A stretch of 44,989 nt of DNA from Verrucomicrobiota bacterium (GTDB taxonomy: Bacteria > Verrucomicrobiota > Verrucomicrobiia > Limisphaerales > CANJXF01). Of this stretch, positions 1 through 44,989 are shown one piece after another. Positions within the stretch are counted from its first letter, which is position 1. Each line of letters opens with the position of its first letter. The notes under the pieces are model-generated. The model had not been told where the DNA came from and did not search any database. It worked only from the letters and a program-made list of their open reading frames with translations. The stretch covers positions 1-44,989 of the forward strand of contig JBBQRQ010000037.1 in the NCBI GenBank assembly GCA_038214755.1. The letters run 5' to 3'. Position numbers and translations under genes: made by a program.

Positions 1-9
1 CCATCGCGT

Positions 10-139
10 GTAGGGCAGGCTTTCCAGCCTGCCGGTTCCGGGGACTTTCTAGTCCCCGGAAATCTGCGAGAAAAACCTCAAATCATTTTTTTCGAAACTG
101 GAAAGTTTCGTAACCGGCAGGCTCGAAAGCCCGCCCTAC
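10..139. repeat. REPIN-like inverted pair, GTAGGGCAGGC family
   Basis: GTAGGGCAGGCTTTCCAGCCTGCCGGTT at 10 pairs with AACCGGCAGGCTCGAAAGCCCGCCCTAC ending at 139; each arm has an internal hairpin. Confidence 0.8.
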
Positions 140-224
140 GACTTGGGCAACACGCCCTCAAGATGCGCCCTCAGGAAATCGCTTTTTATTTACCCGCTTT
201 CGCCGCGAACTTCTTTGTGTCAGA

Positions 225-3200
225 ATGCGTCAGAATTTTTTCATGAAGCAAATGGTCATCTCAATGTTCGCTGGTTGTTTGGTATGGGCGCGCACCCTTT
301 CAGCCGTCGAACCGCTCCCCAAAGTTGTTGAGTTCAATCGCGATATCCGTCCGATCCTTTCCGATAATTGTTTTGCCTGCCACGGCCCCGATAAAAATCA
401 GCGCAAAGCCAAACTGCGTCTCGATACCGAAGCGGGCGCGTTCGGCGAGTTGGATGGCAAACATCCCGTCGTGCCAAAAAAAACCGGCGAAAGCGAAATG
501 GTTCGGCGCATCACCTCAGTTGATCCGGAGGAACAAATGCCGCCGCCGGATTCGGAAAAAAAACTGTCCGCGCAACAAATCGAGTTGATCAAACTTTGGA
601 TTCAACAAGGCGCGAAGTGGCAGGGTCATTGGGCTTACCTGCCACTGCAACGCGCACCGATTCCAAAAGTTAAAAATAAAAAATGGCCGCGCAATCCCAT
701 CGACAGTTTTATTCTCGCGAAACTCGAATCGAAAAATCTCAAGCCGTCACCCGAAGCGGATAAACGCACGCTGATTCGCCGACTGAGTTTTGATTTGACC
801 GGACTGCCGCCGAGCGCGGAAGAGGTTGAAAGTTTTCTCGCGGACAAGAGTGCGGATGCTTACGAAAAAGTTGTCGATCGACTTTTTACTTCGCCACATT
901 TCGGCGAACGGATGGCGATGCGCTGGCTTGATCTCGTTCGTTACGCCGACACGGTCGGTTATCACGGCGATCAAAACGTGAACATCTGGCCGTATCGCGA
1001 TTACGTCATCAATTCCTTCAACGCGAATAAACCCTTCGACCAATTCACCGTCGAACAAATCGCCGGCGACCTTTTGCCCGAGGCGACGCTCGAACAAAAA
1101 ATTGCTTCCGGCTACAATCGCTTGAACATGATGACGGCCGAAGGCGGCGCGCAGGACAAAGAATATCTCGCCAAATACGCTGCCGACCGCGTTCGCACCA
1201 CTTCATCGGTCTGGCTCGGCAGCACGCTCGGTTGCGCCGAATGTCACGACCACAAGTTCGATCCATTCACCACCAAAGATTTTTACAGCTTCGAAGCGAT
1301 CTTTGCCGACTTGAAGGAAAAAGGTTTTTACGGCGGCGCGCACGCCAACGGCCAGTGGGGAGAATTCATCGAAGTGCCGAGCGCACAGCAAGCGGCTGAC
1401 AAAAAGCGGCTCGATGAAACGATTGACGCGCTCGAAAAAGTTCTGGCCGCGCCGACAGAAAAATTGCGCGACGCTCAAAAAACCTGGGAAACGAAAACGC
1501 TCGCTGACTTGGAAAAGGAACAGCGCGCCTGGCTCGCGCAAAAACCGGAGAAGATTATTTCGCAAGGAGGCGCAACTTTGGAAATCCAAAACGATCTTTC
1601 CATTTTGGCGAGCGGAGAAAATCCGGCGAAGGATATTTACACGATCACCTTGCGCAGCGATTTGCCACGGGTGGCCGCAATTCGTCTGGAAGCGCTGACG
1701 CATGAAAGTTTTCCCAACAAAAGTTCGTCGCGCGCCAATGGCAATTTCGTTTTGACCGGTTTTGAAGTGGAAGCGACGAAGCCTGGCGACGCCGCTCCTC
1801 AGAAAATAAAAATCGCGAAAGCGACCGCTGACTATGAACAGAAGGATCAGCCGATTTCTGCCACGATTGATGACAAACCTGAAACCGGTTGGGCGGTGGA
1901 TGGACATACGCAGAGCAAAAATCATCAAGCGATTTTTATTTTTGCGGAACCAGTTGCCGGCGGAACGAACGCGGCTTGGACTATTCGGCTCAAACACGAA
2001 TCGGATTACGCCCAACACCATATCGGCCACTTCCGGCTCTCGTTGACTGCGGAAACCAACGCCACGTTTTTCCAAAGCTCCGTTCCGGAAAATATTTTGG
2101 CAGTTGTAAAATTGCCGGCGACGCAGCGGGAGGAGAAACAGAAAGCTGAGTTGGAAAAGTTTTATCTCAGCATCGCGCCGGAACTGGCGGAAACGCGAAC
2201 ACAACTCGCCGAAACGAAAAAACAAAAAGAGGAATTGACCAAAAAGATTCCGACCACGCTGGTTTCAGTGGCAACGCAGCCACGCGAAATCAAAATTTTA
2301 CGCCGTGGAAATTGGATGGACGACGGCGGCAAAGTGGCCACGCCCGCTGTTCCGCAATTTTTGCCGCAGCCCGAAATCAAAGACCGTCGGCTGACGCGTT
2401 TGGACTTGGGAAAGTGGCTCGTCTCGCGCGACAATCCATTGACCGCGCGCGCCTTCGTCAATCGCTGGTGGAAATTATATTTCGGCACCGGACTTTCCAA
2501 AGTGCTCGACGACATTGGCTCGCAAGGGGAATGGCCGACCCACCCCGAACTGCTGGATTATCTCGCGTTGGATTTCATGGAAGGTAGCGCAGGCGTCTCG
2601 CCTGCGAGAGGAACAGGCGAGACGCCTGTTCTACGTTGGGATGTGAAACACATTCTCAAACTCATGGTGACTTCGAGCGCGTATCGGCAATCTTCGCTGG
2701 CTGATAAATCAATTCGCGAAATCGATCCCTTCAACCGGCTGCTCGCGCGCCAATCGCGTTTTCGTCTCGACGCAGAAATGGTTCGCGACAACGCGCTCGC
2801 CATCAGCGGGCTTCTTTCGCCGACGATGTTCGGTCGCAGCGCGAAGCCGTATCAACCGGCGGGCTATTACGCGCAGTTGAATTTTCCGAAGCGCGAATAC
2901 GAAGCCGACCACGGTGACAATCAATATCGCCGCGGCGTTTACACTCATTGGCAGCGAACATTTTTGCATCCGATGTTGATGGCATTCGATGCGCCGAGCC
3001 GCGAGGAATGCACGGTGGAGCGACCCCGTTCGAACACACCGCTGCAATCGCTGACGCTTTTAAATGACCCGACCTTCGTCGAGGCGGCGCGCGTTTTTGC
3101 GGCTAAAATTATTCAACAACCCGGCGTAAATCCGAGCGATCGTTTGCGATGGGCTTACAAGCAGGCGTTGTCTCGCGCACCGAATAAAATTGAACTGGAA

Positions 3201-3383
3201 ACCTTGACCGCCCTTTATGAAAAGCATTTGGAAAAATACAAAGGGGACAGGGATGGAGCGCAAAAACTTTTGAAGGTTGGCGATTCGCCTGCGCCAAAGG
3301 AAATGGATGCGGGGGAACTGGCGGCGTGGACTTCCGTTGCGCGAACCATTTTAAATTTGCACGAAACGATTACGCGATTTTAA
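225..3383 (+). CDS. Planctomycete cytochrome c (PSCyt1)/DUF1549/DUF1553 domain protein
   Basis: Signal peptide, FNRDIRPILSDNCFACHG, HWAY, NPIDSFI, RRLSFDLTGLPP, CAECHDHKFDP, NPLTARAFVNR, PTHPELLD, RLDAEMVRD, SNTPLQSL motifs; followed by DUF1501 as is typical. Confidence 0.92.
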   Translation: MRQNFFMKQMVISMFAGCLVWARTLSAVEPLPKVVEFNRDIRPILSDNCFACHGPDKNQRKAKLRLDTEAGAFGELDGKHPVVPKKTGESEMVRRITSVDPEEQMPPPDSEKKLSAQQIELIKLWIQQGAKWQGHWAYLPLQRAPIPKVKNKKWPRNPIDSFILAKLESKNLKPSPEADKRTLIRRLSFDLTGLPPSAEEVESFLADKSADAYEKVVDRLFTSPHFGERMAMRWLDLVRYADTVGYHGDQNVNIWPYRDYVINSFNANKPFDQFTVEQIAGDLLPEATLEQKIASGYNRLNMMTAEGGAQDKEYLAKYAADRVRTTSSVWLGSTLGCAECHDHKFDPFTTKDFYSFEAIFADLKEKGFYGGAHANGQWGEFIEVPSAQQAADKKRLDETIDALEKVLAAPTEKLRDAQKTWETKTLADLEKEQRAWLAQKPEKIISQGGATLEIQNDLSILASGENPAKDIYTITLRSDLPRVAAIRLEALTHESFPNKSSSRANGNFVLTGFEVEATKPGDAAPQKIKIAKATADYEQKDQPISATIDDKPETGWAVDGHTQSKNHQAIFIFAEPVAGGTNAAWTIRLKHESDYAQHHIGHFRLSLTAETNATFFQSSVPENILAVVKLPATQREEKQKAELEKFYLSIAPELAETRTQLAETKKQKEELTKKIPTTLVSVATQPREIKILRRGNWMDDGGKVATPAVPQFLPQPEIKDRRLTRLDLGKWLVSRDNPLTARAFVNRWWKLYFGTGLSKVLDDIGSQGEWPTHPELLDYLALDFMEGSAGVSPARGTGETPVLRWDVKHILKLMVTSSAYRQSSLADKSIREIDPFNRLLARQSRFRLDAEMVRDNALAISGLLSPTMFGRSAKPYQPAGYYAQLNFPKREYEADHGDNQYRRGVYTHWQRTFLHPMLMAFDAPSREECTVERPRSNTPLQSLTLLNDPTFVEAARVFAAKIIQQPGVNPSDRLRWAYKQALSRAPNKIELETLTALYEKHLEKYKGDRDGAQKLLKVGDSPAPKEMDAGELAAWTSVARTILNLHETITRF
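2584..2634. repeat. 51-bp REPIN-like palindrome inside the coding sequence (in frame)
   Basis: GTAGCGCAGGCGTCTCGCCTGCG...CAGGCGAGACGCCTGTTCTAC, translated as GSAGVSPARGTGETPVLR between DFME and WDVK. Confidence 0.8.
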
Positions 3384-3500
3384 CCGCAGATGAACGCTGA
3401 TAAACGCAGATCAAAAACCGTGAAGGTGATGAATTTTCCAGTCAACGTATTGAGCCACGTTTTTCCCCATCTGCGTGTATCTGTGTTTATCTGCGGTTAA
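3380..3500. repeat. Inverted pair of ~10-mer tandem repeats
   Basis: TTAACCGCAGATGAACGCTGATAAACGCAGAT vs ATCTGCGTGTATCTGTGTTTATCTGCGGTTAA; the left arm overlaps the upstream stop codon. Confidence 0.8.
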
Positions 3501-3507
3501 TTTTTTT

Positions 3508-4941
3508 ATGAATCCATTTGAACAATTTCAACTCCACGAGACGCGCCGGACATTTTTTCGCCGCGCCGCAATGGGTGTGGGCGGCGTGGCATTGAGCTCG
3601 TTGCTCAACCCTTTTGCCGCGTTGGGAAAATCCAAAATTGCGGCGGACAAATGGGACGGCGTCATCGTTCCTCTGCATCTTCCCGCGCGCGCGAAACGAG
3701 TAATTTTTCTCTGCATGGCAGGCGGGCCGTCGCATTTGGAAACATTCGATGACAAGCCGAAGCTTGCCGAATTGCATGGCAAGCCGATGCCGGAATCGTT
3801 CACGAAGGGCCAGCCGATTGCGCAATTGCAGGGACAGAAACTAAATTGTTTTGGGCCGCAATATTCGTTTGTGTCGCGAGGGAAATCGGGACAGAAAATT
3901 TCCGAATCGTTTCCGCATATCGGCAGCATCGCGGATGACATTTGCATTATTCGTTCGATGCACACGGAGCAGATCAATCACGATCCGGCGCACACTTTTA
4001 TGAATACCGGCACATCCATTTCCGGAAGGCCGAGCATGGGTTCATGGCTGACTTATGGTTTGGGAAGCGATTGCGAAAATCTGCCGGGCTTCGTCGTGCT
4101 GACTTCTTCGGGCGGCGGACAAGACCAGCCGATTTCTTCGCGGCAATGGCACAGCGGATTTTTGCCGAGCCGTTTCCAGGGAGTTCATTTTCATTCCAAG
4201 GGCGATCCGGTTCTTTACATAAAAAATCCGCCAGGAATTTCTTCAGAAATTCAGCGCGATGTGATCGACGCAGCAAATTCTTTGAATCGTAAATTGAACA
4301 ACGAAATTGACGATCCGGAAATTGCCACGCGCATCAGCCAATACGAAATGGCTTTCAAGATGCAATCGAGTGTGCCGGGTTTAATGGATATTTCCGATGA
4401 ACCGCAAAGCGTTCTCGACATGTATGGAACGAAAGGCGGCGATGGAACTTTCGCCGCGAATTGTTTGCTCGCGCGAAGACTCGCCGAACGCGGCGTGAGA
4501 TTTATTCAGCTTTATCATCGCGGATGGGATCATCACAGCGGAATTAAAAAAGGAATCGAAACCACTTCCGGTCTGGTGGACAAGGCGTCGGCGGCGCTGG
4601 TGAAAGATTTGAAACAGCGCGGCATGTTGGACGACACGCTGGTGGTTTGGGGCGGAGAGTTTGGCCGCACTCCGATGGGTCAAGGGGATGGGCGCGACCA
4701 TCATATCAAAGGTTTTTCAATCTGGATGGCGGGCGCGGGAGTCAACGGTGGAATGAGTTATGGCAACACCGACGAACTCGGTTACAACGCGGTGGAAAAT
4801 CCAGTTCACGTCCACGATTTTCACGCGACGATGCTTCATCTGCTCGGCGTCGATCACAAAAAATTAACGTACCGTTTTCAAGGCCGCGATTTTCGCCTGA
4901 CTGATGTGAGCGGAGAAGTGGTGAAGGCGATTCTCACTTAA
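3508..4941 (+). CDS. DUF1501 domain protein (Tat-exported, sulfatase-like)
   Basis: TRRTFF Tat motif, AKRVIFLCMAGGPSHLETFD, RRLAERGVRFIQL, GEFGRTP, GRDH; start set at ATG 3508. Confidence 0.93.
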   Translation: MNPFEQFQLHETRRTFFRRAAMGVGGVALSSLLNPFAALGKSKIAADKWDGVIVPLHLPARAKRVIFLCMAGGPSHLETFDDKPKLAELHGKPMPESFTKGQPIAQLQGQKLNCFGPQYSFVSRGKSGQKISESFPHIGSIADDICIIRSMHTEQINHDPAHTFMNTGTSISGRPSMGSWLTYGLGSDCENLPGFVVLTSSGGGQDQPISSRQWHSGFLPSRFQGVHFHSKGDPVLYIKNPPGISSEIQRDVIDAANSLNRKLNNEIDDPEIATRISQYEMAFKMQSSVPGLMDISDEPQSVLDMYGTKGGDGTFAANCLLARRLAERGVRFIQLYHRGWDHHSGIKKGIETTSGLVDKASAALVKDLKQRGMLDDTLVVWGGEFGRTPMGQGDGRDHHIKGFSIWMAGAGVNGGMSYGNTDELGYNAVENPVHVHDFHATMLHLLGVDHKKLTYRFQGRDFRLTDVSGEVVKAILT

Positions 4942-4978
4942 AACCCACTCGTGAAATAAAACGGTGCGCCAAAAACTT

Positions 4979-6670
4979 TTATGGTTTTACATTTTTGCGC
5001 CAGGAGCCGAGCGGCAAAACGTCCGCGCGTTTCGCCCAGGCATCCCATTTGGCCGCCAGTTCCTGAACCTTCCTCGACTGCATTTTTGCCAGATCGTGCA
5101 TCTCTGTGCGGTCGGCTTGCATGTCGTAAAGTTCCCACGGCTCATTTTCTTTCGCGACCAGTTTCCATTTGCCATCACGAACTGCGCGGTTGCTTTCGTG
5201 CTCCCAGAAAATAGGATTTTTCCGCGCGAGTGAATTTCCCTTGAAAGCGGGCCGCAACGAAACTCCTTCCATCGGTTTGATTTTTTCTCCATTCAAATTT
5301 TCTGGATACGCCGCGCCCGCCACATCGACACACGTCGCCATCAGATCGATCAAATGCCCGGGCTGTGGCTCAAGTTTTCCGCGACGCTTTGCCGGAATTC
5401 CTTTCGGCCAATGCGCGATCAGTGGCGTGCTGATTCCTCCTTCGTGGACCCAATGCTTGTATTCGCGGAAGGGCGTGTTGGAAACGTTCGCCCAACTTTT
5501 TCCGTAGGCCACGTAACTGTCCGGTGGGCCAGGCATGACTTGGGGACCCGTTCGCACCCAACGCCCGTCCCGCGTTTGCATGGGCGGCCAAATTTTAGGT
5601 TGAAGATCGTCTGGGCCGAAGGGTTTGAGAGGCGTGGGCGACTCTGGCTTATTCAAATCGCGTCCCATCGCTTCCGCGCAACCGCCGTTGTCCTGCAAAA
5701 AGAAAATCAGGGTGTTGTCGAGTTGCCCGGCGCGTTTCAACTGCGCGACGATGCGGCCAATGCCTTGATCCAGGTTGTCCACCATCGCTGCGTACACTTC
5801 CATGCAGCGCGCTTCCCAATCTCTGTTCGTGACGCTGTTCCAGTCACCGGCTTGCGGAGAAATATTCCATTGGGAATCCATCAAGCCCATTTGCTTCATG
5901 CGTTTGACGCGCGCTTGGCGAATCGGTTCGTAACCGTCATCAAATTTTCCATGATATTTGGCGATGTCCTTTTCCAACGCATGCATCGGCCAATGTGCCG
6001 CGGTGAAGGCCAGATACATAAAGAATGGTTTCTCCTGTTTTTCCGCAGAATGTTGCTGCAAAAATTTTACCGCGTTGTCACTCAGCGCCTCGGTGTAATA
6101 AAATTTTTGCGCCGGCTTGTACTCGGGATCGTTTTCAGGTGTGATGAAAGTATTTTGCCGACAAAGTGTCGTTGGATCGTAAAAATTTCCACCACCAGTG
6201 ATCGTGCCGTAAAACTTTTCAAACCCGCGTTGGATTGGCCATGCAGATTTGTCGCCATCGGGCCGGATGTCTTGCGCGACATGCCATTTGCCGCACATGT
6301 AAGTGCTATAACCCGCAGCGCGCAAAACTTCCGCAATGGTGACACACTCATGATTCAGCGTGCCGCGATAACCGGTCGCTCCGCTGTTATGCGTCATGTG
6401 CCCCATCCCGGCCTGATGCGAGTAGAGTCCGGTGAGCAACGCGGCGCGAGTCGGACAACAACGCGCTGTGTTGTAAAACTGGGTGAAACGAATTCCGTTT
6501 TTCGCGAGCGAATCCAAATTGGGCGTTTTAATTTCTCCGCCATAACAGCCCAGGTCGGAGAAGCCCATGTCATCGGATAGCATGATGAGGATGTTTGGTT
6601 TGGATGACGCAGAGATGGCTTGCGCCAGACAACATAAAGACAGGGAGCACAGATGAATTATTTTTTTCAT
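4979..6670 (-). CDS. Arylsulfatase (Cys-type)
   Basis: Signal peptide, KPNILIMLSDDMG, CCPTR formylglycine motif, GKWH, ELYD; start ATG 6670. Confidence 0.93.
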   Translation of the reverse strand: MKKIIHLCSLSLCCLAQAISASSKPNILIMLSDDMGFSDLGCYGGEIKTPNLDSLAKNGIRFTQFYNTARCCPTRAALLTGLYSHQAGMGHMTHNSGATGYRGTLNHECVTIAEVLRAAGYSTYMCGKWHVAQDIRPDGDKSAWPIQRGFEKFYGTITGGGNFYDPTTLCRQNTFITPENDPEYKPAQKFYYTEALSDNAVKFLQQHSAEKQEKPFFMYLAFTAAHWPMHALEKDIAKYHGKFDDGYEPIRQARVKRMKQMGLMDSQWNISPQAGDWNSVTNRDWEARCMEVYAAMVDNLDQGIGRIVAQLKRAGQLDNTLIFFLQDNGGCAEAMGRDLNKPESPTPLKPFGPDDLQPKIWPPMQTRDGRWVRTGPQVMPGPPDSYVAYGKSWANVSNTPFREYKHWVHEGGISTPLIAHWPKGIPAKRRGKLEPQPGHLIDLMATCVDVAGAAYPENLNGEKIKPMEGVSLRPAFKGNSLARKNPIFWEHESNRAVRDGKWKLVAKENEPWELYDMQADRTEMHDLAKMQSRKVQELAAKWDAWAKRADVLPLGSWRKNVKP

Positions 6671-6791
6671 TATTTTTGCATCAGGCGGCAACGACCGACG
6701 TTGACGTGGTGGACATTGTACTCGGTTGATAGGCGATGTGACAGCCAATTAACGCAAAAACAAAATATGCGGGAGTAACCTAACTGCTATC

Positions 6792-7580
6792 TCAAGGCGG
6801 GGTTGGACATGGACACCAATTGCTACCGAAGGTGTTGGTTAGGATCGCAGGCTGGTTTGGCACCACGTTGGGCTTGATGAGGTTGGCGGCCTGGCTACCC
6901 CAGAAAATAGAGAAGGTGCGTTGGGCGTTAGGCATGACCATTTTGGCGCAGACTATCCCAGGGTTGTTCTTTGTTTTCTGACGGAAGAAATCATAGGTGC
7001 TGAAGCCGATGCTGTCGTCGCGCATGAATAAAGATAGATGCCTTGATTCAACTTACGGAAGGCGGCTTTTTCTACGCCTGGGGCAGTTGCATAGGTGAAG
7101 GACTCAAGGTCAAAGGGGATGAACCGTGCCTTGGTATCGCCGTCGGGAGGGGCCATGGTAAAGCCAAGCCTTCCGGCCTTGAATTTTACGGCCTGCTCGG
7201 CATGACAAACCACACAGAGATTGGGAACGATTTTCGCGCCAGCGCCGTCGAGGTCGGCATTGGGTCTTAGAGGACGGTTGGGGTTCCTTCCAATATCAAA
7301 CACGTCGAACTTCGTATAGCGTTTTTTTCCATCCCAAGCGAAGTCCATCGCTACGGTCGCAGGAGCTTCATCAGCGACCGAGAGCGGCTTGCCGACTATA
7401 CCTGCTTTGGCCGCTTCCAGCGAAGGATAGTTCACCACGTAATAGGCAATATTCGTTTTTTCCATCGCTCCCCGAAGTAATTTTCATGTGGATGTCACGC
7501 TCGAAGCCGAGATCAGTGGCGTTAAAACATAATGCTTTGGCATCCTCGCTGTACCCTGTAAAATCGCCTGTGGGCAACAA
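6792..7580 (-). pseudogene. Fragmented CxxCH-containing (cytochrome c-like) protein gene
   Basis: Three consecutive minus-strand pieces in shifting frames (7371-7586, 6953-7465, 6792-7025) read as one protein: FNATDLGFERDIH / YYVVNYP..ATVAM..DLDGAGAK..LCVVCH..FIPFDL / VC..VMPNAQRTFSIFW; frameshift at the T6 run 7456-7461; no 5' end. Confidence 0.6.
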
Positions 7581-8240
7581 AAGCAACCTCGTCAGCTATA
7601 CGACGACATTGACCGATAACTTGAATCAGTCTCCCGCGTTCTACGGCTATACGGTTAATTCACCTGCTCCAGAGTCTTCATTCCCAACTTGGGATTACGT
7701 GAATGGCTATACAGTCGTCGTCAGTAGGAACGCATTCGGTGCTGCTGGTTTCGGCGGGGTCACCATTGGGCTGGTCCATAATTCGCCGGCCAAGAAGGGT
7801 AACAATGCCGTTACTCCCACCAACTGCACCCAATGTGTAACTAATATCGCCTACGCAGGCACGAACCGTAATGGGATGCTTGTTGCCATGGCCTCTGCCC
7901 AGGAAGCCGTCTGCACTGGAAACCCGCCGGGCTGCACTCTCGGTCCTTGCACGCCTCCATATCCTTTCCCAAGCACCAACGCCTTGACGAGCATTGCCTT
8001 TAATGAAAGTGAGGTATTGCGAACCAGTAAGGTTTCCGTCGTGACGGGCTGCATCCCAAATCAGATCCAAGTCTTCTACAACGACGAACACGCATTGACC
8101 CTTGGCATTCGCGAGGTGAACGTGCTGAGGAAATCGGGGAAGATTACGACCACTAGCTACCCCGTTACGCCGCTGGGATCAAATCCTGGCACCGCGCTGA
8201 ACCCCTTGGTAGGCTCGACCCAAACCACTGGCGACCAGGG
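7580..8240 (+). pseudogene. Internal fragment of a Thr/Asn/Pro/Cys-rich secreted or surface protein
   Basis: Protein-like composition only between ~7580 and 8240; upstream is the antisense of another fragment and downstream reads into a REP element; no signal peptide or proper start. Confidence 0.55.
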
Positions 8241-8352
8241 GACCCGTTCCCTGCTTTGGCTGCACAGTGAAAAAGCCAGGAAGGATCTTTTTGAGCACTT
8301 CCTGCATCGCGCAACGTGCAGGAAAAGCGGCGCCATGCCGCCGCCCCTCCAA
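8238..8352. repeat. 5'-truncated REPIN of the (TTG)GAGTGCGG family
   Basis: GGGGAC..TCCC..CTTTGGCTGCAC matches 31272-31299 at 22/28; right arm GCAGGAAAAGCGGCGCCATGCCGCC matches 31607-31631 at 24/25. Confidence 0.7.
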
Positions 8353-8448
8353 GGAAACGAAATCCCGCCTCACCCGTTTTTAACCGCCCCCTGATTTTCC
8401 CTATCGGATGCCGTTTTCACATTGTTCGCGCGAAATATTTTCTGAGAA

Positions 8449-10701
8449 TTAAAATCCAAGTAGCTTCCCGCCTTGGTAGGTGATGAACGACAGCGTCCAG
8501 GCCAGCACGCCCATGTAAAGCCACTGGAAAATCGGCCACTTCCAGGAATTCGTTTCGCGTCGCACAATCGCCACGGTGCTGACGCATTGCAGGGCGAACA
8601 CGTAAAAAACCATCAGCGAAACGGCGACGAGCGGCGTGTAAATGCGCGAGCCATCAGGATGTTTTTCTTCCCGCAACGTTTGGGCGACGTTGCCAATTCC
8701 TTTGTCGCCTTTTTCATATTTCCCAACGTTATAAACCGTGGACATCGTGCTGACAAAAACTTCGCGCGCCGCAAATGATGCGATAATCCCGATACCCATT
8801 TTCCAATCAAAACCGAGCGGGGCGATGATCGGCTCGATAGCGCGGCCCATTTTTCCGGCGAAGCTGCGACGCAATTGTTCGCCCGCGATTTCATTCCCCA
8901 TCGGCTGGGTTGAATCGTCGAATCGTTGAATCGTTGAATGGCCTTGGCGCTCTGTCGATTCAACGCTTGAACGATTTAACCTTTTAACGTCTGTCTTCGG
9001 ATAACTCGCCAGAAACCAGAGGAGAATGTTGATGCCGAGAATCACCGTTCCCGCGCGGCGCAAAAATAATCCGCTGCGATCCCACATGTGGCGCAGAACA
9101 ACTTTCAACGTCGGTCGTTTGTAGGGCGGCAATTCCATGATGAGCATCGGCGTCGGACCTTTGAGCAAAGTTTTTTTAAAAAGCCACGCCATTAAAAGCG
9201 CGACGATGATTCCGAGCAGATACATCGAAAGCATCGTCAGGCCGGACAATTTGAAAATGCCTAAAACGGTTTTGTTGGGAATGCACGCGGCGATGAGCAG
9301 CGCGTACACCGGCAATCGCGCCGAACAACTCATCAGCGGCGCGACGAGAATGGTCACGAGCCGATCTTTACGCGACTCGATGGTGCGCGTCGCCATGATT
9401 CCCGGAATCGCGCAGGCAAATGAACTCAGCATTGGAATAAAACTTTTTCCATGCAGACCGACTTTGGTCATCAAGCGATCCATCAAAAATGCGGCGCGCG
9501 CCATGTAGCCGGTGTCTTCCAAAATGCTGATGAACAAAAAGAGCAGACAAATTTGCGGAAGAAAAACAACCACCGCGCCGACTCCGGCGATCACGCCATC
9601 AACAATCAAACTGTGCAGCGCGCCTTCGGGAATGAGATTGCCAGTGGTCTCGCCGATCCAGCTCACGGCGGCGGAAATCGCGTCCATCGGAATTTGCGCG
9701 AACGTGAAAATGCTTTGAAACATCAGCGCCATCAGCCCGACGAAAATCAGCAGTCCCCAGAATTTGTGAGTGAGAACGCGGTCGAGTTTGTCGGAAAACG
9801 TTTCGGTGACGAGATCGCGCTCGGTCGTGACAGCCATTTGGATTGCCGAAGCGCGGGCGTAACGGGCTTCGATGGCAATGGAGCGCCAGTCGATTCCAGC
9901 GGCTTCGATTCGTTTGCGCGCGGCGACAACCGGTTCTTCGACGTGCGGCGGATAATGTTCTTTGTTCGAGGCGAGAACTTTTTCGTCGCTCAAAATTAAA
10001 AGAGCTTCGGCGGTCGCTTGAGTCTTTCGCTCATGAAAAGTTTTCGCGAGCAGTTCAGCGATGGCTTCGGCTTCGGTGCCGAAGACGACGGGCAATTCGC
10101 AAAAGTGGCGCGGGATGGTGCGGCGATTTTCCGCGATGGCTGAAATAATTTTTTTGCGAAGATCGGGAACGCCTTGACCCGTGCTGGCGACAATGGGAAT
10201 CACCGGCACGCCGAGCGCGGCGGAAAGTTGTTCGGCGTCGATGTGATGTCCGTTGTTCTCGGCGACATCGATCATGTTCAGCGCGATGATCGTCGGATAG
10301 CCGAGTTCGATGACCTGCGTGGCGTAGTAAAGATTGCGCTGCAAATTGGACGCATCAATGACCACCACGGCAAGCGATGGCGCGGGAACATCGGGCAGAC
10401 GGTGAAATAAAATGTCGCGCGAAATTTGTTCGTCGAGCGAATGCGGCGAAAGGCTGTAAGTGCCGGGCAAATCGAGAATCGTGATTGGCGTTTCAGAATT
10501 TGCGCCGAGGAGTTTTCCTTCTTTCCGTTCGACGGTGACGCCAGCGTAATTACCAACTTTCGCGCGAAGGCCAGTCAGCGCGTTGAACAAAGTTGTTTTG
10601 CCGCAGTTGGGATTTCCGGTGAGCGCGACGAATGAATGCGGAACGCGGAGAGCGGAACGCGGAGTGGCTGGCGTGCTAATCGTTGTTTCGGAAATTTCCA
10701 T
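8449..10701 (-). CDS. feoB: Ferrous iron transport protein B
   Basis: GNPNCGKT, VGNYAGVTVE, DLPGTYSL, NMID G-motifs; LEDTGYMARAAF, PLMSCSARLP, MELPPY, AAREVFVST. Confidence 0.97.
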   Translation of the reverse strand: MEISETTISTPATPRSALRVPHSFVALTGNPNCGKTTLFNALTGLRAKVGNYAGVTVERKEGKLLGANSETPITILDLPGTYSLSPHSLDEQISRDILFHRLPDVPAPSLAVVVIDASNLQRNLYYATQVIELGYPTIIALNMIDVAENNGHHIDAEQLSAALGVPVIPIVASTGQGVPDLRKKIISAIAENRRTIPRHFCELPVVFGTEAEAIAELLAKTFHERKTQATAEALLILSDEKVLASNKEHYPPHVEEPVVAARKRIEAAGIDWRSIAIEARYARASAIQMAVTTERDLVTETFSDKLDRVLTHKFWGLLIFVGLMALMFQSIFTFAQIPMDAISAAVSWIGETTGNLIPEGALHSLIVDGVIAGVGAVVVFLPQICLLFLFISILEDTGYMARAAFLMDRLMTKVGLHGKSFIPMLSSFACAIPGIMATRTIESRKDRLVTILVAPLMSCSARLPVYALLIAACIPNKTVLGIFKLSGLTMLSMYLLGIIVALLMAWLFKKTLLKGPTPMLIMELPPYKRPTLKVVLRHMWDRSGLFLRRAGTVILGINILLWFLASYPKTDVKRLNRSSVESTERQGHSTIQRFDDSTQPMGNEIAGEQLRRSFAGKMGRAIEPIIAPLGFDWKMGIGIIASFAAREVFVSTMSTVYNVGKYEKGDKGIGNVAQTLREEKHPDGSRIYTPLVAVSLMVFYVFALQCVSTVAIVRRETNSWKWPIFQWLYMGVLAWTLSFITYQGGKLLGF
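8909..8989. repeat. Inverted octamer tandem repeats inside feoB
   Basis: (GTTGAATC)x~4 at 8909-8939 and degenerate (GATTCAAC)x~4 at 8957-8989. Confidence 0.7.
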
Positions 10702-10706
10702 TCTTC

Positions 10707-10773
10707 GTAGGAGCCGACGTAAGGAGGCTCTGAATAAATTTTGAAATCAGAGCTTCCTCACGTCAGCTCCTAC
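10707..10773. repeat. REPIN, GTAGGAGCCGACGT family, between feoA and feoB
   Basis: GTAGGAGCCGACGTAAGGAGGCTCTGA / TCAGAGCTTCCTCACGTCAGCTCCTAC. Confidence 0.85.
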
Positions 10774-11010
10774 AATTGATTTTACAAAAATCTGTTCCGC
10801 CTCGTGTCTGCGCAACGTGAGATTGTAGCCGCGCACTTTGATTTCCACCGGATCACCCAGCGGCGCGAAGCGGACGAGTTGCACCGGTGTGCCGACGAGC
10901 AATCCCATTTCGAGAAGACGAGCGCGGTCGGTCGGCGGGATTTTAATTTCGGTAACGACAGCGGCGCTGCCGACCTGCAATGAGGTCAGTGGTTGGCTCG
11001 GTTCGGACAT
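10747..11010 (-). CDS. feoA: Ferrous iron transport protein A (second copy)
   Basis: RLLEMGL..G..V...RFAPLGDPVEIKVRGYNLTLRRHEA; start ATG 11010. Confidence 0.95.
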   Translation of the reverse strand: MSEPSQPLTSLQVGSAAVVTEIKIPPTDRARLLEMGLLVGTPVQLVRFAPLGDPVEIKVRGYNLTLRRHEAEQIFVKSIVGADVRKL

Positions 11011-11011
11011 A

Positions 11012-11305
11012 TCAGGCGGCTTGTTGGCCGGACAACGGCTCAACCAGAATTTTCTCCGCCAACTTGCTGCTGATGCCGAGACGCGCGTGGCAAACCTGGC
11101 AAATGATATTGGTGTGGCGGCTGATGAGGCGGATTTTTTGGTCTTCGCAAAAACCCATTTCGCGCAGGCGGCTGGTGATTTCGGGCGAAGCAGAAACTTG
11201 TTTGATGCGAACGGAAACGCCAGCCCGCACATCGCTCAATGGATAAAGAAAAGGCGGCTGCGAAATATTCAGCGGCGTTTTCATTTCGTGGACTGGCTCG
11301 TTCAC
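11012..11305 (-). CDS. feoA: FeoA family protein (first copy)
   Basis: PLSDV..G, RLREMGF, VCHARLGIS..LAEKILV; start could be GTG 11305 or ATG 11284. Confidence 0.85.
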   Translation of the reverse strand: MNEPVHEMKTPLNISQPPFLYPLSDVRAGVSVRIKQVSASPEITSRLREMGFCEDQKIRLISRHTNIICQVCHARLGISSKLAEKILVEPLSGQQAA

Positions 11306-11314
11306 AATGAAGCG

Positions 11315-11345
11315 AAGTTAGGTCAATTGAGACTGGGTTGCAAGA
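11315..11345 (-). promoter_or_regulatory. Candidate sigma70 promoter of the feo operon with overlapping Fur-like operator
   Basis: Minus strand TTGCAA-N17-TAACTT; imperfect dyad ATTGAGACTGGGTTGCAAG (11327-11345) overlaps the -35. Confidence 0.45.
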
Positions 11346-11371
11346 AGGGATTCGCCGTCCTTGCAGCCAGA

Positions 11372-11584
11372 GGGGTGTGATGCAAACTAGCGGTCAGTTG
11401 GTCAGTTGTAGCGCAGGATTGCATCCTGCCGTATCGCAGGTTTTCAACCTGCGAGATGCCGCCAGAACGGGAGACTTTCGAAAACTAAAGACTTTCTCTA
11501 TTGGCGACGTTCAGCCGGTTTCAAACCGGCGATACAGCAGGATGCAATCCTGCGCTACGTGACCCCACTTGAACTTACACCCCC
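11372..11584. mobile_element. Degenerate MITE-like shell containing a REPIN (11408-11558)
   Basis: Ends GGGGTGTGATGCAAACTAGCGGTCA / TGACCCCACTTGAACTTACACCCC, flanked by GCCAGA on both sides; core GTAGCGCAGGATTGCATCCTGC...GCAGGATGCAATCCTGCGCTAC. Confidence 0.65.
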
Positions 11585-11696
11585 GCCAGAGTCTCTATTT
11601 GACGAACGGCTCGACTTCAATCCACATTCGCGCTGCAAATGACTTTATCGGTTAATCGCTGGCAACTGGCCCCGCCTGAACTTTCAGGAATTCTTC

Positions 11697-13523
11697 ATGG
11701 ATAGCGTTGGAGTCCATCGTCCGCGCAATCTTGATTGGAAACGCGCCGCCGCGTTGCTCTACGGCGACTGGGGCACAAGCAAGGCCTACGTTATCGGTTT
11801 TGCTTTTAGCGCGAGCTTCGCAATCGGGAGTTATGCCGCGCTTCCCATCATTGTCGCGGTCTGCGCGTTGACCGGCTTGGTCGCCTACAATTACGTTATC
11901 GTCTGCAAACATTTTCCCGATGGCGGTGGCGTTTATTCAGCAGCGCGCGAACAAAGCCGGTTCCTTGCCGTGATGGGTGCGTTATTGCTCGTGGCCAACT
12001 TTACGGTCACGGCGGCGATGAGCGGCTGGGCGGCGATGCAATATTTTCGCGTCCCGCCGGCGTGGATTCCGCTAGCGACTATCGCCACCATCGTCGGAGT
12101 CGTTCTTCTTAATTTTTTTGGCCCGAAGCATAGCGGAAGCATTGCGATGTCACTCGCCGTTCCGATGGCCTTTGTGGTGGTGCTGATTGTGGCGTGGAGT
12201 ATCCCGCACCTTTCCTTCAAAAACCTCACCCCGCCTGCCGGGGGTTTCGGACGAAGCTGGCTCGCGTTCACCGGAATGATTTTGGCGCTGAGCGGAGTTG
12301 AAGCCATCGCAAACCTAACGGGAGTGATGAAGCTCAATCCGGGCACCAGCATGGAAAAGCCGCACGTTTCCAGGACGGCGCGGAAAGCAATTTGGCCGGT
12401 GGCGATAGAAGTCATCATCGGCACGTCGCTCCTGGGTTGGGCGATGCTTTCGCTGCCGAAAAGGGCTGAACCCATTTTGAGGGAGCGATGGGAAGATATG
12501 CTGAGCGTGTTGGGCGAACTCTATGGAACCGCCGCCTTCGGTCCGAACTTCGGCAAAATTTTCGGCGTGGTTGTTGGAATCGTCGTGGGTTTGTTGCTCT
12601 TGAGCGCGGTCAACACTGCCATTGGCGCGCTGATTGGTTTGCTTTACATGCTGGCGCGCGATGGAGAGATGCCGAAAAAATTCACCCGGTTGAATAAATA
12701 CGGTGTCCCGTGGCTTCCATTGCTCACGGCGGCCGTTCTTCCGGTCATTGTAATATTATTCTCCCGGAGTCTCGAATCGCTGATGGGGTTGTACGCCATC
12801 GGCGTCATCGGCGCGATTACGGTTAATCTCGGTTCCTGTTCGTTTAACAAAAGCTTGAAGCTGGTCTGGTACGAACGTGGAATTATGACCCTCACGTTCG
12901 TGATTCTGTTTTGTGTTGAATTGACGATTGCAAAAACAAAACAGGACGCGCTCTTTTTCGCCTGTTGCGTTTTGATTTTGGGATTTGGTCTGCGCGGTTA
13001 CGCACAGAAGCGCGCCGGTCTGCGCACGTTGACTGTTAGCCAGGAAGTCGCCGCCCATGTTTCGCCGGGCCCAAATCCCACCCTCAAACTGAACCTCGCT
13101 CCCGGTCAATCCATTTTGGTCGCGGCCCGTGGAATTACACCCGTATTGAAGTTCGCCATGGAAGAAGCGCGTTTGCGGCAAGGCAGACTTTACGTTCTCT
13201 ATGTCAAGGAACTCGCCGTCAACCTGCCCGGTCCACTGGAAACGACGGAAAGACCGCGCTGGCAGGAAGACGCCAAGGCAGCGGAAATTATGTACGCGAT
13301 GCTTGAACTCGGAGCGCAAAACGACGTGCCTGTGCTTCCGCTCTACGTCATCAGCGAAAGTCCCGCTAACACGATTCTCGATCTGGCGGCGACGATTGGA
13401 ATCGATATTCTCGCGCTCGGTTCGACCCACCGGACCAAATTGGTTTCGCTACTCAAGGGCGATGTCGTTACTGAAGTCGCAAAAAGTTTGCCGGAAAATA
13501 TCGACCTCATTATTTACGGTTAG
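11697..13523 (+). CDS. APC-family permease fused to a C-terminal universal stress protein domain
   Basis: About 12 hydrophobic segments, GGGVY and LSGVEAIAN motifs; C-terminal ILVA..., PANTILDLA, GDVVTEVAK USP pattern. Confidence 0.85.
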   Translation: MDSVGVHRPRNLDWKRAAALLYGDWGTSKAYVIGFAFSASFAIGSYAALPIIVAVCALTGLVAYNYVIVCKHFPDGGGVYSAAREQSRFLAVMGALLLVANFTVTAAMSGWAAMQYFRVPPAWIPLATIATIVGVVLLNFFGPKHSGSIAMSLAVPMAFVVVLIVAWSIPHLSFKNLTPPAGGFGRSWLAFTGMILALSGVEAIANLTGVMKLNPGTSMEKPHVSRTARKAIWPVAIEVIIGTSLLGWAMLSLPKRAEPILRERWEDMLSVLGELYGTAAFGPNFGKIFGVVVGIVVGLLLLSAVNTAIGALIGLLYMLARDGEMPKKFTRLNKYGVPWLPLLTAAVLPVIVILFSRSLESLMGLYAIGVIGAITVNLGSCSFNKSLKLVWYERGIMTLTFVILFCVELTIAKTKQDALFFACCVLILGFGLRGYAQKRAGLRTLTVSQEVAAHVSPGPNPTLKLNLAPGQSILVAARGITPVLKFAMEEARLRQGRLYVLYVKELAVNLPGPLETTERPRWQEDAKAAEIMYAMLELGAQNDVPVLPLYVISESPANTILDLAATIGIDILALGSTHRTKLVSLLKGDVVTEVAKSLPENIDLIIYG

Positions 13524-13578
13524 ATCAGGCGCAGTGCAGCCATCCTTTTGTGATTACCCAATCTCAGGATGTCCTTCT

Positions 13579-13804
13579 TCAATCCTGAAAGGATTGTGTC
13601 ACTCAGCCCAGGGCTGCGAGGCACGAGCTACCCTGGGTTGACGGTAAAGAATTCTTTCAACCCCAACGGGGGTGCATCTCATTGCGAGTTTAAAATTTGT
13701 CGGTGGCTGCAACCCCTTCAGGGTTGATCCTGTGGTTGTAGTTCACCCAAGGTAGCTCGTGCCTCGCATCCCTGGGCTGAACGATGCAATCGCTTTGGGA
13801 TGGA
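13579..13804. repeat. Long imperfect inverted-repeat element (CAATCCTGAAAGGATTG type)
   Basis: CAGCCCAGGGCTGCGAGGCACGAGCTACCCTGGGT..TCAACCCC mirrored by GGGTTGA..ACCCAAGGTAGCTCGTGCCTCGCATCCCTGGGCTG. Confidence 0.8.
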
Positions 13805-13851
13805 AAAGCCGCCAGGAAATAATTTCCAACGTGAGTTGCCCAAAACCAAAT

Positions 13852-13875
13852 GGAGCGCGGACAGCCATGTCCGCG
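13852..13875 (+). repeat. Solo REP identical to the RAYT-flanking REP
   Basis: GGAGCGCGGACAGCCATGTCCGCG identical to 22194-22217. Confidence 0.9.
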
Positions 13876-13974
13876 CGTTCCGAAACAGACAAAGGCCCAG
13901 GCGCTTCGCTCCTCCCGATTCACGCGCACTAGATTGGTTGCCAAAACAAGTTTCCGGAACCGCGGTCTGCGGAC

Positions 13975-14047
13975 GGAACGCCGAACTCCGGTTCGGCTCG
14001 TGACCGTCGAGCGTTCGGCGGGGTGCCGATTCGGAAATCGGCGCTCT
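13975..14047. repeat. REPIN, GGARCGCCGA family
   Basis: GGAACGCCGAACTCCGGTTCGGC / GTGCCGATTCGGAAATCGGCGCTC; sister copy at 27088-27158. Confidence 0.8.
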
Positions 14048-14163
14048 CTTCCATTTGAGCAACACCCTTCTTTCTCGTTGGCCTTGCACTGGTAAAAAAA
14101 AACCAACCTGATGAAAATTCCGCAGAAACTTTTTTCCTGAAAAAAAATTTCACAGAATTTTAG

Positions 14164-14601
<438 letters not shown>

Positions 14602-14629
14602 TTTTTCATTTCCACAAAAAAAACCAACC

Positions 14630-16099
14630 ATGAAAAAAATTTTATTTCTCCTGGGAATCACTGCCTTGTTCGCTGCATCCACTCTAAACGCGCAAACCAA
14701 TGCGCCCGCGCCCGCAGCCAAAGCTCCCACCACCGAAGATCGCCTTACTGACCTCGAAGCCTATATCAACAACGGCGCGCGCCAGACCAATGCGCCCACC
14801 GCTCTCGCCACGTCTTCGGGGCCTGGCCACAACGCCTGGATGATGACCAGTTCCGCGCTCGTTCTCTTCATGACATTGCCTGGTCTCGCCTTATTTTACG
14901 GCGGTTTGGTGCGGCGAAAAAATGTCCTCTCCGTTCTCGCGCAATGTTTGGGCATCACCGGAGTCGTGACGATTCTTTGGTTCATTTGCGGCTACAGTTT
15001 GGTTTTCGCGGGCGGCCATCCTTGGATCGGCAGCTTCAAATTCGCGTTTCTCAGTGGAGTCGATTCCGCGCCGAACACCGACTACTCGGCCTGGGTTTCA
15101 CACAATGTTTTTTCCATGTATCAAATGATGTTCGCCATCATCACTCCCGCGTTGATTATCGGTGCAATTGCTGAACGCATGAAATTTACGGCGATTATTG
15201 TTTTCGTGATTCTCTGGATGTTCGTCGTTTATTTTCCGCTCGCCCACATGGTCTGGGGTGTCGATGGTTTGATGAATGGCGTTTGGAATGGCGACGCGAA
15301 AATCAAAGCCATCGACTTCGCCGGCGGAACGGTCGTTCACATGTCATCCGGTTGGTCCGCGCTCATTCTCTGCATGATGCTCGGCAAGCGACTTGGCTTT
15401 CCGAAAGAACCGATGCAGCCGCACAGCATGGTGCTTTGTATGGTCGGCACTGGAATGCTCTGGGTCGGTTGGTACGGATTCAACGCGGGCAGCGCGGTGG
15501 CCGCGGACGGTATCGCCGCGAATGCATTTATGACGACAACGTTGGCGACAGCGGTTGCGTCCTTCGTCTGGCCGTTGTTGGAATATTTTTCTCGCGGCAA
15601 AGCGAGCATCCTCGGTTTCTGTTCCGGCGCAGTGGCGGGCTTGGTTGTCATCACCCCTGCCACTGGTTTCGTCGATGCGAAAGGCGCGGTCATCATCGGC
15701 GTCCTGGCTGGAGCAATTCCATATTTCGCAGTGACAAAATTGAAAGGTTTGATCGGTTACGACGACGCGTTGGACACGTTCGGTGTTCACGCCGTCGGCG
15801 GAACTTTGGGCGCATTCATGACGGGCGTTCTCGCGACCGGAAAAGTAAATGCGAATTTGACCGACGCTAATTCCTACGCCAAAACAAATGGTCTCGATAA
15901 AATTGTGGCGGGCCATCACCTGTGGATTGAGCAATTGAAAGCGATTGGAGTCACCATTGCGTTGGCGGTGATCGGCACATTTGTGATCGGTCTCATTGTC
16001 AAAGCAGTCATGGGTCTGCGCGTCAGCGAAGATGTTGAAACCATCGGCCTCGATCTCTCCGAGCACGGCGAGGAAGGTTATCACGGCGAAGCGCATTAA
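14630..16099 (+). CDS. amtB: Ammonium transporter
   Basis: Signal peptide, PGLALFYGG, DFAGGTVVH, WYGFNAGS, DDALDTFGVH, GLDLSEHGE. Confidence 0.97.
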   Translation: MKKILFLLGITALFAASTLNAQTNAPAPAAKAPTTEDRLTDLEAYINNGARQTNAPTALATSSGPGHNAWMMTSSALVLFMTLPGLALFYGGLVRRKNVLSVLAQCLGITGVVTILWFICGYSLVFAGGHPWIGSFKFAFLSGVDSAPNTDYSAWVSHNVFSMYQMMFAIITPALIIGAIAERMKFTAIIVFVILWMFVVYFPLAHMVWGVDGLMNGVWNGDAKIKAIDFAGGTVVHMSSGWSALILCMMLGKRLGFPKEPMQPHSMVLCMVGTGMLWVGWYGFNAGSAVAADGIAANAFMTTTLATAVASFVWPLLEYFSRGKASILGFCSGAVAGLVVITPATGFVDAKGAVIIGVLAGAIPYFAVTKLKGLIGYDDALDTFGVHAVGGTLGAFMTGVLATGKVNANLTDANSYAKTNGLDKIVAGHHLWIEQLKAIGVTIALAVIGTFVIGLIVKAVMGLRVSEDVETIGLDLSEHGEEGYHGEAH

Positions 16100-16185
16100 A
16101 CTGCTTGCGACTTTTGGCGCGGTGTCAATAATCCGCTCTCGCGAATTGGCACCGCGTTCGATTTAACAACAACAAAAAAATAACT

Positions 16186-17637
16186 ATGGCAAAAAAAGAA
16201 ACCAAGACTCCCACGGCTCCGACCGGACCCACTCCTAAAAGCGTCATCGACAACGCGCGAAAAGCGGGCGCGAAAATGGTTGACGTGAAATTCGTGGACA
16301 CCTTCGGCACCTGGCAACATTTCAGTGTGCCGCTGGGCGAATTGACCGAGGAAATTTTTGAAGACGGTTTTGGTTTCGACGGTTCCTCCATCCGTGGTTG
16401 GAAATCCATCGAAGCCTCCGACATGTTGGCGATGCCCGATCCGTCCACCGCGTTCATCGATCCATTTTGCGCAGTGCCGACGCTCTCGCTCACATGCACC
16501 ATTGCCGAAACGGGAACCAAGGAGGCTTACAATCGCGATCCGCGGGGCATTGCTCAACGCGGCGAAAAATATCTCAAGAGCACAGGACTGGCGGACACCG
16601 CAGTATTCGGTCCCGAAGCGGAATTCTTTATTTTCGACAACGTTCAATTTGATTCCAAAGCCAACGGAACTTTTTATTCCGTCGATTCGGAAGAAGCGGT
16701 TTGGAATACCGGTCGGGATGAGATGCCAAATCTCGGTTACAAAATCCGGCACAAAGAAGGTTACTTTCCCGTCGCGCCGGTGGACACCCAGCAAGACATC
16801 CGCACCGAGATGTGTTTGATCATGGAGCAACTCGGCATTGTCGTCGAACGCCAACATCACGAAGTTGCGACGGCGGGTCAGGCGGAAATTGATTTTCGTT
16901 TCGACACGTTGGTCAGGACCGCCGACGCGATGATGCTTTACAAATACATCATCAAAAATGTCGCGCGCAAACATGGCAAGACCGTGACTTTCATGCCCAA
17001 GCCGCTCTTCGGCGACAACGGTTCAGGAATGCACACGCATCAAAGTTTGTGGAACAAAGGCAAGCCACTTTTTGCAGGAAGCGAATATGCGGGCTTGAGC
17101 AAGATGGCGCTTTATTACATCGGCGGAATTTTGAAGCACGCAAAAGCGCTCGCCGCCATTTGCAATCCGACGACGAACTCCTACAAACGATTGGTGCCCG
17201 GATACGAAGCGCCGGTGAATCTCGCTTACTCCGCGCGCAATCGCTCGGCTGCGATTCGCATTCCGACTTTCAGCGAATCGCCGAAAGCCAAACGCATTGA
17301 ATATCGTCCGCCCGACCCAGCGGCCAATCCATATTTGTGTTACACCGCATTGTTGATGGCGGGACTCGACGGCGTGCTCAATAAAATCGATCCCGGCGAA
17401 CCGATGGACAAAAATCTTTATGAACTCCCGCCCGAAGAACACGCCAAGATTCCGCAAATGCCCGGCAGCCTGGACGAAGCGTTAAATCACTTGGAAAAAG
17501 ACAACGCCTTCCTCTTGAAAGGCGACGTCTTCACCGATGACTTTTTGGAAATGTGGATTATGCACAAGCGCAAGGAATCCGATGCCATTCGTCTTCGCCC
17601 GCATCCCTACGAATTTTTTCTTTACTACGACGTTTAG
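16186..17637 (+). CDS. glnA: Glutamine synthetase type I
   Basis: [54 protein letters not shown] adenylylation site. Confidence 0.98.
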
Positions 17638-17681
17638 AAAAAATGTGGCCGCGCGTTTGTGACCGGCGGAAAATTTGCCGG

Positions 17682-17824
17682 GTAGCATCTGCCTCCGGCG
17701 GGTGCGAAGACGTTTTCCGAAACGCCGATCTCCCAATCGGTCGTTGGCATAAGTATCAATCCGTGCCGATCCGGAGATCGGCGCTCCGGGAGGTCTTTTC
17801 GCACCCGCCGGAGGCAGATGCTAC
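17682..17824. repeat. Nested REPIN: GTAGCATCTGCCTCC outer pair around a GCCGATC inner pair
   Basis: GTAGCATCTGCCTCCGGCGGGTGCGAA / TTCGCACCCGCCGGAGGCAGATGCTAC; inner AACGCCGATCTCC / GGAGATCGGCGCTCC. Confidence 0.85.
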
Positions 17825-17935
17825 CCCGAAAGCGGCGCGGAGCGATCCGTGCCGTTTTATTTGGGCAACTCCCGCCAGGAATTTGGGATAGCAATCCACC
17901 TCCATTCGCGTTAAAAATTTAACGCAATCACAAAT

Positions 17936-18024
17936 GTAGCGGCGTGTCTGTGACCGCCGCTGAAATGAAATTCCGTCATCATCGCTGAAATTTAAATTTG
18001 CGGCGGTCACAGACACGCCGCTAC
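17936..18024. repeat. REPIN, GTAGCGGCG family
   Basis: Perfect inverted arms GTAGCGGCGTGTCTGTGACCGCCGC; degenerate solo copy at ~17645-17669. Confidence 0.9.
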
Positions 18025-18041
18025 AGATTGAGGAAAAATTT

Positions 18042-19196
18042 ATGCCTACACTCGCCACTACGGTTGACGGTCTCAAACTTCCGAATCCATTCATCATCGG
18101 TTCCGGGCCGCCGGGAACAAATCTTAACGTCATCGGCCGAGCATTCAAAGAAGGTTGGGGCGCGGTCATCGCGAAAACGGTCAGTCTCGATTCATCGAAA
18201 GTCGTCAACGTCACGCCGCGTTACGCCAAGCTTATGGCGAGCGATGGTGAGGAAGTTATCGGCTGGGAAAATATTGAACTCATCAGCGACCGGCCTTTCA
18301 AGATTTGGATCGACGAATTTAAAAAATGCAAAGACATGTTTCCCAACGGCGTGCTCATCGCGTCGATCATGGAGGAATACAACAAGGACGCGTGGATTGA
18401 AATTGTGCAACGTTCGCAGGACGCCGGGGTCGATGCGTTTGAACTAAATTTTTCCTGCCCGCACGGTTTGCCCGAACGCAAGATGGGCGCGGCGATGGGC
18501 GAATGTCCTGAGGTTCTCGAGGAAGTTTGCGGCTGGGTAAAAAGCGCGGCCAAGAAACCATTCTGGGCGAAGATGACCCCGAACGTCACGCACATCGAAG
18601 ACCCAAGTCGCGCGGCGTTACGCGGCGGCGCGACGGGACTCAGCGCGATCAACACCATTCGCAGTGTCTGCGGCGTGAATCTCGATACGCTGCGTCCCGA
18701 GCCGTCGGTCGAAGGCTACACCACACCCGGCGGTTATTCCTGCAAAGCGGTGAAGCCGATTGCGCTCCGCATGGTGATGGAAATTGCGACGATGATTCGT
18801 AAAGAATTTTCCGGACGCTCGCTCTCCGGTCTTGGCGGAATCGAATCCGGCAACGACGCTGCGCAATTTATTTTGCTCGGCTCGGACACCGTTCAAGTTT
18901 GCACCGGCGTGATGAAATTCGGCTACGAATGCGTGAAGCCGATGTGCGACGAACTCCTCGCCTTCATGGAAAAACATCATTTCGAAACGCTCGCCGATTT
19001 CAAAGGCAAGAGCCTCGATTATTTCACAACGCACGCAGACTTGGTGAAACGCCAGAGCGAACGCAAAGCCGCGCAAAAAGCCGCCGCTGCCGCCCCGCAA
19101 AAGAAAATGGTTCAGGCCGACGGCGAATGGAGCGGGGATGAATTCGTGAAACAGTCCGAAGCCTTGTCCACCGGTAATTCGGGGGCGCGAAAATGA
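18042..19196 (+). CDS. preA: Dihydropyrimidine dehydrogenase FMN subunit (PreA; plant PYD1-like, no Fe-S tail)
   Basis: NPFIIGSGPP, NVTPRY, NIELISDR, NFSCPHG, KMTPN, INT, VQVCT motifs. Confidence 0.92.
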   Translation: MPTLATTVDGLKLPNPFIIGSGPPGTNLNVIGRAFKEGWGAVIAKTVSLDSSKVVNVTPRYAKLMASDGEEVIGWENIELISDRPFKIWIDEFKKCKDMFPNGVLIASIMEEYNKDAWIEIVQRSQDAGVDAFELNFSCPHGLPERKMGAAMGECPEVLEEVCGWVKSAAKKPFWAKMTPNVTHIEDPSRAALRGGATGLSAINTIRSVCGVNLDTLRPEPSVEGYTTPGGYSCKAVKPIALRMVMEIATMIRKEFSGRSLSGLGGIESGNDAAQFILLGSDTVQVCTGVMKFGYECVKPMCDELLAFMEKHHFETLADFKGKSLDYFTTHADLVKRQSERKAAQKAAAAAPQKKMVQADGEWSGDEFVKQSEALSTGNSGARK

Positions 19197-19248
19197 CGCA
19201 GGACGAGAACTCGACGAAGGTGAGAAAAGCGGATAACTTTCCGACGTG

Positions 19249-19812
19249 ATGCCCGCAATTCTTGAAATCCCAGAAGTCCGCCAGCGTGTTTCACCGCTGA
19301 CCGTGGAAGAATATCACCGCCTCGGCGAGTTCTATGAGAATGGCCGCCGGACGGAATTGATTCGCGGCATTGTTATCGAGAAAATGTCTAAATCACCTTT
19401 GCACGCTTCTTTGGGCAAACGCCTCTACGACCTCATTGCGGCGCAACTGCCCGCAGGCTTCACGGTCCGACGCGAAGATCCCATCACGCTTCCCGATTCG
19501 GAACCGGAGCCGGATGTCTCGGTTGTGCGTGGAAACGACTCGGACTTTTACAAAGCTCATCCTCGTACTGCCGAACTCGTCATTGAAGTCGCCATTTCCA
19601 GCGCCGCGCTTGATCGCGAGAACGCCTTTCTCTACGCCGAAGCCGGGGTGAAGGAATACTGGATCGTGCTAGGCTCCGAGCGGAAAATTGAATTGTACAC
19701 CCGCCCGGAAAATGGCATCTACCGCGAGAAAAAAACCGTGAGCATCAACGAGACGATCCAATGCGTGAGCGTGCCGGGCGTGCGAATTCGCGTCGCGGAT
19801 ATTTTTCCCTGA
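19249..19812 (+). CDS. Uma2 family endonuclease
   Basis: TVEEYHRL, ELIRG, SEPEPDVSVV, LVIEVA.SS, YAEAGVKEYWIV. Confidence 0.92.
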   Translation: MPAILEIPEVRQRVSPLTVEEYHRLGEFYENGRRTELIRGIVIEKMSKSPLHASLGKRLYDLIAAQLPAGFTVRREDPITLPDSEPEPDVSVVRGNDSDFYKAHPRTAELVIEVAISSAALDRENAFLYAEAGVKEYWIVLGSERKIELYTRPENGIYREKKTVSINETIQCVSVPGVRIRVADIFP

Positions 19813-19912
19813 GCCGGACGGCCGCAAATTATCAGTAATTGTTTTTCCAGCGCCGCGCGAATGTAGCTCGAATCATCCGCTGAGGGATTCGACCAGACCA
19901 AAAGCAAATCAA

Positions 19913-21403
19913 ATGAACCTGACACTCGAACCTTGTCCCAATTTTATCGCCGGCGAATGGCTTCAGCCAAAAGTTCCCGGCACGCCGGTTTTCAATCCGT
20001 CAACCGGGGAAACGATTTCTGAGTGTCCCATCGGCACGGCTACTGACGTAAACGCCGCAGTCGAAGCTGCACACGGAGCGTTTCCCGCGTGGATGGAAAC
20101 TCCGCCCGTCGAGCGCGCGAGAATTCTCGGTCGCTTCAAAATGTTGATGGAGGATAATTTTGAAGATGTCGTGCGAAGTAACACTCGCGAACATGGCAAG
20201 ACGCTCGTTGAATCGCGCGGCGACGTTAAGCGCGGAATGGAAGTCATCGAATTCTCGCTCGGCGTGCCGTCGCTGCTCATGGGCGACGTGTTGGAAAATA
20301 TCGCGCGCGGGATTGATTGCGAAGCCATTCGTCAACCACTCGGCGTGTGCGTCGGCATTACGCCATTTAATTTTCCCGCGATGGTTCCGCTCTGGATGTA
20401 TCCCATCGCCATCGCGTGCGGAAATACTTTTGTCCTGAAGCCGAGCGAAAAAGTTCCGCTCACTGCGATCAAGATTGCGAAGTTGCTGGAAAAAGCTGAG
20501 CTGCCGAAAGGCGTGTTGAACATCGTCCATGGCGGGCGCGAAGTCGTGGATGCGCTGCTTACACATCCGAAAGTGAAAGCGATTTCCTTCGTCGGCTCGA
20601 CACCGATTGCGAAATACATTTACGAAACCGGCACGAAACACGGCAAGCGCGTGCAATCCAATGGCGGCGCAAAAAATTATGTGCTGCTCATGCCCGACGC
20701 TGACGTGGACAACTCTGTGCGCGGGGTCATCGAAGCTGCGTTCGGTTGCGCGGGCGAACGTTGCATGGCCGGCTCGACGGCAGTCGTCGTTGGCGGCGCG
20801 GAAAAAACAGTTTTGCCCACGCTCGTCGAAGCCACGAAGCGCATCAAAGTCGGCCCAACCGATCGCGAAGCGCAGCCCGACATGGGGCCTGTCATCACGC
20901 GCCAGCATCGTGATCACGTCGAAAAATTGATCGCTGCCGGGTTGAAGGAAGGTGCAAAAATTCCAGCCGACGGTCGCGGCGTAAAAGTCAACGATGCGCC
21001 CAATGGTTTTTTCCTGGGCGCAACAATTCTCGATCAAGTGCAAAACGGCATGACCGTTGCGAAGGAAGAAATTTTCGGCCCCGTCCTGAACGTGATGCAC
21101 ATGGAAGACTTGGATTCCGCCATCGAATTAGCGAATCGCTCGGCTTACGGAAACGGCGCGTCAATCTTCACGCGCTCCGGCAAAGCCGCCCGCGAATTCA
21201 AACATCGAATCCAATGCGGCATGGTCGGCATCAACATCGGTGTGCCTGCTTCGATGGCGTGGTTTCCCTTCAACGGTTGGAACGATTCATTTTTCGGCGA
21301 TCTCCACATGCAAGGCAAAGAAGGCGTGCAATTTTTCACGCAACAAAAAGTCACGACGAGCCGGTGGTTCAGCTATGGCGAGGGTGATATTTGGCATCGC
21401 TAA
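19913..21403 (+). CDS. mmsA: CoA-acylating (methyl)malonate-semialdehyde dehydrogenase
   Basis: ITPFNFPAMVPLW, KPSEKVP, SFVGST, GGAKN, FGCAGERCMA, EEIFGPV. Confidence 0.93.
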   Translation: MNLTLEPCPNFIAGEWLQPKVPGTPVFNPSTGETISECPIGTATDVNAAVEAAHGAFPAWMETPPVERARILGRFKMLMEDNFEDVVRSNTREHGKTLVESRGDVKRGMEVIEFSLGVPSLLMGDVLENIARGIDCEAIRQPLGVCVGITPFNFPAMVPLWMYPIAIACGNTFVLKPSEKVPLTAIKIAKLLEKAELPKGVLNIVHGGREVVDALLTHPKVKAISFVGSTPIAKYIYETGTKHGKRVQSNGGAKNYVLLMPDADVDNSVRGVIEAAFGCAGERCMAGSTAVVVGGAEKTVLPTLVEATKRIKVGPTDREAQPDMGPVITRQHRDHVEKLIAAGLKEGAKIPADGRGVKVNDAPNGFFLGATILDQVQNGMTVAKEEIFGPVLNVMHMEDLDSAIELANRSAYGNGASIFTRSGKAAREFKHRIQCGMVGINIGVPASMAWFPFNGWNDSFFGDLHMQGKEGVQFFTQQKVTTSRWFSYGEGDIWHR

Positions 21404-21405
21404 GA

Positions 21406-21520
21406 TAGGAGCGCGGACAGCCTTGTCCGCGAGGGATAAGAAAAATAGTCAGAGCGAGGGGCAAGTTAGGAACTGCGCTCCTATATTTTCGACTCGCGGA
21501 CAAGGCTGTCCGCGCTCCTA
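21406..21520. repeat. REPIN downstream of the RAYT gene
   Basis: TAGGAGCGCGGACAGCCTTGTCCGCGAG / CTCGCGGACAAGGCTGTCCGCGCTCCTA perfect arms. Confidence 0.93.
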
Positions 21521-22183
21521 TGCGTTGGGCGATTTCAGCCGATGGTATTCATCGCGAAAACGCGCGCTGCTGAACGGCCACTGCTCCGGCAGTTTCACCA
21601 AGCCAGCTTTAACCGGATTCGATTCAATGTAGTGAATCACTTTGCGATAATGTTCCTCGTCGCGAATGTAGCGGTCCCAATAATCGTCCTGCCAAAGTTT
21701 GCCGCACCGATCAAGAAGGCGGTTGATGCGTCGCGCCGTGAATCCCTTCCAATTTTTTAGCAACTCGCTCAAGGGCGTTTGCCATATTTCAACAAGGAGA
21801 TGAACATGATTGGGCATCACAACCCACGCCAGGAGACGATATTTCTGGTCATCGAAGTGAAGCCAATTCTTCTCCACCGCAGCAGCCGCGCATGAATCGC
21901 GCAATTCACATTGGCCGAGACCGTTATCAAGATATTCTTCGATTTTAATCCGACTCTTCAATTCATCTTTAATTTCAAAAAGCGCGGCCCATTCGTGGCG
22001 ACGGCTGGCGGGCATGGCATCGTCAAGGCGGTAGTTGATCATCTGCCGCACGCCCGGCATATCGAAATGTGGAAGATAGCCGCGTGAATGCCATCCTCGG
22101 AAACGGGGCTGGGTTGCATGAGCATCGGACGGACTGTGCCATTGCCGCTTTTCACGAATAGTTTCGCGGACATTGCGTTTCAT
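21518..22183 (-). CDS. REP-associated tyrosine transposase (RAYT, Y1 HUH)
   Basis: RGYLPH, WVVMPNHVHLL (HUH), WKGFTA, LWQDDYWDRYIRD, YIESNPVKAGL, W.FSS; flanked by REP pairs; start ATG 22183. Confidence 0.93.
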   Translation of the reverse strand: MKRNVRETIREKRQWHSPSDAHATQPRFRGWHSRGYLPHFDMPGVRQMINYRLDDAMPASRRHEWAALFEIKDELKSRIKIEEYLDNGLGQCELRDSCAAAAVEKNWLHFDDQKYRLLAWVVMPNHVHLLVEIWQTPLSELLKNWKGFTARRINRLLDRCGKLWQDDYWDRYIRDEEHYRKVIHYIESNPVKAGLVKLPEQWPFSSARFRDEYHRLKSPNA

Positions 22184-22191
22184 ACAAAAAG

Positions 22192-22307
22192 AAGGAGCGC
22201 GGACAGCCATGTCCGCGAGGAGATGAGAACAACGGTCAAAGCTCTTGGCAACTTGCGAACTGCGCCTTAATACTTGCACTCGCGGACATGGCTGTCCGCG
22301 CTCCTAC
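22192..22307. repeat. REPIN upstream of the RAYT gene
   Basis: AGGAGCGCGGACAGCCATGTCCGCGAG / CTCGCGGACATGGCTGTCCGCGCTCCTAC. Confidence 0.93.
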
Positions 22308-22383
22308 ATTTTGAAATCCACTCTATTCGCGCTCCTGCATTTTCTCTTTGAACTCCACTTCTTTCCCCGACAACATCCGCCGC

Positions 22384-22425
22384 TCTGGATTCTGGATTCC
22401 GAATTCTGACTCCTGAATTCTGTCT
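22384..22425 (+). repeat. Degenerate heptamer tandem repeat (TCTGRAT-like x6)
   Basis: TCTGGAT TCTGGAT TCCGAAT TCTGACT CCTGAAT TCTGTCT just upstream of aspS. Confidence 0.7.
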
Positions 22426-22442
22426 CCCGATTTTTTTACGAA

Positions 22443-24242
22443 ATGAAACGCACACATCACTGCAACGAACTGCGCCCGTCGCACATTGGGCAAACCGTCA
22501 CGCTGTCCGGCTGGGTTCACTCGCGCCGCGATCTCGGTGGATTAATTTTCATCGATATCCGCGACCGTGAAGGCCGGACGCAAACGGTTTTTGATCCGTC
22601 CGATTTGGCGAAAGAACTTTTCGATTCCGCTGCCGGTCTGCGGAGCGAGTGCGTGGTGAGTGTCACTGGAAAAGTTCGCCATCGCCCCGCTGGAACAAAC
22701 AATGCAAAAATTCCTACCGGCGAAATCGAAGTCGCCGTGACATCGCTGGAAATTTTGAACATGGCCGACGTGTTGCCTTTTCCCGTGGACGATCCGGAAG
22801 TCGCCTCGAAGGTCAACGAGGAGTTGCGCCTGAAATATCGTTACCTCGATTTGCGCCGACCGGAGATGGCGCGCAATCTTCGATTACGCAGCAAAGTAGC
22901 GACCGCGACCCGGGTGTTTCTGGATGGCCAAGGTTTTCTCGAAGTTGAAACGCCAACGCTTTTTAAATCCACTCCCGAAGGCGCGCGCGAATTTCTCGTG
23001 CCCAGCCGCGTTCATCCCGGCCAATTCTACGCGCTGCCGCAATCGCCCCAGCAGTTCAAACAAATCCTGATGGTCGCGGGCGTGGAAAAATATTTTCAAC
23101 TTGCCCGCTGCTATCGCGACGAGGATTTGCGCGCCGATCGCCAGCCGGAATTTACCCAAATCGATATCGAGATGTCATTTATCGAACGCCAAGATATTTA
23201 CAAACTGGTGGAAGGAATGTTGCAGCGCGTTTGGAAAACGGCGCTGAACATCGACATTCCAACTCCGTTCAAACGCATTTCATTTGAGGAAGCGTTGAAC
23301 CGTTTTGGCATCGATAAGCCGGACACGCGATTTGGAATGGAACTCGTCGATTTCACCGAGGAATTTCGCGCGAGCACGTTCAAAGTTTTTTCTGGCGCCA
23401 TTGCCAGCGGGGGCGTGGTCAAGGCGATGAACGCCAAAGATCTCGCCGACGCCACGCAAGGACAAATCGAAACAATGACCGATTACGCCAAAAGTTTTGG
23501 TGCGAAAGGTTTGGCTTACATCAAAGTGGAAAAGGGCGAATGGAAATCGCCCATCGTGAAATTTTTTAGCGACGCCGAAAAAACTGCGCTCACAGAAAAA
23601 TTAAAAATCCAAGAAGGCGATTTGATTTTGTTCGCGGCCGATCAATGGCTGAACGCCTGCGAAATTCTCGGCAAGATTCGTCTCTATTGCGCGGATGTTT
23701 TGAAAACGCAAGGGAAACTGAGCATCGAAGTAAATCGTTTCGATTTTCTTTGGGTGATCGAATTTCCATTGCTCGGTTTTGATCGGGAACAGAACCGCTG
23801 GTATTCAAGTCATCATCCATTCACTGCGCCGGTGACGGAAGACACGCCACTTTTGAAAACGGAACCGAAAAAAGTTCGCGGCCAGCATTACGACATTGTG
23901 GTCAATGGCGTCGAACTCGGCGGTGGTTCAATTCGCATTCATCAACCCGATGTGCAAAAAACTATTTTTGAAGAGATTCTGCAAATCCCGCCCGAGGTGG
24001 TGAAAGCCCGCTTCGGTTACCTGCTCGAAGCCTTCCGTTACGGCGCGCCGCCGCACGGTGGCATCGCACTCGGCTTTGATCGTTTGATCGCCATTCTCTG
24101 CGGCACGCAAAGTATTCGCGATGTCATCGCCTTTCCAAAAACTGCCAAAGGGACCGACTTGATGACCGATTCTCCGGCGCACGTGGAGGCCAAACAACTT
24201 CGCGACTTGCATCTCGAATTGAAAGTCGCGCGGAAGGAATAA
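22443..24242 (+). CDS. aspS: Aspartate--tRNA ligase
   Basis: RTHHC, RYLDLRR, STPEGAREFLVPSR, ALPQSPQ, YRDEDLRADRQPEFTQ, GAPPHGGIALG. Confidence 0.98.
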   Translation: MKRTHHCNELRPSHIGQTVTLSGWVHSRRDLGGLIFIDIRDREGRTQTVFDPSDLAKELFDSAAGLRSECVVSVTGKVRHRPAGTNNAKIPTGEIEVAVTSLEILNMADVLPFPVDDPEVASKVNEELRLKYRYLDLRRPEMARNLRLRSKVATATRVFLDGQGFLEVETPTLFKSTPEGAREFLVPSRVHPGQFYALPQSPQQFKQILMVAGVEKYFQLARCYRDEDLRADRQPEFTQIDIEMSFIERQDIYKLVEGMLQRVWKTALNIDIPTPFKRISFEEALNRFGIDKPDTRFGMELVDFTEEFRASTFKVFSGAIASGGVVKAMNAKDLADATQGQIETMTDYAKSFGAKGLAYIKVEKGEWKSPIVKFFSDAEKTALTEKLKIQEGDLILFAADQWLNACEILGKIRLYCADVLKTQGKLSIEVNRFDFLWVIEFPLLGFDREQNRWYSSHHPFTAPVTEDTPLLKTEPKKVRGQHYDIVVNGVELGGGSIRIHQPDVQKTIFEEILQIPPEVVKARFGYLLEAFRYGAPPHGGIALGFDRLIAILCGTQSIRDVIAFPKTAKGTDLMTDSPAHVEAKQLRDLHLELKVARKE

Positions 24243-24321
24243 ACATTTGGCAGTGTCTTCCGAGAGAGCGGGGCAATCTCGCAAGCGTGCCCGGAAAGTC
24301 GAAACTTCGAAAAAAAGTTTC

Positions 24322-26658
24322 TCACTCCACTTTCGACAGGTCGTGATCTTCCTTTGCCACAAGAGAAATGTAATCGCGCAAAATCCGTTCGGCTTCTTCA
24401 AGCGTGGCGTCCAGCGGCGGAACGTTTTGCTCGAGGGCTTCGAGAGCTTCTTCATCGCTGTCGAGAGTCGCCGTCTTTGCCAAAGCTAAATCATTTGTCT
24501 TTGGAACGAACGGCTGCAATCCCGGTTGATCCACATTCTTCAATGTGACTTCGAATATTTTTTGCTCCGAAGGTTTGCGGCTTTTTATCTCTTTCTTTCT
24601 AGCTTCGGCGCGTGAAACGTTTTCCTTCTGCTCCAAGCGGCGCCCTTCTTCGTTCAACGAAATGCTTTTGTCCTTCAAACGCTCCTTGAATTTTTCAATG
24701 TCTTCGCGGACGTAGGAAAAATCTTTGTCCTTTTCAAGACGCTGGTCCGAACGCTTTTGCAACTCGGCCACATACGGCTTCACCAGATTCCACTTTTGAA
24801 ATCTGGCCGAGGTCACCTCATCCCATGGCAATGGATTTTCCAGGGACGCCTCTCCCACTTCCGCGAAATCGAGTTCGGTTGGTAATTTTAAATCCGGGAT
24901 CACGCCGCGAAGTTGCGTCGAAGAACCACCGGCACGATAAAATTTTGCGTTCGTCGGCTTGAGCGCCCCGGGATTGTAGGTGTGCGGCAAATGGTTTTGT
25001 TCAAAGTAGGGATTTAGCTCGATCAATTTTTGCACCGTGCCTTTGCCGAAAGTCGAACTGTCCCCGACGATCAACGCCCGCCCATAATCCTGCAAAGCGC
25101 CCGCCAAAATTTCCGAAGCCGATGCGCTGAAGTGACTCGTCAAGACGATCAAAGGCCCTTTGTAAGCGATGGAAGAATCGGTGTCGGACATGGTTTGAGT
25201 TTCGCCCGAAGCATCTTTGACCTGGACGACCGGGCCGTTCGTAATAAACAAGCCGGTCAAATTGACCGCTTCGACGAGGAGGCCGCCGCCGTTGCGCCGT
25301 AAGTCGAGGATGATGCCGTCCACATTTTCCTTATTTAATTTTTTCAGCAGCTTCGCAATGTCCGCCGTCGTGCTCTTTCCACCGGTCGTTTTCTCCGGGT
25401 CCGGGTCCATGTAAAACGACGGTAGATCGATCACGCCGAGACGGATGTTTTCTTTTTGACCAGGAAATTCGATGACCTTGGTTTTTGCCTCCTGGTCTTC
25501 AAGCTTAATAACGTCCCGAATCAATGTGACAATTTTTCGAGTGGAGGAATCAGGTGCGTCACCCGGCCACACCGTGAGCCGCACTTCGCTTCCTTTCGTG
25601 CCGCGAATCAATTCCACGACCCGGTTGAGCTTCATGTCCACGACGTTGACCGGCTCCTTGTCGCCTTGCGCCACGGCCACGATTCGATCACCGGGTTTTA
25701 TTTTTTTGCTCAACATCGCCGGCCCTGCCATCAGTTCTTTGATTTTGCAATAGCCATCTTCGGATTCCAGCAGCGCGCCGATTCCAATCAGCGAGAGAGT
25801 CATCGAGATGTTAAAATTTTTGTAATGCGAACTGCCCATGTAATCGGAATGCGGATCGTAAACGCGCGCCAGAGAATTGAGAAACAATTCCAGCACGTCG
25901 TCATCGCCCAGTTCCTTCAACGTGCGATTGAGATTGGAGTAACGTTTGGAAAGTTTTTTTACGATCTCCTCGGTTTGGGTGAGGGTGTTTGTCGTTTTGT
26001 TGGTGCTGGTGGAATCCGTTTTCACCTCGATTGGTTTGCTGTTGTTGTTCAAGGCCGTAAATTTTGATGGCCCCTTTTTTAAATTGGCCGCGTGCAATTT
26101 GTTGGTGTCGGGCGCCGAAAGTTTTTCCTGAAGAAATTCCGCCCGCAGATTTTGCCGCCAAAGTTGATGCGCTTCCTCCAAATCTTTCGGGCGCGGCAGA
26201 TGGCGCCGATCGAGCGTGTAACGATCCTCACCGTTAAAGGTAAATTTTTCGGTGGTGAGCAATTCATTGACAAAAGCGATGCGTTCCTGCGCCCGCTGAA
26301 ACATTCTCGCGAAAATCAAATGGGCTGGCCGCGTGTCTCCTTTCGCGGTGAGGTCGTCGAGCTTCGTGCGATATTCCTCGAATTCCGCCGCGTCGGCTTG
26401 CAGAAAATAGGAATGCTGCGGATCAAGCGTGTCGAGATAACGATCCAACAGCTTGGCGGAAATATCGTCGTCGAACGGATGTTGGGAGTAATGAATTTTT
26501 TCCAGCAAAGTTGCCGTGACTCGCGCGATATTTTTTTCGGTGCGCGGGTCTGAGGTGTTGTCGGCGGAAAGTTTGGCCGGCTCAACGGCGGCGAGCGCCA
26601 ACCCCAGTTTGAAGAAAATCAGATAGAACAAAATTTTCACGTGAGGAAACTCTGCCAT
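24322..26658 (-). CDS. prc: Carboxy-terminal processing (tail-specific) protease, S41
   Basis: YDPHSDY, GIGALL, PDZ IRGTKGSEVRL, LDLRRNGGG, SASASEILAG, FGKGTVQ. Confidence 0.93.
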   Translation of the reverse strand: MAEFPHVKILFYLIFFKLGLALAAVEPAKLSADNTSDPRTEKNIARVTATLLEKIHYSQHPFDDDISAKLLDRYLDTLDPQHSYFLQADAAEFEEYRTKLDDLTAKGDTRPAHLIFARMFQRAQERIAFVNELLTTEKFTFNGEDRYTLDRRHLPRPKDLEEAHQLWRQNLRAEFLQEKLSAPDTNKLHAANLKKGPSKFTALNNNSKPIEVKTDSTSTNKTTNTLTQTEEIVKKLSKRYSNLNRTLKELGDDDVLELFLNSLARVYDPHSDYMGSSHYKNFNISMTLSLIGIGALLESEDGYCKIKELMAGPAMLSKKIKPGDRIVAVAQGDKEPVNVVDMKLNRVVELIRGTKGSEVRLTVWPGDAPDSSTRKIVTLIRDVIKLEDQEAKTKVIEFPGQKENIRLGVIDLPSFYMDPDPEKTTGGKSTTADIAKLLKKLNKENVDGIILDLRRNGGGLLVEAVNLTGLFITNGPVVQVKDASGETQTMSDTDSSIAYKGPLIVLTSHFSASASEILAGALQDYGRALIVGDSSTFGKGTVQKLIELNPYFEQNHLPHTYNPGALKPTNAKFYRAGGSSTQLRGVIPDLKLPTELDFAEVGEASLENPLPWDEVTSARFQKWNLVKPYVAELQKRSDQRLEKDKDFSYVREDIEKFKERLKDKSISLNEEGRRLEQKENVSRAEARKKEIKSRKPSEQKIFEVTLKNVDQPGLQPFVPKTNDLALAKTATLDSDEEALEALEQNVPPLDATLEEAERILRDYISLVAKEDHDLSKVE

Positions 26659-26713
26659 TTGTCAAAAAAGTCCAGCACCTGTTTTGTCTCCGCCGTAACG
26701 ATGCGGGGGACTT

Positions 26714-26746
26714 AACGCAAAGACGCGAAGACGCGAAGACGCAAAG
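26714..26746 (+). repeat. Octamer tandem repeat (ACGCRAAG)x4
   Basis: AACGCAAAGACGCGAAGACGCGAAGACGCAAAG. Confidence 0.75.
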
Positions 26747-26753
26747 ATTCGGA

Positions 26754-27085
26754 AGGCGTTATTCTAAGTTGCTTTCAAGATGAGACTAATCTTGGAGACC
26801 CTCACCCCGCGTCGCGTGGGGAGACTGCCAGTTTGGAATTTTTTTGCTGACACTTCCGAGCCGCGCCAGCCCACGCTACGGAGGCGAGGACTGATGCACA
26901 CTTTGCAAAGTGTGCATCAGTGTCCGTCGCTCCTGAGAGAATGAGCCGATGGAGGGTTGATCTACACTTTGCAAAGTATGCATCACGGGCCGCCACGTCC
27001 GAGAAAATGTCCAAACACCAGTCTCCCCACAGAGTGGGCGAGCGGAGCTTTAGTCTCATCTTGAACGCTCATTGGAATGTGATCC
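26754..27085. mobile_element. MITE-like element with long subterminal inverted repeats and a central perfect palindrome
   Basis: TTCAAGATGAGACTAA / TTAGTCTCATCTTGAA; inner GTGGGGAGACTG..GTTTGGA / TCCAAAC..CAGTCTCCCCAC; 32-bp palindrome at 26890-26921; TCGGA on both flanks. Confidence 0.7.
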
Positions 27086-27087
27086 TC

Positions 27088-27190
27088 GGAGCGCCGAACT
27101 CCAGTTCGGCACAAATGAAAAAGGCCAGCTCAAGTGCCGATTCGGAAATCGGCGTTCCTCGGACTGAGACGGCATGGCGCCGCTTTTCCT
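27088..27190. repeat. GGAGCGCCGA REPIN followed by a solo GGACTG..CGGCATGGCGCCGCTTTTCC arm
   Basis: Pair 27088-27158 matches 13975-14047; arm 27159-27190 matches the reverse complement of the 8318-8352 and 31607-31638 arms. Confidence 0.8.
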
Positions 27191-27349
27191 ATACGCCTCG
27201 CCGCGGCGCGGATTCCGACCGAATATTTCCGGTTAAAAACTTTTCCAAATTTCGCTCAGGCTTTCTCGGAAAGAAAAAGTAGGCGGTTTTCCGGCTGGCA
27301 AAGTTTTTTCGCGCTCCTATTCTGAGAACGGAGAATAATATTTCACACC

Positions 27350-27664
27350 ATGAAAACAAAACTCAACCGAAGGAGATCTATGAGAAATGACCCAGCAGAT
27401 ATTATCCAGGACAAGGCTGATGACATCAAACAAGCCGCCCAGGAATGGAAAGAAAAAGCCCGCCTCGCCGGCACCGCCGCGTGGGATGCCACCAAAGCAA
27501 CCATGCAACAACTCCAAGATAAAACCCGCGAATATTCCAGAGCGACCGACCGCGTCATTCGGCAGAAACCTTATGCCGCGATTGGAATTGCTTTCGGGGT
27601 CGGCCTCGTCGTTGGCCTGCTCGTCTGTCGTGGAAATTCATCGGAAGAAGAAGAGGAGGATTGA
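27350..27664 (+). CDS. DUF883/ElaB/YqjD family protein
   Basis: Helical N-terminus, IRQKPYAAIGIAFGVGLVVGLL; start may be ATG 27380. Confidence 0.88.
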   Translation: MKTKLNRRRSMRNDPADIIQDKADDIKQAAQEWKEKARLAGTAAWDATKATMQQLQDKTREYSRATDRVIRQKPYAAIGIAFGVGLVVGLLVCRGNSSEEEEED

Positions 27665-27778
27665 TTTTTCCAGCCGAAGAAATGTTCCAGTATATTTGAT
27701 GAGCGAAGAAACAGGTTTGTCACCGATAACGGAAAACAGAAATCAACCTTAACCTCCGAAAAGAAAGGAAATAAAAAT

Positions 27779-28045
27779 ATGGATTCACGAGCAAAAGATT
27801 TAACTGACGAAGCGAAAAATGCCGTAGGCGAAGCCGCCGACACGGCTGAGAATTGGGCCGACAGCGCTAAATCCACCGCGCGAAGCGCGTTGGAAAGAGC
27901 GCGCGCGGCTTACGAAACGGCGCAGGAAAAAGCAGTGGCCGGAGCAAAAGCAACCGACCAATGCATCCGCGAAAATCCCTATACTTCTTTGGGCATCGCG
28001 TTAGGAGTGGGCGTGTTGATCGGATTTCTGATCCGACGGAAATAA
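27779..28045 (+). CDS. DUF883/ElaB/YqjD family protein
   Basis: IRENPYTSLGIALGVGVLIGFLIRRK C-terminal anchor. Confidence 0.92.
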   Translation: MDSRAKDLTDEAKNAVGEAADTAENWADSAKSTARSALERARAAYETAQEKAVAGAKATDQCIRENPYTSLGIALGVGVLIGFLIRRK

Positions 28046-28086
28046 ATTTCGGCGAGCGGACAATCATCCGCTCGTTGAATTTCGAT

Positions 28087-28413
28087 ATGGACAAATCGAA
28101 GGAAGAAATCGCTCGCGACGTGGAGGAAACAAGGGCCGCAGCCCAACGCGCTTTCCGCGAGGCGGGCGAAGTTTGGTCGGGCAAAAACGCCGTCGCTTCC
28201 GCCTGGCGTTCCACCAAGGGAACTTATTTCCGCGCGCAAGACAAAGTGCTCGGAGCAGCGCGGGCTAGTGACGATCAAATCCGTTCTCATATTTATTCCG
28301 CAGTTGGAATTGCTTTCGCTGTGGGAGTGATCGCAGGATTTTTCGCAATTCGCAAACGCAAAGAAAAAACAAGCCGACCAAATAAATATGGAAACCCATC
28401 GCGTCCTGCATGA
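28087..28413 (+). CDS. DUF883/ElaB-like protein
   Basis: Start MDKSKEEI at ATG 28087; IRSHIYSAVGIAFAVGVIAGFFAIRKRK. Confidence 0.8.
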   Translation: MDKSKEEIARDVEETRAAAQRAFREAGEVWSGKNAVASAWRSTKGTYFRAQDKVLGAARASDDQIRSHIYSAVGIAFAVGVIAGFFAIRKRKEKTSRPNKYGNPSRPA

Positions 28414-28561
28414 TTTCGGCGAACTGAGTTACGAAGACCTCGAGGACATCTCCGGGACTAAACACGACTTGGCAGCGCGCTTCCGGGACAAACCTTACCC
28501 ATTTATTTTCGCCGCGGTGGCGATGGGTTTGTTGATCGGCTATTTCGCGAGACGCAAATAA
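28388..28561 (+). CDS. 57-aa ElaB-like tail-anchored small protein (below the ORF-track cutoff)
   Basis: Hand translation: METHRVLHDFGELSYEDLEDISGTKHDLAARFRDKPYPFIFAAVAMGLLIGYFARRK*. Confidence 0.75.
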   Translation: METHRVLHDFGELSYEDLEDISGTKHDLAARFRDKPYPFIFAAVAMGLLIGYFARRK

Positions 28562-28607
28562 TTTACAGCCTTCCCTTTTTCTGCGAGCGACTTGTAACGG
28601 CCGCGAC

Positions 28608-28740
28608 GGAGCGCCGGTTTGCAACCGGCTTTGAGGACGGAACGCCGATCTCCTGATCGGCTCGGGGAAAAGTGGAGCGTTCCAATGCCGATCGGGAGAT
28701 CGGCGTTCCTAGCGTTAAGCCGGTTGGAAACCGGCGCTCC
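28608..28740. repeat. Nested REPIN: GGAGCGCCGG outer pair around a GGAACGCCGATC inner pair
   Basis: GGAGCGCCGGTTTGCAACCGGCTT / AAGCCGGTTGGAAACCGGCGCTCC; inner pair 28639-28709. Confidence 0.88.
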
Positions 28741-28755
28741 GCCTCGATAAAAATT

Positions 28756-30153
28756 ATGAAGAGCGATGTTCGGATTGAAACCGACTCGATGGGCGAAATG
28801 CGCATCCCCACTTCCGCCTATTACGGAGCGCAAACCGCGCGCGCGATTGAAAATTTCCCCATCAGCAAGTTGCGGTTTTCCCGCGACTTCATTCGCGCCC
28901 TTGGGCTGATCAAAAAACACGCCGCTGTCTCCAATTCAGTTCTCGGTTTGCTTTCACGCGAATTTTCTAAAGCCATTGAGGCGGCGGCGCAGGAAGTCGT
29001 TGAGGGCAAATTCGATTCGGAATTTGTCGTCGATATTTTTCAGACCGGCTCCGGCACCTCGACGAATATGAATGCGAACGAGGTCATCGCCACTCGGGCG
29101 ACCGAATTGCTCGGTAGAAAGCGCGGCGAAAAACTTATTCATCCCAACGATCACGTCAATTGCGGCCAGTCCAGCAATGACGTCATTCCCACTGCAATTC
29201 ATCTCGCCGCGTTGGAAAGTATCGAGCGAAAACTGGTTCCTTCGTTGAGCGAACTGCTTCTTCATCTGCGTCGCAAAGCGGATGAATTTAATTCGATCAT
29301 TAAAATTGGCCGCACGCATTTTCAGGATGCGACGCCCATTCGGCTCGGGCAGGAATTTAGTGGTTACGCCAGCCAGGTTGAACACGGTCTTGATCGATTG
29401 CGTGCGTGCGAAAAAAATTTAGGCGAACTCGCGCTGGGCGGCACGGCCGTCGGGACGGGCATCAACACTCATCCAGAGTTCGCAAAAAAAACCATTGCCG
29501 GAATCGCTGCGGAAACGGGGTTGCCCCTGCGCGAAGCGCCGAATCATTTCGAGGCGCAAGCGGCGCGCGATGCGTGCGTCGAAACCAGCGGCGCATTGAA
29601 AACGATTGCGGTGAGCTTGATGAAAATCGCCAACGACATTCGCTTTCTCGGCTCCGGCCCTCGCCTCGGCATTGGCGAATTGAAATTGCCCGCCACGCAA
29701 CCTGGCTCATCCATCATGCCCGGAAAAATTAATCCCGTGATGTGCGAAATGATGATTCAAGTTGGGGCGCAAGTCATCGGCAACGACGCGGCTATCACCA
29801 TTGGCGGAATGCTGGGCCATTTGGAATTGAACGCCATGATGCCGTTGATCGCGCATAATTTATTGCAATCAATTGAACTGCTTTCAAATGGCGCGCGCGT
29901 TTTTGCGGAGCGGTGTGTCGCTGGAATCGAGGCTGACGCGGAAAAATGTCGGGCTACAATCGAGCAAAGTTTGGCGATGTGTACCGCGCTTGCGCCAGTC
30001 ATCGGTTATGACAAAGCCGCGCATATCGCAAAAGTTGCCTATGAAAATAACCGGACGGTTCGCGAAGTGGCGCGGGAAATTTCCGGATTGGATTCCAAAA
30101 AACTCGACGAACTTCTCGATCCGAAAAATCAAACCGAGCCGCGCTCCAACTGA
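28756..30153 (+). CDS. fumC: Fumarate hydratase class II
   Basis: RIETDSMG, YGAQTAR, FQTGSGTSTNMN, GQSSND, KIGRTH.QDA, GSSIMPGKINP. Confidence 0.95.
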   Translation: MKSDVRIETDSMGEMRIPTSAYYGAQTARAIENFPISKLRFSRDFIRALGLIKKHAAVSNSVLGLLSREFSKAIEAAAQEVVEGKFDSEFVVDIFQTGSGTSTNMNANEVIATRATELLGRKRGEKLIHPNDHVNCGQSSNDVIPTAIHLAALESIERKLVPSLSELLLHLRRKADEFNSIIKIGRTHFQDATPIRLGQEFSGYASQVEHGLDRLRACEKNLGELALGGTAVGTGINTHPEFAKKTIAGIAAETGLPLREAPNHFEAQAARDACVETSGALKTIAVSLMKIANDIRFLGSGPRLGIGELKLPATQPGSSIMPGKINPVMCEMMIQVGAQVIGNDAAITIGGMLGHLELNAMMPLIAHNLLQSIELLSNGARVFAERCVAGIEADAEKCRATIEQSLAMCTALAPVIGYDKAAHIAKVAYENNRTVREVAREISGLDSKKLDELLDPKNQTEPRSN

Positions 30154-30194
30154 ACTTTGCCGGAAAAAAATTTTCCAAATATTTCACCACGCGG

Positions 30195-30340
30195 GTAGCA
30201 TCTGCCTCCGGCGGGTACGAATTGTTCCGCTGAAAATTGCCCAGCGCGAGTCACCCGTAGCCGCCGATGTCGGAACGGAGCGCGGACGTTCTCGTCCGCG
30301 TGTTCGTCGCGCAACTCGCGGACGAGAACGTCCGCGCTCC
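30195..30340. repeat. Cluster of REP arms from three families
   Basis: Solo GTAGCATCTGCCTCCGGCGGG (30195), partial GTAGCCGCCGA (30257), perfect pair GGAGCGCGGACGTTCTCGTCCGCG (30277-30340). Confidence 0.85.
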
Positions 30341-30363
30341 GGCCCGCCGAACAAGCCGTCGCT

Positions 30364-31194
30364 TTAATCCGCAGTTTCCGCATAACTCAAATACGCCTCG
30401 TGCAGAATTGGCGTAAGCGGCGAGCGGCGCAAGGCGTGCTCGTCCAGATAGGAAACTTCGCGGACTCCAATGGCGATGGACGTCAGAAAAACGCTGTCCG
30501 CCTGTTGCAAAAACTCCGGCGTAATATTTTTTTCGGCGGTTGAGATTTTCAATTTTTTGCAAAGTTCGATCACCAGTCCACGAGTCACCCCAGGCAACGC
30601 CCCACTGTTCAACGGCGGTGTGCAAACCGTTTTAGTTTCAATCCAAAATAAATTGGCGCTCGTAGCTTCAGCGACATTTCCCTCCGTGTTCAGCAGCAAC
30701 GCTTCGTCCGCGCCTTTTTCATCCGCTTCCATCCGCGCGAGAACATGGGGGAGTTTGTTGCAAGTTTTAAATCCTGCCAGCGGATCGTTGGCGGGAATCC
30801 GAATGGAACTCGTGATGATCTTGAAAGGTGAAGAATTTTTTGCCGCGGGATGCAAACTCATGACGAGCGTCGGTAGGTCCGAGCCTCTAATCGAGTAGCC
30901 GCGTGGCCCGACTCCGCGAGAAAGTTGGATGCGCAAAACGCAATCGCCCGGGTGATTTTTTTCGAGAAGTTCTTCGGCGAAAGCGCGGATGGCTTCCGCC
31001 GAAAATGGAATTTTAATTTTCAGGAAATCCGCGCCGGCTCGCAGTCGTTCAAAATGTTTTTCCCACAAAAGAATTTTGCGATGGTAAACCGGCAACGCCT
31101 CAAACAATCCATCGCCCAATGAAAAGCCGCGGTCAAAAATGGAAACGGTCCCCTGCTCTTCCGGGACAAATTTGCCATTGAGAAATACGAGCAC
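30364..31194 (-). CDS. Class IV PLP aminotransferase (PabC/IlvE/D-amino acid aminotransferase-like)
   Basis: DRGFSLGDGLFE, H.ERL, FKTCN, EALLLN..G.VAE...ANLF, LPGVTR. Confidence 0.9.
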   Translation of the reverse strand: MLVFLNGKFVPEEQGTVSIFDRGFSLGDGLFEALPVYHRKILLWEKHFERLRAGADFLKIKIPFSAEAIRAFAEELLEKNHPGDCVLRIQLSRGVGPRGYSIRGSDLPTLVMSLHPAAKNSSPFKIITSSIRIPANDPLAGFKTCNKLPHVLARMEADEKGADEALLLNTEGNVAEATSANLFWIETKTVCTPPLNSGALPGVTRGLVIELCKKLKISTAEKNITPEFLQQADSVFLTSIAIGVREVSYLDEHALRRSPLTPILHEAYLSYAETAD

Positions 31195-31218
31195 GCGGAA
31201 TTCTTAACGCAAAGAATT

Positions 31219-31638
31219 AGCGCGGCCAAGCCGCAACCAAAGTGGCGGGCGCGGCGCGTATTTTTGAGTGCGGGGACAATGTCCCCTCTTTGGCTGCACG
31301 TTGGAAAAAGAAAAAGAGTTCCGTGAGTTCGCAAGCTTCTTCTCTCCATGAACCCGCTGTAGCCGCCGACGTGAGGAGAAAACCACCGACGGAAAGTTAG
31401 GGCGTCGGCCCCACGAACCGGCAAGCGTTGGTAGGGCGCGTCACTCCGTGCGCGCCGGGGCGACACTAGGGCAAGTGTGACGCGCCCTACCTTGAGGTTC
31501 ATGGATAGGCAGAAACTCGCGTGCCAAATCCGCCTCCGCACGTCGGCAGCTACGGTTCATGGTTCAATGCGCGGAAAAAATTTTGGGAACTATCTCCCCA
31601 AGGCGCGCAGGAAAAGCGGCGTCATGCCGCCCCAGTCC
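31219..31638. mobile_element. Multiply nested REP/MITE composite
   Basis: Five concentric inverted pairs (see findings) preceded by the AGCGCGGCCAAGCCGCAACCA motif. Confidence 0.8.
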
Positions 31639-31684
31639 GCATGGTTGAACTTGAAAAATTTTTTGCCGCGTATCTCCTGTGCGA

Positions 31685-32908
31685 ATGCCGGCAAAAAACG
31701 GGAAGCTCGAATATCTGGAACTAATTGCACTTTTCTTTTTGCAAGGCGCGGCGCTGGGCATGTGGTTTGTCCCGCTCAGTTCAGTCCTGGAAGCGCATGG
31801 CTTGCGGTCCATCCGTCCTTACGCATTTGCGGCGTCGGCGCTCGCGGCGTTTGTTTCTCCGCTGATCTTCGGCGCGATGGCGGATCGACACGCCTCGCCC
31901 ATAAAGGTTTTACGCGGACTTTCATTCGCCACGGCTGCGATGATGACCGTCGTCGGCGCGGCCATCCAATCTCATTACAATCCCTGGCTGGTGCTGGCGC
32001 TAATTCAATTTCAAGCGCTTTGCTCGTCACCCACCTGGAGCATTTCTTCCGCAATTGTTTTTGCGCGCCTGGGCGACGCCAGAAAAGAGTTCGGACCGAT
32101 CCGCGCGATGGGGACGTTGGGCTGGATGGTGGGTTGTTGGTTCGTCAGCTTGCTCAATGCGGACGCATCAACTTCCGCTACTTTCAGCGCGGCGGCGGCA
32201 TGGTTGATCGTGGGCGTGTTTACTTTTTTTCTGCCGCAAGTCGCGTCATCCAAAGTGGTGGGGCGCGTCTCGTGGAGCCAGCGCTTTGGGCTCGACGCTT
32301 TGACGCTGTTGAAAAATCGCGATCATCGCGTCGTGTTCATCATGCTGGTTTTGGTCAGCATCCCACTCGCGGCGTTTTATCCGTACGCGCCGCCGCATCT
32401 GCGTGAACTCGGCCTGCAACACGCCAGCGCCTGGATGACGCTGGGACAAGTCACGGAGATGATCGCGATGTTCAGTCTCGGCGCGCTCTTATTGAAGTGG
32501 CGATTGAAATGGATTTTTGCGTGTGGCTTGGGATTTGGCGTCGCCCGATTTGCCTTGAGCGCGGTCAACACCCGCCTCGGGCTACTCTTTGGCCTCCTGC
32601 TCCACGGCGCTTGTTACACGCTCATTTTCATCACTGCCCAAATCTATCTTGAGCTTCGGGTGGACTCCGCGTGGCGCGCGCGGGCGCAAGCCCTGCTCTC
32701 ACTCATGAGCGGCGGCGTGGGCAATCTCCTCGGCTATCTCGGCACAGCGGTATGGTTCAGCGCATGCACTCAACTCTCTGTCACACGATGGCCGCTTTTT
32801 TGGAATGGCCTCGCGCTGTCTGTCGCGGTGATTGCGATCTATTTCCTGGCGGCCTATCGCGGATTAGGGGCGAAAGTTGAAAAGCAAACGAACAAGTCAA
32901 TGGGATGA
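31685..32908 (+). CDS. MFS transporter (nucleoside:H+ symporter NupG/YegT-like)
   Basis: 12 TM pattern, FFLQ...GMW, GAMADR, FGPIRAMGTLGW, FGLDALTLLK, MTLGQVTE, AQALL. Confidence 0.88.
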   Translation: MPAKNGKLEYLELIALFFLQGAALGMWFVPLSSVLEAHGLRSIRPYAFAASALAAFVSPLIFGAMADRHASPIKVLRGLSFATAAMMTVVGAAIQSHYNPWLVLALIQFQALCSSPTWSISSAIVFARLGDARKEFGPIRAMGTLGWMVGCWFVSLLNADASTSATFSAAAAWLIVGVFTFFLPQVASSKVVGRVSWSQRFGLDALTLLKNRDHRVVFIMLVLVSIPLAAFYPYAPPHLRELGLQHASAWMTLGQVTEMIAMFSLGALLLKWRLKWIFACGLGFGVARFALSAVNTRLGLLFGLLLHGACYTLIFITAQIYLELRVDSAWRARAQALLSLMSGGVGNLLGYLGTAVWFSACTQLSVTRWPLFWNGLALSVAVIAIYFLAAYRGLGAKVEKQTNKSMG

Positions 32909-32930
32909 ATTGATTCGGAACTTTTAACTC

Positions 32931-33199
32931 AAAATCCGAAATCCGAAATCCGACGAGCCGAAAGAAATCCGAATTCCGAAATCCGAGAGCGACGGAACTG
33001 TGCTGGTCGCAAGGCACTTTTCCGGGCGCTGTTTTGTTTTCGACTGGCGGCTGGAAGCCGCCGCAATCCCGCCAGCGGGACTGGAAGCGCGCGCTACGGT
33101 AGCGCAGGCATCCTTGCCTGCAAGTTACTGAAGCTTCCAGCTTCGTGCGCGAACGTCTTTGTCGATATTCGGATTTCGGGAATTCGGATTTCGGATTTC
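32931..33199. repeat. Inverted heptamer (AATCCGA/TCGGATT) shell enclosing back-to-back REP arms
   Basis: (AAATCCG)n at 32931-32986, (TCGGATT)n at 33168-33199; inner ...GCGCTAC-G-GTAGCGCAGGCATCCTTGCCTGC. Confidence 0.8.
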
Positions 33200-33265
33200 A
33201 GAGTTCAGGTTTACCGCAGTTTAAGTGCTGGAAACTTTTTAACCACCTGTGCAAACGTCTTCGCC

Positions 33266-35395
33266 ATGAGAACTTTTGCTGGCCTCGCCTTGCTGTTATT
33301 TATTTTCTGCACAGGCTGTATTCGATCAAGAACTCAAAAAGCTGACGCAACAATTCAGACGCGCCCGGGTATTTTTTTCGTCGCTACCAATGGCAATGAT
33401 TCCTGGACGGGAACAATCGCGGCGCCGGACGCTTCTCAGAAAAACGGGCCGTTCAAAAATCTCGCGCGCGCTTTGCAAGCTGCGGGCGAACTTAAAAAAT
33501 TGCAAAACGGCGTCTGGCCACAACCCGTTTCTATTTCAGTTCGCGGTGGAAATCATTGGCTCGAAGAACCACTCGTCATCACGCCGGAACTTTCTGGAAC
33601 AAGTGAATCTCCGCTCGTCATTTCTGCTTACCCAAGCGAGCGCCCAATTCTCAGCGCAGGCCGGCCCCTCTCGAATTGGAAAGCCACGAACATGGACGGC
33701 AAATCACTCTGGGCTGCGACCATTCCAGAGGCGCGCCGTTGGAATTTTCATCAACTCTGGGTCAACGGCGAACGACGTCAGCGCGCGCGTCATCCGAACA
33801 ACGGCTATTTCAAAATCGCTGGACTGCCGGACGCGACTTCATCGTGGGAGAAAGGCCATTACCGTTTCCGTTTCAATGCGGGCGATCTCAAAGAATGGAA
33901 ATCCGCCACGCACGGTGAAGCCATTGCCATGACGCGTTGGGTGGAATCACGGATGCCGATCACGAACATTGACGCGCAACAAAAAATTCTCGGCTCGAAC
34001 AAACGCAGTGTCTTCCAACTGCAACCCGGCGATCCTTATTACGTCGAAGGAATTTTTGAAGCGCTGGATCAACCGGGCGAATGGTTTCTCGATTTTGAAA
34101 ACGACGCGCTCTACTACCTACCTTTGCCGGGGGAAACGCTCCACCGCTTTGCCGCCGTCGCGCCGAGGCTTGCTGAATGTTTGCGCCTCGAAGGAAATCC
34201 CGAGTCTGAAAAATTTGTCGAGCACGTCCAGTTTCGCGGGCTGACTTTTTCTCACAACGAATGGTTCTATCCCACGAACTTTGGCAGCGCCGAACGTCAC
34301 ATCTCCACCACGCCCGATCCAGAGATTTTCGGATTTGCCCAGGCCGCTTTTGGTGTCCCCGGGATCGTGCGAGCGGAAGGCGCGCGCCATTGTTCCTTCG
34401 ACGATTGCCGATTTTCCAACGTAGGCAGTTACGGACTGCAACTCGGTCGCGGGTGCCAGAGCAATCACGTTTCCGCCTGCAACTTTTCCGATCTGGCCGG
34501 TGGCGGAATTAAAATTGGCGAAACGAAAATTCGCACCAACTCACTCGAACAAGCGCATGACAACGAGATCGCCGACTGCGAAATTTTCGACGGCGGGAAA
34601 ATGTTTCACAGCGCCGAAGGCATTTGGATTGGACAATCGTTTGGCAATCGCATCGCGCACAATTCCATCCATGATTTTTTCTACACCGGAATTTCTATCG
34701 GCTGGACGTGGGGTTATGAGAAATCGCTCGCCTCAAACAACATTGTTGAGTTCAACCACGTCCACCACATCGGCCAGAAATCAAACGGCGACGGACCGAT
34801 TCTCAGCGACATGGGCGGCATCTACACTCTCGGAATGCAACCTGGCACAATAATCCGCAACAACCTTTGGCACGATATTGCGGGACTTAACTATGGCGGT
34901 TGGGGAATTTATTTCGATGAAGGCAGTTCGGGAATTTTGGCGGAGAACAACGTTGTCTTTCGCACCGCGCATGGGGGCTTTCATCAGCATTACGGAAAAG
35001 AAAATATCGTGCGCAACAACGTCTTCGCTTTCGGGCGAGACCACCAGCTACAACGCACACGCGCGGAGGAGCACGTCTCGTTCACGTTTGAAAGGAACAT
35101 CGTTTACTTCGACCACGGCAAATTGTTGGAAGGCGATTGGACGGGTGGAAAATTTGTGCAGGACAACAACCTCTATTTCGATACGCGAACAAACAACATG
35201 GAAAATTTATTTCCCGGCGGCTGGGAGAAATGGCGCGAGAACGGCCACGACGTTCATTCCATCATTGCGAACCCTCTCTTCACCACCACGAACCTCCAAG
35301 CCTTCCATCTCGAAACCAATTCCCCTGCCCTGTCCGTCGGGTTTCGCCCCTTCGACATCAATCTCGTGGGACCGCGGAAGAACAAAGCCCATTAG
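33266..35395 (+). CDS. Right-handed parallel beta-helix protein (possible glycoside hydrolase, GH141-like), likely lipoprotein
   Basis: LFIFCTGC lipobox-like, FFVATNGND.W.G, ALDQPGEW, repeated N.I..N motifs, LSDMGGIY, WGIYFDEGS. Confidence 0.8.
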   Translation: MRTFAGLALLLFIFCTGCIRSRTQKADATIQTRPGIFFVATNGNDSWTGTIAAPDASQKNGPFKNLARALQAAGELKKLQNGVWPQPVSISVRGGNHWLEEPLVITPELSGTSESPLVISAYPSERPILSAGRPLSNWKATNMDGKSLWAATIPEARRWNFHQLWVNGERRQRARHPNNGYFKIAGLPDATSSWEKGHYRFRFNAGDLKEWKSATHGEAIAMTRWVESRMPITNIDAQQKILGSNKRSVFQLQPGDPYYVEGIFEALDQPGEWFLDFENDALYYLPLPGETLHRFAAVAPRLAECLRLEGNPESEKFVEHVQFRGLTFSHNEWFYPTNFGSAERHISTTPDPEIFGFAQAAFGVPGIVRAEGARHCSFDDCRFSNVGSYGLQLGRGCQSNHVSACNFSDLAGGGIKIGETKIRTNSLEQAHDNEIADCEIFDGGKMFHSAEGIWIGQSFGNRIAHNSIHDFFYTGISIGWTWGYEKSLASNNIVEFNHVHHIGQKSNGDGPILSDMGGIYTLGMQPGTIIRNNLWHDIAGLNYGGWGIYFDEGSSGILAENNVVFRTAHGGFHQHYGKENIVRNNVFAFGRDHQLQRTRAEEHVSFTFERNIVYFDHGKLLEGDWTGGKFVQDNNLYFDTRTNNMENLFPGGWEKWRENGHDVHSIIANPLFTTTNLQAFHLETNSPALSVGFRPFDINLVGPRKNKAH

Positions 35396-35534
35396 TCGGC
35401 AACTCTCGCTCCGAGGTTACCGTCACTTTGAATTTTTTCTCCTCACATTTCCTTGGTGCGCGACGACTCGCAGGTCGTCGCCCACCTTTTCGGAAATTTA
35501 TTTTGAGAAACACTTTATCGCACCATCTGCTTGC

Positions 35535-35570
35535 AAAAAAAAATCGAGGCCCGGCGAACCGGACCTCGAT
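35535..35570 (-). terminator. Intrinsic terminator of the RRM gene
   Basis: Minus strand ATCGAGGTCCGG-TTCG-CCGGGCCTCGAT followed by a T-run, 16 nt after the stop. Confidence 0.85.
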
Positions 35571-35586
35571 GCGTGTGAATAAAATC

Positions 35587-35943
35587 TTAGTAGCGACCAC
35601 GTCCGCCACCGCTGTAACCGCCACCGCCGCCACTGCGTCCACCGCCGCTGCCGCCGTATTCACGACGACCGCCGCCACCGCCGCCTGTGCGTTCTTCGCG
35701 AGGCTTGGCGACATTGACCGTCAAAGCGCGCCCGTCCATATCTTTGCCGTTCAAGGCTTCGATGGCTTTGTTCGCTTCCTCAGCGGAACTCATGGTGACG
35801 AAACCAAAACCACGAGGACGGCCGGTTTCGCGGTCCATCATCAGGTTGGTTTCCGTGACCGTGCCGTGCGCAGCGAAGGCGTCAGTGAGGTCGTTTTCAG
35901 TGGTGTTGAAGGAAAGATTTCCTACAAATAATTTATTACTCAT
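35587..35943 (-). CDS. Glycine-rich RRM RNA-binding protein
   Basis: RNP2 LFVGNL, RNP1 RGFGFV, Gly/Arg tail. Confidence 0.96.
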
Positions 35944-36151
35944 TGTGATGTTTTACTGTCGAAGAACCATTTACTTTCCAGAAGACTGTTCCCGAACGTC
36001 GGGTTTAAAATCATCACTGAACTGAGTTCACTTGAAGATCCACCATGCCTTGAAAGAGACTAGCCATCTAACAGAACGCGGACAACATCGCTGCTTCCGC
36101 CGAAATGGCGACAATTATCTGCAATTATTTTTCCCGCGCTGGTAGGGCGTG

Positions 36152-37063
36152 TTATTGTTTCCGCCCAGAAACCAGATACGTGAAACCGCCGTAGGCAGCG
36201 TGAAACTTTCCGGCGGCGATGGCTTCTTTTTCGCGCGAAAAACGTTCCATCTGTTCGGCAAAGCCTCGCTCAAAAAATTCCGCCGTGCCGCCGCCAGTTA
36301 GAACCTGACCGCGCATTTCTTCCCGATTCCCTGGTTCCATCAAAAAATTTTTATATTGTTCTGTTTGTTCGAGGAGAGCGTGTTGCGCGGGAGTTTCATA
36401 AGGTGGAAACAACGAAGCGGCGCGATCAGATTGGTGAACAGCAATATCTCGCAAACCGAGTTCCGCGAAATAACCGGGCAACAAATCACCAATGCAATGG
36501 TCGCCCTGCCCGCATCCGATTTTGCCGCGATGATAGCGCAACCAGAACTCGAACCGGCGCACCAGCAATTCTACCGACTCGTTCGCCGTCAGCGAAGTAA
36601 ATGCCATGTAGTTCCAAAAATTGTTTGGCTCAACGCACACCAGCAATCCGCCGGGACGCAGAATGCGAATCATGTCGCGCAATGCGTCGAGCGGTTGGGC
36701 GAGGTGCATCAACACGGTCTGACAAGTCACAACATCAAACGAGTTGTCTGCGAGAGGAATCTCGGTCGCATCGCCTTGCACGAACGTCCACAGATCTGAG
36801 GGAGCATCGGGAAAAGCTTTTCGAAAATGTTGCGCCCCTTCGGCAACCCATCGAGTCTCGCCATCCACGCCCGCAAATCGAGCGGGTGTTTTCAAATACG
36901 GATAAAGCAAACGCGACCAATGACAGAGACCGCAGCCGATGTCGGCGAGCGAAGTTGCTTCTTTCAATCGCCAACGCACCGCCATGAGATCGAGGAAGTC
37001 GCGGTTCCACCAGAAATCACGTTGCTCGCCAAATTGCTCGGCGGAATGAGGCGATGAAGACAT
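36152..37063 (-). CDS. Class I SAM-dependent methyltransferase
   Basis: LADIGCG.C, GVD, QGDA, SFDVV, LMHL, RILRPGGLL. Confidence 0.9.
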   Translation of the reverse strand: MSSSPHSAEQFGEQRDFWWNRDFLDLMAVRWRLKEATSLADIGCGLCHWSRLLYPYLKTPARFAGVDGETRWVAEGAQHFRKAFPDAPSDLWTFVQGDATEIPLADNSFDVVTCQTVLMHLAQPLDALRDMIRILRPGGLLVCVEPNNFWNYMAFTSLTANESVELLVRRFEFWLRYHRGKIGCGQGDHCIGDLLPGYFAELGLRDIAVHQSDRAASLFPPYETPAQHALLEQTEQYKNFLMEPGNREEMRGQVLTGGGTAEFFERGFAEQMERFSREKEAIAAGKFHAAYGGFTYLVSGRKQ

Positions 37064-37180
37064 GGCCGACTTTTAGCATTCGTTAGAAATGAAGCGAGCA
37101 GTTAACTTGCAGCCGCTTCTTTGAATAACTCATCGAGGTCGAGCGGGCGCGTAAACATGGCCTGAAATCCCGCTCGTTTT

Positions 37181-37969
37181 TCAAATCCCGTCGCCTTCTT
37201 TCATGAGCGCGCCTTCCTGCCGAAACTGTTTCAATTCTGCGATGATGTCGCGCCAATAAAGACGATCAGCTTGTTGCAACGCGCCGATTCGACGTTGCAT
37301 CTGGACTGTGATTTTTCCCTGAATGTCCTCGGAGACGGACTGCTCTAACGCAATCTGTTGGCCAAATATTTTAAAATCCTCCGATTCGTCCTCGATGAAT
37401 TGGACCGCGCCCGGATGTTCTTCAAAAAATGCGCGCAACGCCGTGAGCGTGAAAATGTTTTCCAATGCCCAACGAAAATCCTCCGGTGCCTTCAAACATC
37501 CGGGTTGGTCGAACCAAGCGAGGGCGAGGTTGCTGATAATCGGATAATCTTCCAACCGTTGCGTCTTTTTGATTTCAACCAATTCCTTCAAACCAATCGT
37601 GTGGATTTTTCCCCATTCACTTTCCATCCATTGCGCGCAAGCAGCAGCGGTTTCAAATGCGCCAACACGAGGTGGAGCGCCCATCACGTCGAGAAAGATT
37701 TCCTGCCCCGAATCACCGGACAAAATGAAATGGAAACCGTGGCCGCGCCTCAGGTTCTCGACGGTGAATGACGGCGTAAGTTTGTAGTACCGCGCGCCAC
37801 AGGAGCTGAGGACATTTAGAAATGCTTCGCAATTGCCCGGCGTTGGATTAATCCAAAGATCAATGTCTTCAGAAAAAGTCGCCGCACCATAGAGCACAGT
37901 CGCTTGCCCGCTGATGAGCAAATAATCGACGTCTCGGGAATTAAGGTTTTGGAAAAAGTTTGCGATCAT
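37181..37969 (-). CDS. Nucleotidyltransferase-like protein (DNA pol beta superfamily)
   Basis: YLLISGQATVLYG...SEDIDLW (GG..DxD-like), LDV, L...KK..R..D. Confidence 0.7.
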   Translation of the reverse strand: MIANFFQNLNSRDVDYLLISGQATVLYGAATFSEDIDLWINPTPGNCEAFLNVLSSCGARYYKLTPSFTVENLRRGHGFHFILSGDSGQEIFLDVMGAPPRVGAFETAAACAQWMESEWGKIHTIGLKELVEIKKTQRLEDYPIISNLALAWFDQPGCLKAPEDFRWALENIFTLTALRAFFEEHPGAVQFIEDESEDFKIFGQQIALEQSVSEDIQGKITVQMQRRIGALQQADRLYWRDIIAELKQFRQEGALMKEGDGI

Positions 37970-38141
37970 GCACAGCGCGGAGGTTGGGCAAACGAGAACG
38001 CATTTCCCAACTGCGACGCAAACGTTCCGCCGGAGTCAGCTTTCGCCAGACAGCGGCTTTGTAAGGAGATTGAGTTTCGCTTAGATAAAAAGGGGTAGCT
38101 GCATCGCTTGCGCCATTTTCACCAATTACAGGCTTGCCCAT
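37941..38141 (-). CDS. Small helical protein, possible antitoxin partner of the NTase
   Basis: WRKLTPAERLRRSW motif typical of small genes upstream of such NTases; overlaps both neighbours; start uncertain. Confidence 0.6.
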   Translation of the reverse strand: MGKPVIGENGASDAATPFYLSETQSPYKAAVWRKLTPAERLRRSWEMRSRLPNLRAVHDRKLFPKP

Positions 38142-38320
38142 GCGGCGTCCTCCTCTGGCATGTTCCAATCTTCGACGAGCGCGGATTCGCTCAAAAGCAA
38201 ACCGTTGAAAGATTCTTCATCACGCTTGAGCCGAAGGAAGCGGGCAAAATCATAGACTTCGCGTTGCAACGTTTCTGGCAACTTCGTCACTTCGTTTTCA
38301 ATCAGGTCACGCGCGCTCAT
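38126..38320 (-). CDS. DUF2281 family antitoxin-like protein
   Basis: LPETLQREVYDFARFL and LSESAL.EDW..PEEDAAW.SL. Confidence 0.85.
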   Translation of the reverse strand: MSARDLIENEVTKLPETLQREVYDFARFLRLKRDEESFNGLLLSESALVEDWNMPEEDAAWASL

Positions 38321-38367
38321 GGATTTCTTATCGCATGTTTGAGTCTTGGTGTAAACGAGAGAGGTTG

Positions 38368-38442
38368 GTAGGGCGCGTCAAAACCTGCGCGCCGGATTCA
38401 TATCTTTCCAAGCGACCGCGCGCACGGAGTGACGCGCCCTAC
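38368..38442. repeat. REPIN, GTAGGGCGCGTCAC family
   Basis: GTAGGGCGCGTCA..TGCGCGC / GCGCGCACGGAGTGACGCGCCCTAC; same family as 31431-31490. Confidence 0.85.
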
Positions 38443-38478
38443 CGTGAATCGCTTAGACACAGCCGCGCTCACGGCTTT

Positions 38479-39534
38479 TTATTTCTCCCGCGTCTGAAAA
38501 GTTTTTTTGTGTCCAGTAGCTGGAATTGAAACCGTATAAGCTTTGCCCGAAGGCTCGACGGAAAGTTTGATGTAATTGCCATCGCATTTCTCATCGAGGT
38601 TCGCAATCAATTCGTCAGAGGTGTTGTTCTCGCGGTCCTCGCGAATGTTTTTATGCACTTGATACATCGCCTGAATGCCCAGCGAAGATTTCAGCGCGTC
38701 GAGAGTGGATTTGGCCGTGCCTTTGCGCGGGCCATTGTTCATCACGGAAACCGTCGGCGCGAGGCTATGGATGAGCAGCGGGTTGTTGCTCGCGTCGAGG
38801 CCGTGATGATTCACCTGGTAAACATCCACCTGCCCCACGCGATTGGTCGGGCAAACCAGTTCCTTTTCCACGTTCCACGAGAGATCGCCGCCGTCGAAAA
38901 ATCGGAACGCGCCATAGTCGAGGACCAGCGCGATGCTGTTGGCGTTGTCGGTGGTGTCGATGGGTTTCGTTGTTCCCTCCGCGCAAATCGGATTCGCTTT
39001 GGCATCGGCTGGCGGTGAAACAAATTTTTGTTTCGCCGCGACACAACGGAGTGTGAGCTTCGGCCCGCTCGATTGTTTCAACGGAATTTTATCGCCGGGA
39101 CGAAGAACGTTCCGCTTGTCCGCTTTGAAATCGCGATACGGTTGGCTGGCTTTTCGCCAGAACGCATCGTCCGGCCGTTGGTCAGGATCTTTTTCAGGAA
39201 TTCCATTGTCGTAAACCTGTCCGATGGGAATTAACGCCGCCAGCTCCCCTGCCCCGCCGAAATGATCGATGTGAAAATGGGTCGTGACGTAATGATCAAT
39301 TTTCTTTAGCCCGGCAATTTCCGTCGCCGTTTTGTGAATGCGTGTCGAGTCGCGCATTCCCGGATTGCCCGAATCGATCAGGATGGATTCGCGCGCGGGC
39401 GTGACAATCAACGTCGCGCCGCCGCCTTCCACATCGATCCAATAAATATCCAACGTGGCTTCCTCGGCGTTGACGCGAAGGCTTACGAAAAGGCAAAACA
39501 GGAACAAACAGAATTCTCGGAAAAACTTTTTCAT
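38479..39534 (-). CDS. Secreted MBL-fold metallo-hydrolase (ComEC/Rec2-like)
   Basis: Signal peptide, [32 protein letters not shown]. Confidence 0.88.
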
Positions 39535-39557
39535 AAAAATGGGTGGGTGTGTGCTTC

Positions 39558-40403
39558 TTAAAAATCTGTATCAGCTTTTTCCAAATTAATCTCTTTAATC
39601 CACGCGTTGCGGAATCGCACATCGTGGCCTTCGCATTGCAACTTCAGCCCGCCCGGAATGTCAGTAATTCCTTTTCCCTCGTCGTTGCCGCCATCGATCC
39701 CAGAGTTTGCGCCACCCCAGACCTGATTGATCGTTTGATTCATGTGAACCTTGATGCCGTTGAAATACATCGTGAGCATCGCTTTCTCGATGACTTTGCC
39801 GTCCTTAAAACGTGCCGCGCGAAAATTGATGTCGTAAGCATTCCATTGTCTTAGCCCGTTGTAAGCGTGATACGGCGACTCAGTTTCGTTGATCACCGCG
39901 CCCATGCCGTGCTTGGTTTTGTCGCCGTCGAAGATCTGAATCTCGTAACGGTTCTGGAGATACACACCGCTGTTGCCGCGTTCGTTCATGATGAGAAATT
40001 CGATATGCAGCCGAAAATCGCGATACGCTTTTTTCGTTACAATGTCCGCCGTGCCGTATTTTCCCCCAACGGCGACGGGATCATCGGTCATGAGAACAGT
40101 GTCTTTGTCCACCGGGTCTTCGACAATTTTCCATTTGATGGGCAGCGATGAACCGAAACGCGGCCCGGCCCAATAAGTCCATTTCTCGTCGAGCATTTTG
40201 CGAGAACCATCAAGAATAACTTCCGCGCCGGAAATCGGTTTCGCTCCAACGCCAACGTGATTTTTTTGGAGCGACTTAATTTCTTTGGCCGAAAGTTGGG
40301 CAATGACGCGATTGGAATTGGTTGCCTGATTCGCGGATTGCCCGAGGGCAACGACCATAGAAACAATCACCATCGAAAGCGTGAAGGAAAAAAGTTTTGT
40401 CAT
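39558..40403 (-). CDS. DUF1080 (3-keto-disaccharide hydrolase family) protein
   Basis: [45 protein letters not shown]. Confidence 0.9.
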
Positions 40404-40521
40404 AAGTCGTACTTTAAGAATTTATGTTGACGCATTGCGGGAATAGTTTGAGGCGAAACTCAGGAAAGATAAATCGCAATTTATTCCGCTCGGTCGGACC
40501 AACTCCTTCCAACGCTCACTG

Positions 40522-40669
40522 GGGCGCATCTTGACCCAACCACCCAAAGTAGTGGGGCAGACATCCTGTCTGCCAGCCCCAGCATTCGCGGGCAAGATGC
40601 CCGCGCAGACAGGCTGGAAGCCTGCCCCACTCCATTTGATTGGAGTGGTGGTGGTGTCGAGACGCGCCC
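40522..40669. mobile_element. MITE-like shell containing a REPIN (40551-40631)
   Basis: GGGCGCATCTTGACCCAACCACC / GGTGGTGGTGTCGAGACGCGCCC; core AGTGGGGCAGACATCCTGTCTG...CAGGCTGGAAGCCTGCCCCACT. Confidence 0.7.
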
Positions 40670-40768
40670 GGCTCAATGGTCGCTCTGCGGAAATTCTTTA
40701 CAAGAGTCGGGTGCTGTAATTATTTCGCGCATCACTTTTAACTAATTGGCCAGTAGCTTTTCCATCCA

Positions 40769-42529
40769 ATGAAATTTTATATTAACGTTCGCACTTTTGT
40801 TTTGGCATTTTTTATCACCGCAAATTTGCTGGCTCACGCAGCCGATGACTATCTTCCAGGGCCGGATTCCAAACCGCAAGAGGGCGTGCCGAAAGGCGAA
40901 CTTCTCAAATTTACTTTTGAGAAATCAAAAAAATTTCCCGGCGCCACGCGCGAGGTGAATGTTTATGTCCCCGCGCAATACGATTCTTCCAAACCGGCGT
41001 GTCTCTACGTCAATCAGGACGGAGTGCAGTGGAATGCGCCCGTCGTCTTCGACAACTTGATTCACAAAAAAGAAGTGCCGGTGACCATCGGCGTGTTCGT
41101 GATGCACGGGCGTGTGAAAGCAGCAGACACCAATGCCCTCGATCGATTCAATCGCAGCTACGAATACGACGGGCTGGGCGACAATTACGTTCGTTTTCTG
41201 GTGGAAGAACTTTTGCCCGAAGTCGAAACGAAAAAAACTTCTGACGGGCGCGCGATTCGCTTTTCTAAAGACCCGAATGACCACGGCATTGGCGGTTCGA
41301 GCAGCGGCGCGATTTGCGCGTTCACAGCAGCGTGGGAACGGCCTGATGCTTTTCGTCGCGTGTTCAGCGCGGTCGGAACTTACGTCGGGTTGCGCGGCGG
41401 AAACGAATATCCCACTTTGATTCGCAAGTCCGAGCCAAAGCCGCTTCGCGTTTTTTTGCAGGACGGTTCAAACGATCTCAACATTTACGCGGGCGATTGG
41501 TGGATGGCCAATCAGAGCATGGAACGCTCGCTGACCTTTGCGGGTTACGAAGTCGAACACGCCTGGGGCGATGGCATGCACAGCGGAAAACATGGTACCG
41601 CGATTTTTCCCGATGTGATGCGCTGGCTCTGGAAAGATTGGCCGCAACCGGTGAAAGCGGGCGTGTCTAAAAATGCCGCGCTCGAAGCGATTTTGATTCC
41701 TGGCAACGAATGGCAACTCGTGAGCGAAGGATACAAATTCACGGAGGGCGCTGCGGTTAATTCTAAAGGCGAAGTTTTCTTCAATGATATTCCTGCCAGC
41801 AAAACCTACAAAATTACGCTCGACGGAAAGGTGACTGAGTTCATCGCCGATTCAAAAAAAGCGAACGGACAACACTTTGGTCCCGATGGGCGGCTCTACG
41901 TCGTCGCGACCGCTGAACCGAAAATTCTCGCCTACGATGCGGAGGGAAAAGCGTCTGTCATCGCCGAAGGAATTTCCGGCAACGATCTTGTCGTCGCGCA
42001 CAATGGAAATATTTACGTCACGCATCCGCGCGCGAACAGTCCCGAATCGAGCAGCGTCTGGCTGGTTCGCCCCGACGGAACGAAGAAAGTCGTTGATACA
42101 GGTTTGCGTTTTGCAAATGGGGTGACGCTTTCGCCGGACCAATCGTTGCTCTACGTGGCGGATTCTCGTTCGCATTGGATTTACAGTTACCAAATTCAAC
42201 CCGACGGCGCGCTCCAGAACAAACAACGTTATTATTGGCTGCATCGCGCTGACCATGCCGAGGACAGCGGCGCTGATGGAATGCGCGTTGATCGCGAAGG
42301 GCGACTTTATGTGGCCACGCGAATGGGAATTCAAATCTGCGACCAGGCGGGACGAGTGAATGCGATTCTGCCGACGCCAAACCGCCGCAGTTCGAATCTT
42401 TGTTTTGGCGGAGAAAATTTTGACACGCTGTTCGTCACGGCGGGCGATAAAGTTTTCAAACGAAAGTTAAAGTCGCAAGGAGCGCAAGCGTGGGACCTTC
42501 CGAACAAACCCCCGACGCCGCGTTTGTAA
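40769..42529 (+). CDS. Esterase (Fes-like alpha/beta hydrolase) fused to an SMP-30/gluconolactonase beta-propeller
   Basis: VYVPAQYD, GGSSSGA nucleophile elbow; FTEG, ANGVTLSPD, ADGMRVD.EG.LYVAT. Confidence 0.9.
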   Translation: MKFYINVRTFVLAFFITANLLAHAADDYLPGPDSKPQEGVPKGELLKFTFEKSKKFPGATREVNVYVPAQYDSSKPACLYVNQDGVQWNAPVVFDNLIHKKEVPVTIGVFVMHGRVKAADTNALDRFNRSYEYDGLGDNYVRFLVEELLPEVETKKTSDGRAIRFSKDPNDHGIGGSSSGAICAFTAAWERPDAFRRVFSAVGTYVGLRGGNEYPTLIRKSEPKPLRVFLQDGSNDLNIYAGDWWMANQSMERSLTFAGYEVEHAWGDGMHSGKHGTAIFPDVMRWLWKDWPQPVKAGVSKNAALEAILIPGNEWQLVSEGYKFTEGAAVNSKGEVFFNDIPASKTYKITLDGKVTEFIADSKKANGQHFGPDGRLYVVATAEPKILAYDAEGKASVIAEGISGNDLVVAHNGNIYVTHPRANSPESSSVWLVRPDGTKKVVDTGLRFANGVTLSPDQSLLYVADSRSHWIYSYQIQPDGALQNKQRYYWLHRADHAEDSGADGMRVDREGRLYVATRMGIQICDQAGRVNAILPTPNRRSSNLCFGGENFDTLFVTAGDKVFKRKLKSQGAQAWDLPNKPPTPRL

Positions 42530-42550
42530 AAGTAAATGGTTTCGTCAGTC

Positions 42551-42620
42551 GTAGCCGCCGACGTGAGGAGGCGGATTCGTCCTTTTAAAATGAAGTCCGC
42601 CTCCTCACGTCGGCGGCTAC
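42551..42620. repeat. REPIN, GTAGCCGCCGACGT family, between convergent genes
   Basis: Perfect 25-bp arms GTAGCCGCCGACGTGAGGAGGCGGA. Confidence 0.92.
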
Positions 42621-42636
42621 GGTCAACCAACACGCT

Positions 42637-44115
42637 TCACTGCGAGGTTGGCTTGCTCAAACCTTCCTCGCGCGTTTTGGAAAGCAACGCGCGAAGTTCT
42701 TTCACCACTTGCGGATTTTCCATGGCAACATTTTTCGTTTCTCCAGGATCTGTTTCGAGATTGAACAACTCATCTTTCGCCGGTGATTCCTTGCTCGCTT
42801 TTACCATGCGCTTTTCGCCTTTCGCGCCGCGCGGCTTGAACTTTGGCGGGTTCTCGCGCTCGATCAATTTCCACGGACCTTTGCGGATGGCGTAATTGGC
42901 CGAGGCGTCTTGCAGCACAATGAAGTTGCGCGCCGGTTTTCCTTTGCCGAAAAAAGAACTGCTGACATCAAAACTGTCCTCCGCATTGCCACGCGGAATT
43001 TTTGTTTTCAAAACGCTGGCGAGCGTCGCGGCCATGTCGGTCATGCTCACGATGTCATCGCAGGTGGTGCCGGCAGGAACTTTTCCCGGCCAGCGAACAA
43101 GAAACGGTTCGCGAAAGCCGCCCTCCCAAATATCGTGTTTGCCGCCGCGCAAAGGTCCGTTGATTTTCAAGCCAGCTTTCATCGCAGCGCTGGCGTTCGG
43201 ATTCTGTTCGCGCGCCACGCCGCCGTTGTCGCTAGTGAAAATGACGAGCGTGTTTTCGGTCAGCTTGTTTTTGTCGAGCACCTCGAGGATTTGTCCCGCT
43301 GCCCAATCGAGTTCCTGAATGAAGTCGCCGTATTTGCCAAACTTGCTTCCGCTAAAATCTGCGGTCGGAACAATCGGCTCGTGGACGGCGTTCGGCGCGA
43401 AATAAAGAAAAAATGGTTGCGCCTTGTTGTCCTCGATCCATTGCACGCATTTCTTTACGAGTGTTGGCATGACCGCTTCAGCGCTTGCGTCAACTGGAGC
43501 AGCGAAATCTTTTTTTTGTTTCTTATTTTCCTTCTTGGTTTTGTCGGGCGCACCGCCCTCGCGATCCAGCATCTTTTCATTCTGGATATAGATGGGTGGC
43601 GGATTGCCAATGTTCGCTGGGAGGCCGAAAAAATAATCGAATCCAACGGAGAGCGGCCCCGGTTTGAGCGGCGCGGTGAAATCGGTTTTTTCGCCTGCGC
43701 CCAGACCGAGATGCCATTTCCCCACTGCGGCAGTTTTGTAACCCTGACTTTTGGCGATTGACGCGAGAGTCGTGCGATTCGTCTCGATATGCAGCGGAGC
43801 GTTCGCCGGCAAAACCATTCCGTCTTTCACCGGAGTGCGCCAAAAATAGCGGCCCGTCATCAGGGCGTAACGGGTCGGCGAACAGACGGAGCCGGTCGCG
43901 TAAGCGTTCTTGAAAAGTCTTCCCTGCTTCGCGAGTCGATCCAGATTCGGCGTCGGCAAACCTTTTCCGCCGTAACAATTGACGCTGCCCCAGCCAAAGT
44001 CGTCGGCGAGAATGACGACGATGTTTGGCTGGTTCGTTTCAGCGGCGGGCAGATTGTTCTCCACCGAAATCAGAGCGAACGCAATCGTCACAAAAAATTT
44101 TAGAAACGTGTTCAT
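42637..44115 (-). CDS. Arylsulfatase (Cys-type)
   Basis: Signal peptide, PNIVVILADD.G, CSPTR, GKWHLG, FTSDNG, ELFNL. Confidence 0.94.
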   Translation of the reverse strand: MNTFLKFFVTIAFALISVENNLPAAETNQPNIVVILADDFGWGSVNCYGGKGLPTPNLDRLAKQGRLFKNAYATGSVCSPTRYALMTGRYFWRTPVKDGMVLPANAPLHIETNRTTLASIAKSQGYKTAAVGKWHLGLGAGEKTDFTAPLKPGPLSVGFDYFFGLPANIGNPPPIYIQNEKMLDREGGAPDKTKKENKKQKKDFAAPVDASAEAVMPTLVKKCVQWIEDNKAQPFFLYFAPNAVHEPIVPTADFSGSKFGKYGDFIQELDWAAGQILEVLDKNKLTENTLVIFTSDNGGVAREQNPNASAAMKAGLKINGPLRGGKHDIWEGGFREPFLVRWPGKVPAGTTCDDIVSMTDMAATLASVLKTKIPRGNAEDSFDVSSSFFGKGKPARNFIVLQDASANYAIRKGPWKLIERENPPKFKPRGAKGEKRMVKASKESPAKDELFNLETDPGETKNVAMENPQVVKELRALLSKTREEGLSKPTSQ

Positions 44116-44269
44116 CGCCGGAATAGAGCCTCAACAATCGCATCGGTTACAATTTTTTTTTCCGAACGATTCACTATTCGCGGAGAATCACTTCCGCGCG
44201 CCACGACGAAAGCCAAACTCAGTAGGCCCGCAAAAAAAAATAAAAAGGAATTTCACGATGATGTTTTCT

Positions 44270-44552
44270 GATTCCTCGACGTTTTCAGTGGAATAAAAGA
44301 GAGGACGTGGACAGGAGTCCCCGATCATTGGCCGATGACGCAAAGTTTTGGAGGCGGCAAATCGACCCTGTCGCGGACGGGGGGTGTAGGACTTGGCCCT
44401 CGCGTGAAGAGCGGTGGAGGGCCACCGCAGTCCAAGACGCTATCGCGCGGTTCATGCCTCATCAAAATCCGCGCGAGCGTCTCGGACTGCGGTGGCCCTC
44501 CACCGCTTTTGAGAAAGACAGATTTCTATTCCACTGAAAACGTCGAAGAACC
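44270..44552. mobile_element. ISL3-like MITE carrying a REP pair
   Basis: TIRs GATTCCTCGACGTTTTCAGTGGAATA / TATTCCACTGAAAACGTCGAAGAACC; flanks TGTTTTCT / TGTTTTTT (8 bp, 1 mismatch); inner pair 44407-44510. Confidence 0.78.
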
Positions 44553-44655
44553 TGTTTTTTTATCTCCATGTTTCGTCAGCGAGGGAAAGATTCGGTATTC
44601 GAAAACACCGATGAGTAGGTTTGACCCGCTGAATTTCTATTCCTAGTCTTTTCGC

Positions 44656-44769
44656 ATGACTTCATTCGGGGCGTATCTGGAAAAAATCAAAAAGAACCTC
44701 GCGCACGGCGACGCCACTGAGCACACGCATTGTCCCGCCATGAAAGAACTTTTGGAATCGATTGGTCAC
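44656..44769 (+). pseudogene. N-terminal remnant of a type IIG/ISP-like restriction-modification (N6 methylase) gene
   Basis: YLEKI....GDATEHTH.PA.KELLE resembles N-termini of such enzymes; similarity ends where repeat elements begin. Confidence 0.55.
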
Positions 44770-44969
44770 AGCGCGACGAAGCCGCAACCACGCCGGAGCG
44801 CCGGTTTGCAACCGGCTTGGCCACCGAACATTGACTCAAAGCCGGTTGCAAACCGGCGCTCCATCACGGGAAAAACTATTCTTCAGAGACTGCAATCATA
44901 TCGAACGTGACGCTTCGCCCGTTCCGGCCAACGCTTTTCACCAACGCCTTGGATGCGGCTGGCGCGCGT
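44770..44969. mobile_element. AGCGCG..AAGCCGCAACCA-bounded shell containing a GGAGCGCCGG REPIN (44795-44862)
   Basis: Left end matches 31219-31240; degenerate inverted copy TTGGATGCGGCTGGCGCGCG at 44949; core matches the outer arms of 28608-28740. Confidence 0.65.
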
Positions 44970-44989
44970 TTTGGATCGTAAAATTGTGG

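Follow-up and report, generated by a model that had tools for sequence, protein, structure and literature searches.

The palindromic nest at positions 31219 to 31638 of the window, the 44,989-nt stretch of contig JBBQRQ010000037.1 analysed here, consists of a C-family REPIN-like shell which has received a carrier cassette loaded with REPIN-A, which in turn has received a carrier cassette loaded with REPIN-B (C-REPIN < W[REPIN-A] < W[REPIN-B]). Since layers 2 and 3, as well as layers 4 and 5, each constitute one carrier cassette, the nest is the product of two targeted insertions. The carriers, visible as layers 2 and 4, are very probably non-autonomous derivatives of a clade of IS110 elements, whose recombinase and bridge RNA would act in trans and insert the cassettes at guide-matched CT dinucleotides. 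The feature is explained by known parts, in a combination for which no description was found.

Results

Structure and surroundings of the nest

The five pairs of motifs which the initial annotation had described as nested palindromic layers are all present in the window sequence where it had placed them. Layer 1 is a bipartite, REPIN-like shell of the C family (31264..31638, + strand), which starts with its left hairpin at 31264, ends with its right hairpin at 31610-31638 and is split at the CT of 31342-43. The arms assigned to this layer, at 31264 and up to 31638, do exist, but they are different hairpins of one bipartite element instead of an inverted pair, and the stretch 31219..31243 (+ strand) is a separate motif outside the five layers. 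Layer 2 is the motif pair CCATGAACC at 31346 and GGTTCATGG at 31554, which represents the ends of the outer carrier. Layer 3 is a GTAG-tagged REPIN-A (31359..31553, no strand assigned) with 90% complementary arms at 31359-78 and 31534-53, which serves both as cargo of the outer carrier and as target of the inner one. The ends of the latter form layer 4 (CCACGAACC at 31411 and GGTTCATGG at 31496), and its cargo is layer 5, a GTAG-tagged REPIN-B (31430..31491, likewise without strand), the arms of which (31430-44 and 31477-91) are 100% complementary, the right one being shortened. The view of five independent palindromic layers had to be abandoned, as layers 2 and 4 are not hairpins, extend asymmetrically well beyond their 9-bp repeats and each belong to one cassette with the REPIN that they enclose.

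The folding proposed as a check turned out as expected, the nest region reaching a z value of -5.0 that was equalled by none of 100 shuffles. It contains 20 9-mers together with their reverse complement, whereas the shuffles, in two sets of 300, averaged 3.0 and did not exceed 14. Contig pieces of one sequencing run, possibly the source of the assembly, tile the nest with zero mismatches, no single piece spanning it and the overlaps between the pieces amounting to only 16-30 nt; since the DNA occurs in this possible source run only, the read search adds no independent support for the nest.

The nest is flanked by a class IV aminotransferase gene (30364..31194, - strand; PF01063, E 8.7e-61), which is divergent from it, and by a gene of the MFS nucleoside:H+ symporter family (31679..32908, + strand; PF03825, E 8e-56). 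A promoter-like stretch upstream of the MFS gene (31645-31680, TTGAAA ... TATCTC) is left intact by the nest and resembles, by eye, that of MFS homologues from the same genus. The flank motif at 31219-31243 precedes several different and unrelated repeat families of the genome, at about 15 loci, and may be one end of another carrier family; no right-hand partner was found by eye. The proposed comparison with the spacers of relatives yielded no orthologous empty site, as gene order is not conserved: in each of the 13 close homologue loci inspected, the MFS gene lies among other neighbours.

REP and REPIN families of the genome

The genome of the window (G000; 5.1 Mb in 175 contigs, 97% complete) is very rich in hairpin repeat families, with 331 arms of REP-A, about 70 of REP-B and 71+47 of the C family. 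Layers 3 and 5 are REPs/REPINs as judged from their GTAG-tagged arms, inverted pairs and dispersed copies, and layer 1 shows another tag (GACTGC/GAGTGC) and unlike arms. The un-nested versions of layers 1, 3 and 5 noted before are confirmed as stand-alone copies within the window (8238-8352, 42551-42620 and 38368-38442, respectively), and their families are multi-copy genome-wide. Among the paired copies of the C family, 48 of 51 are empty at 131-144 nt, compared with 391 nt for the copy in the nest, while 111 of the 137 paired copies of REPIN-A are of empty size.

Further nests do exist, as shown by a genome-wide catalogue of 43 nested pairs. Their order is mostly one-way, as the ordered nesting of the initial annotation suggests, with the exception of families A and D, which are found in both directions. 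The compound A[W[B]] recurs at about 8 loci, and a four-layer nest of the type carrier-in-REP-in-carrier is present at C49:3535. Nests in loops are represented by 12 D-family REPINs around L-family REPINs, which are devoid of carrier ends, and by several REPIN-in-REPIN nests in REP-A spacers. One two-layer nest of the D-around-L type lies inside the window at 17682-17825. At three other loci (C1:74376, C21:28795, C81:2320), a shell with long terminal inverted repeats (GGGCGCATCT...) surrounds K-family REPINs inside REP-A spacers, and a G-family REP pair at 44410-44510 of the window holds a GGTTCATG-like 9-mer in its spacer, which was not parsed as a carrier.

The genome contains 17 Y1/RAYT matches (PF01797), none of which has A, B or C arms on both flanks, so that no cognate RAYT for layers 1, 3 and 5 was found among them; a single fragment is situated about 470 nt away from a REP-A pair. 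An intact-looking RAYT gene of the window (PF01797, 21518-22279, - strand) is flanked on both sides by GGAG-tagged REP pairs (21410-21520 and 22195-22305) and constitutes the REPtron of a family absent from the nest. Three further loci carry RAYT domains together with their REPs in frame within long host ORFs of 1440, 970 and 1003 aa (C33:16136, C64:10402 and C88:19561, i.e. L009, L013 and L014).

The carrier cassettes

Both carriers follow the asymmetric layout CT-NN-CCATGAACC...cargo...GGTTCATGG-~31 nt-CT, with a CT core at both ends. The outer cassette W[REPIN-A] (31344..31595, + strand) comprises 252 nt including the inner insert and is bounded by CT at 31342-43 and 31594-95. Its short end (31342..31354, + strand) consists of the core CT at 31342-43, NN = CT and CCATGAACC, and is the same as the B box, the end of IS110 elements on the downstream side of the recombinase gene; its 42-nt long end, termed T-type (31554..31595, + strand), has the core CT at 31594-95. 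The inner cassette W[REPIN-B] (31379..31508, - strand) comprises 130 nt and is bounded by AG (=CT) at 31377-78 and 31507-08. Its long end (31377..31419, - strand) of about 43 nt contains an internal hairpin, ends in the core CT and is the same as the A box, the end of IS110 elements on the upstream side of the bridge RNA, and its short end (31496..31508, - strand) reads GGTTCATGG-AT-AG on the + strand. The cassettes of the window have kept both parent ends, show zero coding capacity, are multi-copy and have empty alleles. They differ from classical MITEs, which have inverted repeats at their extreme termini and a target duplication: here, 2 nt separate the 9-bp repeat from one core and about 31 nt from the opposite core, and the two ends have nothing but the CT in common.

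Cutting the insertions in silico restores sequences which are common elsewhere: REPIN-A without the inner cassette has 113 matching places, while the outer cassette without the inner one (a cut that is one base short) and layer 1 without its insert match at 11 and 42 places, respectively, over at least 85% of their length. The serial insertion proposed by the initial annotation is borne out by these empty alleles, but not the hairpin loop as its site, since the inner cassette is located in the arm of REP-A, directly after GTGAGGAG. The usual continuation is missing in 32 of 360 REP-A arms, 13 of which hold a cassette directly after GTGAGGAG; these 13 differ in cargo, with 5 kinds, and in their inverted repeat, with several variants, and TGG-AT-AG closes 10 of them. 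Four REP-A hosts of W[B] that keep both arms have mutually unrelated spacers (mean score -0.18), each being closer to some empty copy (0.44), which fits independent insertions. REP-A holding a carrier is found without an outer carrier, and outer carriers are found without insert, so the two insertions of the nest are possible in either order. The carriers at REP-A sites (C5, C9, C11, C12, C49, C83) differ in their inverted repeat, e.g. CCACGACGC / GCGTCGTGG, and keep the stem and TGG-AT-AG; only the bases read by the guide are fixed in these variants.

Near-empty carriers were detected in 13 of 401 genomes and are multi-copy in forms with a 5-nt loop (8 in G134), a tally which, like those of the recombinase relatives and the MFS homologue loci, counts the unpublished genome G205; a phylum-wide set with only 2 other genomes of the order yielded none (0/401). 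One near-empty carrier with the short end on both sides forms a 31-nt near-perfect palindrome (L244; G655 C56:16213-16243). Rfam gave no match above the gathering score for carrier and junction at 6 loci. Inside carriers, a further nesting layer is added by an IS1111-like element, which enters the cargo REP at GT-AG, encodes a 365-aa protein, has a long non-coding end on its downstream side and is present in 5 identical copies in G800 (L270:720-2290 and L286:704-2290, in G800 and G131); it was rejected as carrier parent, being a passenger.

Cassette arrays in related genomes

The joined form long end-CT-short end measures 51-55 bp and is absent from the genome of the window. It was found in 30 of 201 genomes of the order, with up to 96 copies per genome, and only as array junctions; a reversed control matched 1 genome. 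The junctions join cassettes head to tail in a polar manner, with up to four or five in succession. Among 59 array starts not chosen for CT, 50 have this dinucleotide where it was expected, with no conservation further out. The hairpin of the long end is supported by covariation, with 104 double-change cells in 56 non-redundant 52-mers from relatives, compared with 34 +/- 6 in shuffled and at most 43 in slid controls. The 185 array cargos of at least 30 nt fall into 53 clusters, 154 of them are strong hairpins, and 59 of 68 pairs of adjacent cassettes differ in cargo. Among these 185 cargos, neither a signal for capture via a TAG junction nor any resemblance to the leader or gene was seen.

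A scan of sequence collections retrieved at least 121 stretches with the junction motif, and 75 of 80 records among the matches listed bear Verrucomicrobiota titles, which, with the presence of the motif in genomes of the order, points to a Verrucomicrobiota bacterium as host of the nest. Records titled Myxococcota, Lysobacterales and Planctomycetota contain the motif as well (L130, L147, L186, L161), which together with an autonomous copy on a Caballeronia plasmid (see below) indicates that the family is not confined to Verrucomicrobiota. Viral contigs gave 0 junction matches. The 151 junction loci contain no autonomous copy, their six long gaps being host genes or composite repeats, and no recurrent mobile gene was seen in the ORFs beside them.

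The probable parent clade of IS110 elements

Scanning the IS110 and Y1 loci of junction-rich genomes with profiles of the ends revealed recombinase genes framed directly by both carrier ends, and no RAYT wrapped by carrier ends among the Y1 loci scanned. The recombinase P0001 consists of 447 aa and matches PF01548 (E 2.9e-16) and PF02371 (E 3.1e-9); the residues D18, E61, D98, D101 and S335 read from its sequence are those which we take to be catalytic. A search of PDB sequences gave no match for P0001, and relatives are present in 39 of 401 genomes. The end-bearing recombinases form one clade (10 of 26 tree rows, support 98/97) in a tree that left out rows of less than 330 aa plus one duplicate and carries a long-branch warning at its base; two members scored as 'none' by the strict pattern do show the left end by profile score. 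In 80 metagenome loci, those too short on one side not being counted for that end, the ends go along with protein identity: at 56% or more the left end is present in 21 of 29 and the right end in 22 of 24 loci, at 46-56% in 2/12 and 3/6, and below 46% in 0/28 and 0/28.

The elements start with AG and the A box, which measures about 42 nt and contains a hairpin; the leader and the gene follow, and a short B box with AG closes the element. As in the IS110 family, a dinucleotide core stands at both ends without any longer target duplication. The T-type long end also flanks autonomous copies (L260, L308-L311, L333, L354, L355, L360, L366); L308 and L309, among others, are inserted in the hairpin family that also hosts the outer-type carriers of the genome of the window. 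The cognate recombinase is found together with junctions in G699, G662 and G057, whereas no recombinase of the clade was found in the 97% complete, 175-contig genome of the window; either its cassettes are old, or the assembly lacks the gene. An IS110 of this genome (L018, C98:1-1420), its only PF02371 match, lies 2 nt from the site used by outer-type carriers; it was ruled out as parent, as its ends are different; its core is a CT within an M-family hairpin. A member with the ends of the clade and matching guides is present on plasmid NZ_CP049319.1 of the cultured soil strain Caballeronia sp. SBC2, with 7 matching places (L411), so that the model can be tested.

Predicted bridge RNA and its guides

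The leaders of 12 elements fold to two internal loops, with double changes in 24 of 49 pairs of the consensus fold, and the leader of the clade is predicted to represent a two-loop bridge RNA. The following counts cover those of 46 elements in which both parts were parsable, and the permutation values are overstated, related elements not being independent. The 3' side of loop 2 reads TGG-NN-AG, with NN equal to the element's own short end in 25 of 26 cases (shuffled mean 6.2, maximum 17). The 7-mer on the 3' side of loop 1 agrees with the insertion flank in at least 6 of 7 positions in 25/25 elements, 23 of them perfectly (permuted mean 5.2, maximum 12). In 8 of 27 elements, the target guide itself reads TGG-NN-AG, the family's own short end. 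In G699, the junctions with the long end of the resident element show the guide-predicted TT in 5/5 cases, two of which are ends of autonomous copies, and the other junctions in 0/10.

For outer-type carriers, the target 7-mer AGGAGAG is present in 8 of 11 other parsed copies, and the outer site of the nest, TGGGGAG, matches it in 5 of 7 positions. The exact REP-A site of the inner cassette is occupied elsewhere by a sister IS110 with the guide TGAGGAG (L316, G737), a guide seen in this sister lineage only and in 0/27 of the clade. The left target guide had no match on either strand at offsets 0-27 (largest |z| 2.4). For the left donor guide, the matching segment begins 3 nt within the inverted repeat, some 20-30 nt from the core and on the strand opposite to the IS621 rule; this distal offset is best in 27 of 28 elements, with a mean of 7.4/10 compared with 6.65 after permutation. 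The left guides thus deviate from the IS621 rule, and the geometry is not the textbook one.

Discussion

Proposed mechanism

The carriers would have kept both recombination ends, with a REPIN replacing the bridge RNA and the recombinase gene. A complex of recombinase and bridge RNA supplied in trans may join these ends at the CT core, presumably generating a circle with a junction reading long end-CT-short end, and would direct the cassette to a CT that is followed on its right by 7 nt agreeing with the right target guide. Nests would result from guides directed at REP arms, and polar arrays from guides directed at the family's own short end, so that the mixed arrays apparently go back to those guide RNAs which recognise the end of their own element. 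The cargo may be acquired when REPINs enter the loop of near-empty carriers, in the way that they enter one another; alternatively, the near-empty carriers may be deletion products. A more extended version, towards which we incline slightly less than to its opposite, is that target guides of the clade were repeatedly set to the family's own donor end, and that gene-less end pairs thereby form integron-like polar arrays and transport dozens of REPIN families unrelated to each other; the donor would possibly be read as a single strand in folded form, the two donor guides lying on the same strand around the covarying hairpin. Single-stranded circles and half-match recombination are reported for IS621 in the available text of 10.64898/2026.08.31.748434, and by analogy such circles would fit the donor geometry seen here.

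Other explanations

If the ends descend from IS110 while the present cassettes are moved by a RAYT (TnpA-REP) which binds the cargo hairpin and cuts C|T, the strong hairpins in 154 of 185 cargos would be accounted for, as would a genome with 17 PF01797 matches and no cognate IS110; C|T located 5' or 3' of a REP is described as the TnpA-REP cleavage site (PMC8266576, text available). Nevertheless, we regard this as improbable, because near-empty carriers with 5-nt loops are multi-copy, the insertion sites share a 7-mer beyond CT that follows the bridge guides, the carrier ends wrap none of the RAYT loci scanned and no RAYT of the genome is flanked by B or C REPs, only one fragment being near a REP-A pair. 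Even less credit is due to the original proposal of five independent palindromic families inserting serially into each other's hairpin loops via an undescribed structure-targeting system. Loop nests of REPINs with mostly one-way order do occur, the cargo may have entered the loop of an empty carrier, and a target stem-loop serves as specificity gate for ISPpu10 as far as the available text of 10.64898/2026.03.19.712850 goes, so that structure may contribute. However, the inner cassette is hosted by an arm instead of a loop, and layers 2 and 4 are asymmetric IS110 ends with RNA guides of a known type; given the arm site and the guide covariation, the proposal is largely refuted for these layers. 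The machinery belongs to the known bridge-recombinase family of IS110, and the targeting points to a 7-nt RNA guide.

Least credible of all is a compound nest formed as an assembly chimera of repeats or amplified as a unit from one founder, although no contig piece spans the nest, the pieces overlap by only 16-30 nt and the A[W[B]] compound recurs at about 8 loci. The tiling is free of mismatches and each type of junction recurs at other loci. Moreover, the host spacers are unrelated to each other (-0.18) and find better matches among empty copies (0.44), the same site is used by five different cargos, and another nest at C49:3535 reaches four layers.

Significance

Insertion by an IS110 recombinase with its bridge RNA acting in trans would represent a second, RAYT-independent route for the spread of REPINs and bears on the open question of their dissemination. 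It would also explain a conspicuous repeat of 51-55 bp which reaches up to 96 copies per genome in relatives. Finally, the clade would provide natural variants of the bridge code, namely a one-sided target guide of 7 nt, a distal donor guide, a donor hairpin and self-aimed guides, which are relevant to off-target behaviour and to the stacking of DNA cargo in series.

Comparison with known systems

Published work already covers the insertion of IS110 elements in REPs, one gene-less module of this group and tandem growth at the ends of IS110 elements. The literature searched, with ISfinder, figures and supplements lying outside the search, yielded no description of these ends, of REPIN-carrying IS110 cassettes or of self-targeted arrays; a named element with these ends may exist. 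Integron arrays consist of polar head-to-tail cassettes with a structured joining site, conserved ends and a variable centre, and grow at the cassette start. The arrays described here resemble them in their polar head-to-tail cassettes joined by a structured site, but their boundary is a CT core instead of a G/TT crossover, they show no attC consensus, their cargo is non-coding, and the enzyme is an RNA-guided DEDD recombinase instead of IntI. BIME arrays repeat the same few REP types, whereas the cassettes of the present arrays vary in content and meet at IS110 cores.

As tagged and paired hairpins in multiple copies, layers 3 and 5 resemble the GTAG-tagged REPs, REPINs and BIMEs associated with RAYT (Di Nocera 2013, PMC3733652; Corneloup 2021, PMC8266576). 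The available texts of these two papers describe several coexisting REP families in Opitutus terrae and REP dimers within longer palindromes in Anabaena, Thermomicrobium and Halothiobacillus, and give no mechanism for such shells.

The closest precedent by layout is ISPpu9 of Pseudomonas putida KT2440, a member of the IS110 group with a 43-bp A box containing an inverted repeat and a 16-bp B box, which inserts in REPs, together with MITEPpu9, a gene-less module with the ISPpu9 boxes that circularises in trans, can stand in tandem and carries one sRNA gene (PMC12288879, available text). The boxes described here measure about 42 and 13 nt, and AG crossover on the gene strand and insertion in REPs are shared. 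In contrast to the single sRNA gene of MITEPpu9, the 185 cargos in 53 clusters are unrelated repeats that differ in 59 of 68 pairs of neighbouring cassettes, and, unlike in ISPpu9, several guides aim at the family's own end.

With IS621 (Durrant et al. 2024, PMC11208160, available text), the clade shares a DEDD + Tnp recombinase, an upstream two-loop RNA, the CT core and right guides pairing with the top strand, but it differs by the 447-aa protein, the gene on the strand opposite to the CT core, the lack of a left-target match and the left-donor guide, which matches a distal segment beside a covarying hairpin. The text available of 10.64898/2026.08.14.744561 contains no mention of non-autonomous, MITE or Verrucomicrob-. 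The expanded IS110 loci reported there and in 10.64898/2026.08.31.748434, as far as these texts are available, resemble the present system in tandem non-coding units at the ends, one-sided guide matches and donor-only excision; the units of those loci lie next to the transposase, whereas those described here are gene-less and dispersed, carry a mixed REPIN cargo and have target guides set for the donor end.
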